From IMG/VR virus record IMGVR_UViG_3300035208_006730: a stretch of DNA of 64,000 nucleotides. One strand, written 5' to 3'. Of this stretch, positions 1 through 64,000 are shown piece by piece. The notes under the pieces were generated by a model. The model did no database searches and was not told where the DNA came from. It saw nothing but the letters and a program-made list of their open reading frames with translations. Each line of letters opens with the position of its first letter. Within the stretch, counting starts at the first letter, position 1. A program made the translations under genes and the position numbers. The stretch comes from a virus (Duplodnaviria; Caudoviricetes).

Positions 1-1528
1 CATTAATGGAAAGCCATTAATGCCTTGTTCAATCACAAAAGCAAGACATTTATTGCAAGGAGGAAGAGCTAATGTAGTTAAAAGATTCCCATTTACAATT
101 AAATTGAATTTTGAATGTGAAAATAAAGTACAAGAAGTTAATTTAGGCATTGATAGTGGTGCAAAGTTTATAGGTTTTTCAGCTACTTCTGAAAAGAAAG
201 AGTTAATGTCAGGAACTTTAGTGTTAGATTTAAAAACAAAAGATCGATTAGATGAAAAAAGAATGTATCGTAGGAAACGTAGAAATAAATTAAGATATAG
301 AAAACCAAGATTTAATAATAGAAAAAGAAAGACTGATTGGTTAGCACCTTCTATAGAAAGAAGATACCAAACTCATTTGACTTTGATAGAAAAAATTAAA
401 AATTTACTACCTATTAAAAATGTTATAGTTGAGGTAGCAAAATTTGATATACAAAAAATAATGAATCCTGAAATTAGTGGTGTTGAATATCAGCAAGGTA
501 ATCTTTATGAATATCAAAATATAGTTAGTTATCTTCAAGTAAGACAGGATAATATTTGCGCTTATTGCAAGAAAGAATTTAAAGGTGAATCAAAAGCTAC
601 ACATCATATTTACAGGCATGGTGATAATCGTAGAACAAATAGATCTGAAGGTTTAATTTTATTACATAAGAAATGTCACATTGATTTGCATGAGAAACAT
701 AGAGAAAAAGAATTTCAAAAACCTGTTAAAAGATATGAGCAATCAACATTTATGTCAATAATACATAAGAGATTTTTTAAAGATATATCTGATTTACATG
801 TAACTTATGGTTATATTACACAGGTGAAACGTAATAATTGTAATATAGAGAAAACTCATTATAATGATGCATTTATAATATCTGGTGGTAGTAATCAAAT
901 AAGAAGCAAACCTATAACTATAGAACAAAAGCATAGAAACAATAGAGTTTTACAGTTAAATAGGAAAGGTTTTAAACCATCAATTAAAAGAGAAAGAAGT
1001 AAAATATTGCCGAAAGATTTGTTTTGGTCAAATAATATTAAATATACTTGCAAAGGGATGTTTAATAAAGGTAAATATGTTTTATTTGGTGACTCTAAAA
1101 AGAAAGAATATATTAAGTTTACATTGATAGATAATATTTACAATTTTGGAAGTTTTGTATGGAATATCTAACTAAAAATCATTCAAAATATTTATTGCAA
1201 TATCATATTATATTTGTGGTAAAGTATAGATTAAAAATTATTGATCAATTTCCAATTAAAGATATATGTAGTCAATTATCTATTAATGATAATTATATCA
1301 TTAAAGTAATGGAAGTTGATAAGGATCATATACATTTATTAGTTCAAGCTGAACCAAAAATAAGTCCATTATATATTGTTAAAAAACTTAAAGGAAAATC
1401 TACGATAATATTATGGAAAAATTATTCTCAAATATTGACAAGATATTTTTGGAAAGAACATACTTTTTGGTCTGATGGTTATTTTGTATCTACTATCGGC
1501 AATGTTTCAGAGCAGACATTACAGAAAT
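1..1528 (+). mobile_element. IS200/IS605-superfamily IscB+TnpA element (5' end and omegaRNA lie upstream of the window; 3' end apparently truncated at ATAAA 1529-1533)
   Basis: iscB overlaps a downstream Y1 transposase gene; the stretch is visibly more AT-rich than its neighbours; nt 1-127 are identical to 3476-3602 of the omegaRNA-bearing copy. Confidence 0.85.
20..1171 (+). CDS. iscB: IscB RNA-guided endonuclease (PLMP/RRXRR, RuvC + HNH); true start probably just upstream of the window
   Basis: NGKPLMPC motif; RuvC-I LGIDSGAKFIG; Arg-rich helix RMYRRKRRNKLRYRKPRFNNR; RuvC-II VIVEVAKFD; HNH-like CAYC..THHI..HKKCHIDLH; RuvC-III HYNDAF. Confidence 0.93.
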   Translation: MPCSITKARHLLQGGRANVVKRFPFTIKLNFECENKVQEVNLGIDSGAKFIGFSATSEKKELMSGTLVLDLKTKDRLDEKRMYRRKRRNKLRYRKPRFNNRKRKTDWLAPSIERRYQTHLTLIEKIKNLLPIKNVIVEVAKFDIQKIMNPEISGVEYQQGNLYEYQNIVSYLQVRQDNICAYCKKEFKGESKATHHIYRHGDNRRTNRSEGLILLHKKCHIDLHEKHREKEFQKPVKRYEQSTFMSIIHKRFFKDISDLHVTYGYITQVKRNNCNIEKTHYNDAFIISGGSNQIRSKPITIEQKHRNNRVLQLNRKGFKPSIKRERSKILPKDLFWSNNIKYTCKGMFNKGKYVLFGDSKKKEYIKFTLIDNIYNFGSFVWNI

Positions 1529-1605
1529 ATAAAATTGGCCGTGTCTCAATTAAAAATATTATAACGAATAAACAATGGATTGATAAAAATTCTGAACATC
1601 ATTGA
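1159..1605 (+). CDS. tnpA: IS200-type Y1 (HUH) transposase TnpA; C-terminus probably replaced by flanking phage sequence
   Basis: YHIIFVVKYR, DKDHIHLL (HUH), LKGKS, FWSDGYFVSTIG; the expected catalytic KYIxxQ reads KYKIGR. Confidence 0.9.
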   Translation: MEYLTKNHSKYLLQYHIIFVVKYRLKIIDQFPIKDICSQLSINDNYIIKVMEVDKDHIHLLVQAEPKISPLYIVKKLKGKSTIILWKNYSQILTRYFWKEHTFWSDGYFVSTIGNVSEQTLQKYKIGRVSIKNIITNKQWIDKNSEHH

Positions 1606-1862
1606 GGAGTTAAAATGAGTTTCTCAGTATTTTTTGATACGTTAGATAATAAGGTCCCAGAATGGATAAAAGAATATTTGCCTTTTCTTCCAAATATGAT
1701 TGGTAACGATGAGACCAAGAATCAGATTACTGAGATTGAAAAATATGCAGCATGCATAGATGAAGAAGATTGCAAAGAATTGGAACTGAATGAACATTTA
1801 TGGACAATTCTTCAGGCAAAGATTAGTCTTCTTCGAGATCTTCATGGAGAAGGAAAATTGAA

Positions 1863-2069
1863 ATGAAGCTTTGTTGTTCTAAATGCGGAAGTATCAGTCT
1901 TCTTCGTAATGAAATAATAAGGGTTCAGGCCTACATCAAAGGCAAGGAAAATGATAAAGGTTATGAGTACGTTGGCGAATCAGAAATAGATTGGGATTCA
2001 CAAACTAGAGATTTAGATCGACCCGAATTCTATTGTCCAGCATGTGGAAATGAGTGGAACCTAAAATGA
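1863..2069 (+). CDS. small zinc-ribbon protein
   Basis: CSKC...CPAC pairs; overlaps both neighbours in operon fashion. Confidence 0.6.
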   Translation: MKLCCSKCGSISLLRNEIIRVQAYIKGKENDKGYEYVGESEIDWDSQTRDLDRPEFYCPACGNEWNLK

Positions 2070-2611
2070 ACATTTGGCTATCTTCAGATTGGCATCTGGG
2101 TCATTCTAATATTCTCAAATACTGCAGTAGACCATTTAAGACTGTCAATGAAATGGACGCTACAATAATTGAAAATTTTAATAAGTTAGTCAAACCAGAA
2201 GATCAAGTTTATTTTCTAGGAGATCTAACTTTTGAACATCATTTTGCCAAGAGAATTCTTGATTCAGTAAATGGACATTGGACTATGATTTGGGGCAATC
2301 ATGATAAATGGAAAAAGGAATATCGAAAGAATCCATCTAATTTTAAAGTTGAAAGTGTCCACGATATTTTTGAAATGAAAGAACAACTAATAGTTCTTTG
2401 TCATTTTCCAATGGTATCCTGGAATGCAAGTTTTCATGGATCATTTCACTGCTATGGACATGTTCATGGAAGATACGATGATCCTTCTAAACTTTCTCTA
2501 GATGTTGGAGTTGACTCCTGGGAGTTCAAACCAGTCCATCTCGATCAAGTAATGGAGAAGATAAATGCAAAAGTCCCAGCTTGGAAAGAAAAAAACGCAG
2601 CGAAAATCTAA
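2066..2611 (+). CDS. calcineurin-like metallophosphoesterase
   Basis: SDWHLGH, LGD, GNHD, HFP, GHVH motifs. Confidence 0.9.
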   Translation: MNIWLSSDWHLGHSNILKYCSRPFKTVNEMDATIIENFNKLVKPEDQVYFLGDLTFEHHFAKRILDSVNGHWTMIWGNHDKWKKEYRKNPSNFKVESVHDIFEMKEQLIVLCHFPMVSWNASFHGSFHCYGHVHGRYDDPSKLSLDVGVDSWEFKPVHLDQVMEKINAKVPAWKEKNAAKI

Positions 2612-3197
2612 GCATTGGTATTTTATTACAATGATTATATGTCCAATATGTGGTAGAGAGAAAGTGCACAAAGAACGACGATACGATAAAATGCCTAAGG
2701 ATTGGAATCAAAGACACAAAGAAGAACATTATGACTACTGTGATGAATAATGAGGATTAAACTTATAGCAGAAGTTCTAAAAGACGAAAAACTTACTAGA
2801 ATTTGTCCCATTTTTAGTGGGAAAGAACTTGAAATAACAGATCAAACATGGGACATGATTTGGTGTAAGATGGGAGAACAATTAAAGAAAGCAGTTTTTC
2901 CTTTAATTAATGAAGATAAGGCGATTAGAAAATGAGATACGAATACTTCATAGCTCCTTGGTATGATAGAGATGAGGCGTTAGAAGATCTTGGAGAGTAT
3001 GGAAATAGTTATTATCGTCATTTTAGAATCCGCGATTTTAAAACCCAAGAAGAATTCCCAGGAGTATTTGAAGAAGAACAGGTAAGAAAGATTGTGGAAG
3101 TTCTAAATGAACAATGGAAATACATTATTAGTGCAAGATCAAATGTCTACTACGAGGAGGAATAATGAAAAAGTTTAAGGTTATAGCTAGAAATGGA

Positions 3198-3460
3198 GTC
3201 AATCACCCCTGAATAAATTCAGGGGCTTGAGTTGTGAAACTTAAGGGTAACAGGTTGATTAGGGGGCTTAAGGAGAAATCTTTTATGCAAACGTTACAAA
3301 GAGAGTTTAAGAACGTACCTACGGATGCTTCACTAGTCTGTAGCTCTACAAGTTGTGAGTTAAACAGAGAGGAAACTCTCAGTGCTCATAGCAAAGTACT
3401 GATTTGTAACAATCCCGAAGTGAATCAACATCAACTACAAACTGGTGGACTTAAAGTCAA
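3198..3460 (+). ncRNA. omegaRNA/HEARO scaffold (3' boundary approximate); guide predicted to be the sequence immediately 5' of 3198
   Basis: GTCAA start, perfect hairpin CCCCTGAAT-AA-ATTCAGGGG (3206-3225), CTTGAGTT-GTGA-AACTTAAG, CTACGGATGCTTCACTAGTCTGTAG, GAGAG-GAAA-CTCTC; directly upstream of the PLMP coding sequence. Confidence 0.85.
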
Positions 3461-3597
3461 GGTGTTTGTATTAAACATTAATGGAAAGCCATTAATGCCT
3501 TGTTCAATCACAAAAGCAAGACATTTATTGCAAGGAGGAAGAGCTAATGTAGTTAAAAGATTCCCATTTACAATTAAATTGAATTTTGAATGTGAAA
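3198..3597 (+). mobile_element. non-autonomous truncated copy of the IscB element (omegaRNA + first ~45 codons of iscB)
   Basis: begins with the GTCAATCACCCC end motif; 3476-3602 identical to 1-127; ends at ATAAA. Confidence 0.85.
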
Positions 3598-4013
3598 ATA
3601 AATAATCGTGACCGTATTGTTTTTGGACTTACATCTAGGACCCTAGCGGAGGAAACTGCTGTTGTTTTTGCCACAGCTCCAGATATGTTTCGAGACATAA
3701 AAATTGAACCATACATAGATTATGAAGAGGAAGAAGACGACAATGACTAGAGAAATGATAATTTCTAGGAGGAAGAATGAAAACAATCAAAATCTCAGCT
3801 GAATGGAATGGACTCGAATTAGATCTAGCTCTAGCTCTTGACCCTTGGGAAATAGTTGTCTCAGAAGAATTCAAAGATGAAATGACAAAAATTCGCGCCA
3901 ATCTCCAAAATTTCAAAGGCCGATTGTCTACAGATCCAGAAGTTGAACAATTTATCACTAATAGCGTAAATACTCTTCGTATTAATGGTCATCTAACTCC
4001 CAAGAGAAAGTGA

Positions 4014-4255
4014 ATGTTAGAAAAGATTGGAACTATTGATGTAGATGCAGGGATTGTTTGGATTGGAGATCCTTGCTATATTCTTCACAAAGATCAAAAC
4101 TTTCCAGCAGATGTTCTTGGAAACACTTGGAAAGAATTTTGCGATAAATTAAATTTCAAAAACTCTCAACAATTTGATCACACAACGATGACTTCTATGA
4201 CTACACTGAAGATGACGTTCAACCACATGATGACGACGCTCATTGGAGTAAATAA
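4014..4255 (+). pseudogene. frameshifted or deletion-fused hypothetical gene
   Basis: N-terminal IGTIDVDAGIVWIGDPCY; from ~4181 the protein-like frame switches to HNDDFYDYTEDD...WSK*, which ends in a TAATG overlap with the next gene. Confidence 0.5.
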
Positions 4256-4797
4256 TGAGAGAGAACAGAATTATTGGACTAGCAGGAAAAGCTCGTTCAG
4301 GAAAAGATCTTCTTGGAAATTACTTAGTAAGATTAGGTTTTAATCAGATGGCATTTGCTAATAATCTAAAAGAAGCTTGTCGTTCTGTTTTTAACCTGAG
4401 TTATAATGATCTTCATGGGGACAAGAAAGATAGTTTCGATGAATTCTGGAGAATGACGCCTCGAGAAATTCTTCAAAAAGTAGGAACTGAATGCTTTCGA
4501 AAGAATTTCGGAGAAGACGTTTGGATTCGTTCTTTGAGAGCTCTAATGACAGACTTTCCTGATGATGATATTGTCATTACTGACGTTCGCTTTAAGAATG
4601 AAGCTGAAGCTATTAAATCCTGGGGTGGCAGAGTTTTTAAAATTATTCGGCCAGATGCCCCAGAAATAGCTACCTCTAATCATTCTTCAGAACACGATCT
4701 AGATGATTGGGATGGTTGGGACGGAATAATTATGAATGACTCAACTATCGAAGAATTCTACAAGAATGCTGCCAATATCTTGCATCTCCAAGTCTAA
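4255..4797 (+). CDS. deoxynucleoside monophosphate kinase
   Basis: IIGLAGKARSGKD P-loop, AFANNLK, TPREILQKVGTE, ITDVRFKNE, HSSE. Confidence 0.92.
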   Translation: MRENRIIGLAGKARSGKDLLGNYLVRLGFNQMAFANNLKEACRSVFNLSYNDLHGDKKDSFDEFWRMTPREILQKVGTECFRKNFGEDVWIRSLRALMTDFPDDDIVITDVRFKNEAEAIKSWGGRVFKIIRPDAPEIATSNHSSEHDLDDWDGWDGIIMNDSTIEEFYKNAANILHLQV

Positions 4798-4813
4798 TTA
4801 ATGGAGGTGTAAA

Positions 4814-5101
4814 ATGCAACTTTCAAGTATTAGATTCCTTGATGTTTTATTCCGTCTGAATCGTCCATTAATCGTTGAAGTTTTTTCTTCTAATGGAACT
4901 TGGACCGCTATTGCAGGTCTTCTGAATATCTCAGAGACAGGACGAGATCAAGTAGAAGCAATTAATAATCTCAAACGTCGTTTTTTTCTTGACTGGACTT
5001 CAATAATTCAAGATAATGATGACAAGCTGAATGATGCAGCTCGAGAATTAAAGAAAAAAATGACTGATCTTGTAAAAACGGTGATTTATGGCAGTAACTA
5101 G
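4814..5101 (+). CDS. HicB-like fold protein (putative orphan antitoxin-like)
   Basis: WTAIAGLLNISETGRDQVEAINNLK resembles the HicB G-x-T-x-x-E-A-x-x-N signature. Confidence 0.4.
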   Translation: MQLSSIRFLDVLFRLNRPLIVEVFSSNGTWTAIAGLLNISETGRDQVEAINNLKRRFFLDWTSIIQDNDDKLNDAARELKKKMTDLVKTVIYGSN

Positions 5102-5272
5102 CCTAATCAATACAAAGACTTCCAAAGCAGAGATTTGGATTCAAACAGGACCTTACAACGAAGTAATTTTTGATTCTTTCCCCATTACTCTTGTTGATGG
5201 AAAGATTTCAAAAGAAGATGATCAGAAAATAATAGAAACAATGGGTAGAGCAATGGCTCTAATGGAGAAAGA

Positions 5273-5653
5273 ATGAGTACTAGAACCCAGATTATAGTAG
5301 CTGGTAATGAAGAGATCAAAATTTACAAACACTGCGACGGTTATCCATCAGGAGTTTGTCCCACTTTAGCAAAACTGCTACCTAAATTCAAAACGGCTAG
5401 GGGATGGGATCCACAAAATTTAACAGCACATATCTCTGCAGCTTTTATTGCTGAAGATGATGGTTTCTATGGTCATGGCCTTGATTGTGAATGGCATGGA
5501 GATATTGAGTACGCCTATCGAGTTGAACCTGATTTTTCAGTGACTATTTGCGAACGTCAGTGGGACAAAGACCCAAATTTCAAAATGGGAGTAAATGTTC
5601 CATTAGAAAAACTTGATGACGTTGATGACGATATTTGTTCGCCAATAACTTGA
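5273..5653 (+). CDS. conserved phage hypothetical protein (HxDGYP type)
   Basis: MSTRTQI...IYKHCDGYPSG...HGDIEYAY pattern familiar from phage hypothetical proteins. Confidence 0.55.
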   Translation: MSTRTQIIVAGNEEIKIYKHCDGYPSGVCPTLAKLLPKFKTARGWDPQNLTAHISAAFIAEDDGFYGHGLDCEWHGDIEYAYRVEPDFSVTICERQWDKDPNFKMGVNVPLEKLDDVDDDICSPIT

Positions 5654-6023
5654 GGAAACAATGCTAAAGAAAATCCTAGAAGTATTGTTCAAAATAATGA
5701 AATTACCCAAAATAGAGGAGAAACAATGAGTAATCTGAAAGAAGTAGTTATCGTGGACCTTGGAAACAAACACATTGGGACAGTAGAAAAGGTATCTTTT
5801 ACGCCGAATAAAGCGAATGGAGAACCTGATCCCAAGAGTTACAACGTTACAATGTACAACATCGAGATGGCGCCTGATGAGAAACTTCCAGTTGTCTTTC
5901 ATCTTGAATCAACTTATGACGATGGTATCCTCCAAAAGCGCTTCCATCTTTTAAATTGTCAGGTAACATTGGACCAAGGAGATGCCTGCAAGGTATGTTT
6001 GGCTAAAGCTCCAGGAGTTTGAA

Positions 6024-6248
6024 ATGCGAATGTTTATAGCTCGAGCAGGAAAACCAGATATGTTTGGTAAGATTTGGGAAGAAGAAGTTCTTCGAAAACT
6101 TGCTGAATACAAGAAAGAAACTGCAGAGCTAGTTGAAGATCCAAATGGACTAATGCTTTTTTTCGTGTTGCAGGATAGCTCAGTGGGACAGCACCAGTCT
6201 CATAAACTGGAAGTCGACGGTTCAAATCCGTCTCCTGCAACCAAATGA
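6024..6248 (+). CDS. hypothetical protein whose 3' third overlaps tRNA-Met
   Basis: AGGAG RBS before ATG 6024; frame stays open through the tRNA. Confidence 0.5.
   Translation: MRMFIARAGKPDMFGKIWEEEVLRKLAEYKKETAELVEDPNGLMLFFVLQDSSVGQHQSHKLEVDGSNPSPATK
6169..6243 (+). tRNA. tRNA with CAT anticodon (Met; Ile2 not excluded)
   Basis: acceptor TGCAGGA/TCCTGCA, anticodon arm CCAGT-CTCATAA-ACTGG, GGTTCAAATCC T arm, encoded CCA; slightly atypical D arm. Confidence 0.88.
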
Positions 6249-6396
6249 TTTCTAATCAAATTGCCATAATTGCATGTCTTATCTCAGGAATATTAGGATA
6301 CATTCTTGCGAAAATGTCAGATAAGGATTAAAATGATAGTGGAGAACGAGATGGAAACTAGAATAGAAGATGAACCTCCAAGTATAGGAATTCTCG

Positions 6397-6651
6397 ATGC
6401 TTGCATGCGCGCTCTATTTTGGACTAGGGATGCTATTGGACGTGGTAGTTACACTCCAACAGCAAGCTGTATTCGAGCGGCGGGTTGTATTGGCCACTAT
6501 CCTAACATTCGTGATCACTCTGGGAGCAACACTTCTAATAAGTCAGGTTATTGTTTCTAATCAGCTAATTCTTGTATTTATGTATGCTTTAGGTACTGCA
6601 ATTGGTACTCTAATTGGCCTATTTATAGGCATGAGGAAGAAAAATGGCTAA
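6397..6651 (+). CDS. small multi-pass membrane protein
   Basis: three hydrophobic segments, YALGTAIGTLIG. Confidence 0.6.
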   Translation: MLACALYFGLGMLLDVVVTLQQQAVFERRVVLATILTFVITLGATLLISQVIVSNQLILVFMYALGTAIGTLIGLFIGMRKKNG

Positions 6652-7534
6652 GAAGAAGAAACGTGGTGGCGGGGGTTGCGGTTGAGACTTGTGATCGATA
6701 GCGAAGATCTAGATCCAGCTAAAACAAAAATAACTATTGATGGAAAAGATATTTGCTGGGTTCATCAGATCTATTTTACGGCTTTGGCTGAAAAGAAATT
6801 AATCAACGTAAAGATTCAAATCAACAATCACGTTCGAAGCATTAATCCAGCAGGACTCAATGAAACTTTGGATCTAATGAAAAAGGCTGGATTTGATATT
6901 GAGTTTGTGGAGGTAAAGTGAAAGACGATATTTTTGAAAAAGCTCATCAAGATATGCTCCTGAATATTCCTGAGGGATACTCTGAAAAACAAGTCAAAAT
7001 AGTAGTTCCAGATCTGTTGATAAAGATTGCAGAAATGACTATTGGAAAATTTGGCGGTGGTGATTCAGAAAAAGTTCTTTCAATGCTCATCTCTGGAATG
7101 GTCCGTCAACGATATGAAAGCTACTATTCAGAGATCCTTCCTCAAATTCAAAAAGTAAAAGATCCAGATCTAGTCAATAATCTTCTGAATCCTCCTGAAG
7201 ATGCTTTGAAAAAAATCAATGATCAGGTTAAAGGAATTCAAGAAATTATGAATAGTTTTAAGGGATTAACCTCTCAAATGGGAGGAATTGCAGACATACA
7301 AAAACAGATGGAGACGTTAAATGCTGGAAAGATTTCAGGGGGTTCTAAGTAGACTCGCCGATTCAGAAAATCCTTGTATTCGCCTTCTATTTTCAGATTG
7401 GATTAGAATTTTTACAGCAATAAAAGATATCGTAATGGATCTTTCGTGGTTCATTGGACTAATTATAGCTCGAGTCATTGGACAAGATTCTTATTCGGCG
7501 GCGATTTTGCATCAATTCAGGGAAGGATTGAATC

Positions 7535-7795
7535 ATGGCTCTCTACTTTATTAAGTACAAATGTCCTCGTTGTGGAAGAGAAGAATTACGGAAAATAGGA
7601 ACTACCAAGTACTATTGTCCAGTAGATGTAATTTTTCATTGTCCAGAATGCAACGCCTATTTACATATGAAATACAAATGGAATAAAGGTGTTTGTCCTG
7701 AAGAAGATACAACAACTTTATTTTCAGTTGAAGAATATCTTCGAGGAGAATCAACTGACAGATTCTCTGATTATTCTCTCGAAGATTGGAAATAG
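7535..7795 (+). CDS. zinc-ribbon protein
   Basis: CPRC...CPEC. Confidence 0.55.
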   Translation: MALYFIKYKCPRCGREELRKIGTTKYYCPVDVIFHCPECNAYLHMKYKWNKGVCPEEDTTTLFSVEEYLRGESTDRFSDYSLEDWK

Positions 7796-7796
7796 G

Positions 7797-7825
7797 TTGA
7801 TAAAAAGAAACAGATGAAATAATAT
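7797..7825 (+). promoter_or_regulatory. sigma70-type promoter
   Basis: TTGATA-17 nt-TAATAT in an intergenic gap, followed by AGGAG/GAGG. Confidence 0.6.
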
Positions 7826-8162
7826 AGGAGTGAGGTTAATGGAAGTGTCAACTCGTTTACAAGATGCTCTGAAAAAGGAACTTGTTAAAAGCTCAAAAGA
7901 AACAGTTGTAGCTTTTGACCCGATTCTTTCCTATTCAAAAAATGGAGAGATCAAAACAATTTCTCTTCTTACGAATGATGAAGAAGCTTTTCGAGAATGG
8001 GTATTTTTTACTTATCCTCTTTTGCCACTTCAATTAAAATCATTTGATAAAATGCAACGTGAAGAAATATTCCAAATTGCCAGTGACGGCAGGTCGGTAT
8101 TCGCCTGCTTTTTTAAACCGTTAACTTTTAAACAACCCATTATTGGGAACAATTGAGGACAC

Positions 8163-8495
8163 ATGAAAAATTTTGAAGTCGAAATCTTTCTGACAGAAAA
8201 GCCCGGCAAAGTCCGGGGCTACGGTAACATCACCTTCTTTGGAAAAATGAAGGTGAATTTTCGTCTCATTGAAGGAACTAAGGGTATGTTCGTTGCCTAT
8301 CCTTCACGGAAGACTATTGATAAACGAACTGCCGATAAAGAGGAAATTTGGGTGCCTGAGTTCAAGATTCTAAATGAAGAACTTGGTAAGGATGCAACTA
8401 AGGCTGTTATTGAAGCCTATCAAGCCAAGCTCAAAAATGGAACGAAGACTGCAGCGCCCAAGAACGAAAAACCTGAAGCAGGATATTCCTTCTAG
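8163..8495 (+). CDS. spoVG: SpoVG-family nucleic-acid-binding protein
   Basis: VRGYGNITF...FRLIEGTKGMFVAYPSRK...AVIEAY matches the SpoVG pattern. Confidence 0.75.
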   Translation: MKNFEVEIFLTEKPGKVRGYGNITFFGKMKVNFRLIEGTKGMFVAYPSRKTIDKRTADKEEIWVPEFKILNEELGKDATKAVIEAYQAKLKNGTKTAAPKNEKPEAGYSF

Positions 8496-9472
8496 GAAGA
8501 ATTAATGAATATCGACGCCGTCACTGGCTTTGTTCTTCAATCTGTTCTGCATGACATTTATCCCATAGTCTATTCAATTGATACCATTTGGGATCCGCAA
8601 ACAAAAGAACCACTACATCACAACATCGTTGGAACTCATCTAATTGAAACAAGAGAATATCTTTTTCTTGAGCCATTTCGATCTAAGCCAGATATTCTCC
8701 AGTATTCTTTCAATCGAAATTTTGAAGAATCTCAACCTGATGGTTTTGATGAATCAATTTCTGTAACTAGTTATGAATGGAGTACATTTGTTTCATTATT
8801 CCTTTGTGATGGAAAAATTCCAAACATTATTAATACATTTTTTGAGGCATCTTTGATGTTCACTACTCCAATTTGGGAACAAGTAAGACCTCAAATCATA
8901 TCAGCTATAGAAGCATCAAATAGCGAAGTGAGAAAAAGCATTCTTCGTTGGGCAGAAAAAGATATTGCGTATCTTAGACTTTCAATGACCTAGGAGAAAA
9001 TAATGGATCGGATTGATCAGTTTGAATTAGAATGTGTAGCAAAAATACAAGATTTAGCACGAAATATTGCAACTGACTTGGAACATCTCAGAGAAATGGT
9101 TCACAAGGGAAGTAATTGCTCTATTCAACCTCTTATGGATTATTTTCGAGAACAATTTGGATTTACGTCAGATAATCCTGAAAAAGAAATTGAGAACTTT
9201 ATTGAAATTATGGTTAACGAAAACATTCATTTTAGAGAAGTAGCAGAACGTTGTAAAGGTCAAAATGAATTCCAAGTTTTTCTTAAAGAATTTGAAGATA
9301 CTTTTAATGTTGTACTTCCTAAAGAAAACCCTAGCCAAAGAGTAATAGATATTTTTTTCAATCTAATGAATACAAATGAAGATTTACGTCGACAATTAGC
9401 CAAAAAACATGACATTATCAATAGCATTGTAATTGCTCTCGATGATGAATCTGGTGAAGATAGTGAAGACTG

Positions 9473-9877
9473 ATGCAACAATCGACCAAAGCTCTTGTCC
9501 TTTACCTTGCGATTAAGTGGCCCGATAAATGGCCATCATCTACTTCTTGGACAGTAATACTTCTCTACTTGATTGATAAAGAATTTGGAAACTGTACAGG
9601 ATTATCTTGGGATAGTTCTGAATTCTATCCTCGTAATCAATCTCTTGAAAAATATATGGCAAGAATAAGTGATGAAATTGGTTGTTTTTGCAATCTTAAG
9701 ACCCAATTAAATCGTGGTGAATCCGAAAAGGCCATGAATCAAATCTTGATCGAGATTACACCTGAACAAAAGAAAGCAGCTGATTTTCTTCTTTTAGAAC
9801 TCGAGAATTGCAAGACAATTATAGATACTTTGAATTTAAAAAATCGCGCACAAACCTATCTTCAAGGAAAAAAATAA
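9473..9877 (+). CDS. possible divergent Panacea/SocA (DUF4065)-like protein
   Basis: LLYLIDKEF..CTGLSW....YP resembles the KLLYxxD..TGxxY..GP core. Confidence 0.3.
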   Translation: MQQSTKALVLYLAIKWPDKWPSSTSWTVILLYLIDKEFGNCTGLSWDSSEFYPRNQSLEKYMARISDEIGCFCNLKTQLNRGESEKAMNQILIEITPEQKKAADFLLLELENCKTIIDTLNLKNRAQTYLQGKK

Positions 9878-12800
9878 TGGATATAAGTTTAATCGACATT
9901 CCTTCAATGGCTTCTCTGCCAGTCAAAAACGAAATTATAGATGGAAAAACTTTTACCTTTTTCCAAGATTGGTCTGATACAGCAAATTTTATTGCCAGAA
10001 CTCTCTATTTTACAAAAGAAGAAACAGACATTAGAAACTTTATCTGGCGTATTGCTAGAACCTTAGGTATAGCTGGAACAGAACATCGTTATTTTCATGA
10101 TGAGAGTGAACAGAATTTTACAGAAAATATTGCAAATATTATTGCGAATCAGATGGGTTGCTTCAATTCTCCTGTTCTAATTAATTTGGGAGTTAAAGAG
10201 AATGCAATCCTTTCAGCTTGTTTTCTACTCGATATCCAAGATAATATGGAATCAATTATTCAAGAACAAATTAATGAAATAAATATCTTTCGTGGAGGTG
10301 CAGGAGTTGGTGTCAATTTCTCAGCACTTCGAGGCGAAGGAGAGTATCTGACTAGAGGTGGTACATCCTCAGGACCATTATCTTTTTTAAAAGCAATGGA
10401 TACTTGGTCAGGAGTAATCAAAGCTGGAGGCAAATGTTTACATCCAGATCAATATATATACACAGAAAGTGGTCCAATTAAGGTAAAAGATTTAACTAAT
10501 AAACCAAATGGATTTATTTGTATATCCTATGATCCTCCAAGTAAAAGATTTAAGTTAAAAAGAGCTTTTGCTTATCCAAGTGGTAAAAAACAAATACTTA
10601 AAGTTATTACTGATAAAGGAGAGTTTCTTGTATCTGAAGATCACCCATTTAAGCTGAGTCACGGAGAAGCAATTTTAGCTAAAAACTTAAAAAAGGGTCA
10701 AAGTTTATTTGCCTGTTCTATTGATTTTAGTTCACAATATCTTCGTTTATCTCTTCATGATGGAAATAAAGGAAAAGAACATATTCACAGATTAGTTGCA
10801 AAAGATATCATGGGTCAGAATATAGAGAATAAAACCATTCACCATAAAGATAAAAATATTTATAATAATCAAGAGTCCAATTTAGAAATTATGAGTAGAT
10901 CTGAGCATTCAGCTCTTCATTCTAATGAGTCAGTAACTAATCAAACTCATGTATTTCAAACTGTTCAGTTTCCACATGATGCAGAAAATAATGGAATGCA
11001 TTCATCGTCAGCGTTTTGGACAGATACAGAAAAAGTTGAAAAATATAAACAAAAACAGAGCTTTATATTGAAAAAACGAGGAGATGCTGCTAAAATGCAG
11101 GATGCTTCTTGTAGGCAATTAATGATGAATCGAGCCTATTCACTGATTAATCAAGGATATAATATTGATACATTTGATCTTTACATAGAAGCTAGAAAAA
11201 AGATATGTAAAATTGGTTCTAAACGAGAAATATTAGAAGCAATAACTCGTAGATTTGGAAATTATGAAAATTTTATAACAGAAGTTTATTCAAATAATCA
11301 TAAAGTTATTTCAGTTCAATCTTTAGGTGAAGAAGAAACTTATTCTGTTGAAGTAACTTGTCCAACTTTAGATGATAAATCAATCCAATCAGGACATAAT
11401 TTTGTAATTTGGCCTAATGACTCAAAAGTTGGTAATGGTGTTGTTGTTTTTAATAGCCGCAGGGCCGCACGTCTCACTTCTCTCGATATCGATCATCCTG
11501 ATATTGAAAAATTTATCAACTGTAAAATTAAAGAAGATCAGATTTTTCGTCTTCTTTTAAAAGAAGGATTCTCAGGTGGTATTGAAGGTGAAGCTGCAAA
11601 ATCAATCTCTTTCCAAAATACAAATCTTACATGTAATCTAACCGATGATTTCATGAAAGCAGTAGAAGAAGATAGCTCCTGGGAACTAAAAGGAAGAGTT
11701 AATTCTCGAGTCAATCGAAAGGTTAAAGCTAAAGACCTTTTTCATCAGATAGCAGTAGCTGCTTGGACAGTTGGTGAAGGCGCAGTCTTTTTTGTTGATA
11801 CCGCAAATAAAAATAATCCATTCAAAGAAAGAATCATTGGAACTAACGCATGTCAACCAGGATGGGCAACTGTTTTTACTCCAGATGGAATTAAAACCTT
11901 TAATCAAATACGAATTGGCGAAATAATTTGGTCTGGTAGAAATTGGACCTATGTTATTAGAAAAGAGAGCCGTGGAATAAAAGAAGTTAGAGCCTATAGA
12001 ACATGTAAAGGAACTTTTTATGGAACAAGTGATCATCAAGTTGTTTCTCTTGGCAATAAAATAGAAGTCAGGAAAGTTCGTTGCATTGATATCAGTCCCA
12101 AACTTCCAGGATTAGAGAATTCTGAAGAAAATTTATCGTCTTATACAATTCTCAGTGATGATTTCATTAATGAAGAAGAAGTTTTTTATATTACAGTAGA
12201 TTGTCTAGAACATACCTACTGGACCGATGGTCTTCTTGTCTCAAATTGTGGTGAAGTTACTACACCTCCAAATAACGCCTGTTGTCTTGCTTCAGTTAAT
12301 CTTCAAAAAATGCCCAATACTTCTATCCTTAATGATATTGTCCAGAATCTAACTCTTGGTCTTGATATTATTGTAGAAATATCAGGTTATCCAACAGAAG
12401 AAATCAGAAGAAACAGTCTCTTGTATCGTCCTCTTGGACTGGGAGTTACTGGATTAGGAGCAATGCTGGCTCAACAAGGAATTGATTATGATTCAGTTGA
12501 AGCTCACAGACTTGTAACTGAAATCTTTCATGAAATAAATAAAACAGCATGGAAAACAAGTTTTGCGCTAGGGATAGAAATGGGAACTAATCTTGGAAAA
12601 TATTCACTTGGAAAAATGTATACCTTTTTACATGAAAAAGATCTTTATCCCGCTATGATGGATTGTATACCTCGTAACTGTTTTGTTACTTCTTGTCCTC
12701 CGATTGGTACGACTGGACTGATAATGGATGCAGAAAGTAGTGGAATTGAGCCAATCTATTCTGAACGGACAGTTAAAGAACTTTCTACAGGTGAAAAGAT

Positions 12801-13668
12801 TCTTCAGACATTAAAGTGTGTTGAAGAGGGCCAAAAAAAAGGAAAACAAGAATTCAAGACAGCTAATGGGCAATATCCTCTACACTGGAATGATCATCTG
12901 ACAATGTTGAAAGCAATTTTTGATGGAGGATTGAGTCAGAACATCTCAAAGACAGTTAATCTTCCAAATGATGTTACTATTGCTGAAATTGAAATGATCT
13001 ATCTCACTGCATGGAAAATGGGATTGAAATCCTTGACTGTCTATCGAGATGGGTCCAAGGGGATTCAGCCTCTTACTAAAGAGCAAAAAGAAGTAGCAAA
13101 AGAGGCTCCAATTGAGACTCAAATGCAACGTAGAAGGAGAATGCCGGAGACTAGGTCAGCCGTTAATCATAAATTCAAATTAGGCGGCAAATCTTGCTAT
13201 ATTTCAGTTGGATTATTTGAAGATGGTACTCCTGGTGAATTGTTCGTTACAATGGATGAAGAGGATGAAGCTATTGTAAGATTGTTGGATTGCGTCGCGG
13301 TTTTAACTTCAATTGCTCTTCAGTATGGAGTTCCATTGGAGTCTATTGCCTACAAAATGTCAAAACCAAAGTTTCCTCCAAATGGATTCATGGAGGGTGA
13401 TATTAAATTCGCAAGATCCATTGTTGATTATATCTTCAAATGGATGACTAATAGATGGAATGAAGATTTTGTGAAATTTGTTGACATTTCGGCAGCTGTC
13501 AAACCATTGGAAGGAATAGAGGTCAAGATTGTTAATCAAAAAGAAGAATTAAAACTATTAACTAGTCAATATCAAACAAAGCTCTGTCCAAATTGTAGCT
13601 CTGAAATAAAGCTAGAAGGTTGTAGTACTTGTTCTAAATGTGGTTGGTCAAAAGGATGCGCAGGATGA
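9877..13668 (+). CDS. nrdJ: class II (adenosylcobalamin-dependent) ribonucleotide reductase with two inteins and a C-terminal TSCPD/Zn-finger region
   Basis: FNSPVLIN, LSACF, GGAGVGVNFS, SGPLSF, GG|RRAA, TNA|CGE, CCLASVNL, RPLGLG, ISKTVNLP, TVYRDGS, GLFEDGTPGELF. Confidence 0.93.
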   Translation: MDISLIDIPSMASLPVKNEIIDGKTFTFFQDWSDTANFIARTLYFTKEETDIRNFIWRIARTLGIAGTEHRYFHDESEQNFTENIANIIANQMGCFNSPVLINLGVKENAILSACFLLDIQDNMESIIQEQINEINIFRGGAGVGVNFSALRGEGEYLTRGGTSSGPLSFLKAMDTWSGVIKAGGKCLHPDQYIYTESGPIKVKDLTNKPNGFICISYDPPSKRFKLKRAFAYPSGKKQILKVITDKGEFLVSEDHPFKLSHGEAILAKNLKKGQSLFACSIDFSSQYLRLSLHDGNKGKEHIHRLVAKDIMGQNIENKTIHHKDKNIYNNQESNLEIMSRSEHSALHSNESVTNQTHVFQTVQFPHDAENNGMHSSSAFWTDTEKVEKYKQKQSFILKKRGDAAKMQDASCRQLMMNRAYSLINQGYNIDTFDLYIEARKKICKIGSKREILEAITRRFGNYENFITEVYSNNHKVISVQSLGEEETYSVEVTCPTLDDKSIQSGHNFVIWPNDSKVGNGVVVFNSRRAARLTSLDIDHPDIEKFINCKIKEDQIFRLLLKEGFSGGIEGEAAKSISFQNTNLTCNLTDDFMKAVEEDSSWELKGRVNSRVNRKVKAKDLFHQIAVAAWTVGEGAVFFVDTANKNNPFKERIIGTNACQPGWATVFTPDGIKTFNQIRIGEIIWSGRNWTYVIRKESRGIKEVRAYRTCKGTFYGTSDHQVVSLGNKIEVRKVRCIDISPKLPGLENSEENLSSYTILSDDFINEEEVFYITVDCLEHTYWTDGLLVSNCGEVTTPPNNACCLASVNLQKMPNTSILNDIVQNLTLGLDIIVEISGYPTEEIRRNSLLYRPLGLGVTGLGAMLAQQGIDYDSVEAHRLVTEIFHEINKTAWKTSFALGIEMGTNLGKYSLGKMYTFLHEKDLYPAMMDCIPRNCFVTSCPPIGTTGLIMDAESSGIEPIYSERTVKELSTGEKILQTLKCVEEGQKKGKQEFKTANGQYPLHWNDHLTMLKAIFDGGLSQNISKTVNLPNDVTIAEIEMIYLTAWKMGLKSLTVYRDGSKGIQPLTKEQKEVAKEAPIETQMQRRRRMPETRSAVNHKFKLGGKSCYISVGLFEDGTPGELFVTMDEEDEAIVRLLDCVAVLTSIALQYGVPLESIAYKMSKPKFPPNGFMEGDIKFARSIVDYIFKWMTNRWNEDFVKFVDISAAVKPLEGIEVKIVNQKEELKLLTSQYQTKLCPNCSSEIKLEGCSTCSKCGWSKGCAG
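10435..11454 (+). mobile_element. intein 1 in NrdJ (340 aa) with HNH homing endonuclease
   Basis: GGK|CLHPDQ...VVVFN|SRRAA; internal HRLVA..IHHKDKNIYNNQESNLEIM. Confidence 0.9.
11851..12246 (+). mobile_element. intein 2 in NrdJ (132-aa mini-intein) at the catalytic cysteine
   Basis: GTNA|CQPGWA...TSDHQV...LLVSN|CGE; no endonuclease domain. Confidence 0.9.
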
Positions 13669-14988
13669 ATGAAAAAACAATAACTTTTCTCTCCCTGTGT
13701 AAATGTATTGGATATATCAGAGTGACAATTAATCGTCCTATTCGACAAGAAATACAAGCTTTCCACGATGATAGTACAGATCGTAGTAAAAGATTTAATC
13801 AATTAATGGGCGTACTCCGATTACTTAATGGAGAAGGATGCAGTGGTGGAACTACATCTTATGGATATGATCAAGCAAATAAATGGGAAGGCTGGGGACT
13901 TACTCCAGGAGATTACAATCTCGTCAATTGGGAACTTAACTTTGATTTTTTAGAACAGGTCATTAGAAATGAATCAAGAACTCAAGAAATTAGTTGAATC
14001 GAATCTTTCCTCATCTTGAGATGTTTAATCTCTTTTTGGAGATAACGAAGAAGACTGTTGTCCTGCAGTAAATCTGGATTGGTATTCGATTATCGAAGAG
14101 TTGGAAAAGAATGGACTAACTATCAAGGAGAAGAAATGATAGCAGAATTAATTAGAAAGCTGAAAGAAGATCACTACCGTTGTGGAGATGATTTTCATTC
14201 ATGTCCATTAAGTGGAAAATGCGAGAATGATCAGGCTGAGGGTTGCACTTGTGGTGCAGATGAGAAAAACAAAAAACTCGAAGAGATTGCTGTTATCGTC
14301 GAAGAGTATGAAAAGACTCTTGAAAGAATAGCAAGTTGTGATTCTCACTTCCCAGGAGATTATCTAGCTCAAAAACTTTTAACAAGGACTGAAGCTTTTC
14401 TTTCTCCTTGGATGAAGGAGTGTATTAAAAAAAAATGAACTAGAAAAGCTAAAAAGAGATATTCATCTCGCTAATCTAGAGAAACTTGCCAAAGAAGATA
14501 TTGATCTACTTTCCCAAGTAGAATATTGGCAATTTCGAGCAACTCATTTTTCTATACAAGGAGATATTCTGCGGATTGAGAATGAGAGTCTCTACAAAGA
14601 GTTAGATGAATTGGATGATCTTCTGACAGAAAAAGATCTTCTTATTAATCAACTTAAGTCCCAAGTCCTCTCAAAAGGACCCTGTAATAATTGTAAGTGG
14701 TTTGGAGAAGATAATATTCATTGTGATGAATGAAAATTTTGAGGAAAAATGAAAAGAACGTTCACTCTCAAGATAGAAGTCCAAGATATTAAATATTCTC
14801 TCACAATCGATGGGCTTTCCTTGAATGAAAAAAAAGAACTTCTTCAAAGACTCTCTAAACATGGAGAATTAAAGGATCATTGTCTTTTTGTGGGAGATGA
14901 TGAAGAAGCAATCAAAGAAGTAATGAATTTTCTTCTGAGAAGCGATTTCTAAAGAAGTCAAATTTGAAAATTATTTTTTGGAGCCAAA

Positions 14989-15333
14989 ATGAGCAAATCT
15001 AGTTGGAGAAAAGAATTCTATCCAATTCCACCAAGTAAAGTTCCTAAAAAAAATGCCTTAAAACATTCTCTTCAAAAATGGATTGGAATGCTTCCAGAGA
15101 ATTTAGAAAAACATGGTTTAGAAAAAGACGATGTACCTATCCGTATGGATAGCAAAACTTGTACTCTTTGTTATTATTATGGAAAATTTACTTGTATCGG
15201 TTGTCCATTTAATGAAAATGAAAGTGAATTTAACGAAGAATTTTGTCGTGAATATTTCGAATCTTGGTGGAGGAATAATAATCCTAAACCAATGATCGAA
15301 GCTCTTCAACGTCTGGTGGAAAAATGCAAGTAG
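14989..15333 (+). CDS. Cys-rich hypothetical protein, paralog of 21309-21665
   Basis: shared MSKxSW..YP..SLxKW.G..ENLEKH..TCxLC..CPF..PMIEAL. Confidence 0.7.
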   Translation: MSKSSWRKEFYPIPPSKVPKKNALKHSLQKWIGMLPENLEKHGLEKDDVPIRMDSKTCTLCYYYGKFTCIGCPFNENESEFNEEFCREYFESWWRNNNPKPMIEALQRLVEKCK

Positions 15334-16085
15334 GTCAAACAGTATATTTCTCATCTTCAGATGGTCGAGAACCAATTAGAGAAGGTAAGATTACCGAAAT
15401 TGGTAAAAAATACTTCAAAGTTGATGTGGCTTATCGAACAAGATTTTTCATTAAAAATTGTTATGAAGATAAAACTAGAGGTTCTCGTGGATATCTTTCT
15501 AAACAAGAACTCGATGATACACAAGAAAAAGCAAATCTTTTAAATATTTGTGAGCAAACAAAATGGCGATCTCTAAATCTTAAAATACTTAGACAAGTCG
15601 TAAAAACACTAAAAGGAGAAGTTGAATGTTTCTAGAACGTAAAATGGTAGTTGATGGCCAAAAAGTTTTTTTCCGGTACGAAACTCCTGACCATCAAGAA
15701 CTAGAAAATTTCCAGGTGTATGTAGACAATAAAAGAATCTCAGCAGATATTGTCGCCTTAAATACAGAAGAAGGATGGGTTGACATTGAACTTCCCGTTC
15801 TTCCTCAGATTGATCTGAATACAATGAAGCCCTTGAAGTATGAAGGCAATGAAACCTTTACTCGACAGCTTCGCCGTTTAACGGGAAGTGTTGTCTTGAG
15901 GACAAAATGATAACTTGTGATGAATGTAATCGAGATATCGATACAGAGACTATCTGTCGCGAATGCTATTCTAAACTACAAGATGAAAACAACGATCTTA
16001 TTGATGAAAATTCTGATCTGATGGCTGAAAATGAAGATCTCAAAGCAAAGATTAGAGATCTAGAAAATGAAGCTGGAGAGAAGGA

Positions 16086-16802
16086 ATGAAAGTTCTTTTT
16101 AGGCAAGATCGTTTTCAAAAAAATACTCTCTGTACTATCAGAATTGATAACTTCCCAAAATTACTCTTCTGGGGAATTGCGCGACGAAATCCAAAAGATC
16201 CTGGAAGACAAGAATTTGGTGAATGTCTTGCTTTTACTCGAGCTAATGATGTAATTGAAGATACCGCTTCTGATTCTTCTCCTGAAAAGTTTTCTAGATG
16301 GGGATCAATATTATTTGAAAATGAAAAGAATAATACTCAAGGACTTTGTTACCAAGATAATCTTCAACATCTTCTAGATTGGTTCTATTCTTGGGATCGG
16401 AAACCTACAAGAGCTCAACGAGAAGACCAAGATATTGTTTTCTATTCTTGCGAAGACGGTGAAAATCTAAGTCACGAATCGGTTGATGAAGCTGTTCTTG
16501 AATATCTTGAGGGTTATCTTCAAGATGGAATGGAGCCGCCTGAAGAAGTGACTGTTTTCGGTTACAAAAGAGAAACAGTTGATCGAAGGTATCTTCATCC
16601 TCTTGAAAGTCTTTTGCAGATTCTAGATGATGATTACGGAGATGATGTGACTATTGCCACAGAAAAAATGCTTGAAGCAGAGAAGCAATTTCTTGACATT
16701 GTTATCTCGGAATACTGTCCCTGGTCTTGTATCAAGGTAAAAGAAATTACTGTTAATTCAAAAGATTTTTTCTCGGATGAAATGTGGGAGGAGTGGGGAT
16801 AA
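16086..16802 (+). CDS. hypothetical protein, apparently two fused phage domains
   Basis: N-terminal WGIARRNPKD..FGECLAFTRA; acidic C-terminal domain. Confidence 0.5.
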   Translation: MKVLFRQDRFQKNTLCTIRIDNFPKLLFWGIARRNPKDPGRQEFGECLAFTRANDVIEDTASDSSPEKFSRWGSILFENEKNNTQGLCYQDNLQHLLDWFYSWDRKPTRAQREDQDIVFYSCEDGENLSHESVDEAVLEYLEGYLQDGMEPPEEVTVFGYKRETVDRRYLHPLESLLQILDDDYGDDVTIATEKMLEAEKQFLDIVISEYCPWSCIKVKEITVNSKDFFSDEMWEEWG

Positions 16803-17392
16803 TGGATCGAGATGAAGATCTGTTTAACAATTGTTGTGAAAGATTCACAAAGGAGACTAAATGAGAGTAGATCAGATGAAGGAAGGGAAATATTATTATT
16901 TTTATGCACGATGTCCAAATAAGAATAGGACAGCTCTAATTCCTAAAAACACTTTAGTCCTGAATGTCGTGAAGGACCATATCTTTTATGGCATTTCTCG
17001 TACTGATATTATAGGAGGTCCTGAAGTTCCTCCTGATCAGGCTTGTAAAAAGCTAGGTCGTACTGAAGCAATAAAGAATCTTGAAGATTTTCAAGCTTTC
17101 TTTAATAAAGAAAATGCTTTTCGAGCTCCTGAGGTTATTTCTGAATTAATTCAAACAAACTTCGAGGGGATCTATCAGCAAAGGTCTTGTGGAATTGTTC
17201 CCAAAGAAAAAGTAAATCAAATTTTTGATCTATTCTTTCACTTGGATACTTGTCTTGATCCTCGCCTTGAAATGCAGGGATTCACAGATCAGTATTTCTT
17301 GATGTCAGTTAAAGTCTATCGTGACGGGACTATCGAAAGCCCACTACTTCCAAAATATTCTGAAGATAATGATGAGGATTTTGAGCTAGATA

Positions 17393-18115
17393 ATGATTGA
17401 TGGTCGTGCATCTACAATTAGACGAATAGAGAGAGAAATAGATACTGGTTTGGAACTTGCTCCTAAAGAAAAGATTATTAGCAGTAATTGGAAAGTTGGC
17501 GCGTCAATTAATTTTCCCAATATTACCTGCCAGCCCACCCGAATCTGCGGTCAATGTTGTTATGGAGCTATTCCTGGAAGACCAATTACTTTCACAAATT
17601 CTATCAAAAAATTTCTACGTAACTATTGGTATTTCAAAAACAATCCGACCGCAGAAGTAACAGATAGACTCTGTAGCGAGCTAGAGAAGAAGAGATTTGC
17701 TTTTCTTCGCTGGAATGGAAAGGGTGATGTCTTTCCTGAATCAGCTCGAGTCATTAACGAAGTGGCTCGAGCGTTTCCGAAAATGAAATTCTGGATTACA
17801 ACAAGAAAACCAGCAATCGTTCCTCTAATTGAAGAACTTCCTAACATCTTTCTGATGTTTTCTTTGGATAGTAGTTCTTTGGATCGAATGAAAAAGATTG
17901 AAGATCATTCGAGAATCTATTATTCTTTTCTGAGAACTAAAGAAGACGATATTGTTCCAGATAAAGCTAAAATTGTTTTTAATCTGAAGCAAGATAAAAC
18001 ACTTTCCATCGGAGATTCTCGCTGGTGTAGAGCTGATACTAAAGTTCTCACTACGAAGAATGCTTGTGGGTCTTGTAGAAAATGTTTTTCAGAAAGGATT
18101 TTTAATGGGAGATAA
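17393..18115 (+). CDS. Gp88-like / radical-SAM-related protein
   Basis: TCQPTRICGQCCYG Cys cluster, LRWNGKGDV, FWITTRK, MFSLD, C-terminal CGSCRKC. Confidence 0.65.
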   Translation: MIDGRASTIRRIEREIDTGLELAPKEKIISSNWKVGASINFPNITCQPTRICGQCCYGAIPGRPITFTNSIKKFLRNYWYFKNNPTAEVTDRLCSELEKKRFAFLRWNGKGDVFPESARVINEVARAFPKMKFWITTRKPAIVPLIEELPNIFLMFSLDSSSLDRMKKIEDHSRIYYSFLRTKEDDIVPDKAKIVFNLKQDKTLSIGDSRWCRADTKVLTTKNACGSCRKCFSERIFNGR

Positions 18116-18527
18116 TACAGAGTTTCGAGGAGTTCTTGAATTCACTACTGATCTTACTACAAAAGAGCTAAGTTATCTTACTCAATTCCTTGGTGCAGAT
18201 TGTAGAGAACATCCAGAGTGGCCTAGTCCTGAGGGTTTGACTTTTATAGATCTACGATTAACTAAAGACTTCTTAGGTCTAGAGTGGAACAGTGATACAG
18301 AAAAGACCTACGGAATGGTCGAAGCCATTAATTTCATTATTGCTCGAATGAAAACTATCATGCCTAACTTTGGATTAAAGGGCGAGATGTTTGCTCAGGG
18401 GGAAGAGTTTGGTGATATCTGGAAGATCGTTTTTAAAGATGGGGTAGCCAAGAAAGTTAATATCCCACTAGAGGACGAAGAAATTAAATGTCCTTTCTGT
18501 AAAAGGAAGTTCAAAAAAGATCAATAA
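18105..18527 (+). CDS. conserved phage hypothetical protein with C-terminal CxxC
   Basis: GLEWNSDTEKTY...LKGEMFAQGEE..DIW pattern. Confidence 0.55.
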   Translation: MGDNTEFRGVLEFTTDLTTKELSYLTQFLGADCREHPEWPSPEGLTFIDLRLTKDFLGLEWNSDTEKTYGMVEAINFIIARMKTIMPNFGLKGEMFAQGEEFGDIWKIVFKDGVAKKVNIPLEDEEIKCPFCKRKFKKDQ

Positions 18528-18758
18528 CTTAGATGGATCTACAATGATTTGGACAACTGAAAATGATGTCTATTGTCTCATTACTATCTTCATCTCAATG
18601 ATCATTGTGTTCTTTCTTCATTCAATGATTCATTTTTCTTTTCTATTTCTTGTCGCTATCTCACTTGCTCAACTGATCCCTTTTATCTTTATAGCTTTAA
18701 AAGTAGGTCTTGTGATCTTTAAAAGAGAAAAACAGTTGGACTTACCCCTGGAGAAATA

Positions 18759-19253
18759 ATGGTAATACCTTACTTTATTGGGAAAGATGTTTTGTGCGAT
18801 CTAGATAGTGATGTTTGGATGTCATCTAGAGTCAAATTCATTCGACGGGATAAGTCTATCCTGATGAAGATATTGAATCTATTTCTTCCAAAAGATACCT
18901 GGATGACTCTTGGAAATAGAATCTATTATCCAATTTCAGTCGAAGATCCGATGGACAAAAAGTATTATGATGTACGTCATCATGAATACATTCATTTTGT
19001 TCAATTCTCTAGATATGGTTATCTTGGAGTACTCATAATTTATTTCATCTTTCCATTACCAATTCTTTTTAGTGGACGCTGGTTTATTGAACGAAAAGCT
19101 TATCTTTGGGATCTTTGTTTTACAAAAATTACAATTAATGAAGTAGTGAATACTCTTTGGAAATTCTATTTATTTCCTTGGCCAAAATTTCTAATGAAAA
19201 GATGGTTTGAAAAGATGAAAGAAAAAGACCATAGAAAAAATTGGGATAAGTAA
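18759..19253 (+). CDS. putative zinc metallopeptidase-like membrane protein
   Basis: TLGNRIY...HEYIHFVQ (HExxH), a TM segment, then ERKAY. Confidence 0.55.
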   Translation: MVIPYFIGKDVLCDLDSDVWMSSRVKFIRRDKSILMKILNLFLPKDTWMTLGNRIYYPISVEDPMDKKYYDVRHHEYIHFVQFSRYGYLGVLIIYFIFPLPILFSGRWFIERKAYLWDLCFTKITINEVVNTLWKFYLFPWPKFLMKRWFEKMKEKDHRKNWDK

Positions 19254-20376
19254 TGAATACTTACATTCTCATCTCTTCAGATCAAGAAATTCCATTCGAA
19301 GCGTCTTCAGATGAAGAAGCTTTGACAATGGTAGTAAATGATAACCTCCCAGAACCAATCTCTAAAGACATAGAATATCGTCTTTGTTTGCTCATCGCTT
19401 CTTTTGAGGCTCAAGAGGTATAAAATTATGGAATGGATAAATTTTAATAAAAAGAAACCAAGACTAACTGGATATTACTTAGTATTAAGTCCTCGACCCA
19501 TAATGAATAAAATGTATGCTGTCAAAAAGTATTTAGCTTATTCTGCTTATGCTTTTTGGAATGGAGAGTTTTGGCAATCAGCAACATCAGTTAGTAAGGT
19601 AGGAGGAGAAGTAATAGATGATGTGGCCTACTGGTTATTCGTACCTCAACAACCTAGAGGACTTAAGAGAAAGATAGAAAAAGCCATAAAATTTGATAGC
19701 TTATCTCAAGATATTAAAGATTTGTTTCGAGCCAAATATTCTAAAGCTATAATTTTAGATACACTAAAAAAAGTTGGAAGAGAGAAAGAACTCGAAGGAT
19801 TAAGATAAATATATCGATACTTGAATAGTTTCTATGATGGTAAATTTAAAGAAGATGATTCTTCAAGCCAATATCTTGAAACCTTAAGACCTCCAATTAT
19901 CTACAAAGGATTTTCCATTTTTCATCGCATCCAAAGTAGCTCTTCAGGAGGAAATTGTTTTGTAAAGGATGTATTGGAATGATGGCAGGATTAAATGGAG
20001 CAAAAAGAAGAATAGATGAAATATCAAATTCGTGATGAATCCGTTGTTGAAGCAGAGTCATCAAGTTTTTGTAAAGCAATAGAAAAATTCGATAAAAATA
20101 TTTATACTGTTGGAGTAGAAATATGGTGGCGACCTAATAGTATCATTCCCTATCGTAAACTAACTGATTATGAGATTAATCAAGAAATCGAAAAGTTATG
20201 ATTGAAGGATTACAAAAACAATTAACTATTTTATTTGAACCAATATTCAGACGTGCCATGTTGCGGACGATGTTACACAAGAAAGATAGAATTGGGAACA
20301 TTTGGTGGGCATGGCATCTACGCGATCAGGAAAAATTATTTGTAAGAACAGTTAACAATCAACAAGGAGATTCTAA

Positions 20377-21312
20377 ATGACTCATGACGTTAATTCAATG
20401 TTCTACGTTAAGCAGGTCCCGTGGCATGGTCTTGGTGTTCAGGTTGAGAATGAACTTACAGCAGCTGAAGCTATCAAAGCAGCAGGTCTTGACTGGGAAG
20501 TTCAATTGAAACAACTTCAAATGGCCAACGGAACTTTAGTCGATGCTGCTGCAGTTGTACGGCCTGAGAATCAGGTTCTTGGGATTGTTGGTCCTCGGTA
20601 CACTCCAATCCAGAATCATGAAGCTTTTGATTTCTTTGATTCTGTTGTTGGCGCAGGTAAAGCAATCTACCATACAGCTGGAGCATTGTCAGGCGGTGAA
20701 CGAATTTGGCTTCTTGCCAAGCTTCCAGAAGATATGATTATTGGTGGCAAAGATGAAGTAAAGAAGTATCTTTTGTTAGCTAATAGTCACAATGGGACAA
20801 GCACGCTGCGCATGTTATGGACCCCAATACGTTGTGTATGTCAAAATACGCTTAACATTGCTCTTCGTGGTGCTGGAAAAGCTGACGGTATATCGATTCG
20901 ACATACAAAGAATGCTAAAACGAAGATTGAAGAAGCTCAACGTGCTCTTGGATTTGCTATTGACTACTATTCGAATTTCGAGATTCAAGCAAATGAAATG
21001 ACCAAGAAGTACTTTGGCGATAATCAGATGAAGGAATTAGTTGAAAAACTTCTTCCCGCAAATGAAGATGGGAAGATTAGTAAGCAAGCTGAGTCCAAGC
21101 GAGATGATATCTTGAAGCTTTGGAAGAGTGGTGGAACTGGTAATGAGATTTGGCAAGGAACCTCCTGGGGAGCATTCAATACCATCACTGAATGGGCAGA
21201 TCATTGTCGTGGAAGTGATAATCCTGAATCTCATTTGAACAGTGTTTGGTTTGGTGGCGCGATGCAAATCAAGCAAAAGGCCTTCGAAACTATTCAAAGG
21301 ATTTCAGCATGA
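20377..21312 (+). CDS. DUF932 family phage/plasmid protein
   Basis: PWHGLG, AGLDWEV, YTPIQN, TAGALSGG, NSHNG, RCVCQNTL, IRHT, WGAFNTITEWADH. Confidence 0.9.
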   Translation: MTHDVNSMFYVKQVPWHGLGVQVENELTAAEAIKAAGLDWEVQLKQLQMANGTLVDAAAVVRPENQVLGIVGPRYTPIQNHEAFDFFDSVVGAGKAIYHTAGALSGGERIWLLAKLPEDMIIGGKDEVKKYLLLANSHNGTSTLRMLWTPIRCVCQNTLNIALRGAGKADGISIRHTKNAKTKIEEAQRALGFAIDYYSNFEIQANEMTKKYFGDNQMKELVEKLLPANEDGKISKQAESKRDDILKLWKSGGTGNEIWQGTSWGAFNTITEWADHCRGSDNPESHLNSVWFGGAMQIKQKAFETIQRISA

Positions 21313-21665
21313 GTAAAGAGTCCTGGCTTGCAGAATACTATCCTAAAGATGCAACTGAAATAGAAGCAAAAGATGCTATTGCCTTTTCTCTCAATAAATG
21401 GAAAGGTCTACGAAAAGAAAATCTAGAAAAGCATGAGTTAGAGAAAGCTCCAATTCCAGTTAACAGTTCAACTTGTCCTCTGTGTAATCTGTACGAAAAG
21501 TCTCGTACATGTCCATTCTTTAAGATTCATTCTAAAGAAAGTCTGAAGGAACTCCATGGAGAGAGTCCAGAAGATTGTGTCGCTTGCGACCAAGAATGGA
21601 AACATTGGTTTTGGAAGAAGGATCCAGATCCAATGATTGAAGCTTTAGAGGAATTAGAGAAATGA
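21309..21665 (+). CDS. Cys-rich hypothetical protein, paralog of 14989-15333
   Basis: colinear similarity to 14989-15333. Confidence 0.7.
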   Translation: MSKESWLAEYYPKDATEIEAKDAIAFSLNKWKGLRKENLEKHELEKAPIPVNSSTCPLCNLYEKSRTCPFFKIHSKESLKELHGESPEDCVACDQEWKHWFWKKDPDPMIEALEELEK

Positions 21666-22141
21666 CAAAAGATGAGATGAAAGCTGCTATCTGTTCTTTG
21701 CAAGATTCTCTTTCTAAGAAGTTTGAGGAAGTAGATAAAAGGTTAGGACAAACAGAAGGAAAGATTGAACAAAAGAATCTTCCAATTAATCTCGAGCAAG
21801 ATATTCTTCGAACAACTCAAGTTGCTATTAATAAGAGTATGCATGATGTTCTTTCTTCATTTCAAAGTCCTTTGGGAAAATTAATTTCTCTTGTTATTGA
21901 TTCCCATACAGTAGAATTGAGAAAAATAATTGACGATGCCTTCTGTTCTGTAATCCAGAAAGAGGATTTTAAAGAATCAATTCGCCAAGCGTTCTCTCAC
22001 AAAGTAGCTAAAAGTATCATCTCAAATAATGATGGTCTTTTTGATAAAGTGAATAACGAACTCAAGGAAGATCGTTAATTTAAGGCCAAAATGATACTTG
22101 CAGTAGGAAAAGTGATTGAAGAAACTTTGGAGAAGAAATGA
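21662..22141 (+). pseudogene. helical hypothetical protein with a probable premature TAA at 22076-22078
   Basis: frame continues FKAKMILAVGKVIEETLEKK* to an ATGA overlap with the next gene. Confidence 0.5.
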
Positions 22142-22416
22142 ATACTCTTCCATCTATCGAATTAATTGATTCTAAATATGTTCCAAAAGAAGTTGTTATT
22201 CTTTACAAGAATCATCGAGGCGTCACAGCTATTAGAAGAATAAGGCCTGCTGTTTTTTGTCCTATTTGGTATGGAAAAACAGAGTGGCATTCAGAACAAT
22301 GGCTTTTGGATACATTTGATTGTGATAAAAAAATGGAAAGAAGTTTTGCAATCAAAGATATTTTAGCTGAGTATACACTCTCACGCATGTGCAGTAAAAC
22401 GTATTGCAGAGCTTGA
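22138..22416 (+). CDS. stand-alone WYL-domain protein
   Basis: YKNHRG...RRIRP...WYGKTEWH..QWLLDTFD.DKKMERSFAIKDI. Confidence 0.75.
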   Translation: MNTLPSIELIDSKYVPKEVVILYKNHRGVTAIRRIRPAVFCPIWYGKTEWHSEQWLLDTFDCDKKMERSFAIKDILAEYTLSRMCSKTYCRA

Positions 22417-22847
22417 AGCACAGGTCGAACTGATGCGCGATTGCCATAACTGTACGTACATTGGGGAATGTGGCCATCCGTATGTCTATTATTGTGCAAA
22501 ATGGGAGATTTAATAATGATGATTTGTCCAAAAGCTGAAGCCTGTGCTTGTCCTTCAAGTAGACCTCACATCTGTTTAGAAGCTGGATGTATCCCAGGTT
22601 TCGATCAAAATGGAGAAAGATGTCCTCATTGTATTCCAGTCAAGACTGAAAATGAACGCATTATCCAGTTAGAAGAAGAACTAAAAAGCGAGAATGCTTG
22701 GAATGAAGATAGGCAGAACACTATCGATACTCAAGCTGGACAAATTGAAAGACTTGAAGTAGAAAGAAAAAAGCTTCAAACTGATTTTGAATCTTATCGA
22801 CTTGAGCTGGACATGATTATTTCTCAACTAAAAGCTTTGGAGCAAAA

Positions 22848-23615
22848 ATGAAAGCTAATCAAGTAGAAAAGCTTCTGAATGGAATCTTCAATAAGTTTCT
22901 TGATTCGATCCAAGATGAGCTTCTTAGAGGAGATGTCGCTAAAGATGCATTCATTGCTGGTGGATGTATTCCTTCAATGCTAGCAGATGAGTTTGTTAAT
23001 GACTTTGATATTTACTTTGCAGATGTATTGACTCTTGCTAAAGTTCAAAGTTATTATCTTGCTGAAGAGCCAAATGATGTTCCATTTCATGTTGTTCTCA
23101 TTACTAAAAATGCAATCAATCTTTCAGACAAAATCCAGTTGGTCACTAGGTTTCATGGATCTCCTGAGGAGGTAGTTGAAAAGTTTGATTGGGCTCATAT
23201 CAAGTCTTTTTTCTATCGCGGGAAACTTTATCTCGACAAGGATGTTTATCGTCTCATCGCCGAAAAAGAATTAATCTATACTGGCAGTGATTATCCTCTT
23301 TCTTCAATGTTTCGTCTTCGGAAATATTTGAAAAAGGGATGGAACGTTTCAACTCAAACAATGGCACATATAGCCTTAGATATTACAAAGGTTTTGTCAC
23401 GAAAAAGAGTGGTTATTAGTGACATCGATACTTTCGAGAAAGCTGAAGAGCTTAAAGATGACGGGATTTTTGAAGAGATAAAAGATTTTGACGTAGATCT
23501 CTTTCTTGAACAGGTCAATGGAGTTGATCCTTTACTTATTCAGGCTCGGCTTGAAGAATTTTCTGGACAACGTCTTTCGATCCGAGAGATAATAAGACGA
23601 TTGGAGGATGAATAA
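22848..23615 (+). CDS. phage nucleotidyltransferase-fold protein
   Basis: FIAGGCI..NDFDIYF, IQLVTRF, FDWAH, SSMFRLRKYLKKGW. Confidence 0.7.
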   Translation: MKANQVEKLLNGIFNKFLDSIQDELLRGDVAKDAFIAGGCIPSMLADEFVNDFDIYFADVLTLAKVQSYYLAEEPNDVPFHVVLITKNAINLSDKIQLVTRFHGSPEEVVEKFDWAHIKSFFYRGKLYLDKDVYRLIAEKELIYTGSDYPLSSMFRLRKYLKKGWNVSTQTMAHIALDITKVLSRKRVVISDIDTFEKAEELKDDGIFEEIKDFDVDLFLEQVNGVDPLLIQARLEEFSGQRLSIREIIRRLEDE

Positions 23616-24399
23616 TGGAAAGAAAAGAAAGACCCAACTTTGTTCTGCAAGAATGTATTAAAATATTTAGAGAAAATTCACTTACAGTAGAAGAAATTCT
23701 CACGGTACTTTCTAATCTTCAGTATGCTTTAGGAGCCTCTATCGAAAAGATAGATAGAGATCTCACAATTGATGAAGTGATTGATCTCTACAAAACACAT
23801 ACTGGTAGTATTGGATATGCTATGATGACCCAAGCTCTTGATATGAATATTAACTGGGCCAATGAATATCGCAAACTTCTAAAAGAAGGCAAAGAGGAAA
23901 AAGATGTACAGGTGTAATGAACTTCTTTCTCTTGCTTGGTATGCTCAATACAGGAAAAAGACAGAACAAGAAAATCTTTCTCAGTCTGACTGTGAGATGC
24001 TTAATCGAATCACAAGGTTGACAGAAGAAAATTTTCTTCAAAATTCACCTGCTCTGAAGTACGATTCAACCATTTTCATTGGTGATCTTTTTAATAATGA
24101 ACGTTACTTCTGGAAGAATTGTTCTTCTGGTTTTCAGTCTTCTTTTTATGCTGAAGATAGAACTTGTGGGACCCTGTCAGCTATCTATCTCAGCTTAATC
24201 AATGAACTAAATTTTCGCCATCCTACATCAATTGCAATCGTGGTTCAGAATAACGCTCTGCAATGTCTAGAACCAATCAATCATCATCTTATCTGCGAAC
24301 AAATAAACAATGAATTAGGACAGGATATACTCCTGGATGTAGTTTGTTGCGGGGGACTTTTTCTTAAAGAATTTGAAGGAATAAATTTGGAGTTAGAAG

Positions 24400-24726
24400 A
24401 TGTTGCGCGTCAATGGACTAATAGCCCTTCCCATGGATCTTCAGATTAAAGATTCTCCTACAAATGGTGGTCATTTATTTTTCTTCACGGCGATAACAAA
24501 AGATCCTCGAGATAGCAATTCTTTTCATCTGTATCCTATTAAACTTTGGGTAACACACAAAGAAGTAGATACTTGGAAAGAAAGACTTCAACCTGGCAGA
24601 ATATTTGAAATAGAATTTGGTTACCTTTCAATGAAACAAACAATAGGAGGCAGAAGATTTTCAAATGTGATTGAAATAATTGGGAATAATCTAAAGCCCC
24701 TCAGTTTAGGAGTAATGGATGAGTGA
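24400..24726 (+). CDS. possible divergent OB-fold/SSB-like protein
   Basis: beta-rich; pattern FTAIT...IKLW...LQPG..FEIEFGYL. Confidence 0.35.
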   Translation: MLRVNGLIALPMDLQIKDSPTNGGHLFFFTAITKDPRDSNSFHLYPIKLWVTHKEVDTWKERLQPGRIFEIEFGYLSMKQTIGGRRFSNVIEIIGNNLKPLSLGVMDE

Positions 24727-25765
24727 AACAGGAAAATTTTTAGACCTACAAGGGAAAAGATTCATTGACATGGAGTTCTCTTGGGCAGATGGAAGCCCCA
24801 TCTCTAAAGAGGAAATCTCCCAAGAAGTAGTTAAAGTAGTTAAAGATTTTTTATCTAGTACAGATCCAACAATAGATGAAAATTCTGTTATGGTATGTGC
24901 TTCTCTTTTTCTAGTTTCTTTTGCAGAAGAGATGGCAAAAACTGGAATTAGAGATCCTGCCGATATGGCGATGCTACTTGCCTCTACAGATGTTCGGATG
25001 ACAATGATGATGTTTCTTCTTTCTGGATTTATCTTCGCAAAATTTATAGATAGTGATGGTATTAAAGCTAAGCTTAGTACCCAACCTCTATCGGATAAAG
25101 AAATAGAAGAAATTCTTCATGCGGATCGAGAACAAGAAAATGAATTAGCAGAGGAACTGCGAAATGGCAAATAAAGCTCTAGTTTTCAATGCGACAGAGC
25201 CTCAACGTAAAAAAGTATTTTCAATGGCTGGATACTCAGACCTTCAAAATATTGAAATTATTGATACACAGTCTTTTGATCCTACTCCTGGAATGAAAGA
25301 TGGTGATATCATTCTTGTTTATGGTCCCAAGATAATGAAAACAATTCAGCCTCCTATTGGAGCGATTATCGTTGAGATGCCGCCGCTGGAAAAGATCGAT
25401 AAAGAAAATTTTCCAAGCGATCACAAAAAAGCCGTTGAAGTCTTAGATGATCTAAAGAAAAAACTTACAGATGGAACTCTACAAAAAGCAACGCTTAATC
25501 CGATGGATTACGTTAAACGAATTCTTCTGAAAAAGTCAGGTAGAGTAATCGAAGTTTCAGAAGGTCCAACTCCAGATATCTTGCCTTGGGAGTTCGAATC
25601 GTTTCTAAAGTTAATTGGAAAACTTAATCAAGAAGAGGTTGAAATTGAATTCAAAAATACTACTAGTACTTCTCGAGGAAGTAGTTCGAATGATAGCTCC
25701 CACAGTATTGGAGGAATTTAGCAGTAAACTAAAAGATCAAAGAGAAATAATAGAAAGGGAATTAA

Positions 25766-27574
25766 ATGTTCAATCTGGACGATCCAATGCTCCGACAATA
25801 TTACCGAGTCGATCAAGACGGAGATGAATTTATTACCTTGAAGAATTGCAATCTTCAGGAAATGCAAGACTGTGAAAGAACTCTGAAGCAAATGAAACCA
25901 GGGGATGGTCCTTTGAGTGTTTATACCAATAGTGTATTTTTTGAAGGTAATTTTCTCGGCGGTATTCCAGAAAAACTAAAGAAATATGTTAGTACCCTTT
26001 CTCACAATAACGTTTGGCTAGATAGTGTTACTCCTGGAAATCCAGGGAATCCTATAATTGTTTTTCGAAAAGAGAAAAAGAAAGTTATTAGTCAATCTAA
26101 GTTCATGAAAGAATTGAACGAACTTCTTGAAATCGATCAGACTTTGATTTGGATTCTTACATTTGAAGAAGACCGTTTGATTGCCGAAATCAAAGCAAGT
26201 CAAGATAAATCTCAACAAGAAATTTTCGTTTGGTCTGGGACCTCAGGCGTAATGCCAATAGAAAATTATCTTTCAGGAACATCTTCTGAGTCTGGAAGTA
26301 ATGAAGCAGTTCAGATTATGAACTATATGAGGGGATACACCTCTGTAAAGAAAGGGATTTTTATCCTCAGAGATTTTGGCGCATTACTCGAGCCACGAAT
26401 CGAAAGATGTATTCGGGATACAATTTCAATTCTAAAGCGGAAAAAGATTCATCTTATTATTACGAGTCCACATCTTCAATACTTGAATCAAGTTGGACTA
26501 CCTCCAACTTTAGAAAAAGAAATTGTTGTTCTAGACTATAGGCTTCCCGAAAAAGACGAATTAGAAAAGTTTTTGAATACCCTTCCTCAAGGACAAAAAG
26601 ATGTCCTTGATTTTGATACTGCAACTTCTATTCTTCAAGGACTTACCCTACAAGAAGCTGAAGTAGCGATCAAAAGGATGTTTCTTAAAGAGGGAAGTCT
26701 TGAAGTTCTTTCTGAGTGTAAAAAGCAAATCATTAAGCGCTCTGATATTCTTGAATTGATTGAAACAGATCTCAAAATGAATGATGTTGGTGGCCTTGAA
26801 AATCTGAAGAAGTATTTTCAGATTTATGCAGAATGTCATTCTGAAGAGGCTCAAAAATTTGGAGTTGAACCCCTTAGGGGCGTTCTCATCACTGGGGTAT
26901 GCGGTACAGGAAAATCGCTTATCTGCAAAGCAGCAGCTTCTATTTGGAAAGTACCTCTACTTAAGCTTGATATAGGCAGAGTAATGGGTGGACTAGTTGG
27001 TCTTTCGGAGCAACGGATCCGGCAGGCGTTGCAACAAGCAGAAGCAATGGCACCTTGTTTGCTCTACCTAGACGAAATCGAAAAGATGCTTTCGGGTCTT
27101 GGATCATCGGGAAGTTCTGATGGAGGTGCAACTTCGAGAGTAATTGGAACTCTTCTAACAGCTATGCAAGAAGGGCTCAAGGGAGTAACAATTCTCGCAA
27201 GTGCTAATGACATCTCAGCACTACCTCCTGAGCTGATCAGAAGGTTTAATGAAATATTCTTCGTTGATCTTCCCGACGAGGATGAGCGCAAAGATATATT
27301 CAAGATTCATCTGAAAAAACGAAATAGGAATGAATTGACGGATAATTCTCTTTTTCTTGCACAACAATCCCAAGACTACACAGGAGCTGAAATAGAAAAA
27401 GCAATTAAGGATGCAATAGCTAAAAAGTTTGCATCAGATCTTGGAAAGAAAGATATTACTAAAGAAGATATTGTCGATTCTTTAAAAGAAGTTACTCCTA
27501 TATCTAGGATTATGAAAGAACAAATTGAAGAAATTAGAGAATGGGCAAAGAACAGAGCAAGGAGTGCAAGATGA
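25766..27574 (+). CDS. AAA+ ATPase (Ycf46/CDC48-like)
   Basis: TFEEDR, DVGGLENLK, Walker A GVCGTGKS, Walker B LLYLDEIEK, LPPELIRRF, YTGAEIE. Confidence 0.92.
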   Translation: MFNLDDPMLRQYYRVDQDGDEFITLKNCNLQEMQDCERTLKQMKPGDGPLSVYTNSVFFEGNFLGGIPEKLKKYVSTLSHNNVWLDSVTPGNPGNPIIVFRKEKKKVISQSKFMKELNELLEIDQTLIWILTFEEDRLIAEIKASQDKSQQEIFVWSGTSGVMPIENYLSGTSSESGSNEAVQIMNYMRGYTSVKKGIFILRDFGALLEPRIERCIRDTISILKRKKIHLIITSPHLQYLNQVGLPPTLEKEIVVLDYRLPEKDELEKFLNTLPQGQKDVLDFDTATSILQGLTLQEAEVAIKRMFLKEGSLEVLSECKKQIIKRSDILELIETDLKMNDVGGLENLKKYFQIYAECHSEEAQKFGVEPLRGVLITGVCGTGKSLICKAAASIWKVPLLKLDIGRVMGGLVGLSEQRIRQALQQAEAMAPCLLYLDEIEKMLSGLGSSGSSDGGATSRVIGTLLTAMQEGLKGVTILASANDISALPPELIRRFNEIFFVDLPDEDERKDIFKIHLKKRNRNELTDNSLFLAQQSQDYTGAEIEKAIKDAIAKKFASDLGKKDITKEDIVDSLKEVTPISRIMKEQIEEIREWAKNRARSAR

Positions 27575-27765
27575 TCGATGAAATTCTAAACGAACAAATA
27601 AGAGCTATTATTGAGGTTCTTAATCGTATGCCTCCTCAGTATCTTCTTTGTTTAAATGATATTGGAACGAAAGAAGTTTCAGTTTATGTAGGACAAGCTG
27701 CATTTTTGTTAAAAGAAGCTGGTCTTATTGAATTAACCACGGTTAATGGTATAACATTTATTCGC

Positions 27766-27798
27766 TTGACAAAAGATTAATAAAGAAGTTAATATAAT
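27766..27798 (+). promoter_or_regulatory. sigma70-type promoter for the tRNA cluster
   Basis: TTGACA at 27766; TAATAT at 18-nt spacing overlapping a TATAAT, just upstream of tRNA-Thr. Confidence 0.6.
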
Positions 27799-27804
27799 TT
27801 TGTT

Positions 27805-27883
27805 GGATTGGTAGCTCAGCTAGGTTAGAGCTCCTGATTTGTAATCAGGGGGTTCGTGAGTTCGATTCTCACCCAATCCTCCA
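27805..27883 (+). tRNA. tRNA-Thr(TGT)
   Basis: GGATTGG/CCAATCC acceptor, CCTGA-TTTGTAA-TCAGG anticodon arm, GTTCGATT, CCA. Confidence 0.88.
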
Positions 27884-27983
27884 CGAGTCGTTTTGAAAAA
27901 AGATGTATTAGAGAAGAACGATGGGATGATCTTCATGCAAGGACTTATCAAGAGATAGAAGATGTTTGGAGCTATGATTGATC

Positions 27984-28068
27984 GGAAGGGTATGTTAATT
28001 GGTAAACAGCCAGTCTTGAAAACTGGTGGGCATTAGCCTTGGGGGTTCGAGTCCCTCCCCTTCCGCCA
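27984..28068 (+). tRNA. tRNA-Ser(TGA)
   Basis: GGAAGGG/CCCTTCC acceptor, CCAGT-CTTGAAA-ACTGG, long variable arm, G discriminator, CCA. Confidence 0.92.
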
Positions 28069-28074
28069 TTTTTC

Positions 28075-28150
28075 GGGTCCATCGGTTAATTGGCTAAACC
28101 AACGCTCTCCAAAAGCGTGACTGCAAGTCCGAATCTTGCTGGACCCGCCA
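28075..28150 (+). tRNA. tRNA-Trp(CCA)
   Basis: GGGTCCA/TGGACCC acceptor, ACGCT-CTCCAAA-AGCGT, variant T loop TCCGAAT, CCA. Confidence 0.88.
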
Positions 28151-28162
28151 AAGGAAAATCTA

Positions 28163-29227
28163 ATGGACATTAAAGACCTAAAGATAATCTACGAATGCAT
28201 TACTGGTTCTCATTCTTATGGAACATCTACTCCTGAGAGTGACACTGATTATGCTGGGATTGCAATAGCTCCATTGGATTGTTATTTGGGTACGGCTGGA
28301 GATTTTGAAAATCTTGTTCAGCATAATCCTGATCGAACTATCTATGATATCAGAAAATTTCTTCGTCTGGCCGTCAACTGTAATCCAAATATCATTGAGC
28401 TTCTTTGGACTGGTCCAGAAAATATTGTTTCTATTAACTCAGCAGGACTTCAGATTCGAGAGAATCGAGATCTCTTTCTTTCTAAAAAAGCTAGGTATAC
28501 CTTTCTTGGATATGCATTCGCTCAATTAAAAAGGATTCGTACTCATCGAAACTGGCTTCTGCATCCTGTTGAAAGAAAACCTACTCGAGTAGATTTCGGT
28601 CTTCCAGAATTCAAGCTCATTCGGAATGATCATCAAGAAGCTTTTATCTGGATGTTCTCCAGAATAATGCAGGATTCTCTTGAAGAAGCTAAGTTGTCTT
28701 CTGAGACTCGAGAAGAACTTCAAAACGTAAATGTTCATGGACTTCTTCAGAGTAAAATTCCAGAAGAACTTCTTCAGCCTATGAAACTCATCACAGGAGC
28801 AACAGATGAATTTATTTCATCACTGGCTAAAGAAAGATCTTATCGGGCAGCTCTTCAAGAATGGGATTCATTTCAGGGATGGAAGAAAACAAGGAATCCT
28901 AAACGAGCAGAGTTAGAAGCAAAATGTGGTTACGATTCAAAATGTGCGATGATGCTAGTCCGCCTTGCAAAAATGGGAGAAGAGATCCTTTCTGGCAAGG
29001 GAGTGATTGTTAAACGTCCAGATGCAGAAGAACTTCTAGAGATTAGAAATGGAAACTGGAGTTTTGAAAAAGTAGAGGAATTTGCTACCGGTATGGACAA
29101 AAAGATGGATGAACTCTACAAGATTTCAACTCTTCCACATTCTCCTGATGAATCGAAAGTCAATCAACTCTGTGTCAGTATCTTGGAGAAAGAATTAAAT
29201 GGCACATCTCGATCAACGACTTCTTAA
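28163..29227 (+). CDS. Pol-beta superfamily nucleotidyltransferase (RlaP/YcgL-like)
   Basis: GSHSYGTSTPESDTDYAG, YDIRKF, NPNIIELL, GYAFAQ, GYDSK..LVRL, LLEIRNG. Confidence 0.88.
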   Translation: MDIKDLKIIYECITGSHSYGTSTPESDTDYAGIAIAPLDCYLGTAGDFENLVQHNPDRTIYDIRKFLRLAVNCNPNIIELLWTGPENIVSINSAGLQIRENRDLFLSKKARYTFLGYAFAQLKRIRTHRNWLLHPVERKPTRVDFGLPEFKLIRNDHQEAFIWMFSRIMQDSLEEAKLSSETREELQNVNVHGLLQSKIPEELLQPMKLITGATDEFISSLAKERSYRAALQEWDSFQGWKKTRNPKRAELEAKCGYDSKCAMMLVRLAKMGEEILSGKGVIVKRPDAEELLEIRNGNWSFEKVEEFATGMDKKMDELYKISTLPHSPDESKVNQLCVSILEKELNGTSRSTTS

Positions 29228-29478
29228 AAAGATTCACCGTAACGGTCCCAACTCCTATTATGGCCGTTTCACTCCCACAGAGATCCTAATTCTTTTTGAC
29301 ACTGGCTGGATCTATCCAATGGATATAAGTAAAAAGGGAAAAAAAGATTTTAAAGCAAGGATTGAATGGATTAGAGAACACAAGAAGTTGGGAGATTCTG
29401 CCACTTGGCAAATGGATTTTTCGATAACTAAAGAGTTAAAACTCATCTTGGAAGAATATGGACTTTTGAGGAGATAAA

Positions 29479-30141
29479 ATGAAAATAGTTGCAGTATCAG
29501 ATCTACATGGTCACTTTGATTTCGATATTCCAAAAGGTGACGTTCTAGTTATTGCTGGAGACATCTGTAAATTTTCTTCGGATGTTCAACAGTATGTTTC
29601 CTTCAATAGATTTTTAGGAGAACAGCCTCATTCCTACAAACTTTTTATTGCGGGCAATCACGACAGACTTCTAGAGAAAATGACAAATACATTTATCAAA
29701 GATCTAATTCCAAATGGGATCTACCTTCGAGATAAAGAGATAACCATTGATTTCATAAAATTCTACGGGTCTCCATGGCAGCCAGAATTTGGAGATTGGG
29801 CGTTCAATCTTCCTCGAGGAAAAGCTCTTGCAAATAAGTGGAAAAAGATTCCAAAGGATACTGATATTCTAATTACACATTGTCCTCCTGCTAGAATTTT
29901 AGATAAAGTTGGAAATGAGAATGTGGGCTGCGAAGATTTGAAAGATGCTATTTGTGATCGGCATATCAAACATCAGATTTATGGACATATTCATGAAGCT
30001 CATGGATATTGGACTGATAGTAGAACTGAATACCATAATGTGAGTGTTGTTAATGAACACTACGAATTAGTTCATCGACCTACCGTAATTGACATTGAAG
30101 CTCGGTTCAGCCCAATATTTTCGAGGCTTTGCTATGGATGA
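29479..30141 (+). CDS. metallophosphoesterase (MPPED/239FB-like)
   Basis: SDLHG, AGD, AGNHD, YGSPWQP, LITHCPP, GHIHE. Confidence 0.92.
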   Translation: MKIVAVSDLHGHFDFDIPKGDVLVIAGDICKFSSDVQQYVSFNRFLGEQPHSYKLFIAGNHDRLLEKMTNTFIKDLIPNGIYLRDKEITIDFIKFYGSPWQPEFGDWAFNLPRGKALANKWKKIPKDTDILITHCPPARILDKVGNENVGCEDLKDAICDRHIKHQIYGHIHEAHGYWTDSRTEYHNVSVVNEHYELVHRPTVIDIEARFSPIFSRLCYG

Positions 30142-30378
30142 TAAAGAACTGAGAGCAAGGCTATTACAAGCTTCTAAAGATTTAGAAGAGGCATGGAAGA
30201 GAAATAAAAAACTTGAGGCGCAACTTCAAGAATACAAAGGAAAGATTAATCTTTCTTTTGTCTGCGCTCAAGCTTTAACTCAGGTTATCTCTGAGCTAGA
30301 AGAAAAAGAAGATTCACAATTTTGGTTTCCATCTTAACTCTGTTATCATCTTCTTGGGTAGTAAACAAAGGAGATGAA

Positions 30379-30627
30379 ATGGACATCGGAAATTCAAACA
30401 CTTTTTCAACAACGGATCTTTATTCAATTTGCGTCTTGAAAGCTGCTGGATTTAAATGGCTTTCAATAGTCGATGAGGTAAATCGCAGGAATATCAAGAG
30501 GTTCCATTTCGAAGATACTGAAGAGCTTCGAGAAACTCTTGATCAACATTCAAATGGAGAATTACTTTTATCAACGCTAGATCTGATCAATGCAATCGAA
30601 AATGTTAAAAGAATCGTTAAATATTGA
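30379..30627 (+). CDS. DUF5659-like small protein
   Basis: FSTTDLY...LKAAGF...FHFED pattern. Confidence 0.5.
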   Translation: MDIGNSNTFSTTDLYSICVLKAAGFKWLSIVDEVNRRNIKRFHFEDTEELRETLDQHSNGELLLSTLDLINAIENVKRIVKY

Positions 30628-31369
30628 TAAACTAATAATCCATCCAACCTTTCCTATCGCTTTTCCAATTAAAGAATTTCACCCTACATTCTTGAGAATT
30701 GCTCGAGGAGTTATTAAAGAAGCTCTGCAAGGCTTTATTATTACAGATGAGCTTCAAATCGAATTGAATCAGGTTAAAGAAGAGTATCTCCTGAGAGTGC
30801 TGAATAGTATAATTCCGTTGTTTAGGTCAAGGAAAAGGGATGTTAAGATATCTTTTTTATTGGAGGATTTTTCTCAAGGGCGCGTTCTAAAAAATTTCTT
30901 CTCTGCCTATCCTTTCTCAACCTCCTTTCGTTCAATTGACATTCGTAATATTGGAGAACGTCGTTCTCTTTGGTATCGTAAAGACGGCGTTATTTGGGAT
31001 CTCGTCATCACAGACAAGATTGATATTTCTAGATTCCTTGAGACTCTTGAACTAGTAGAAAAGGCCAGGATTTTTATTGGCAACAAATTTGATGTTAATT
31101 CGGTAAAGACTTTTATTCAATTTCTTGATCTTCCTATTCCGAGTCATCTTCGATCTAAGATAATTTTGGATCCTTGCTATTTGGCCTGCGAAAAAAAATA
31201 CTGTCCTTCTAACATCTCCCTAGTCAATGTTTGGTCCAACGGACATGTTAGTGGTTGTCTTCAAGGATTTACCAAGAAAAGACAGATAGCGAAACTACAA
31301 CATGTCTTCAAAAAAATTAGTCTGATTAGAAATGATTGGGAATTTATCGAGTGTCCTCTCAGAAAGATG

Positions 31370-31399
31370 TTGACCTTCTGAGGCCAACTCGTCTATTCT
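31370..31399 (+). promoter_or_regulatory. candidate sigma70 promoter upstream of the recA-containing operon
   Basis: TTGACC-18 nt-TATTCT followed by AAGGAG and ATG 31418. Confidence 0.45.
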
Positions 31400-31417
31400 A
31401 GATAAAGGAGAATTCAA

Positions 31418-31936
31418 ATGAATGTATCTGAGAATGTTGCCGCTTATCAAGAAGTCAGAGATACTCTGACAAACACAATTAAGGTTGGAGGGAATACTTT
31501 CAAAGAATGGTATCCTATCTTCTTTAACTTTAAAATTCCAGAAGATCTTGATCCAAATAATTGTAAAGTTTTTGGACGACAGTTAATGAAACTTAATCAA
31601 ACAGCAATGTCTTTCGCTACAGCGGCCAATATGAGGAAGACTGCTCTTGATGGTATTGCTAGTAGCGCTTATCTTCAAAAGATGAGCGAACTTTCTGAGA
31701 ATGCCAAGAGAGAAGATAAAAAAATTGCTGCGGCCATCCTCGAATCAATGGCTAAAGTTCAAATAGATCAAACAACAATGATGCAAACCTTTTCAGAAAT
31801 AGAAAAGACTTTCTGGAAAGATGTTCTGGCTCACCTAGCGATTCAAAGAAAACACCTTGAAGGAATTACAATGAATAATGCCTTACTCCTAAAAATTGAA
31901 GGTGCAGTGGGATCTCTAGGAGGTTCAGAAGAATAG
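31418..31936 (+). CDS. helical hypothetical protein (possible recombination mediator by context)
   Basis: strong RBS, helical composition, two genes upstream of recA; function not recognisable. Confidence 0.4.
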   Translation: MNVSENVAAYQEVRDTLTNTIKVGGNTFKEWYPIFFNFKIPEDLDPNNCKVFGRQLMKLNQTAMSFATAANMRKTALDGIASSAYLQKMSELSENAKREDKKIAAAILESMAKVQIDQTTMMQTFSEIEKTFWKDVLAHLAIQRKHLEGITMNNALLLKIEGAVGSLGGSEE

Positions 31937-32293
31937 GAAGTACTCGTGATAGATTTAGATGTTTCTTTAGCTGATTTGAGAGAGATGCCTCTAATTCTAT
32001 CCGATGTAAGATACTACCTCCTGAAGGTAATTGAACAAGCAAAAAGAGATATTATTAATTACTGTACTTCAAGAAATTTTGTTGAGAAAGAGGATTATGA
32101 TTCAGCTGTAGGATTTCTCTTTGATGATGAATATTTTATTCAGTGGGGAGATCTAGAATTAAATCTTATTTTAATAGGACACATTCTTGATATTGATGCA
32201 GGATGGCAGCGAAAAAAAATTACAAAAGAAATTAGAAAAGAGCTCCTCAAACGGGGCATTCATATTTCCAAACAATAACTACGACTGGAGACA

Positions 32294-33376
32294 TTGATGA
32301 AAAAAGAAAAAGAAGGCATTGTTGTAACTGATCAAATAGATAAGAATAAACAAATATCTGAACTGATCAATTCTATACAGAGAGAATATGGACCTGGTTC
32401 AATAAATCTTTTATCTAAAGATGCTTTGAATCAACCTTTTGCAGGGTTTTCTACTGGACTCATTTCTTTAGATAAAGTCTTAGGTGGAAGATGTCCGTAT
32501 GGCAGGATAATGGAATTATTCGGAGGCGAGAGTGTTGGGAAATCGAGTCTAGCTTTACAAATCGTTGCTGCTGTCCAAAAAATCGGAGGAACAGCTGCTT
32601 ACATAGATATTGAACACGCATTCGATCCAAAATATTCAGTTCAGCTTGGAGTAGATATAGAGAAACTCCTTCTTTCGCAGCCAGATAATGGTGAACAAGC
32701 AATGAATATTCTAGTTCATCTTTGTTCATCAGGTCTAATTTCATTAGTTGTAATAGATTCTGTTGCTGCATTAGTTCCACGCAGTGAGATTGAAGGAGAA
32801 GTTGGAGATCAATCAATGGGTGTGATGGCACGGATGATGGGCCAAACTCTACGGAAGGTAACTGCCATTGCTCACAAGACAAATACTGAGATGCTATTTA
32901 TTAATCAAATTAGACAAAAAATAGGTATCCTATACGGATCAAACGAAACGACCCCTGGTGGCAATAGTCTCAAGTTCTCTGCTTCTCATCGCCTAAAGTT
33001 GTCACTAACTGGACAAATTAAAGATGGAGATAAGATTATTGGAAATACTGTTAAGATTAAAGTCGTTAAAAATAAACTTGCAGCACCTTTCCAGGAGACA
33101 GAACTTGATATGCTCGCAGGTAAAGGATTTGACGTTGAAAAAGATATTATTGATATGGGCGTTAAATATGGATTGATTGAGAAATCAGGATCCTGGTACT
33201 CTTATAAAACAGAACGTCTTGGACAAGGAATTAAGCAAGTATCTTCATTCTTCAAATCAAATCCTCTCCTCGCAGAAGAACTAAAAGTAAATATTATGAA
33301 GAAATTAAATGGAGATGCTATGCCAGTAGTTGTAGAAGTTCCAGCTCTCCCTAATCCAGATGGAGTATCGTTTTGA
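32294..33376 (+). CDS. recA: RecA recombinase
   Basis: GRIMELFGGESVGKS, YIDIEHAFDP, SQPDNGEQA, IDSVAALVP, FINQIRQKIG, TPGGNSLKF, VVKNKLAAPF. Confidence 0.97.
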   Translation: MMKKEKEGIVVTDQIDKNKQISELINSIQREYGPGSINLLSKDALNQPFAGFSTGLISLDKVLGGRCPYGRIMELFGGESVGKSSLALQIVAAVQKIGGTAAYIDIEHAFDPKYSVQLGVDIEKLLLSQPDNGEQAMNILVHLCSSGLISLVVIDSVAALVPRSEIEGEVGDQSMGVMARMMGQTLRKVTAIAHKTNTEMLFINQIRQKIGILYGSNETTPGGNSLKFSASHRLKLSLTGQIKDGDKIIGNTVKIKVVKNKLAAPFQETELDMLAGKGFDVEKDIIDMGVKYGLIEKSGSWYSYKTERLGQGIKQVSSFFKSNPLLAEELKVNIMKKLNGDAMPVVVEVPALPNPDGVSF

Positions 33377-33571
33377 AAATTCTATCAATTCACATCCAGC
33401 TTACCAATGGAGCTGATCTTCTTTACTTTCATACAGATCTAAAAGAAGCGACATGGCCCTTTACTGCAGATTTTGTTTTAGAAAGTCGAGCAGCTCGAGA
33501 TACTGGAATAGAGTTTGTAAAAAAGAATTTTCCAAGTTATCCAATCGAAATTCTAAATACTAGGACTGAAG

Positions 33572-34162
33572 ATGCAAAATTCTCAAGAACGTGAATACTG
33601 GGCAAAGACGACAAAAGAAAATTTTAAAGATCATGTTATTAAAAACACTCTCTCCTGTCCTGAAAAAGAGATCTATCATTTCCACTGTCATCGACCTAGT
33701 ACCGGAATGTATTCCTACAATGTCATCTTTACTCCTGGAACTGTGATCATTACAGGAGATATTGGAGATGCAATCTTTTCCCATTCTGACAGGCAATCTC
33801 TAAGTTGGTGTCTTTCTTCTGTTGATTCTATGGATTATGTGCTCGGAAAAATGCAAGAAAGTAAGAAGGCTTATTATCCAGATCTTGCTCGTCAAGTCTA
33901 TGAAGAATGGTACGAAGAAAGAATTGCCTACTTTAGAGAAGAGGAACCAGAAGGTTTAGATTCTTTTTTAGACGACGTTCCAACCCCAAATGATATTGAA
34001 TGGGGCTATGAACATGAAGCAACTAGAGATGTTTATGAGGCCGTTGAAGATTGTGACATCCTGACTTCTTTTTATTACTGGTCTTCTAATGCTTTGTCTT
34101 GTTATTTTGGCCTCAAAAATTTTGTTAGACTTTGGAAAGAATATGACAGGAGAAAAAAGTGA
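33572..34162 (+). CDS. conserved phage hypothetical protein
   Basis: PSTGMYSYNVIFTPGTVIITGDIG pattern. Confidence 0.55.
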   Translation: MQNSQEREYWAKTTKENFKDHVIKNTLSCPEKEIYHFHCHRPSTGMYSYNVIFTPGTVIITGDIGDAIFSHSDRQSLSWCLSSVDSMDYVLGKMQESKKAYYPDLARQVYEEWYEERIAYFREEEPEGLDSFLDDVPTPNDIEWGYEHEATRDVYEAVEDCDILTSFYYWSSNALSCYFGLKNFVRLWKEYDRRKK

Positions 34163-34306
34163 TCGGTTGGGTATGGTTAGTTGTAGCCTTTATCTTTGGA
34201 TGGCTTCTTGGATTAATCTGCGCATTTGAAATCAGTTGGCGTTGGCAAAGAACTGATTTTATTTCGATTTGGCCATCTAAAATACTCGACTGGAAAAGGA
34301 TGAAGA

Positions 34307-35029
34307 ATGAAAATTGAAATACCTCCATTTGGCTTCGTTGAACTTGTTGACGTAATGGGTTCAGATCGTTCTATTGCTGAAGCTGCCTTTGAATGTACTC
34401 AGCAAGAGTTAACTGAAGAACGAATTCCCAAGGTCTTGAATAATCTTTTAAAAAGTTGGCCAATGCATACGACCCCTCTAGAAATGGCCGAATTAAAATT
34501 CAAGATTCAGATTCCAGTCTTTGTTGATCGCCAACTTGTCAGACACAGAACCAGTTCTCGAACAGAGAGAAGTGCTCGTTATTCAGAACAGGATAGAAGT
34601 TTCTTTCTCCCGGATGCTACTCGGCTAAATAATCCTGAAGCCATCAACCTGATGTGGGATTCAATGACGGCTTCATTTGACACCTACTTTAAACTCCTGG
34701 AAAAGAAAGTTCCAAAAGAACTAGCAAGAATAGTAAATCCAGTAGGCTATTATACTGTCTACTTCTGGAAACTGAATCTCTGGAATCTTTTCCATTTCCT
34801 CCATCTGCGTAAAGACAAACATGCTCAAAAGGAAATTAGAGATTACGCAGATGCTATTGGAAAATTAACTCAAGAAAAGTTTCCTTTGTCATTCGCTGCA
34901 TTTGAAGAACATCTTTCTGGTTCTCACAAGATTTCAAAAAGTGACTGGGAAGTACTTCAAAGAACAGCTCAAAATTTTCCAGAAGGCAAAACATATCAAC
35001 CTGCCTTATCTATTCTGGGAATGAAATGA
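34307..35029 (+). CDS. thyX: FAD-dependent thymidylate synthase
   Basis: HTTPLE, RQLVRHR..ERSARY, KELARIV, NLWNLFHFLHLR..HAQKEIR. Confidence 0.95.
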   Translation: MKIEIPPFGFVELVDVMGSDRSIAEAAFECTQQELTEERIPKVLNNLLKSWPMHTTPLEMAELKFKIQIPVFVDRQLVRHRTSSRTERSARYSEQDRSFFLPDATRLNNPEAINLMWDSMTASFDTYFKLLEKKVPKELARIVNPVGYYTVYFWKLNLWNLFHFLHLRKDKHAQKEIRDYADAIGKLTQEKFPLSFAAFEEHLSGSHKISKSDWEVLQRTAQNFPEGKTYQPALSILGMK

Positions 35030-35928
35030 GACTAACAGCAACTCAAATAAAGCAAATAGAGAACGCTTTACAAACAGCAATTGTTAGTGAAATCGGTTAT
35101 ATGGATTGCTGGAAAAATGTTCCAGGAGATGAAAGAGAAGAGATTTTTAACTCGGGTAATCGTCGAATTAACGAATGGAAAAAGCTAATTAAACTTTTTA
35201 AAGAAAAGAAAAAGGCAAAACAACTACTTGGAGAAGAAGTATGAATTGGGAAACAAAAGAGAAACATTCATTTGAGAAAGAGGAAGACGAAAGATTAGAT
35301 GAAGCAGAAGGTATATTCTGGATTGGCATTGATGTTACCAAAGAAATTTCTACCACTGCAATTGTCAAAGTCTTTGGCGCGAAAACAAAAGAAGAAGCAG
35401 AAAAGAAAGCTAGGGATTATTTTCAAAGCCATAAAAGAGAGTTCGAACCAGATCCCGATATTATTAGTGATGATGATTATTGGGCAATAGAGGAAATAAG
35501 TTGTGAAAATTTTGACGGCTATGATGCTGACTTGGAGGCAAAATGATTTATCCAATGACTGAGAGACAAAGAGGAGAACTTGACTTGATTAGCGGTCTTT
35601 TGTGGGGTCTAAATGATTCCGTTAGTCCTATGGCTGACGATAATGTATATCGAAAAGAACTTTCGGAAGCATCGAATCTAATAGTTGATGCTGCTACTAT
35701 TGTCCAGGAGATAAAAGAGAGGTATGATAAAGCAGCTGCTGAACAATATCGCAATGGAGAATGAAGCGGACGATTGTGATGGATGCACAGATTACACCTA
35801 CACGGTATTGAAAAATTGGAAGGATATTGAAGTAAAGTGATCGTTAATTTTGAAGAAACCTATCACCCAGTTCTTCAAGGTGCTCCATTTACATTCAGCA
35901 CTTTTATGGAAGAACTCGAGGAGTTTTT

Positions 35929-36297
35929 GTGAAAAAATTTGCTTGTAATTTAGAGTATTCGGGGCAAGAAGTCAACACTATCTTTACGAATACACCTACA
36001 GGGACCTCTGTAACAATTGATTGGAATAATGGTAACATGCAGGAGTTAGATTTGGGATCTGCTACAGGTGATGTGACGGTTATTTGGGATCATGTCAATC
36101 CTGGGGCTAATTTGTTGCTTCGGGTAATACAAGACAGTGCAGTAGCTATTGATATTAGTACATGGCCAGCAACTGTTAAATGGACAGAGAATATACAACC
36201 TGTTATCACCAAAATTCTTGGGGGATTTGATGTGATTTCTTTTTCTGCTTGGCCATCAGTGCAATCAGCTTCTGTAGCTCAAAACCATTTGGCATAA
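35929..36297 (+). CDS. tail-fibre C-terminal-like beta domain protein
   Basis: TIDWNNGNMQ...LRVIQD...TWPATVKW...P...DVISF pattern seen in fibre tips. Confidence 0.6.
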   Translation: MKKFACNLEYSGQEVNTIFTNTPTGTSVTIDWNNGNMQELDLGSATGDVTVIWDHVNPGANLLLRVIQDSAVAIDISTWPATVKWTENIQPVITKILGGFDVISFSAWPSVQSASVAQNHLA

Positions 36298-36299
36298 AA

Positions 36300-38276
36300 A
36301 TGATAAGAGGACCATTCCAAACTGTAGGGCAACCAGTGATTACGTTTAGGGCGTTAGATTTTTCTAATGTCCTTACTGGAATAGGGAATTTATCTGATTC
36401 TTTAACTATCAATTCCATCACAGTGGCTCCGTCTTTACGATATAAAGGAGGTGATGCGGATGCCAGCTCGTGGAATTCCTCGGGTTATGGGGCTAATCTA
36501 GGGATTGCTGGTGCTGGTGCTGCTCCTTTATTTAATCAAGGGAGTCCATGTTTAGGAGCCTCCGATGACAGTGTGTTATTTGGGGGTGGTGCTTCTTCCC
36601 AATATTATATAGATGCTGGAAATACTGATGGTAACGTGGGTATTGATGATATAGTCATTGAATTTGTTTTTAAAACTCATGCAACAATTCAAAACAATTC
36701 GGTGTGTGAAAAGAGAGGAACCAGTGGTTGGGGAATAGTGCAAAATGGAGTCATGAAGTTTTATTTTTATGCTTCTGGAGCTGCAGGAACAACTGCCACT
36801 GGTGCTCTTTCTGCGGGTACTTGGTATCATGCTGTATTATGTGTAGATCGTTCTGGCTTTGCACAGTGGTATCTAAATGGCGTAGCTTCTGGCACAGCAA
36901 AAGATTATTCAGCAAAGGATGGTCTATCTTTAGATAATACCACATCTTTTTCTTTGGGTTTAGAAACATTGCTTTATTCATTATCTAATCTGACTATTGC
37001 TGAGTTTTGTCTTTGGCATTATCCTAATTGGTTAACTACAGACACTACAAACCAAGAAGCAGTAGTTCGCACTCGATTTTCACAGTATAGTGGTACATTT
37101 CCACAAAGGGCAATTGGTACATCATTACCTCTTACAGCAAGTAGAAAAACCTCAGCTTATTTGGATCATATAGTGGCAGGTAAGTCGAAGTTGGATCTTG
37201 TGGGACCCCACTGGCTGAGAATTGTCAAAAGAGAGGATAATAATTCTATTGAAATGGTAGGTTTGTTAATTGAGTCGGCTACAACCAATAAGTGTTTGCA
37301 ATCAGAAAATTTTGCCACTACTTGGACGTTATTGGATGTAGGTGATTCCATTTCCTCAGATTATATTACTGCACCTAATGGTGAAATAACAGGTGATGGC
37401 CTCATTGGGGATAGTACTGATGGGGATCATGGAGTTACGCAGGATATCACAGTTACGGCAATTAATTGGGTAATATCTGTGTTTGCTAAAAAAGGAACTC
37501 ATGATTGGCTCTATGTGTCAAATGATACTGTGGCTAATTGTACTTGTTATTTTGACCTTACCAACGGAATAGTTGGTACCATTGGTGCTGGTGTTGTAAG
37601 CGCCATAATAGATAAGGTGCAATATTTTGGTGATTGGTGGCGATGTGGTATTATCTTTACTGGGACTGCTGCAACCCATACATTCAAATTCCAAGCTGCT
37701 GATGCAGATGGAGACAAATCAGTGGTTGGGGATGGTGCTGCTGTAATGATAGGTTTGTGGGGTGCTCAAGTGGAAAGTGGAGATCATTTTAAGAGTTATG
37801 TTCCCACTACAACTGCAGCAGTTACTAAAACAGCAGAGTTATTAGTATATAAGGGTGATGATGGTAATATTATTCCAGAAAATGGGATAGTGGAGACAAA
37901 AATTCTTATGCCTGTTTGTACTATTAGTACAGGTGCAAGTCAATATATTGGGCAGCTTACAGATGGAGATGCAGCTACGGATTTGGCGCAATTGCTCATG
38001 AACTCAACATCTAATTTATATGGATTTATGAGGGCATCGGGGGGTTTAAATGGGGATACTGTAGGTACCTCAATTCTTACTGATGGTGTTATACATCAAG
38101 TGATGATGTATTATCATAAAAATAATCTCAAAGTAGGAGTTGATGGGTGTATTGATGGGACCCCAGATCTTACTTGTGATGTTCCGCTGAATCTAGATCG
38201 GATAAATATTGGTCATTACATGTCAACAAGTTCTCAACTAGAAAGAGTCATTTCTAAATTTACGGTGAAGAAATGA
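36300..38276 (+). CDS. LamG/concanavalin-A-like carbohydrate-binding virion-type protein
   Basis: G/T/S/D-rich beta protein; GTWYHAVLCVDR..WYLNG (LamG), GLLIESATTNKCLQSE, SVFAKKG, WGAQVE..SYVPTTTAAVT. Confidence 0.75.
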   Translation: MIRGPFQTVGQPVITFRALDFSNVLTGIGNLSDSLTINSITVAPSLRYKGGDADASSWNSSGYGANLGIAGAGAAPLFNQGSPCLGASDDSVLFGGGASSQYYIDAGNTDGNVGIDDIVIEFVFKTHATIQNNSVCEKRGTSGWGIVQNGVMKFYFYASGAAGTTATGALSAGTWYHAVLCVDRSGFAQWYLNGVASGTAKDYSAKDGLSLDNTTSFSLGLETLLYSLSNLTIAEFCLWHYPNWLTTDTTNQEAVVRTRFSQYSGTFPQRAIGTSLPLTASRKTSAYLDHIVAGKSKLDLVGPHWLRIVKREDNNSIEMVGLLIESATTNKCLQSENFATTWTLLDVGDSISSDYITAPNGEITGDGLIGDSTDGDHGVTQDITVTAINWVISVFAKKGTHDWLYVSNDTVANCTCYFDLTNGIVGTIGAGVVSAIIDKVQYFGDWWRCGIIFTGTAATHTFKFQAADADGDKSVVGDGAAVMIGLWGAQVESGDHFKSYVPTTTAAVTKTAELLVYKGDDGNIIPENGIVETKILMPVCTISTGASQYIGQLTDGDAATDLAQLLMNSTSNLYGFMRASGGLNGDTVGTSILTDGVIHQVMMYYHKNNLKVGVDGCIDGTPDLTCDVPLNLDRINIGHYMSTSSQLERVISKFTVKK

Positions 38277-38575
38277 AGAATGTATTTTCTAAAAAAAAAT
38301 TAGTAAATTATGTGGAGGTACAAGAAGTACTTGATCAAAAAGAAAAAGTCTTTTATCATTATTTATATAAAGATGTAGAAGCGGCTAAATTAAAAAAAGA
38401 AGATGCAGAGGTGATTGAGACAAAAAATAATGCTGATTCAGATCATCTTCGACCTAATAAAGAACCATTTCATGTTTTCCTCGGTATAGATTTAGAAGGG
38501 ATGGTGGGACTTGAGATTCAAGCGAAGCGTGCTATTCCTTCCATTTCAAATGTGATTGAGACTTTGGAAAACTGA
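38273..38575 (+). CDS. hypothetical protein coupled to the LamG gene
   Basis: ATGA overlap with the upstream gene. Confidence 0.55.
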   Translation: MKNVFSKKKLVNYVEVQEVLDQKEKVFYHYLYKDVEAAKLKKEDAEVIETKNNADSDHLRPNKEPFHVFLGIDLEGMVGLEIQAKRAIPSISNVIETLEN

Positions 38576-39271
38576 CCCAAGAAGTAACATTGAGCTTTGG
38601 CGGAAGCTAAGATCAGATTGGGAGGCGCGCTGCAATACACAGTCCGAATGGAATGTTTCAATCAAGCCGACATTAATTTAATCCGTGCAGGTATCACAGA
38701 TGAAGAAGCCCAATGGGTTACTTTCACACACACATTTATAGAAGAAGAAAACATGCAAGAAATTAGGAAAAGACGAATATACACTGCTATATTTTTCCGC
38801 ATCACGAAACGCATTGTACCTCTATATGCGCAGACTATAGAGGATGCATGTAAAGAAGCAGATGATTTGCATCATAATGCAAAAATTTACGCAGGAGCAA
38901 TAGAATTTGCCCACAAAGAGAAAGGTCAATGGATAATAAATCAATGACAACTATAACTGAAGTTACAAATGGAATGCTAGCTATATTATCAAATAGACAA
39001 AATATAACGCTAAATAAACATATTAACGAACTTGAAGCAATGCTAGAACAACGGAATAAAGAAATAGAAGAGCTTTGGCAGTTAACTCATAAAGTTCAAA
39101 AAGAAAATCATTACGAAGAGATGAATAGGCTCAAAGATGAAAACATGGATCATCTTCTTGGATTAGGATCCAAACTTGGTTGTGCTCCTAATTGGCAAGT
39201 AATTTTTGAAGAAGTTCAACAACTTATAGATCGTTCTTTACTTCCCTACAATTTTCGATAAAGGAGATCAA

Positions 39272-40129
39272 ATGAAGTGTTTCTATCATTCAGCAGATTT
39301 TGACGGTAAATGTTCTGCGGCTCTTGTAAAACTAGTCTTTCCTCATGTCGAACTATTCCCAATTGATTACAATGAATCTTTTCCCTGGGATAAAATTCAA
39401 AATATTGAAGAAGGAATAGTTCAAGAACAAGTTTTCATGGTTGACTTTTCTTTGAAGCGGCCAGAAATGGAACGGCTGAATAACGAAACAGATTTAACTT
39501 GGATTGATCATCACGTTTCAGCAATAGAAGAGATGAAAGATCTTGACATCAAAGGAAAAAGAGATACTACAAGAGCTGCTTGTGAATTAGTTTCATTGTA
39601 TCTCCTAGGAAAGATTTTTTCAGCTGTTCAGCTTCTTGGAAGTTACGATGTGTGGCGCGATAAAGATCCTAATTGGAAATCTGGAATTCTCCCATTTCAG
39701 ATGGGATTGAGACTCTGGCAAACTGACCCAAGAAGTGATCTTGAGCTTTGGCGAAGGTTATGTCTTGAGGATGACGTAATCTTTATTGAGGAGATTATTC
39801 TTGCTGGAAAAAACATCTTACAATACCAAAACGATCAAAATAGAATCTATGCTCGAGTCTGTGCATTCGAAGTGAAATTTGAAGGTCTTCGAGGTATTGC
39901 AATTAATCGAGCTCTTTCTTCCTCTCAAATCTTTGATTCAGTTTGGGATCCAGAAAAATATGATTTAATGATTGCTTTTTCTCGCCTAAAAGATGGAAAA
40001 TGGAAGTACAGTCTGTACACAACTAAGGATGAAGTGGACTGTAGTGTGCTTGCAAAGAAATATGGTGGTGGCGGACATGTGAAAGCCGCCGGATTTAATC
40101 TCGATTATCTTTTCGAATCAATGGAGTGA
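39272..40129 (+). CDS. DHH/DHHA1 phosphoesterase (nanoRNase-like)
   Basis: YHSADFDG, MVDFS, WIDHH, YSLY, GGGGHVKAAGF. Confidence 0.93.
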   Translation: MKCFYHSADFDGKCSAALVKLVFPHVELFPIDYNESFPWDKIQNIEEGIVQEQVFMVDFSLKRPEMERLNNETDLTWIDHHVSAIEEMKDLDIKGKRDTTRAACELVSLYLLGKIFSAVQLLGSYDVWRDKDPNWKSGILPFQMGLRLWQTDPRSDLELWRRLCLEDDVIFIEEIILAGKNILQYQNDQNRIYARVCAFEVKFEGLRGIAINRALSSSQIFDSVWDPEKYDLMIAFSRLKDGKWKYSLYTTKDEVDCSVLAKKYGGGGHVKAAGFNLDYLFESME

Positions 40130-40443
40130 CAAATGCTTGAAGGTTTAGTTCTCGATATGGTTATTATTGACCATGAAAATTATTCTATTCAGTTTAAATC
40201 AAAGGATAAACATTTTAAATTATGCTTTGCTATTCCAGATTATCTAAAAGTCTCATTCTTTAAAATGGAAATAGTGGGAAGTTTTGCGAGTATTATCGGG
40301 CAAAAACTTGATGGACTTTTTCTAGAAGAAACCTTCGCAGATGACACACACTGTTGTTGGAAATATTCTCTTTTAGCTGAAAACGGTTTCGTTGATATTT
40401 TCTTTACTCAATTTCTTCAAGCTCCTACATTTGTGGAGATGTA

Positions 40444-41427
40444 ATGGATTTTGTTCACACCCACCTGCACACTGAGGCATCACTATTGGACGGTGCCATT
40501 CGTTGTAAGGATCTAGCTAAAAGAGTTAAGGAATTAGGCCAACCAGCAGTGGCAATAACTGATCACGGTAACATGGGTGGTGTCATCCAGCTCTACAAGG
40601 CATGTAAAGCTGAAGGAATTAAATCACTTTTAGGAATTGAATCTTACATAACTTTCGATCCAAATGGAGTAGATAATAAAGAAAAACATCGAGATAGCTT
40701 TCATCTTATCCTTCTGGCAAAAAACTATCTTGGTTTTCAGGATCTAATGAGACTTTCTACTCGAGCTAATGAGGTCAATTTCTATTACCATCCTAGAATC
40801 TTCATTGATGATCTTGAAGCTGCTGCACCAAATCTTGTTTGTACTACAGCTTGTCTTGGTGGTATTCTCGCAAAGCCTCTCCTGAAATTTAATAAAGAAG
40901 AGTATGCAATAGCTAATTTTGACAAGCTTCATTCTTGGTTTGGGAAGGATTTGTACGCCGAAATTCAAAAAAATACCGAGCCAAAACAACAATTTTACAA
41001 TGAATGGCTAATACCCCAGGCGAAGAAACGAAATATTAAAGTAGTAATTTCCACAGACGCTCATTATCTAGTTCAAGAAGACTATCAATTACATCGAATG
41101 ATTCTTGCTCTCCAGTTCAAGAAAACTCTTGAAGATTATGATCGTCAACAAGAAATGCATTATGGTCCAGATTATTGGATTAAGCCTTCAGACCTAATGT
41201 GGAGAGCTGCAGATATGTGCGGTGCTCCTGAGGCTGCAGAAAATACTCTGGAGATTGCAGAAAAATGCAACGTAGAGATCGAACTTGGTAAACTAAAAAT
41301 GCCTTCTTTCGATATTCAAAAAGCAGAAGACTATGGAGAATTTCTCAAATGGAAGAATACAATCGTGGAGAAATCATTACCGAATATGTCGTCGGATGTG
41401 GCCGTTGTTCTCAATGGGATATCTTGA
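40444..41427 (+). CDS. dnaE: DNA polymerase III alpha N-terminal PHP domain encoded as a separate gene
   Basis: FVHTHLHTEASLLDGA, AITDHGN, GIESY, HLILLAKN, TACLGG, STDAHY, NTLEIAEKCNVEI...MPSF. Confidence 0.93.
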   Translation: MDFVHTHLHTEASLLDGAIRCKDLAKRVKELGQPAVAITDHGNMGGVIQLYKACKAEGIKSLLGIESYITFDPNGVDNKEKHRDSFHLILLAKNYLGFQDLMRLSTRANEVNFYYHPRIFIDDLEAAAPNLVCTTACLGGILAKPLLKFNKEEYAIANFDKLHSWFGKDLYAEIQKNTEPKQQFYNEWLIPQAKKRNIKVVISTDAHYLVQEDYQLHRMILALQFKKTLEDYDRQQEMHYGPDYWIKPSDLMWRAADMCGAPEAAENTLEIAEKCNVEIELGKLKMPSFDIQKAEDYGEFLKWKNTIVEKSLPNMSSDVAVVLNGIS

Positions 41428-41594
41428 AAGCTAGAACTAAAAAGGCCGCAATTAAAGAAACAAAAGATCTTGGTTATCGAAAAATACTTCCAAGTCCAAA
41501 AGGAAATATTTGGCTTTGCGAAGGATGTATTAAAGAGATAATTAGACAGATGGAGGAAGAAAATGAATCAACAGATTCTACAGAAATTAGCTAA
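41349..41594 (+). CDS. zinc-finger hypothetical protein between the dnaE halves
   Basis: CGRC...CEGC; ATG lies inside the first repeat, GGAG upstream. Confidence 0.65.
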   Translation: MEEYNRGEIITEYVVGCGRCSQWDILKARTKKAAIKETKDLGYRKILPSPKGNIWLCEGCIKEIIRQMEEENESTDSTEIS

Positions 41595-41952
41595 ACAAAA
41601 AGAAAAACATCAAGAAAAAGAAGCTATTCTTAAAGACTGGGTATCCAATGTAGAAAAATTTAGAGAATGGATTCGAAATGAAATCAAACCTTATAAAGAA
41701 TATCTTTCAATGACTGATGATCGTTTTTGTGCGAATGGAGTATTTTCAATTAGGAATAACTATAACGAAAAAGTTTCATGTACTTATCAAGATACTTCTT
41801 TAATATTCGATGGTTATATCCTTGCTCTTAAAAGCCATGGTTGGATTTTTAAAAAGACAGATACCAATCTGAAAGAAGAAATAGAAATAGTATTTAACAC
41901 TCATGAACTCGAAGAAATTATCGAGAGAAAACTTTGCAAGGAGCCAAAATGA
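41563..41952 (+). CDS. hypothetical protein between the dnaE halves
   Basis: GGAGG RBS, 129-aa ORF. Confidence 0.6.
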   Translation: MNQQILQKLAKQKEKHQEKEAILKDWVSNVEKFREWIRNEIKPYKEYLSMTDDRFCANGVFSIRNNYNEKVSCTYQDTSLIFDGYILALKSHGWIFKKTDTNLKEEIEIVFNTHELEEIIERKLCKEPK

Positions 41953-42020
41953 ATCAGGAACTATTCTATGCTTAAATCACAACAAGAAAAAGTAACAAAC
42001 AAAGATAACAAAAAAAGCTA

Positions 42021-42320
42021 ATGAAGATTATGGACATCAAAGAATTCCGTTCTATTGGACTTCTTCAAGAAATCAATCGTCAATTTCTTCATCCTATGGG
42101 ACTTGCTCTCATAGTTGAAATAGATGACTCAGGATTAGAAAGCCTTTCTGGAATCCAAGATTATCGAGATGATCCTGAAGGAATGGCCTATCTAGACGAA
42201 ATGCTAGTACAGCCAGAGTCAATTCAAAAAGCAGATGATGTATCCAAACTTTTCGAAGCTAAAAGAGAATATCGAGAAAAGAATCTTGGCTGGCATGTTC
42301 AACTAATAGGAAAGAAATGA
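42021..42320 (+). CDS. hypothetical protein between the dnaE halves
   Basis: GLLQEINRQFLHPMGLAL..DYRDDPEG; ATGA overlap with the catalytic dnaE gene. Confidence 0.7.
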   Translation: MKIMDIKEFRSIGLLQEINRQFLHPMGLALIVEIDDSGLESLSGIQDYRDDPEGMAYLDEMLVQPESIQKADDVSKLFEAKREYREKNLGWHVQLIGKK

Positions 42321-45300
42321 AGACTAATTTAGAACTCTATTTCGAATGGAAGTGCTTCGAGGGATTAAAAGCTCGAGGACTAGATAACGAACAGTATCGA
42401 AAACAATTAAATTACGAAATAGAGATCATCGAACAAAAAGGATTTCCAGGATACTTCTTGGTTGTCCAGGATCTTTTCAACTGGACAAGAAGAAACGATA
42501 TCTACTTTGGACCAGGTCGAGGTAGTGTTGTTGGATCTTTAATTGCCTACTGTCTTGGAATCACAAACTTAGATCCAATCAAATACGGATTAATCTTCGA
42601 AAGATTTATTAATCCAGGACGTATGAGTCCTCCAGATATAGATATGGATTTTGAGAAGTCTCGTCGAGAAGATGTCGTTAAATATGTTTCTGATAAATAT
42701 GGAAAGAACTGTGTTTCAGGAATCGGGACTATCGGAACAATGAAAGCTAAGCAGGCTATTCAAAGAGTCTGCAAAGTTCTTGGTTATTCTCTTGAAACTG
42801 GTCTTGAGATTCGTCGATTACTTCTACCTCCAAAAGCTGGTAAACCAACTCCACTCAAAGATTCAATCGAAGCGGTTCCAGAACTACAATTAGAACTAGA
42901 TGCTAAATCTCCAAAAGGAGAGATTCTTAAATGGGCATTGAAATTTGAAGACCGTATTAGTCAAAAGGGTGCTCATGCATGTTTTACTGGAGATTCATTA
43001 TTATGGACAGATCAAGGGCAAAAAGAAATAAAATCTCTTGTAGGACAAGAAGTAATTATTGCAACCTCAGATGGCTGGAAAAGAGGAACCGTTATAGACT
43101 CTGGTTTAAGGCAAATCTGTCAAATGACATGGAGTTATTCCAAATTTTCAAGTAGAAAAAGAACCACCAATCTTACTTTAGATCAATTAATTAAAATAGA
43201 TGACGGATGGATTAAAGCAAAAAATTCAATTAACTCTATTCTTAGTTTATCTCCAATGCAAAATTTAGATCTAATAGATGAACTCGCTGGTTGGTTTTGG
43301 AATGATGGAGGATATCGACTTAACGTTGGAATAATCTGTTTTAATACTAAAAAGGATTATGAAGCACAAATCCGATTTAGTTCATTATTGAATTCACAAC
43401 ATAAAGGAGCTCCACATAAATTTAATTTACCAATAAGAATTATACACGAGATTGAAAAAAGATTTAAAAATGGATTTAAGAATCTTAGACATGTAAAGGG
43501 ATGTCCAGAATTTAATAGTTTATCTTCAAAAATTGCTTGGCTTCGAGGAATGTTTTCTGCAAATGCTACAGTTCAACGCGGAAGTATCCGACTTAAATTA
43601 ACGTCTAAAGCTCTTTGTCAATTTATTCGAGATGAAGTTGATTCTCTAGGATTTACTTGTTCTCATTTATCTGAATGTCATTCTTCTCCTATCATTAAGG
43701 GAAAAAAAGTAAATAGTAGACCTTCATTCCAGTTTGAAATGTCAACTCAATCTGCATGGAATTTTGCTAATTTAATTGGATTTATACAGTCTTATAAACA
43801 GAAGAAAATTCTATCTCAAAAAATTCAGAAGATAGAAATAAAAGATATTCAACCTACCTATGATTTTTCAATTATAGATGAACAAGATTTCAATCTTCAA
43901 AATGGATATATAAACGGTATTTTAGTTCATAATAGCGGGATAATCATCACAGATCATCCAATCTCTGAAACAGCGCCACTACAAAGAGCTAAAGGCGATC
44001 AATTTGTTTCTCAATGGGATATGGGAACAATAGAAGAGGTGGGTCTTGTTAAATTTGATTTCCTAGGTTTGAAAACTCTCGATAAGATGCATTATGCAAT
44101 TGATATTATTCGAGAGAGAACTGGAAAACAAATTGACATTAACTCTATTTCTCCAGATGATCCCAAGGTATTTGACTTTATTCAAAAGGGTCAGCTTCTT
44201 GGAATCTTTCAGTTAGAAGGTTCGCAAGGAATTACAGATCTTTCTGTCAAAGTAAAACCTAAATGTCTAGAAGATCTATCAGCAATCCTAGCAATATTTC
44301 GACCTGGTCCTCTCCAAAGTTCGGGAATGCAAGATTATCTTCATTGGCGAGCAGGTGCTTCTGGTGTTTTTCTTATTCCAGAATTTGAAGAAATTCTGAA
44401 AGAAACTGGAGGCTTTATTATCTATCAAGAGCAAGTTCTTGAAATAGCTAGAAAGCTAGCAAAGTATAATTATACTGAGGCTGATAACTTTAGAAGATGT
44501 GTTGACGGAGAAACACTTTTTAATACGAAAGATGGATTACGAAAGATAAGTTGGCTAGCTGAAAATTCTAAAAAACCAGAAATTCTAACTCTCTCTAACT
44601 ATGAGTACAAATATAATCAGGCAAGAACAGTTTTCAGTTCAGGCTTTAAAGATACCATAAAGGTCATAACTGATAGTGGAACTGAATTAATATGTACTCC
44701 AGATCATAGAGTCTTTACTAATTATGGCTGGATGGAGGCTAAAGATTTAAATAGTGACTGTTTCTTACTCCACTGTATCGAAGAAAACTTCGGTTCATTT
44801 AAAATTGAAGAAGATATTCTTTTTCTCATAATAGCTCTTATCACGGAGGGATATTGTCCAGAAGAAAAGAATAGTTGGTACTTTTGTAACTCTAATGAAT
44901 TTTATATTAAAAAATTTTCTGATATATGTTCTCGTTTTTTAGGCTTTATTCCTAATCAATGGAAACAAAATAATACTTATTATGTTTCTGTTCCATTAAT
45001 TCTGCGAAATTTTTTAGAGCTTCATGGATTAATTCCGGGACTATCAAGAACAAAAAAACTTCCACAAGACTTTCTTAGACTTACAAGAGAACTTACCTTA
45101 AAAATGTTAGGATGGCTAATTGATTTTGATGGATATGTAGCCTTCAATGTAGATGGTTCACATGAGATGGGATATTCTTCGCGTTCAAAAGAGTTGGCTA
45201 AACAAATAAAGATAATAATGGAAAATTGTGGATTACGAAGTCTCTTTTCTAAAACGAATGTGAAGAATGAACCTCAATATCTTGCAAGTATTCGTGATAT

Positions 45301-47107
45301 AAAAGATTTAAAGATTATTGTAAATCTTCTTATTCCTTATAGTATAAAATGTAAAGATATTTCATTTCGAGAGCAACGAGAAAGTTTTACTTGTCATAAC
45401 GTTCCCCATAATATATGGTTCCCAATTATAGAAAATTTAATCAACAATTCAGGATTCTCGAGAAATAATATACTTTCAGGAGAAAGTGGTAGATATTTTT
45501 CTAAGTCGATAACAAAAGTAACTCTTAAGAAAATGCTTTCAGTTTGTGGAAGATCAAAAGCTCTTGAATTTTATTGTGGAGATAATAATTATTGGGATCG
45601 AGTTAGATCTATAAAAGATAATGGTAAAATCCAGGTTTTTGACTTTACAATGTCTTCTGAGGTAACTCCATGTGCATTTGGCAATAATCTTCTTATTCAT
45701 AATTCAATCGGCAAAAAAAAAGTAGATATTATCAAAAAAGAATATGAAAAGTTTCAAAGAGGTTGGTTGTCATCTAGTCTTGCCCAGGAAAAGTTAGATA
45801 TTTTCTGGGCGCAACTACTTGGATTTGCTGACTATCTTTTTAATAAGAGCCATTCTATGGCTTATGGATTTCTTAGTTATCAAACTGCCTATCTAAAAAC
45901 CTATTTCCCAGTAGAGTTTCTTACCGCCTGTATGATTCAAGATGCAACTGACTTAAATCAGATGACAAAATATCTTGGTGAATGTAAACGTATGGGAATT
46001 AGGGTATTGCCGCCCGATATTAATCGAAGTTCAGAAGACTTTATTATCACAGATCAGAACGAAATACAGTTCGGTCTTCTGCCAATCAAAGGAATTGGAG
46101 TTGGAACTGTTAAAGAGATTATGTCTAAGCGTAGGTCAGGCAGACCATACAAGGATATTCAAGATTTTTGTGATCGAGTTAATCTTTCTAAAGTAAACCG
46201 GAAACATCTAGAAGCTTTAGTTAATGGTGGAGCATTTGATTTTTCTGGCCAGACTCGAGCATCTCTAATCAACTGGATTGATCGATATTGGGCTTGGATG
46301 GATCTCAATGATTCCTATCAAAAGAAGATGGAGACTTTTTCTAAAAGAGTTATTGCCTTCGAAGAAAGAGAAAAATTAATCCAGGAAGCTCAAATAAAAC
46401 TTGCCGCTCTACTGGAAACCCCAGGTGTAACTAAAGAACAGTTAAAAGAAGCGAAAGCTTTTGCTCGAAAGCCTAAGCTAAAAAAACCAGAACGACCAGA
46501 AATAATTGAAACGCCTTCAATGATCTATTGTCCAGAACAACGAGCAGACCTATTACGTCTCGAGCATGAGCTTCTCGGATTCTTCGTTTCAGGCCATCCT
46601 CTCGAAAAGTTTCCTATTGCTGAGGAAGGCATTGACGCTATTGATACTTTGAAAGATTCATCTGATGGATTTATGACTAAAATTAGATGTGTCCCTATTC
46701 TTGTCAAGGATCATGTAACTAAAGCCAAAAAAGAAAAGATGGTCTTTGTTGAGCTAGAGGATCAGACTGGACGCATTGAAGGCGTAATGTTTCCAAAGGC
46801 CTATTCAAAATATGGTAAGCTTTTGCAACCTCTCACTCCTTGTATTGTAACTGTCAGAGTAGAAATAGTAGAGAATGAAGATGAAGAAGGAGAAGGATCT
46901 ACTAGAATAGCAAAGATACAGATTCAAAAAGTAGAAACATTAGACACTGGAGCATCAATGAAAAAGATTTCAGTTACACCTGCAAAGCTAGAAAATGTTA
47001 ACCTCATTCAATACGGAGAAGCAGTCAATCTCGAGATCAATTTTCTTTCTGGACTCGTAATTGAATTGGTCAAACCTGTGAGAGTGGAGTATGAAAAAGC
47101 TAATTGA
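42317..47107 (+). CDS. dnaE: DNA polymerase III alpha catalytic portion (palm/fingers/HhH/OB) with two inteins
   Basis: GPGRGS, FERFINPGR..PDIDMDF, KFDFLGLKTL, GIFQLE, IIYQEQV, FNKSHS, LPPDIN, LGFFVSGHPL, LEDQTG. Confidence 0.97.
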   Translation: MKTNLELYFEWKCFEGLKARGLDNEQYRKQLNYEIEIIEQKGFPGYFLVVQDLFNWTRRNDIYFGPGRGSVVGSLIAYCLGITNLDPIKYGLIFERFINPGRMSPPDIDMDFEKSRREDVVKYVSDKYGKNCVSGIGTIGTMKAKQAIQRVCKVLGYSLETGLEIRRLLLPPKAGKPTPLKDSIEAVPELQLELDAKSPKGEILKWALKFEDRISQKGAHACFTGDSLLWTDQGQKEIKSLVGQEVIIATSDGWKRGTVIDSGLRQICQMTWSYSKFSSRKRTTNLTLDQLIKIDDGWIKAKNSINSILSLSPMQNLDLIDELAGWFWNDGGYRLNVGIICFNTKKDYEAQIRFSSLLNSQHKGAPHKFNLPIRIIHEIEKRFKNGFKNLRHVKGCPEFNSLSSKIAWLRGMFSANATVQRGSIRLKLTSKALCQFIRDEVDSLGFTCSHLSECHSSPIIKGKKVNSRPSFQFEMSTQSAWNFANLIGFIQSYKQKKILSQKIQKIEIKDIQPTYDFSIIDEQDFNLQNGYINGILVHNSGIIITDHPISETAPLQRAKGDQFVSQWDMGTIEEVGLVKFDFLGLKTLDKMHYAIDIIRERTGKQIDINSISPDDPKVFDFIQKGQLLGIFQLEGSQGITDLSVKVKPKCLEDLSAILAIFRPGPLQSSGMQDYLHWRAGASGVFLIPEFEEILKETGGFIIYQEQVLEIARKLAKYNYTEADNFRRCVDGETLFNTKDGLRKISWLAENSKKPEILTLSNYEYKYNQARTVFSSGFKDTIKVITDSGTELICTPDHRVFTNYGWMEAKDLNSDCFLLHCIEENFGSFKIEEDILFLIIALITEGYCPEEKNSWYFCNSNEFYIKKFSDICSRFLGFIPNQWKQNNTYYVSVPLILRNFLELHGLIPGLSRTKKLPQDFLRLTRELTLKMLGWLIDFDGYVAFNVDGSHEMGYSSRSKELAKQIKIIMENCGLRSLFSKTNVKNEPQYLASIRDIKDLKIIVNLLIPYSIKCKDISFREQRESFTCHNVPHNIWFPIIENLINNSGFSRNNILSGESGRYFSKSITKVTLKKMLSVCGRSKALEFYCGDNNYWDRVRSIKDNGKIQVFDFTMSSEVTPCAFGNNLLIHNSIGKKKVDIIKKEYEKFQRGWLSSSLAQEKLDIFWAQLLGFADYLFNKSHSMAYGFLSYQTAYLKTYFPVEFLTACMIQDATDLNQMTKYLGECKRMGIRVLPPDINRSSEDFIITDQNEIQFGLLPIKGIGVGTVKEIMSKRRSGRPYKDIQDFCDRVNLSKVNRKHLEALVNGGAFDFSGQTRASLINWIDRYWAWMDLNDSYQKKMETFSKRVIAFEEREKLIQEAQIKLAALLETPGVTKEQLKEAKAFARKPKLKKPERPEIIETPSMIYCPEQRADLLRLEHELLGFFVSGHPLEKFPIAEEGIDAIDTLKDSSDGFMTKIRCVPILVKDHVTKAKKEKMVFVELEDQTGRIEGVMFPKAYSKYGKLLQPLTPCIVTVRVEIVENEDEEGEGSTRIAKIQIQKVETLDTGASMKKISVTPAKLENVNLIQYGEAVNLEINFLSGLVIELVKPVRVEYEKAN
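42980..43933 (+). mobile_element. intein 1 in DnaE (318 aa, LAGLIDADG-type endonuclease)
   Basis: GAHA|CFTGDS...ILVHN|SGII; LAGWFWNDG and WLRGMFSAN blocks. Confidence 0.92.
44498..45703 (+). mobile_element. intein 2 in DnaE (402 aa, LAGLIDADG-type endonuclease)
   Basis: DNFRR|CVDGET...TPDHRV...LLIHN|SIGKK; IALITEG and LGWLIDFDG blocks. Confidence 0.93.
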
Positions 47108-47203
47108 TGTTATCGGAATTCTTGGCATTTTAATGGTTGTCGGTTGTTTGACTGTTCCTGTTCCTGCCATTTCTCCTCTCTTACTTATTGCCTTTATTAT
47201 CTA

Positions 47204-47233
47204 TTGCGTAGGAAAGAGAAAGTAGGATATAAT
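47204..47233 (+). promoter_or_regulatory. candidate sigma70 promoter
   Basis: TTGCGT-18 nt-TATAAT followed by GGGAGG RBS and ATG 47256. Confidence 0.55.
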
Positions 47234-47255
47234 AAGGGCTAATAAGGGAGGTTTC

Positions 47256-48398
47256 ATGGACATACACCCATGGTCTGATAGAGAAAAGTATCTATTTCTG
47301 GCACTACGACGTTCATTGGGATCAAAAGAAATATTTGATATTTTTAAAGCTCTTGGATATGAACGTAGTTATGTCTCAATAAGAAAATTTGCGCAACGAC
47401 AAGGCCGAATAGAAAAAGGTCCAATCATTGGAGAATTCTCTAGAGAAGAACGAGATGCTATTGAAGATGTGATTGGAAAAGAAAAGTTTGAGTTCTATTT
47501 CCAGAAAGGCATTAGCCTTTTGCCTCCTAAAAAAGATTCTCTTTCTGAAACTCTTTCTCTCATTAATGAACATGCTTCAAAGGTTAAGATCTGTCCAATC
47601 AAAAAGCAATCAATTAGTGGAGAACAAGTTGTTGTCTGTCTTTCGGACATTCATTATGGGTCTACTGTCAGAGATCCTCAAACTGGTGAAGAAATTTACA
47701 ATCAGACCATTGCTCTAAAAAGATTAACTGATCTTCCAAGTCGACTAATAGGCTGTATTCCTCAACGAAAATATGCTGGAGTAACAATAGTCCTTGCCGG
47801 AGATATTGTTGATGGAGAGGATATCTATCCCACTCATTCTAGGCATTCTACCATTCCTGTTATTGATCAAGTTAAAGATCTTGTGGAAGCTCTTTGGATT
47901 AATATCTGTTCTCTGAATCGGATATTTCCAAATGTTAGAGTTGTTTGTGTAGCAGGAAATCATGGTCGAGGTGGCGATAGATTTGATGAAAGAAGTAATT
48001 GGGACAATGTTGTTTATCAACAGTTATTGCTTCTTTCTCGAATGCAAATTGATGTGAATGTCCAGGTTCAAGTATCCTTTGGTTCCTCATTTAATTTCGA
48101 TGTTAATGGCTGGACAGGCCATGTTCGACACTATGGAGTACGTCACGACGGAACTGCAGGTATGGAACAAAAAATGGGTGGCTGGCTAGCCGAACATTCG
48201 TTCGATTTTCTAATCTGTGGCCATTTCCATACTGCAGGAATTCTTACCTATAACGGACGGTATATCTTTAGGAACGGTGCAGTAATGCCTCCAAATGATC
48301 TTGCTGATAGAATGGCAAAATCAGATATTCCTCGTCAAATAGTTTTTGGAGTTTCAGAAGAAACACTTCCAACCTTTGTGGGATTTCTTACATGGTAA
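47256..48398 (+). CDS. metallophosphoesterase/nuclease with N-terminal helical (HTH-like) domain
   Basis: LSDIHYG, AGDIVDG, AGNHGR, CGHFH, NGA motifs. Confidence 0.85.
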   Translation: MDIHPWSDREKYLFLALRRSLGSKEIFDIFKALGYERSYVSIRKFAQRQGRIEKGPIIGEFSREERDAIEDVIGKEKFEFYFQKGISLLPPKKDSLSETLSLINEHASKVKICPIKKQSISGEQVVVCLSDIHYGSTVRDPQTGEEIYNQTIALKRLTDLPSRLIGCIPQRKYAGVTIVLAGDIVDGEDIYPTHSRHSTIPVIDQVKDLVEALWINICSLNRIFPNVRVVCVAGNHGRGGDRFDERSNWDNVVYQQLLLLSRMQIDVNVQVQVSFGSSFNFDVNGWTGHVRHYGVRHDGTAGMEQKMGGWLAEHSFDFLICGHFHTAGILTYNGRYIFRNGAVMPPNDLADRMAKSDIPRQIVFGVSEETLPTFVGFLTW

Positions 48399-48884
48399 CC
48401 TGGAAAGAACAACGAGAATTTACAAAAGTAAAAATAGATGAATTAAAGCCATTCGAATTCGTTAATCCAAATGAAACCTATTTTTTAATAGATACCATCT
48501 ATTACAGAACTGAAGAAGAACGTCAAACCATTATGAAAGAAATTCAAGATAAATTTATTGGAGAACCCAACACTGAAGAAACTCATTACAAGATTCAGCA
48601 ATGGATTCTTCAAAAACAACGAGAAATGGAATGTTCATGGTAAATACAAAAAATTATCAACGTGGATTCAACGATGCCTATCAGGATAGATGTGAAGGTG
48701 CTCCATTTGCTTCTATAGGAGGAATGGATAAAAGACTTTCTCCTATACTCCCAGACTATATCAGACAACAAGCTAAAGTTCCATATTTGAATGGATATAT
48801 GGCCTGTTGTCAAGAAGCGTTCGGAGATACATGGAAGACTGATAATTTTCAATGGATTCCAGCTATTGAGATTAGAGGATAAAA

Positions 48885-49466
48885 ATGGAAAGAAAATGTT
48901 GGACTCAATCACTATCTGGTATGGAAATTGACTTTCACAATCCAGATCCAAATAATATCTTTATTGATGATATAGCTCATTCTCTGAGTCACATCTGCCG
49001 ATTTACAGGGGCTATCCCAAAATTTTATTCAGTCGCTCAGCATTGTTGTATCTGTGCAATGCATGTTCCAAAAGAATTTAAACTTACAGCACTCCTTCAT
49101 GATGCTGCAGAAGCATTTATTCAAGATGTTAACTCTCCACTAAAAAAGGCAATGAGAGAGATAGCCGAGACAACATCTGATTATTCACTTTATGGAGTGA
49201 CATCTTCTCCTTATGATATTATTGAAGAACGAATGAATCTTCTGATCTCTGAAAAGTTTGGAACGATCTATCCATTTCCTCTTGAGGTTATTGAGGCGGA
49301 TTTGAGAGCATTAGCAACTGAAGCAACTTCTTTTGGTTGTTTAGATCGTGCGCCGAAAAGTTGGGATCTCCCATTTCCTGCCTATAAAAAACTGATTACT
49401 CCTCAGACTTCCAAGACTGCTAAAAAGAAATTTCTTGAGCTCTTCCATTCTTTAACGGAGGGTTAA
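48885..49466 (+). CDS. HD-domain 5'-deoxynucleotidase (YfbR/YfdR-like)
   Basis: DIAHSLSHICRFTG, YSVAQHC, LLHDAAEAFIQD, ADLRALATE. Confidence 0.9.
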   Translation: MERKCWTQSLSGMEIDFHNPDPNNIFIDDIAHSLSHICRFTGAIPKFYSVAQHCCICAMHVPKEFKLTALLHDAAEAFIQDVNSPLKKAMREIAETTSDYSLYGVTSSPYDIIEERMNLLISEKFGTIYPFPLEVIEADLRALATEATSFGCLDRAPKSWDLPFPAYKKLITPQTSKTAKKKFLELFHSLTEG

Positions 49467-49712
49467 TGAAAAAATCTGTAGGAACTCAATGCCGAGAAGG
49501 ACTAGAGAAATTCAACAAAAATAAAGGGAGTAAACACAAAGAAGCAATAGCCCTTTCAGAAAGAAATCATCGAAGAGTTGAGAGAGTAAAAATTCTGCGG
49601 GAAATAGAACAACTCCTAGGAGAAAAAGAGTTTGAAAAGAAAGCGATTACTCTCCGAAAAATGGAGACAGAACTTCTCAAAAGTTTTCTCAAAGAAATAA
49701 AGGAAAAGAAAA

Positions 49713-49955
49713 ATGACAGAGGTAGTAAAGACAAGAAAAAAGAAATCAATGATTCGAGGAATTGACGGAGTTCCAATTGAAGTAAGTCTTTCTCGAACAA
49801 CAGCTATTAAAGTTTTTTGTACCGAATGTATGGGAGATGGAGAGAATCCAAAAGAATGTACTTCACCTCTCTGTCCTCTATTCCTTTTTAGAGGCAAGTC
49901 AATGATCTCAAGAGGCAAAAGGAAAAAGCATGCAGAAACCCCAAGTCAACAATGA
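49713..49955 (+). CDS. small Cys-rich protein
   Basis: AIKVFCTECMG...CTSPLCPLFLFR. Confidence 0.6.
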   Translation: MTEVVKTRKKKSMIRGIDGVPIEVSLSRTTAIKVFCTECMGDGENPKECTSPLCPLFLFRGKSMISRGKRKKHAETPSQQ

Positions 49956-50304
49956 AACAGATGAAATAGTATTTTCAGATGATTCAGAACCAGAAATGTT
50001 TTATGGAATTGGATTTCAAGAGGAGAAACCTATGAGCGAATTCGTAACAAGGTATGGCCTTGGATTTGGAGAACCAGTGACATCACTCTATGCAATAGAT
50101 GTTCCAGACTTTCCGAAGTTTCCTCAGGACTTCAAAGAAACTCTTGCTGATCCTTATACACAGGATTTAATACAGAGAGTTAAAGATCTCAAAAATCTTC
50201 TTCTTATCTGCTATCAGGTTCTTCAGGATAAGAAAGCAAAGAAAAATGAAAAAGAAGATCTGATTAATCAAATCAGAGAAACCCTAACCACAATAGGATA
50301 ACAG

Positions 50305-50829
50305 ATGGAAAACAACGTAGTAGACATGCAAGGGAAACCAGTTGTGAATGATACTCGTGCTGAATCAGGAGCAGAAGATCAAGAAGTGAAGACTGAAGAG
50401 GTTAAAGAAGCTCCAGCTGATCTTCAAGTTGTCAAGCCTCTTCGAGATCTTCAATCAACCTATCAAGAAGCAATGGCTGAAGCCCACACTTTCCTATCTA
50501 AAGGATCGATTGTTGCTTCACCTTCCAACAAATCAATGGCTAAAGGAATGAGAGCTCTAACCGTTGCCGTTGATTGCCAGCATGCATTTTTGAATATGAT
50601 GGCAGAAGATCTTGAGAATGTGATTCAAAAACTTGAAGAGATCCGTCTGAATCAGTTTATGCAAGGTCATTCAATGGCGGATTTACGAGACATTCTGATC
50701 AAGGGTAATATAGTCCCCGAAGAGGTTATGCAAGAGTCCTGGAATAAACATTTGGAAGCTGTCAAGGCAGAAGTCCAAGCTCAAAAAGATGCTACTGAAG
50801 CAATGGCTGCACCCGCCGAAACGAAGTAA
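50305..50829 (+). CDS. helical hypothetical protein, last gene of the + strand block
   Basis: 174-aa ORF convergent with the minus-strand block. Confidence 0.6.
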   Translation: MENNVVDMQGKPVVNDTRAESGAEDQEVKTEEVKEAPADLQVVKPLRDLQSTYQEAMAEAHTFLSKGSIVASPSNKSMAKGMRALTVAVDCQHAFLNMMAEDLENVIQKLEEIRLNQFMQGHSMADLRDILIKGNIVPEEVMQESWNKHLEAVKAEVQAQKDATEAMAAPAETK

Positions 50830-51253
50830 GTTTTCCTTCGATCATTATTCTTTTCTTCTCATCTAAAGATAAAAAAATCCATTCTCTTTCTATTGGCTCC
50901 TGGGGTTCGAGAGCTTCGGGATTCAAAAGAATTCTATTTCTTATTCCTTCGAGAATGAATACTACTCTTTGAATCCCAATATTCGTTAGATAAAATCCAA
51001 GACTTCCCTTGCAGTTAGTCCAAAATTTCTTTTTTCTTTTCAAATTAAACCACTGAGTAATACCTCGCCAAAATTCTAGTCTTAATTCTTGTTCTAGATC
51101 TTCTCGTTCTGGAAGATGGCGAAAAATTACTGGAGAAAATTTACACCAGTTATTGAATCTTTTGGAAATTGAATCTTCTTTTAAATAGAGACCAAAGGTG
51201 AGATCAGTTAATTTTTGGACTAGATATTCGTAACTAAGAAGAACTTTTTTCAT
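50792..51253 (-). CDS. sigma-70 region-2-like protein
   Basis: EREDLEQELRLEFWRGI...SLGFYL resembles sigma region 2; no region 4 visible. Confidence 0.45.
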   Translation of the reverse strand: MKKVLLSYEYLVQKLTDLTFGLYLKEDSISKRFNNWCKFSPVIFRHLPEREDLEQELRLEFWRGITQWFNLKRKKKFWTNCKGSLGFYLTNIGIQRVVFILEGIRNRILLNPEALEPQEPIEREWIFLSLDEKKRIMIEGKLTSFRRVQPLLQ

Positions 51254-51617
51254 GAAGTACGAACCTTTTAAAAAGCTTTTCAAAAGTATCTCGATTACCT
51301 TTTATTCCTGAACCAATAGAAGTAAATTTAAAACTTGGAAACCATATCTCTTTCTCTACTTCAATTAACTCAGAGAAAGTTTTTAATGTTTCTTGTCTCC
51401 ATTTCATTGAATCTTTTATTGATTCAAAATAGTCAAGCATAAATTCTTTGTTAAAAGGATGTTGAAAGAAACAAACTAGACGGTCAAAGTTTTCAATGAA
51501 TTTAAAGAATAGTTCTTTACTGTTAAGATCTTCCATGATAAGTCCAATATTAACGGCTTCATCTTGACAAATGTCATCACACCATTGGATAATACAAAAC
51601 TGATAGTTCATTCCCAA
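51234..51617 (-). CDS. DUF3037 family protein
   Basis: YQFCIIQW..D...EAVNIGLI...RL.CF...FKFT....LFKRFV. Confidence 0.7.
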   Translation of the reverse strand: MGMNYQFCIIQWCDDICQDEAVNIGLIMEDLNSKELFFKFIENFDRLVCFFQHPFNKEFMLDYFESIKDSMKWRQETLKTFSELIEVEKEIWFPSFKFTSIGSGIKGNRDTFEKLFKRFVLHEKSSS

Positions 51618-52219
51618 TTCTCTATGACTTTCTTGTACTCTTTATTTAAAGAGTTGTAATAGGCAAAAGTTTCAACACCAGCTTGAGCATAATACTTTGC
51701 TGCAGTTGTTTTGTCACTTCCCGGAACACATCGAATCTTTTTGAAATCTTCAGGAAAGAACTTCTTCATTCTAGATAGAGCTGTTCTTGCTTGAGGAATT
51801 AGTTGGCCCTTTATTTCAACCCAAAGATCTAAATCAGGTAAATAGAAATCAGGAGCGTAACTAATAGTTCCTTTCTTTACTCCTGGGAAAATAAATACTT
51901 TTGGTTCATAAGTCCATTTGATATTTTTATAGTTGAGATAACGCGCAAAATTTGCTTCCCAAGAAGAACGAAAGAAACAACCTAAGTCCTTACGTCGACC
52001 AATGTTCGTTCGTTTCTTTCCAGGTCCTTTTTCTACCGTTTTTCCATCCATTTCATCAAGTTTTTTCTTGAGAGCGTTTCTTGATTTCCCCAGAATGAGA
52101 CAAAGTTGATTGGTAGCTTCATCTCGTTTCCCTTTTACCTCGAGATCTTTTCGATGTTCTTGAAGATATTGAGTTTCAAGGGGAGACCAAGATGGAGCGG
52201 CTCGTCTAAAAAATCCCAT
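51608..52219 (-). CDS. PD-(D/E)xK endonuclease (T7 endonuclease I/DUF790-like)
   Basis: FRSSWEANFARYL, WTYEP, YAPDFYL, WVEIKG. Confidence 0.85.
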   Translation of the reverse strand: MGFFRRAAPSWSPLETQYLQEHRKDLEVKGKRDEATNQLCLILGKSRNALKKKLDEMDGKTVEKGPGKKRTNIGRRKDLGCFFRSSWEANFARYLNYKNIKWTYEPKVFIFPGVKKGTISYAPDFYLPDLDLWVEIKGQLIPQARTALSRMKKFFPEDFKKIRCVPGSDKTTAAKYYAQAGVETFAYYNSLNKEYKKVIENWE

Positions 52220-52851
52220 TAACCTACCTCTACTTGTGCGAAGTTTGAACGATGGAAGTTCTGGGTATAATCATAGACTACATCTGCTACTATTTGAAAG
52301 TTTGCTTCATTAAAATAAGCTGAATGTTCTTCGCAAAGAAATGCAGCTTCAAGAATGGCTGCTGAATAAAATCCAAAACTTTCGCGTAAGAATCCGATAT
52401 TTCCATATTGTGGATGAGGAATTCCTACGATATCGAATCTCTTAACTCCAACTTTTCGTAAAAGAGGGAACAAAGTTTCTCTCATTCCCTGACAGAATTT
52501 CAAGGCAATTAAATCTTTACACCAATAGAACATTACTGCAGGAGAAATATTGAAAGGTGGATCGAAATGATTATGGTGAATCGATAGAGCAAGATCAACA
52601 TCTGCATCTTTACAGAGCTGGATATGATCTTTATAGTACCAGTCAGCTTTGTATTTCTGTGGAATTTCTTCAGGAGGAATGTATCCTGGAGTATCAATCG
52701 CTATCATTGATTGACCTCCCATATTTTTATTTCTTTGAATCATCTTTTCTACAATAGAATGATTCACTTCATATTCAGTATAAGTCACAGCTTTATCTTT
52801 GCTTCCCGGATATTGTTCGTTGTGTCCTACAAGTACTGCCCATTTATTCAT
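52219..52851 (-). CDS. N-acetylmuramoyl-L-alanine amidase (Amidase_3), candidate endolysin
   Basis: VLVGH, TEYEVN, LALSIHHN, AAILEAAFL. Confidence 0.75.
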   Translation of the reverse strand: MNKWAVLVGHNEQYPGSKDKAVTYTEYEVNHSIVEKMIQRNKNMGGQSMIAIDTPGYIPPEEIPQKYKADWYYKDHIQLCKDADVDLALSIHHNHFDPPFNISPAVMFYWCKDLIALKFCQGMRETLFPLLRKVGVKRFDIVGIPHPQYGNIGFLRESFGFYSAAILEAAFLCEEHSAYFNEANFQIVADVVYDYTQNFHRSNFAQVEVG

Positions 52852-53449
52852 GATTCTTTTTCCATTCCTTTTGTTTTTGATATTGTCGCCGCTGATATTC
52901 TCGATTTTTTTCTTTCCAAACTTCTTGAAGTTTTTTGAGTTCTTCAGAAGGTTCTAGCTTTTTAAAATCTTTGCTGATATAAAGATTTTCTCCTCCTGCA
53001 GGACCTGATGTCTGAAGCATTGATTCTCTTAGATCTTCTACACAATCTTTCAATGTTTGAATACGTCGCCAGATTTCTTCTGCGGTAATTGTTTTCTCGT
53101 CTGTGTACTTGATAACTAGATAAATATATCCAGCACTAATTGCTGCCATTTTTTTTTCATCATCGCGCTGTTGAATATTTTCTAGTGATTCAGAACCATT
53201 ACGGCCACCAAAAGAAATTTGTTCGTAATGCTGAAGCCCATGGCATTCTATCACAAGTTTTAATCCCGGAATTACCCAATCAAAATGTTCACGATTTGAC
53301 TTGTAATCAGGATTAACTTTTGATACTGGGTACTCCTGATAGATTGGATACCCATTAAATAGTGGAGATCCTCTGAGAGAGTCGCCAACAGCTTTATGGA
53401 GTTTGCTTGCTGATTTTCGATAGCTAATTTTGAATCGATGACTTTTCAT
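52844..53449 (-). CDS. Vsr/DUF559-like endonuclease
   Basis: QEYPV, HFDWVIP, LVIECHGLQHY, RDDEKK..A...GY. Confidence 0.8.
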   Translation of the reverse strand: MKSHRFKISYRKSASKLHKAVGDSLRGSPLFNGYPIYQEYPVSKVNPDYKSNREHFDWVIPGLKLVIECHGLQHYEQISFGGRNGSESLENIQQRDDEKKMAAISAGYIYLVIKYTDEKTITAEEIWRRIQTLKDCVEDLRESMLQTSGPAGGENLYISKDFKKLEPSEELKKLQEVWKEKNREYQRRQYQKQKEWKKNHE

Positions 53450-53928
53450 TATTTAATTGTAGACGATTAAAGGAAGAAGAGTCAAACCTTTTCTGCAGCG
53501 AATCTTGCTCGAATTTTTTCAAGACAAGATTTAATGGTCTTTTTTAGGAGAGAAGAAATATCATTCAAACGTTTATTTCCCGCTGTCGCTGTAGGAGGAA
53601 AATTAATTTCATTACAAGCGGCACATCTCAGGGCATAAACCGAAAGAGCTTCATTAATAATGGTAAATTTATTTCCAACAATCGTCGGCTTTTCTGAATG
53701 ATATCGATCAATGGAAATTTGTTCAAAGAATGAGCAACCACAATTTTCACACTTTATCGCTATCTTCTCGTTTTCGTCCTGATGTTGTTCCGCTTTCTGA
53801 TTCAGGTAAGGCATTCTCTGTCCGTACATCCTCGTTCTCCTCGTCGTCAATTTCTGCGACTTTCTTTGGTTGTTTCTGTTTGTCTTCCCAGGTGAAAACA
53901 ATTTTGCCGTTCTTGTCTACAAATTCAA

Positions 53929-54612
53929 TCATAACTTACAGTCCTCCTGAAAGGGACATGAAACACAAAAAGAAGAGAATACAGGAAAAATTACTTCATT
54001 CTGTATTCCCTTGTAGATATTATACATTAATTTTGAAGAACAGCCTTCTTTAATTTTAATAAATCTAGCCCCAGAACCAAATAAAAAAATCTCAAGTCCA
54101 TTTATTTTTGGATGAATGCTTTGCTGAGCTAACCAAATTGTGGCTTGAACAATAAAATCTTTAGAGAAGTCTACAGACTTTTCAATTGGAAGGGTGATAA
54201 GGAGAACCTGAGAGCCATCTGCCTTTAGAATAGAAACGGGAAGGTAATCAGAGATCCATAGATCTCCAATTGAAATACGCGGAACGAAATGAGTGACGGC
54301 AGAAACTGTTGTATTGTATTCTGTCCACCAATGCTGAAACTGAGAAAGTATATTCTCTGTTTTGGAGGCATTGGCTTCCAGGTCTCCAGCAAAACGTTTT
54401 GTAATTTCTCGTCGGATACAAGACCATTCAATGATTTTATTATCAAGCATTGTAGAAGTATAAATTCGTTCAATAAGATCCCAAACAAGTATTTCTTTAT
54501 CTGTTTTTACAAATTTTCTTTGAAATGCGTTTGGTTTTGCATTCTCTTTATTCAAGTAGAAGTATCTTGGACATTGAATATAATCTTGAAAGTGTTGAAG
54601 ATTATAAATCAT
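53929..54612 (-). CDS. Cas4/RecB-like nuclease-fold protein, probably catalytically degenerate
   Basis: DYIQCPRYF and C-terminal CVSCPFQEDC Fe-S-type motif; no clear D..ExK. Confidence 0.55.
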   Translation of the reverse strand: MIYNLQHFQDYIQCPRYFYLNKENAKPNAFQRKFVKTDKEILVWDLIERIYTSTMLDNKIIEWSCIRREITKRFAGDLEANASKTENILSQFQHWWTEYNTTVSAVTHFVPRISIGDLWISDYLPVSILKADGSQVLLITLPIEKSVDFSKDFIVQATIWLAQQSIHPKINGLEIFLFGSGARFIKIKEGCSSKLMYNIYKGIQNEVIFPVFSSFCVSCPFQEDCKL

Positions 54613-55580
54613 AAACTGCTCTCAAGAGATAATCCAAAACTCCAACCTGCTTTGTGATCAATTGCAACAGTGGGAGCAATCCAAATATCATTCAGAATAG
54701 GCAAACGATGGCCAACATTAAAAGCAAAGGGAGCAAAATATCCGAAGAACTTTCTATCACTGTTAACTCCAATACCAAGTCCAAAGAAATGCCAAGCATC
54801 TCTCTTTGATACTCTACTGGTGTATTTTGAAAGATAAGCTCCCAGTTGAGCTCCAACAACAAATCCGTCTTGAAGATGATAGGCTGTTCTAACTCCAATT
54901 GTAACTGTAGGTGCTATCCAGTGCATTCCTAATTTCTTATCATCTTCTAGAGCAACTGTGTATTCGAAAGTTTGAAGAAGAAGATCTGTGCCTCCATCTC
55001 CACCACTAATTTCATAAAGATTACCATGATATCTTGGTGTTCCATTTTTATCGACTGTTTTCAATTGCTGAAATTTGAATTTTTGATGAAGAAGATATTG
55101 AACTGAAGATCTCCAGTTGGGTCCACCTTCACGTTCTAGATGATCTTTGATTGTGATGCGGCTATCAGAATGTTGAGTATCAAATTTTTCAGAAGCCAGA
55201 AGAACATAACAATCGTCTACCGTAAACTTATTATCTGTGCAAGTTCCAATCGTAGGATTTTCTATAATACTAGTTACATTTTGAACTATTTGTTGACTCG
55301 AGTATTTAAATGTTGCCTTGTAGTTCACGTACTCAACAACTGTTTCTTGATATTTCGAAAGAAGTTCTTGGTATTTTTTGTTTTCTCTATTTAGAATAGT
55401 TGCGCTTTCTTTTCTAGATAATATTTTGGCTACTGAAAGATCTATTGAAAGAAGTCCCTTTTCCTCCTGGAGAGCTTGATACTTGTGAAAATAAATTGAA
55501 GCCTCCCAGGTGAGAAAAATAAGGATAATCCCGATGAGAATAAGGAAGGATATCCTAGAGACTTTTTGAAAGGTTGTCAT
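54609..55580 (-). CDS. membrane-anchored protein with Gly/aromatic beta-strand C-terminus
   Basis: N-terminal TM, coiled segment, amphipathic strands ending GWSFGLSLESSL. Confidence 0.6.
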   Translation of the reverse strand: MTTFQKVSRISFLILIGIILIFLTWEASIYFHKYQALQEEKGLLSIDLSVAKILSRKESATILNRENKKYQELLSKYQETVVEYVNYKATFKYSSQQIVQNVTSIIENPTIGTCTDNKFTVDDCYVLLASEKFDTQHSDSRITIKDHLEREGGPNWRSSVQYLLHQKFKFQQLKTVDKNGTPRYHGNLYEISGGDGGTDLLLQTFEYTVALEDDKKLGMHWIAPTVTIGVRTAYHLQDGFVVGAQLGAYLSKYTSRVSKRDAWHFFGLGIGVNSDRKFFGYFAPFAFNVGHRLPILNDIWIAPTVAIDHKAGWSFGLSLESSL

Positions 55581-55581
55581 T

Positions 55582-55761
55582 TTATTTTCCCATGTTATTC
55601 CAAATGCTCCAACTCACATGCTTGTGTGAAGGAGACAACTGTTTTTGGAGTTTGGTTGGATCTGCGCCACATTTAATACATTTTTCAACTGGAGTTTCAT
55701 TTAGTTTGTGCTCAACCTCTTGAACTTCCCCACATTCCTGGCATTTGTAATCGTAGATCAT
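55582..55761 (-). CDS. FmdB-family zinc-ribbon protein (59 aa, not in ORF track)
   Basis: GGAGG RBS; MIYDYKCQECG...KCIKCG. Confidence 0.8.
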   Translation of the reverse strand: MIYDYKCQECGEVQEVEHKLNETPVEKCIKCGADPTKLQKQLSPSHKHVSWSIWNNMGK

Positions 55762-55844
55762 CTCTATTTCCTCCTTTGATCTGTTCTACTTACAGATATA
55801 CCACATTTAGGTTACAATAGAAACAGGAAAGTTGAGGGAAACAA

Positions 55845-56216
55845 ATGGATCAAAAAGAAAAAGGTAAGATTTCCATCTCGATTCTTTTAACAGTTATAGG
55901 TCTAGCAATAACAATTGCCATTAGTGGACTGGCTCTAGCAAATTCCTATGGAGGCAATATCGAAAAGGTAAATACACTTACAGGACAATTGATTGAAGCT
56001 AAAAGAGATTTGAAACTAGAGGTAGAAAAAGTTGATAAGGGTGTTGCGCAAACAAAAGAAACTCAAGGTCAACAGGCGATTGTTCTAACTGCTCATGAAG
56101 CTCGAATCGTTTCGATTGAAGCCAATATGATTAGACTCTTTAATAATCTTGAAACCAATCAGAAAAAGATTGATGAGAATCAAATATTGATCATTAACCT
56201 CCTAAAAGGAAAATAG
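55845..56216 (+). CDS. single-TM coiled-coil protein (possible lysis accessory)
   Basis: N-terminal TM followed by heptad-rich helix. Confidence 0.5.
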   Translation: MDQKEKGKISISILLTVIGLAITIAISGLALANSYGGNIEKVNTLTGQLIEAKRDLKLEVEKVDKGVAQTKETQGQQAIVLTAHEARIVSIEANMIRLFNNLETNQKKIDENQILIINLLKGK

Positions 56217-56218
56217 TA

Positions 56219-56524
56219 ATGAAAAAGGAAATGAGTTTTGGTGGAAGAAAATTTGTTGGCTTACATACGGTAATGGCTTCTCTCTTTTTAGGCGTTGGTC
56301 TCTGTCTTCTGGTTTTAATTAATAAACTAGCAGAAGCTACGGCGGTTACTGGAATTTTTTCTACGTATGCAACTGCTCTTGGTTTAGCCTACGGAATTTT
56401 TTGTGGAGCCAACTGGGCCACTGCTAACTCAGTAAGTAAATATGGAGAGCCAAATGACAACGGAAGAGTCGAGACTACAGTCAATAGAGAGAGCAATTCA
56501 AAATCTGCAAGTGGCAGTAAGTAA
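56219..56524 (+). CDS. two-TM holin-like protein
   Basis: GGRKF followed by two hydrophobic helices, FCGAN, charged tail. Confidence 0.5.
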   Translation: MKKEMSFGGRKFVGLHTVMASLFLGVGLCLLVLINKLAEATAVTGIFSTYATALGLAYGIFCGANWATANSVSKYGEPNDNGRVETTVNRESNSKSASGSK

Positions 56525-57147
56525 TTTAGCTTCTCAACAGCAACTGAAACAATTGTATGCGATAAAGCAACAAGAAATCACAGCCTTACAGACAAGATGT
56601 TCTGTTCTTGAATCTGCTATTGCTATTCTTCAACAGTCTTGATATCCTAAAATAGCTCGATTAATGAGCCCTAGGAAAGTAAATGAAAGATTTTCTTGGA
56701 CAAGAATTACATGTGAGTGATATTATAGTTTTTTCTAATTCGAGTTCGTCTTTGCAAAAAAAAGAAATAATTGAAGTATCAGAAACTTGGATTAAGACCA
56801 AACCTTTAACTGGTTGGCGAGCTTCGCATTCATTCAATCCCAAACAGGCTGGCAAGATAACCAGACAAGACTCCTGTTTAAAGTTAGAACAACTAACCAA
56901 AGATGAATATGGATATATAGTTGTATGGCTAGTTTGGGGATGTAAAATAAATATCGACAACAAACCAGAATTTTCACTACGAAGTATTTGTTTATCACCT
57001 GAAGTAGCCGAAAGATATAAACTTACACTACAACATGAAGACCCTGCACAAACAATAACTATTGAACAACGGCAAACAGAACATCTTTATGAAGCTACTA
57101 TGCTTTCGGTAGTAGAATCAATGTTTCGCAAACACGAAGGGGATTGA

Positions 57148-58149
57148 ATGAACTACACAGACAGATACGATAACTATGATCTTTTTGGGGACATTGACAA
57201 GTATCTTGAACGTCCTCGAGAATTTGATTTTCCTCGAGGAGGTAACCTCTATCCATCTGAAGCATCTGTAAAATTCCAAGATGAAAATGGAAATTGGATT
57301 GTTGAGGGAGGTTGTCTTCGAAAGTCTTGGTATCGTATTCGAGGAATCGAATCAGGTGGAACTAATGCTAGAGCTGAATATATTTTTGCTGCTGGCAAAA
57401 TGTTCGAGAATTTTATCGTAGAACAGATGAAACAAATGGGACTTTGGAGAGCTAACTCAGTTCCATTTATTTCTAATGAATTCAATAATGATATCCCAGT
57501 TAAAGGTGAACTTGATGGGGTATTCTGGGACCCAATTAATAAAGTAAACTACGTTTGGGAATGCAAAACTGGTCATGGATTTATGGCTAAGAAAGATATT
57601 TTTGGCGATTTCCATCATCGGGGTTATCCCAAAGTTTCTCAGTTACTTCAAACTCTTGTTTATACCTATCATTTCCGAGAATCAAATCCTGATCCTAAAA
57701 TAAAAACTCATTTTCCGTTTACTCGACTCTGCTACATAATGCGAGATGAACCAGCTAATCGAAAGACTTTTAAAGTAGAGGTTCAAGAGATTAATGGAAT
57801 TTGGATGGCTCTTGTGGATGGAATAGTTGAAAAAAGATTTACTATTGAGAATATTAAACAGAGGTATCAAGAACTCTGTGCTGCAGTCAAAAAAGATGAG
57901 CCACCTCCTAGGGACTATGATTTAATTTATTCTGATGAAAAGGTTGAGATGCTTCATGATCGAGGACTTCTTTCTGAAAGTAAATGGAAAGATCACGAAT
58001 CAAATCTTAGAGTAAGAGCTGGTAAATCGAGGATGCGCGATCCTAAAATCAAAATAATTGGTGACTGGAATTGCAAATATTGTAACAATATTCGTCAGTG
58101 CTATCCAGATATTAGCATCTCTCAACTTGAAGAAGATGAAGAGACTTAA
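57148..58149 (+). CDS. Cas4-like PD-(D/E)xK exonuclease
   Basis: YPSEAS..CLRKSWY, GELDG, WECKT, QTLVY, WNCKYCNNIRQC. Confidence 0.85.
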   Translation: MNYTDRYDNYDLFGDIDKYLERPREFDFPRGGNLYPSEASVKFQDENGNWIVEGGCLRKSWYRIRGIESGGTNARAEYIFAAGKMFENFIVEQMKQMGLWRANSVPFISNEFNNDIPVKGELDGVFWDPINKVNYVWECKTGHGFMAKKDIFGDFHHRGYPKVSQLLQTLVYTYHFRESNPDPKIKTHFPFTRLCYIMRDEPANRKTFKVEVQEINGIWMALVDGIVEKRFTIENIKQRYQELCAAVKKDEPPPRDYDLIYSDEKVEMLHDRGLLSESKWKDHESNLRVRAGKSRMRDPKIKIIGDWNCKYCNNIRQCYPDISISQLEEDEET

Positions 58150-58365
58150 ATGAAATATTGCTCTAATTGTACTTGGCTACAAAATGGACTTTGCAAATTT
58201 AATCCTCCTACAGCTTTAATGCATTGCCGTCTTGATGGAGTCTATGAGGTCTTATCTTATTATCCGACTGTAAATAATACAGATACATGTCATAACCATT
58301 TCGAAAAAAATCCAGCGATTCCTACTTTACTTTCTGAAGATTCTAAATCCTAATTAGGAGCGTAA

Positions 58366-61300
58366 ATGTATATTCGTAATTTGACCGAGATCATCGGTCA
58401 ACTCGAAACGCATCTCGAAGACTATCTACAAGAAAATGGAATAGATACTCGAGGAGCTTTTCTTTGCATTAACCCTGAACACAAAGATACTCATCCAAGT
58501 TGTTCAATCCAAGGAAATGACAAGAAGACATTTCACTGCATGAGCTGCAACAGTGCAGGAAGTATCTTCAAGGCTGTTCATTTTCTTGAAGGAAAAGCTT
58601 ATGAAGGTCCTCGATGGATGATCGAAACTGTTCCCTATCTTGCTGAAAAATACAACGTAAAAGTTGATGCTACACCGCCTACAGAAGATGAAATCTATGA
58701 GTTAAATACTTACAAGGCTTATGCTCGAGCTGCTCAATATATTGTCTCTTCTCCTGTGAGTGAGAAGGTGACTCAAGAAATTAAACGACGAGGATGGAGC
58801 GATAAGAATCTAAAATCTCTAGGAGTAGGTTCAGTTGTAAGTTTTAAACATTACTGGGATTGGATGAAGGAGGATTTCGCCGCGACTTTTCTTGAAGAAA
58901 TCGATCTAAAGCGTAATCAGATCTTCAATGAAAATTCAATTATCTTTACGGTTCGAGATGAGTATGGTGAACCAGTGGGTTTTGCCTCAAGAGATCTCGA
59001 TTGGAATGGAGATAAATCTTCTCCCAAATATATCAATCAGTCTACAAAAATGAGATGTAATATCTACCAAAAGGGTAAACGTCTTTTTGGAATGGACTAT
59101 CTAGTTAAAAACCTTCGAGGCAGTCCGCAGTTAGTCTACATTTTTGAAGGTTATCCAGATGTTGTTACGGCAAGAGAACATGGCATTATGAGTTGTGTTG
59201 CTATTGGTGGAACTTCTTTTACCATTGATCAATTACATTTATTAAAGAGTAATGGTTTCCATAATATATGCCTCTGTCTTGACGGCGACCTTCCAGGAAA
59301 GAAAAAGATCGAAGGCATTCTTGACACCATCCTTGCCGGACACAAAGACGTTTCTACTAAAATAATGATTCTTCCTGACGATAAAGATCCTGATGATCTA
59401 ATTCGTGAGAAAGGTAAAGAAGGATTTTTAGCTGTACGAAAGTGGGCTGCTTTTGAATGGCGACTGAATCAGTTTGAAGAAGAGACTGATGGACAGATTA
59501 TCTGCGATCTCATGGTTCCACATATTGTAACTGAACCAAATTTTATTCAGCAAGAAACGATGTGTAAAACTCTTGCTGCTAGAACTAACGTTTCGATCAA
59601 GACTATTAATCAAGAAGTTGGTCGGTTACAGAATGCGCGAGAAAATCAAAAAGTTCTAGCTCGAGAAGCTATCATCCAAAGACTTCAACAAAAACTATCT
59701 CGAGATCCAGGCAATGCAGAAATTGCCATAACAGAAGCTAGTTCAAACTTTATGGATCTTATGAGGCAGTATTCAGAAGATCATCTTTCAGAACAATCGA
59801 CAATTGCTCTTATAGATCAACAAAAAAAAGTTCAAGAAGAAAAAGAAGCCAAGTTCGCAGGAATGATTCTTGGACAAGATCTAAAAGAAATGGCAGAAGC
59901 TCTTAATGGAGAATGGCAAGATAATTTTATGCTTTTTGCGGGGAAAGCAAATACTGGCAAATGTCTAGCCGAAGGTTCTTTAGTTCTTATGGGAAACGGT
60001 GATTATAAAAAAATAGAAGATGTAGTAAGAGATCGAGATAACGAAATTATAACAAAGACCTTAACAAATAAACTTATTAGAGGAGAAGTAATTGATTGGA
60101 TTAAATCTGGAGAATTAGAATGTATAAGTCTAAAAACAAAAGATGGTATTGAAACATCTTCATCTCTAACTCATCCATTTTTTACTCTTAGTGGCTGGAA
60201 ACCAGCTAATGAATTGAAAGTTGGAGATAAAATAGCAACTAGTTCAAATTATAATGTATTTTCCGACCTTCATTCACTAATCGATTCTAATACGGCAATA
60301 CTATTAGGATATTTAATTGGAGATGGTTCTATTACCGAACATGTAGGTCTATCTAATATTTCAAGTGAAATAATAGAAAGGTTTGAATTAATCTGTAAGT
60401 TAATAGATCCTAATATATATATTAGATATGATGCTAACGCTACAGTTAGTGTTTCATATAAAAAGGGAAGACTTAATCCTATTGAATATTTTTTAGAACA
60501 ATTCGATATTATAGGAAAAAATGCACATGAAAAGAAAATTCCAAAAGAAATATTCAAGTCATCTTTAAAAACGATTGCTAAATTTTTAGGAGCTCTTTAC
60601 GCAACAGATGGATGGATCTCTCCTAAAGAGATCGGAATATCTTTTTGTAATAAGTTTCTCTTACAACAAGTTAGAAGTTTACTTCTTCGTTTTGGTATTA
60701 AAGGAAGAATTTATGAATCAACTTCGAGTTACGAAAGAGAAGGAAAACGATTTCCCAGATTTACTCTAACAATAAAAGATTCTGAAAGTTGGTGTAAATT
60801 TTACAATAATATAGAAATTTTATTTCTCGAAAAACAAGAAAAGCTAAAACAACTTTTAGAATCTACTTCTCATATCCAAGGATGCTATAATAATAATTTT
60901 CCAGGAGAATTATGGAGTTACATAATTCCTAAAGCTAAATCTTTAGGAATTTCAAAAACCCATTTAATGAAATTAATTTCTCCCACAGTTCGTAGTATCT
61001 ATTTTGATAAAAGTACAAATAGATATAGACCTATTGGACGTTACGATTTCCATATTAATGGCGGAATTCAACCAATAGTTCTTGAGTCAATTGGAAGAAT
61101 CCTTAATGATGAGTTTTTAATCAATATTGCTACAGGAGATATTTGTTTCGATGAAATTATTGAGACAGAATTAATTGGTAAAAAGTCATGTTTTGACTTA
61201 ACCGTTAAGGATTTTCATAACTTTATTGTTCAAGATACAGTTGTTCATAACAGCGCGCTTTTCTCTAAACTTGCCTATGAAATTGCAACACATAAAGAAG

Positions 61301-62091
61301 AGAATAATGCTATGGTTATCTATTTAACTATAGATGATAGTTTTGAGCAAACCTTGCCTCGTCTGGTATGCATTGCTAGTGGAAGTAAACAACTTGAATT
61401 AAACGAAGTGACAAATCCAAATTACTTTTCAACTAAAAGTGATAAGTCAATTCCAATGTATCGTGAAAAGGGTTACTCAATTATTAGAGATCTAACAAGT
61501 AGAGGAAGACTGATTCTTAAAGATGCTAATCATGGAAGAAGTTTAGCCTTTGTTGAAAGTCTGATCAAGTACTATCGAGAAAAATATCCAAAACGTAAGA
61601 TAGTATTTCTCTTGGATAACTTTCATAAGTTGCAAGATTTAGCAGGAGCAGAAATAGATAGAGGTCTCTATAAAGCAATGTCTCAAAATGCTAAAAATAT
61701 TGCAACACGTTATCATATTCCTCTTCTAGCGACTTGTCAGTATACAAAAATAACGGCAGGAGAACGTGCTACTAATGAGAAGTTATCAGAAACTGTTCAG
61801 CTAGAATTTGATGCTAATCTTATTATTCATCTTTATTCTGAAATGAGTGAAATTAGTGATAGAGCTAAAGATTATCATGAAGAAACAATGAATGGCAAAC
61901 TAATTAGGTTGCCAAGATTAGAGGCTAACTTCGGAAAAAATAAAATTTCAGATTATAGAGGTAGAATTTATTTAGATTTCTGGCCAGCTTGTTCTGACTT
62001 TAAAGAAGTAGATTACGAAATTGCCATCAAAGAACGCGAAGAACGTTCATTCAAAGATAAGAAAAAAGATCTTAATCAAGTCCTCGTCTAG
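58366..62091 (+). CDS. DnaG-type primase / DnaB-type helicase fusion with one intein
   Basis: CHC2 Zn finger CINPEH..CMSC, GFASR, KYIN, TOPRIM FEGYPDV/LDGD/DPDD, P-loop AGKANTGK|S, LLDNFH, EFDANL. Confidence 0.93.
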   Translation: MYIRNLTEIIGQLETHLEDYLQENGIDTRGAFLCINPEHKDTHPSCSIQGNDKKTFHCMSCNSAGSIFKAVHFLEGKAYEGPRWMIETVPYLAEKYNVKVDATPPTEDEIYELNTYKAYARAAQYIVSSPVSEKVTQEIKRRGWSDKNLKSLGVGSVVSFKHYWDWMKEDFAATFLEEIDLKRNQIFNENSIIFTVRDEYGEPVGFASRDLDWNGDKSSPKYINQSTKMRCNIYQKGKRLFGMDYLVKNLRGSPQLVYIFEGYPDVVTAREHGIMSCVAIGGTSFTIDQLHLLKSNGFHNICLCLDGDLPGKKKIEGILDTILAGHKDVSTKIMILPDDKDPDDLIREKGKEGFLAVRKWAAFEWRLNQFEEETDGQIICDLMVPHIVTEPNFIQQETMCKTLAARTNVSIKTINQEVGRLQNARENQKVLAREAIIQRLQQKLSRDPGNAEIAITEASSNFMDLMRQYSEDHLSEQSTIALIDQQKKVQEEKEAKFAGMILGQDLKEMAEALNGEWQDNFMLFAGKANTGKCLAEGSLVLMGNGDYKKIEDVVRDRDNEIITKTLTNKLIRGEVIDWIKSGELECISLKTKDGIETSSSLTHPFFTLSGWKPANELKVGDKIATSSNYNVFSDLHSLIDSNTAILLGYLIGDGSITEHVGLSNISSEIIERFELICKLIDPNIYIRYDANATVSVSYKKGRLNPIEYFLEQFDIIGKNAHEKKIPKEIFKSSLKTIAKFLGALYATDGWISPKEIGISFCNKFLLQQVRSLLLRFGIKGRIYESTSSYEREGKRFPRFTLTIKDSESWCKFYNNIEILFLEKQEKLKQLLESTSHIQGCYNNNFPGELWSYIIPKAKSLGISKTHLMKLISPTVRSIYFDKSTNRYRPIGRYDFHINGGIQPIVLESIGRILNDEFLINIATGDICFDEIIETELIGKKSCFDLTVKDFHNFIVQDTVVHNSALFSKLAYEIATHKEENNAMVIYLTIDDSFEQTLPRLVCIASGSKQLELNEVTNPNYFSTKSDKSIPMYREKGYSIIRDLTSRGRLILKDANHGRSLAFVESLIKYYREKYPKRKIVFLLDNFHKLQDLAGAEIDRGLYKAMSQNAKNIATRYHIPLLATCQYTKITAGERATNEKLSETVQLEFDANLIIHLYSEMSEISDRAKDYHEETMNGKLIRLPRLEANFGKNKISDYRGRIYLDFWPACSDFKEVDYEIAIKEREERSFKDKKKDLNQVLV
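59962..61251 (+). mobile_element. intein in the helicase P-loop (430 aa, LAGLIDADG endonuclease)
   Basis: TGK|CLAEGS...THPF...VVHN|SALF; LLGYLIGDG and FLGALYATDG blocks. Confidence 0.95.
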
Positions 62092-62115
62092 CACCAACAA
62101 CCATCTTCCCAAATC

Positions 62116-62126
62116 TGTGGTATACT
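62116..62126 (+). promoter_or_regulatory. candidate extended -10 promoter
   Basis: TGTGGTATACT in the gap before the GAGGAGG-led ORF 62192. Confidence 0.45.
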
Positions 62127-62191
62127 CCTATTAGATAAGATAGCAGTAGAAGTGTAGAAGGCGGCCAGGACAAGCCAAGAGGAGGAAACAA

Positions 62192-62416
62192 ATGGCCGAA
62201 AAATATACTGCTTTACCTTGGGTATTCAAAGATGGAAAGCTTTACGGGCAAAACGAAGTTCTTATTGCCACCATAGAGTTCTATCAAGAAAAGGAAGTGA
62301 ATGAGGCTAATCTTGATTTGATTATTCATGCTCCTGAATTATTTGAGGCTCTTGATAAAATGATTCGATTAGGAGCAAGGAAGAAGAATACTATCGAGAC
62401 TCCATTTGCTGTCTAA
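62192..62416 (+). CDS. hypothetical phage protein
   Basis: GAGGAGG RBS; YTALPW...EANLDLIIHAPELFEAL pattern. Confidence 0.7.
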   Translation: MAEKYTALPWVFKDGKLYGQNEVLIATIEFYQEKEVNEANLDLIIHAPELFEALDKMIRLGARKKNTIETPFAV

Positions 62417-63503
62417 TTAATCCACAGATCTTTTCAATTATTTCTTCATCTATAGAACTACCTGTTGGTAATACAAGAGTTCGAGTAACCATTCTTTCCG
62501 TTTCTGGAAGAAGAAGTCCTGCATTTGGAAAATAAGATTTGTAAGGTTCCATCCGATGACATCCTGGATAAAAATATTTTCGCGCAATGATATTATTATC
62601 TACCAATACCTTCAGAAGATCATCTCTATCTTCTACTTCAAGAACTATGTATTGATAATTACATTTCTCATTCTCGTTATATTGAAGAAGTTTTACTCCT
62701 GGGATATTTTCTAGTCCCTTTTTGTAGGCAAGATAATTTCTTTTGTTGATAGCAATTATTTTATCTATTTCTTCAAGACTTGTTAATCCCATAATCGCAG
62801 AAAACTCTGTCATCTTTCCATTTGTACCCACATAAATGATGTTATCTGGCCCGTTAAAACCAAAATTCTTCATTAGCCTGACTCTCTGTGCCAGTTCATC
62901 ACTGTTTGTTGAAATGGCGCCTCCTTCACAGCTATTTAAGAATTTAGTTGCGTGAAAAGAGAAGACTTCTATGTTTCCAAAGTTACCAATCATCTGTCCA
63001 TAATTAGAACATCCAAAGGCATGGGCAGCATCAAATAATACTGAAAGACGATGATCTGCTGCAATGTTTTCTATTGCGTCAGTATCTGCCGGTCTACCCC
63101 AAAGATGGACCCCTAGAATTCCTGAAGTCTTTGGGGTAATTAGTTTTTCTATTTTCTTTGGATCTAAGTTATGTGTTTCTGGATCTATATCGCAAAAGAC
63201 AGGAGTAATCTTTTGCCATTGAAGCGCATGTACTGTCGCAACAAAGGTAAAAGATGGAACTATAACTTCTCCTTTTAGTCCAAGAGCTCTAATTGCAATT
63301 TCTAAGCCAATAGTCGCATTATTTACAATAATTACATGTTTTGTTCCAATAAATTTTTGTAATTCTTTTTCAAATTCTTGAGCATATTTCCCATTGTTTG
63401 AAAGCCATTTGCGATCTAGAGCATCATTTAGTCGAAGAAGAAGTTTTTCTCTATTAGGGATATTGGGTCGACCAACTAAAAGTTTTTCGGGAAATAGAGA
63501 CAT
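62391..63503 (-). CDS. DegT/DnrJ/EryC1/StrS PLP-dependent NDP-sugar aminotransferase (VioA-like)
   Basis: WLSNNG, NATIGL, PSFTFVAT, PVFCDID, FDAAHAFG, FSFHATKF (PLP lysine), NGKMTE. Confidence 0.93.
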   Translation of the reverse strand: MSLFPEKLLVGRPNIPNREKLLLRLNDALDRKWLSNNGKYAQEFEKELQKFIGTKHVIIVNNATIGLEIAIRALGLKGEVIVPSFTFVATVHALQWQKITPVFCDIDPETHNLDPKKIEKLITPKTSGILGVHLWGRPADTDAIENIAADHRLSVLFDAAHAFGCSNYGQMIGNFGNIEVFSFHATKFLNSCEGGAISTNSDELAQRVRLMKNFGFNGPDNIIYVGTNGKMTEFSAIMGLTSLEEIDKIIAINKRNYLAYKKGLENIPGVKLLQYNENEKCNYQYIVLEVEDRDDLLKVLVDNNIIARKYFYPGCHRMEPYKSYFPNAGLLLPETERMVTRTLVLPTGSSIDEEIIEKICGLIRQQMESR

Positions 63504-63598
63504 TCTTTACTCGTACTGCCAAAAATTTCCTTCGGCTTTAATGGTAGATCGATCTTCAGGAAGAGCCATAGAAAGATCTGTTGTCCAAATAGAGTCCA

Positions 63599-64000
63599 TT
63601 ATTTTCCCTTCTCGCAAACAAGAAAAATACTACTACAAAGATCTGGATATTGCTGACCTAAAGAGTAACAACCTTCAAGATAATCTTCGGAAACAATTTG
63701 TTGAGGAATGACTTGATCCCATTGAAAATTAGCTAAAGCTTTCAGAAAGATTCCTGAACGATGAACAATATTAAGCCCAGCAAATTTAGCATCTCTTTCA
63801 AGAGTATCCATTGTATAGGTTATTCGATGGCCATGTTGATACTCTGATTCTGTCACAGCGGTAGTATGAGAGATCAATCCCATTCGAACAGCAATTTGTC
63901 TAGATAAGGCATTAGCGTTTGGACAAATAAGAAAAAGTCGCCCTATATCTGATAGCCATTCGTTATTAATTCTTTGAAGCGTAGAAATAGGATTATCTAG
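63599..64000 (-). CDS. class I SAM-dependent methyltransferase, 3' part (5' end outside window)
   Basis: frame open to the window edge: LDNPISTLQRINNEWL..GRLFLICPNANALSRQIAV..GHRITYT. Confidence 0.7.
   Translation of the reverse strand, partial: LDNPISTLQRINNEWLSDIGRLFLICPNANALSRQIAVRMGLISHTTAVTESEYQHGHRITYTMDTLERDAKFAGLNIVHRSGIFLKALANFQWDQVIPQQIVSEDYLEGCYSLGQQYPDLCSSIFLVCEKGK

Follow-up and report, generated by a model that had tools for sequence, protein, structure and literature searches.

A 400-bp insertion in a large, uncultured landfill phage of ~185 kb is a 3'-truncated copy of an IscB element of the IS200/IS605 family, a structural identity of which we are nearly certain. It retains the omegaRNA scaffold in full, along with the opening codons of iscB, lies inside a small gene at the family's target motif, ATAAA, and is absent, with the gene whole, from otherwise near-identical phages. 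In the window, by which we mean the whole 64,000-nucleotide stretch of viral DNA analyzed here, the iscB gene of a second, longer copy of the element is found ~2 kb upstream of the insertion. Judging from sequence comparisons, we see about an even chance that the solo omegaRNA acts as a second guide for this neighbouring IscB, directed against phages that are free of the insert.

A solo omegaRNA joined to an iscB stub

The original prediction had described the insert as carrying a structured leader, and had read the insert as a stand-alone omegaRNA. The covariance-model search bore this out: Rfam HEARO (RF02033) matched the plus strand with 121.2 bits, compared to a gathering threshold of 83 (E 1.6e-24), and the match spans model positions 1-211 of 211, which is to say the whole model, with the scaffold complete (Table 1). 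HEARO RNA is what is now called IscB omegaRNA. The 5' end of this omegaRNA occurs once within the window. The consensus fold computed with RNAalifold from 22 related loci comprises 56 base pairs, 27 of which display compensatory double changes, and the solo omegaRNA of the window is compatible with it. Directly downstream of the omegaRNA, and in the orientation found at an iscB start, are the PLMP codons. The predicted ~45 codons of iscB proved to be 47, their translation matching Pfam RRXRR over profile positions 2-46 (E 4e-13; N-terminal PLMP part). The stub frame, which is open from within the omegaRNA, terminates at the TAA at 3603-3605, right at the junction; a full-length iscB with RuvC and HNH domains is not part of the unit.

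Table 1. Features of the insertion, of the gene that it interrupts and of the neighbouring iscB-tnpA copy (window coordinates).
Feature	Position	Strand	Basis
Full-length iscB (type B), 5' end cut by window/contig start	1..1171	+	Pfam, IscB structures, P0123
tnpA (Y1 transposase), IS-derived part	1159..1531	+	Pfam Y1_Tnp E 2e-29, profile positions 2-117/121
GIY-YIG homing-endonuclease tail fused in frame to truncated tnpA	1532..1605	+	Identical to 3' end of the gene in L003-L005
First 11 codons of interrupted 61-aa gene	3165..3197	+	Intact in L003, L004, L005
Predicted guide, last 16-20 nt of 5' gene fragment	~3178-3197	+	5'-flank rule
400-bp insert: right-end terminus, omegaRNA and iscB stub	3198..3597	+	Absent from L003-L005
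omegaRNA scaffold (Rfam HEARO), complete	3198..3429	+	Covariance match, covarying fold
iscB stub, 47 codons, PLMP/N-terminal part only	3462..3602	+	Pfam RRXRR; repeat; ORF list
ATAAA, insertion-site target/TAM motif and truncation-point microhomology	3598..3602	+	Empty site; L019, L023, L047
Last 50 codons of interrupted 61-aa gene	3598..3750	+	100% identical to L003 3347-3500

In most homologues, as at 3234-3605 of the window and 601-1965 of L001, the iscB frame is open for ~60 codons more on its 5' side, across the 3' half of the omegaRNA. This extension begins at a conserved ATG, and gene callers give proteins of ~450 aa in most relatives. The open upstream frame may be a case of dual coding, or may merely be a structured region free of stop codons.

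The stub had been noticed to repeat the start of the window, and positions 3476-3602 are indeed 100% identical to positions 1-127, this being the sole long direct repeat in the window. Its length of exactly 127 nt is explained by the fact that the window, whose first base is also base 1 of a JGI contig of 185,777 nt, begins there, and the identity between stub and iscB most likely extends upstream of this point. The protein P0123 (408 aa) equals the window IscB with 25 more N-terminal residues, and those 25 residues equal the translation of the stub; P0121 (383 aa), which begins at the window's first ATG, is 100% identical to P0123; both are gene calls on the 185,777-nt contig and belong to the protein cluster of the window IscB. 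Apparently, then, the stub equals the parent copy over the whole 405 nt formed by the insert and the adjoining ATAAA. Elsewhere in the window are a 72-nt direct repeat of 85% identity (38538-38609 and 39689-39760, 1,151 nt apart) and four tRNA genes (6169-6240 and 27805-28147), three of the four being clustered.

Devoid of nuclease domains, of tnpA and of the left-end hairpin, the 400-bp unit is therefore unable to transpose or to be excised, and it is neither a complete IS200/IS605 IscB element nor a PATE. Of the stand-alone omegaRNA insertion that had been proposed, the omegaRNA and its empty site thus hold, and the notion of a purpose-built insertion gives way to that of a truncated, immobile IS remnant lacking the left-end hairpin.

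The empty site in related phages

Exact-protein look-ups of neighbouring genes led to contigs of this phage in other samples. Three of them, L003 (ENA) and L004 and L005 (both from Logan), carry an intact 61-aa gene starting MKKFKVIARNG/INNRDRIV... (the slash marks the point of insertion), which is the very frame that deletion of the unit had been predicted to restore. All three contigs join window position 3197 straight to 3598, with a one-base ambiguity concerning an A, and the insert is therefore exactly 400 bp long within that ambiguity, as originally delimited. Upstream, over ~1.7 kb, the flanks in these contigs match the window with 99.94% identity; downstream, over up to 1.2 kb, they do so with 100%. 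The empty site reads ...GGA/ATAAAT..., and ATAAA makes up the first bases past the insert, also as anticipated. For the 3' fragment of the interrupted gene, gene callers propose a 52-aa product with a GTG start inside the stub, called in L002 at 131-289.

The intact 61-aa gene was found on seven contigs and the interrupted allele, a minority among the sampled contigs, on three; no drive is therefore evident. The left-flank pattern was absent from IMG/VR, the deposited phages held no near match, and a genome search for the omegaRNA 5' end yielded only five distant MAG matches.

Target motif and truncation of the element

Past tnpA, intact relatives (L019/L029, L023 and L047) have five more tnpA codons, an 8-bp hairpin and a T-rich end, followed by ATAAA and then by sequence unrelated between them. 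The presence of ATAAA 3' of the left-end hairpin in these three relatives with unrelated flanks identifies it as the target/TAM motif of the subfamily. ATAAA is the reported TAM of KraIscB-1 (PMC11610941), and TnpA and IscB recognize one common motif (Meers et al. 2023 preprint). The original prediction that ATAAA serves as TAM to a guide drawn from the 5' flank is consistent with all of these observations. The insertion of the unit adjoins this motif, and the left-end hairpin and terminal sequence of L019, L023 and L047 have no match in the window at <=3 mismatches.

The break itself lies inside AATAAA, a sequence common to iscB codons 45-47 and to the empty site, five of whose six bases are the TAM; given this base composition, ~0.7% of junctions would by chance be expected to show a microhomology of at least 5 nt. 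On the left, the edge of the insert coincides with the terminus of the element, from which it follows that an insertion made by the transposase preceded the truncation. In the scenario that we propose, TnpA would have put the element at the ATAAA site and the right part would have been lost later via the 5-6 nt of AATAAA microhomology. The loss may have proceeded by microhomology-mediated deletion from a full-length insertion, or by aborted copy-repair of a cut empty site, with annealing at the TAM. A full-length element at the site of the stub was present on no contig among the fetched loci.

The neighbouring iscB-tnpA copy

The window IscB matches Pfam RRXRR with an E-value of 1e-62 and the HNH profile with 20.9 bits, just below the cut-off of 21.4; solved IscB structures (PDB chains) match it with E-values of 2e-42 to 2e-34 (e.g. 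7xht, E 2e-34). Seven close relatives show no variation at the candidate residues of the RuvC and HNH motifs, and the nuclease looks intact as far as its sequence allows one to judge. Aligned with the intact copies of L019, L023 and L047, the adjoining tnpA still has its C-terminal, presumably catalytic Tyr and lacks the last five codons and the left-end hairpin. The open reading frame to which it belongs (1159-1605) is chimeric: from 1532 onward, it consists of the 3'-terminal 24 codons of a GIY-YIG homing-endonuclease gene (139 aa), which matches PHROGs homing-endonuclease families (E 2e-13) and which, in the IS-free relatives L003-L005, is whole and located downstream of an RNA ligase gene. 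At the tnpA/GIY-YIG junction, ATATA is common with the uninterrupted gene (10 of 11 bases, one indel), and the arrangement looks like the product of a microhomology deletion that took the left end together with phage DNA up to this junction. We considered a TAM-linked event at the right end of this large copy and rejected it: the ATATA microhomology suffices, and the left flank is not the homing-endonuclease gene. Since both copies in the window are without a left end, both are fixed in place.

At the same locus, L001 and L042 have another upstream flank, an omegaRNA that is 92% identical, and an iscB whose first 1,000 nt are 76-95% identical to those of the window; from ~1,000 nt of iscB onward, the identity is 100% (window 1-1000 was compared with L001 793-1790). 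Such a mosaic suggests recombination between IS copies. The adjacent IscB of the sister strain L001 is of a different type (type A as opposed to type B), with 85% protein identity and the 92% identical omegaRNA; compatibility of the scaffold with the L001 IscB is assumed.

Other copies of the element

The pattern of the omegaRNA 5' end was found at 4 viral, 49 metagenome and 5 genome loci, and in ~50 loci the divergence of the flanks sets in precisely at base 1 of the omegaRNA. In landfill metagenomes, a 100% identical stretch made of the first 45-123 nt of the omegaRNA adjoins five or more additional, unrelated flanks (L012, L013, L021, L022 and L035/L033), and the element is, on the evidence of these junctions, multi-copy and recently active in the landfill community. 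The contigs with these other flanks stop within the omegaRNA; at least one (L035/L033) leads into a full-length element. No HExxH motif was present in the flanks of L012, L013, L021, L022 and L035, and therefore none of them could be tied to the large copy of the window.

A viral contig, L010, harbours a second, independent stub at 7312-7748, made of an omegaRNA and ~57 iscB codons, which breaks at ...GATA/ATG and which up to this break is ~98% identical to the full-length element of L049. On the same contig, 5 kb from this stub, an iscB at 905-2307 is split into ORFs of 315 and 138 aa. Other truncated copies of the family break at unrelated points without ATAAA, e.g. after ~87 nt in L040, indicating that plain decay occurs. 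IscB homologues are encoded in 33 of 50,697 deposited phage records.

A possible second guide in trans

IscB omegaRNAs take their guide from the sequence flanking the element end on its 5' side, and the guide needs transcription from outside (Meers et al. 2023 preprint). Here, a dense plus-strand operon is oriented the same way as the unit, and read-through transcripts would therefore carry the guide fused to the scaffold; no terminator-like site was found between the upstream genes and the insert. Within the window, the 19-nt guide sequence occurs at this site only. Protospacer and ATAAA are intact in the wild relatives L003-L005, and in the phage itself the protospacer runs straight into the scaffold; the scaffold of the neighbouring copy is the same as far as it is visible. 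In a read-through RNA, the last 16-20 nt of the 5' gene fragment joined to the scaffold would form a ready omegaRNA, and the IscB encoded upstream could load it as a second guide. The resulting complex would be predicted to spare the phage's own allele, in which the protospacer is followed by the scaffold, and to cut the uninterrupted allele of related phages, in which it is followed by ATAAA, in mixed infections. If repaired from the genome bearing the insert, the cut allele would acquire the stub together with nearby markers, i.e. homing would result; without repair, the rival genome would be lost. That transposons may home between co-infecting phages is an idea already published under the term 'transposon non-restorative homing' (review PMC13565253).

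The same facts may have another explanation, which we regard as quite possible, if somewhat less than probable: the unit may be a decaying IS copy whose right part was lost by ordinary deletion and whose omegaRNA, even if transcribed, is without consequence, the sole effect being the disruption of a dispensable small gene. Everything required for mobility is missing from the unit, the neighbouring large copy is likewise damaged at its right end, related contigs hold truncated omegaRNA copies of many lengths (L040, L009, L031, L010), and the intact allele outnumbers the interrupted one. Moreover, the 100% identity of the stub to its parent over the 127 comparable nt implies that it is recent and gives no sign of selection for function, as expected of a young, unselected remnant. 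Against an inert remnant, the truncation leaves a full scaffold in the correct orientation, an intact IscB with the same scaffold is encoded 2 kb away, and a perfect target with its TAM circulates in near-identical phages. Given full scaffold, intact IscB and circulating target, cleavage would be the default outcome if the nuclease is active. A regulatory role, in which the 47-residue PLMP peptide or the extra omegaRNA copies modulate IscB as a decoy or dominant-negative, would fit with a stub ORF that encodes the N-terminal domain alone and with the retention of a similar omegaRNA and N-terminal stub by the second phage contig, L010. We hold it to be very unlikely, however: we found no precedent for it, no ribosome-binding site could be detected for the peptide itself, and the stubs here and in L010 break at different codons, which suggests accident over design.

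Two further explanations concern the nature of the unit rather than its use, and both were rejected. A mobile non-autonomous mini-element resembling PATEs, with two functional ends served by TnpA in trans, would account for insertion at the family's ATAAA motif and for the occurrence, in landfill metagenomes, of the 100% identical omegaRNA 5' end next to six or more different flanks; on the opposite strand, ~14-16 nt from the cut point, there is even a weak 4-bp AT hairpin with the spacing of the true left end. The hairpin and terminal sequence of the left end of intact copies are missing, however, the right-end junction motif of the stub was seen at one site only among all fetched loci, and the contigs with other flanks break off within the omegaRNA or, for L035/L033, continue into a full-length element; with the left end absent and no second site, this explanation is scarcely credible. 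There is next to no likelihood, finally, that the stub is a chimeric join made by an assembler through the repeat. What invites the suspicion is that the repeat measures exactly 127 nt, a common assembler word length, and sits at contig base 1, and that contigs of other assemblies break at the edges of the unit: L001 ends 141 nt into the 405-nt unit and L002 begins 141 nt before its end, 141 being the word length of the assembler behind both. Breaks of this kind are, however, what a genuine two-copy repeat yields, and breaks at both edges are to be expected of an exact two-copy repeat that spans the whole 405-nt unit. The left junction is independently present in L001 (ENA, k141) and L006 (JGI), the right junction in L002 (ENA, 159 kb), and the product of the interrupted allele is found on three contigs; as both junctions are thus crossed by assemblies from independent samples and assemblers, the structure is not an assembly chimera.

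If the solo omegaRNA does provide the neighbouring IscB with a second guide, one may speculate further that the phage has tamed two immobilized IscB remnants into an RNA-guided weapon against its siblings, with one nuclease and two or more guides read from flanks. We consider this extension doubtful. Were it true, the system would resemble a primitive two-spacer array, cutting the insert-free alleles of co-infecting relatives and carrying stub, nuclease locus and adjacent genes into them; an RNA-guided system would be displacing the protein-guided GIY-YIG homing endonuclease of rivals at the same locus; and the stub would spread as a guide-only homing element, with neither a transposase nor a nuclease of its own.

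Comparison with known systems

A homing role has been ascribed to the RNA-guided nucleases of IS200/IS605 elements. To our knowledge, direct natural evidence of their targets outside one bacterial chromosome is scarce. The present locus brings together, in near-identical wild phages, a nuclease, a guide that can be read from the flank, a TAM, and both the occupied and the empty allele; a few cloned fragments would thus suffice for a direct test of RNA-guided homing or exclusion between phages. It shows a guide outliving its transposon, which is relevant to how guide and nuclease may become detached from mobility on the way toward CRISPR-type systems. Should the remnant be inert, it would simply offer a dated picture of how an IS decays in a phage. 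Stand-alone omegaRNAs with no adjacent nuclease gene were reportedly described by Altae-Tran and colleagues in 2021.

As in the IscB-omegaRNA elements of the IS200/IS605 family (KraIscB-1, OgeuIscB, GstIscB), a HEARO-type omegaRNA is located at the end adjoining the guide-giving flank, the TAM 3' of the target is the target motif of the transposase (ATAAA both here and in KraIscB-1), and, in the neighbouring copy, an IscB with PLMP, RuvC and HNH parts accompanies a Y1 TnpA. Unlike these elements, the unit described here consists of an omegaRNA and 47 codons only, and its carrier is a large phage of lytic type. Both phage copies are, moreover, without a left end and neither is excisable, so that the role of the nuclease in restoring the donor site cannot apply. 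With PATEs (Meers et al. 2023 preprint), the unit shares the condition of a guide-RNA locus that is without its own nuclease and relies on an IscB elsewhere in the genome. PATEs, however, have both transposon ends and are mobile, whereas here the left end is missing and a coding stub is kept; PATEs arose by loss of ORFs between intact ends, the unit by truncation.

The proposed behaviour is also that of the free-standing homing endonucleases of phages (T4 seg/mob), in that the insert-free allele of a co-infecting phage is predicted to be cut and repair to copy the insert with flanking markers; the difference is that recognition would here depend on an RNA guide and TAM rather than on a protein. 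A passenger element without its own nuclease likewise has a counterpart in the trans-homing of a defunct homing endonuclease, the dead I-TevIII that is moved by mobE (PMC2790892). In the phage studied here, most of a GIY-YIG homing-endonuclease gene, still present in IS-free relatives, has given way to the IS. IscB, omegaRNA, TAM, guide loci used in trans and homing are all known, as parts and in their logic; what is new is their setting in a large uncultured phage, the architecture of two copies that both lack the left end, and the occurrence of occupied and empty alleles in nature.

Follow-up and report, generated by a model that had tools for sequence, protein, structure and literature searches.

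A phage DnaE-type DNA polymerase divided at the PHP/palm boundary, very probably by an ancient fission into two subunits

In the E. coli Pol III core, the alpha subunit and a separate epsilon proofreader are docked polypeptides. Bypass in T4 gene 60 uses matched take-off and landing codons; a stop follows right after the take-off codon and the non-coding gap is about 50 nt. In phage Aeh1, nrdA is reportedly split by the free-standing endonuclease gene mobE, a case that Friedrich et al. are said to have described in 2007 as 'genes in pieces'. Divided replicases have also been described. Microbacterium cluster EF phages have a two-gene DNA polymerase III alpha, for which the split position is not given (PMC7302621). 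In group 2.2 jumbo phages, a minimal Pol III alpha is split into stand-alone proteins, and their reassembly is presumed (Iyer et al. 2021, PMC7824862). The cyanobacterial dnaE gene is split in two and joined by a split intein (Caspi et al. 2003, cited in PMC3919608).

In the window, which is the whole 64-kb stretch of phage DNA analyzed here, the ORF list shows a DnaE-type polymerase coded by two ORFs, one PHP-only (40444-41427) and one for the polymerase (42317-47107). The two ORFs are separated by three small genes, and no single polypeptide at the locus carries all DnaE domains. The sequence-only reading had described a split DnaE of this layout, and its statements on the sequence were borne out. 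The features of the locus are as follows.

40444..41427, + strand: PHP subunit gene, 327 aa; N-terminal PHP domain of DnaE-type Pol III alpha
41314..41355, + strand: junction helix copy 1, IQKAEDYGEFLKWK, PHP residues 291-304; DYxEFLxW motif
41348..41355, + strand: left copy of AATGGAAG, read as aA-TGG-AAG
41349..41594, + strand: small zinc-ribbon gene, 81 aa; CxxC...WLCxxC, acidic tail
41563..41952, + strand: cargo ORF2, 129 aa; no recognisable family
42021..42320, + strand: cargo ORF3, 99 aa; phrog_3954 (unknown function), 8.8e-13
42317..47107, + strand: polymerase subunit precursor gene, 1596 aa; mature length would be 876 aa
42317..42352, + strand: junction helix copy 2, MKTNLELYFEWK, then CFEGL
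42345..42352, + strand: right copy of AATGGAAG, read as gAA-TGG-AAG
42980..43933, + strand: intein 1, 318 aa; GAHA/CFTGDS...LVHN/SGIII
44498..45703, + strand: intein 2, 402 aa; NFRR/CVDGET...LIHN/SIGKKK; LAGLIDADG domain

The PHP and polymerase ORFs are in differing frames, each with its own start and stop, and their homologous parts are 962 bp apart. From 39272 to 47107 every gene is co-oriented. The first two junctions and the last one in this region are start-on-stop (TAATG, ATGA), including the start of the PHP gene on the stop of its upstream gene (TAATG) and the start of the polymerase gene on the stop of ORF3 (ATGA); the next two junctions have overlaps of 79 and 32 nt, and a single gap measures 68 nt. 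Such an arrangement is consistent with coupled translation. In promoter and terminator scans, the counts were at or below shuffle expectation.

The PHP gene product matches Pfam PHP at 4.5e-40 and phrog_405 DNA polymerase at 4.6e-79; its best solved-structure match is residues 6-310 of Thermus aquaticus Pol III alpha. All nine PHP metal-ligand positions (H7, H9, D16, H41, E66, H87, C137, D205 and H207) carry conserved residues, as judged from the clade alignment and the solved-structure match, and these are invariant or nearly so across the clade. The PHP subunit is probably a metal-dependent exonuclease that proofreads in the 3'-5' direction. The protein ends in ...MPSFDIQKAEDYGEFLKWK, followed by unrelated residues, as had been noted earlier; however, the tail counts 23 residues and not 24. 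Among PHP-only relatives, the tail past W-K is not conserved.

The polymerase gene begins with MKTNLELYFEWKCFEGLKARGL. Its product contains palm/NTPase, fingers, HhH and OB in DnaE order, interrupted by the two inteins; the Pfam matches are DNA_pol3_alpha (2.8e-75), DNA_pol3_finger, HHH_6, tRNA_anti-codon and Intein_splicing. The polymerase half is 46% identical to the intein-free, 871-aa half of the relative L001. Intein 1 is an insertion relative to L001 and L005; it has Cys1 and HN/S ends and is low in G+C. Intein 2 matches Pfam Intein_splicing (1.7e-13) and LAGLIDADG_3, and its boundaries were set by comparison with relatives. Homing-endonuclease-family genes also occur in relatives, elsewhere in the polymerase half.

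The PHP tail and the polymerase head of the window both align onto one helix of fused DnaE, with W303 in register with W11 in six of the nine overlapping fused-DnaE alignments. TGG-AAG is present in both copies, at 41350-41355 and 42347-42352, 997 bp apart. Excision of 997 bp (1 mod 3) would bring both halves into one frame with the normal LPxF-to-CxEGL spacing; the joined DNA string would run across TTTCTCAAATGGAAGTGCTTC and the junction peptide would be EFLKWKCFEGLK (...EFLKWKCFEGL...). The sequence-only reading had pointed to this repeat on both W-K codons and to the frame restored by its deletion, and the coordinates agree. By itself, however, the AATGGAAG repeat is at chance level: seven copies of the 8-mer lie in the window where 5.0 are expected, and shuffling yields at least seven in 24 of 100 cases. 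What lies above chance, as judged from the alignments, is duplication of the junction helix at the protein level; the 8-bp repeat is the same two conserved codons (Trp-Lys) in both helix copies and nothing more. In relatives, no more than 5-8 nt are common to the helix copies, for the most part out of register, and EW(K/Q/R) is paired with E/R/Q-F/Y-(K/R). No in-register DNA repeat between the helix copies is conserved across relatives; an in-register 8-bp identity is found in the window and in L005, at different positions. A third helix copy was also considered, in the form of a 17-nt near-repeat (16/17) between 41314-41330 (IQKAED) and 42222-42238 in the C-terminal part of ORF3 (IQKADD). It is probably due to chance, because an equally good in-frame A-rich repeat (D7) occurs and the segment lies inside the phrog_3954 match.

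The loci of relatives were collected by an alignment-based scan of IMG/VR; a single-protein pattern scan gave no match. About 34 PHP-only proteins (290-347 aa) score 361-238 bits against the PHP half of the window, and the best full-length DnaE scores 237. All 22 PHP-only relatives that were aligned end 2-25 residues after the DYxEFLxW helix. The PHP half is 40-54% identical across the clade and consistently precedes the polymerase half, with both genes pointing the same way. In ten loci (nine distinct relatives), a separate ORF encodes the polymerase half and opens with its own helix copy, and the head motif xLxxYF.[FWY][KR]C is kept in every one. The gap between HSPs is 0 bp in L007, 29 bp in L009/L010 and 47 bp in L011; in the remaining split loci it is 480-1881 bp, with differing cargo. 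Even where the halves are adjacent (0-47 bp), they are still two ORFs in different frames. The two helix copies of L007 are offset by 32 nt. The sequence-only reading had pointed to relatives as the place to find an intact dnaE or other cargo; none of the close relatives has an unsplit dnaE site, and all have different cargo, or none, at the same split residue. Among more distant loci with both parts, 67 of 67 are fused, and L045 is split at another site. In a quick tree, the split group forms one clade with long internal branches and an SH-aLRT support of 100, which applies to the whole split group, inside which the branching lacks resolution.

We also co-folded the two chains, as the sequence-only reading had proposed, using the halves of L001, a relative 47-50% identical to the window. 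The ipSAE was 0.77, against 0.00 for the best control; the mark is one reached by 58 of 80 solved complexes and by two of 110 mismatched pairs. The L001 runs share at least 97% of their contacts, the partner pLDDT is at least 89, and both helix copies lie within the interface. This model supports docking of the two halves, but the pass may reflect memory, because intact single-chain DnaE structures, which the model resembles, have already been solved.

The locus is thus very probably the product of an ancient fission into a stable two-subunit polymerase, in which the gap later collected cargo and nothing rejoins. Fission with a duplicated helix was also the first option of the sequence-only reading, and it gains strong support from the clade-wide split, the helix copies, the separate starts and stops, and the L001 co-fold. 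We propose a single, old split of dnaE in the common ancestor of a clade made up of large uncultured phages, at the helix joining the PHP domain to the palm. This linking helix, of about 11-12 codons, would have become duplicated, so that one copy was retained in each half. The slot between the halves would have gained and lost small genes later, an order of events that we infer; in the window, its cargo would be one zinc-ribbon gene common to one sub-group plus two unrelated ORFs. The two gene products are predicted to dock non-covalently as PHP subunit and polymerase subunit, and the polymerase subunit would additionally have to splice out its two inteins.

The zinc-ribbon gene starts within the left repeat, as had been stated for the first intervening gene: its ATG is formed by the final A of AAA together with the TG of the conserved Trp codon in the PHP gene. 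Homologues in L001, L002 and L005/L012 are at the same position and start on the same Trp codon, and in the P0127 contig a homologue overlaps the end of the PHP gene. The family comprises 737 cluster representatives at E<=1e-3; Pfam searched at E<=1 gave no family for the protein or its relatives. That the zinc-ribbon protein is a third, translationally coupled component of the split replicase, such as an adaptor between PHP and polymerase or to another replisome protein, is unlikely. If it were one, the gap would serve specifically to house accessory genes of the polymerase and would not be a random landing site. The relative L085 has a gene context without dnaE, and therefore the family is not polymerase-specific. 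ORF2 has no Pfam or PHROG match and no counterpart in relatives. ORF3 is absent from the PHP/polymerase gaps of relatives, and an Atlas search with it returned only unnamed clusters and weak structural matches.

The PHP gene could instead be a decaying or repurposed remnant, with the polymerase half working alone or with a host factor. For this speak the unconserved tail after W-K and the E. coli PHP domain, which has lost catalytic residues and plays a mainly structural part (PMC3666897). We consider it very improbable, since the PHP half is maintained at 40-54% identity with its metal-ligand positions, in every case precedes the polymerase half and is co-oriented with it, and is placed in a confident interface by the L001 co-fold.

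Equally poor is the standing of a model in which dnaE was intact until three genes recently inserted as a cassette and duplicated AATGGAAG as their target site, leaving halves that either still function or no longer do. An exact 8-bp direct repeat does flank the interval, the first cargo gene does begin in the left copy, and the G+C of ORF2 (about 30%) is below that of its surroundings. However, all close relatives are split at the same residue with other cargo or none, and therefore the 8 bp is not a fresh target-site duplication; on this ground, the second option of the sequence-only reading is contradicted. The duplication moreover amounts to about 12 codons at the protein level and not to 8 bp, the 8-mer occurs in the window about as often as chance predicts, and the zinc-ribbon gene at the left edge is common to lineages with PHP halves just 45-50% identical. 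Searches of the three gap ORFs against Pfam and PHROGs found no intein, transposase, integrase or other recombinase, and no nuclease (no HNH, GIY-YIG or LAGLIDADG).

An Rfam scan of 39000-48000 at E<=1 gave no match, and no group I/II intron structure was recognisable there. Neither the 23-aa PHP tail nor the polymerase head contains a split-intein half, the Intein_splicing matches being confined to the internal inserts; trans-splicing at the PHP/polymerase junction is therefore not expected. The absence of a split-intein motif at the junction, and of a recombinase or transposase in the insert, had been seen from the letters and agrees with Pfam and PHROGs. A -1 frameshift joining PHP to the downstream frame was considered as well, and CTC-AAA-TGG-AAG contains no slippery heptamer. 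Active rejoining into a single-chain DnaE, whether through excision of DNA, splicing of RNA or a ribosomal bypass from one TGG-AAG to the matching one, the last option of the sequence-only reading, is extremely unlikely: the in-frame junction with normal spacing left by removal of 997 bp and the resemblance of the codons to the T4 gene 60 take-off/landing pair stand in its favor, but the matched codons are absent in relatives, the would-be take-off codon is not followed by a stop (AAT comes after AAG, and the PHP frame stays open for 23 codons), the 997-nt gap holds three ORFs with the zinc-ribbon one conserved in relatives, no Rfam intron, split-intein motif or recombinase was found, and the members with adjacent halves stay two ORFs in different frames.

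Under the two-subunit reading, a full-length replicase of bacterial type tolerates a cut between PHP and palm that is stable over long evolutionary time. The locus would offer a naturally separated PHP nuclease and polymerase core, with which PHP proofreading and the structural contribution of the PHP domain can be studied. It would also illustrate clearly how gene fission can proceed via a duplicated junction helix, and how the resulting gene boundary goes on to gather cargo. When such phages are annotated, their PHP-only genes should not be treated as pseudogenes, and comparative support is needed before short in-frame junction repeats are taken for recoding or excision sites.

Like the E. 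coli Pol III core, the window is predicted to have polymerase and proofreading nuclease as separate docking polypeptides; different from it, the separate nuclease would be the PHP domain and not a DnaQ-family protein. Compared to T4 gene 60, the window shares only the matched codons (TGG-AAG, in the window only): it has no stop after take-off, and its gap is 997 nt with three ORFs. As reported for Aeh1 nrdA/mobE, an essential replication-related gene is interrupted by ORFs and each piece has its own translation signals; reassembly without splicing, reported there, is predicted for the window. However, the window gap has no recognisable homing endonuclease, and the split is fixed clade-wide, even in insert-free members. 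Like cyanobacterial split DnaE, dnaE is in two pieces and inteins occur within the same gene, but the two inteins of the window are contiguous and located elsewhere, in the polymerase half. As in the group 2.2 jumbo phages, the Pol III alpha catalytic machinery is divided among separate proteins. There, the cut is inside a minimal catalytic module without PHP, the genes are widely separated and the phages also have a family B polymerase (PMC7824862), whereas in the window a full-length DnaE is cut between PHP and palm, its halves are neighbours and the helix is duplicated. Like the Microbacterium cluster EF phages, the window has DNA polymerase III alpha from two genes; the best cultured-phage matches of its PHP half are less than 40% identical, and the window therefore represents a lineage other than these phages.

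The split dnaE of the window lies in a gene run (39272-47107) in which, according to the ORF listing and the raw sequence, all genes are co-oriented and closely packed:

39272-40129, DHH/DHHA1 protein
40133-40444, 103-aa ORF
40444-41427, PHP-only protein of 327 aa (Pfam PHP), the PHP half
41349-41594, 81-aa ORF, first gap gene, zinc ribbon
41563-41952, 129-aa ORF, second gap ORF
42021-42320, 99-aa ORF, third gap ORF
42317-47107, 1596-aa protein (Pfam DNA_pol3_alpha, DNA_pol3_finger, HHH_6, OB fold, Intein_splicing/LAGLIDADG), the polymerase half

The start-on-stop overlaps TAATG (40442-40446) and ATGA (42317-42320) fit coupled translation. No Pfam family was found for the three gap ORFs; the third has a match to phrog_3954 (function unknown). 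Inteins aside, G+C in the operon is lowest in the 129-aa gap ORF (~30%), which lacks a counterpart in all relatives and is likely the newest acquisition. Upstream of the PHP gene, with the 103-aa ORF in between, the DHH/DHHA1 phosphoesterase gene has weak Pfam matches just below the cut-offs and could encode a replication-module nuclease of the RecJ or nanoRNase type.

Searching with the PHP half returned ~34 PHP-only proteins of 290-347 aa (361-238 bits, 40-54% identity), which outscore every protein also bearing polymerase domains; the best full-length DnaE among longer proteins reaches only 237 bits. All 22 PHP-only proteins aligned stop 2-25 residues past DYxEFLxW, whereas fused DnaE, with both parts in one ORF, run on into CxEGL. 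No cultured phage with >40% identity to the PHP half was found. From the contigs of three PHP-only relatives and an alignment-based scan of IMG/VR we collected 84 loci, scored as split or fused by tblastn and an ORF script. At the loci at least 40% identical to the window PHP half (L001-L013) the polymerase part is always a separate ORF, and the intact dnaE looked for among relatives is present in none; fusion is seen at 67 of 67 more distant loci that have both parts, and L045 is split at another position. The split loci group as a single clade (SH-aLRT 100) in a quick maximum-likelihood tree, with terminal branches of 0.3-0.8 changes per site. Sharing of the split by L001-L013 within this single clade argues that it is old and inherited, not acquired by the window's genome. 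L045 (9001-13315) is of an unrelated lineage; its PHP ORF, ending ...FRREWLDW, is overlapped by a polymerase ORF in a different frame, and its split is independent.

In 10 of 10 loci (nine distinct relatives), the PHP half terminates DYxEFLxW(K/Q/R) and the polymerase half starts xLxxYF.[FWY][KR]C(W/F/Y/x)xGL. In alignments with fused DnaE, which has a single copy, the end of the window's PHP half and the beginning of its polymerase half fall on one stretch; ~11-12 codons of the junction helix occur twice, and W303 of the PHP half coincides exactly with W11 of the polymerase half in 6 of 9 overlapping cases. Because both window ends align to the same stretch, the LPxF-to-CxEGL spacing of intact DnaE, as given in the sequence-only reading, is borne out. 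That reading ranked first a stable fission in which the junction helix was duplicated; the clade shares this layout, each half having its own helix copy, and the first choice is strongly supported.

Relatives carry different cargo at the same point, with gaps of 0-1881 bp and differing or no content.

Gap size (distance between HSPs) and content at the split loci
L007, 0 bp, no content
L009/L010, 29 bp, no content
L011, 47 bp, no content
L008, 480 bp, one 187-aa ORF
L004, 633 bp, 98/86 aa + 113 aa
L006/L013, 1517 bp, four ORFs
L001, 1127 bp, zinc ribbon + 104 aa + Metallophos
L002, 1627 bp, zinc ribbon + 159 aa + Metallophos + 108 aa
L005/L012, 1881 bp, zinc ribbon + Metallophos + 171 aa + 113 aa
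Window, 962 bp, zinc ribbon + 129 aa + 99 aa

The Metallophos-type phosphoesterase (~185 aa) is conserved in L001 (5357-5914), L002 (10666-11226) and L005 (10256-10807) and absent from the window gap; a small HExxH protein is also present in the gaps of L002 and L005.

The two halves of L007 overlap (9940-10000), with an offset of 32 nt between the helix copies; the sole possible start of the polymerase half is the GTG from cag-TGG on the PHP gene's Trp codon. Fission could have arisen via a short out-of-frame tandem duplication, whose expected remnant the L007 layout resembles; this layout may be the primordial state. Alternatively, insertion of a cassette may have split the gene, with the cassette disappearing afterwards from part of the lineages, a history compatible with the tree, in which branching inside the split clade is poorly resolved.

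The 8-mer AATGGAAG lies on Trp-Lys codons in both helix copies, at 41348-41355 (K-W-K) and 42345-42352 (E-W-K), 997 bp apart, and deletion of that interval would bring the two frames together, as first read. With 7 occurrences in the window against 5.0 expected, it is unremarkable as a DNA repeat and notable for its placement only. Helix copies in relatives have only 5-8 nt in common, in most cases out of register; L005 shows an 8-mer that is in register but elsewhere in the helix, on D-L codons. AATGGAAG was therefore rejected as a conserved site for recombination, splicing or ribosome landing; it represents residual or convergent codon identity inside paralogous helices. A 17-nt direct repeat (16/17 identical) links 41314-41330 (IQKAED, PHP helix start) and 42222-42238 (IQKADD, towards the C-terminal end of the 99-aa gap ORF) and is in frame at both places. 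It is probably chance, being A-rich and equalled by a repeat elsewhere, and could be the trace of a longer junction duplication.

No Rfam family matched 39-48 kb of the window at E<=1. Pfam and PHROGs found no intein halves flanking the break and no recognisable recombinase, transposase or homing endonuclease in the gap ORFs. No stop follows the putative take-off codon, and the three gap ORFs, one conserved in relatives, count against rejoining. Active rejoining by excision, splicing or bypass, suggested by the title of the sequence-only reading, is not supported: there is no conserved matched DNA site or splicing signal, and relatives with practically no gap still have two ORFs in different frames.

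The PHP half keeps 9 of 9 positions aligned with the metal-binding residues of PHP domains (H7, H9, D16, H41, E66, H87, C137, D205, H207); they vary little or not at all across the clade and align to Thermus aquaticus Pol III alpha. By analogy to those DnaE1 enzymes whose PHP domain is described as proofreading (bioRxiv 10.1101/2023.10.24.563508), the PHP half probably has 3'-5' exonuclease activity. The proposed co-fold of the halves was done with the L001 PHP protein and residues 1-640 of its polymerase half, and gave an ipSAE of 0.77 versus 0.00 for the best control, passing a mark that 58 of 80 solved complexes and 2 of 110 mismatched pairs attain. Runs had at least 97% of contacts in common, and partner pLDDT was at least 89. 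The interface includes both helix copies. The model indicates likeness to DnaE, not proof of binding, and may draw on memory, since single-chain DnaE structures are solved.

The zinc-ribbon ORF shares 29-42% identity with the first gap genes of L001, L002 and L005; CxxC...W.CxxC is invariant in the alignment, followed by an acidic tail. Each start (ATG or GTG) combines the preceding codon's last base with TG from the conserved Trp codon. Another member, P0127, occupies the same place in a further contig and overlaps the PHP gene end. A profile search returned 737 cluster representatives, mostly 55-90 aa; one relative sits in a context without dnaE, and no Pfam family was found for the protein or its relatives. 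This small protein is widespread in phages, so a polymerase accessory role is only a possibility.

Alignment against intein-free relatives placed two inteins in the polymerase half, leaving a predicted mature protein of 876 aa:

42980-43933, intein 1, 318 aa, C...HN/S; HA/xG palm motif
44498-45703, intein 2, 402 aa, C...HN/S, LAGLIDADG domain; RR/xxGKK

Both have ~30% G+C, below the exteins (~37%). In L004 (10563-14458) a LAGLIDADG-like 282-aa gene separates 562-aa and 451-aa pieces of the polymerase half, and in the P0127 contig a 141-aa piece is followed by an HNH gene; both endonuclease genes are free-standing. Selfish elements frequently target the dnaE of the split clade.

No description of a PHP/palm split with a duplicated helix was found in the literature. 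Split-intein DnaE is known from cyanobacteria, as cited in PMC3919608, and for phages of Microbacterium cluster EF there is a mention of Pol III alpha from two genes (PMC7302621). Different from the window, group 2.2 jumbo phages have a minimal Pol III alpha that is split in another way (PMC7824862).
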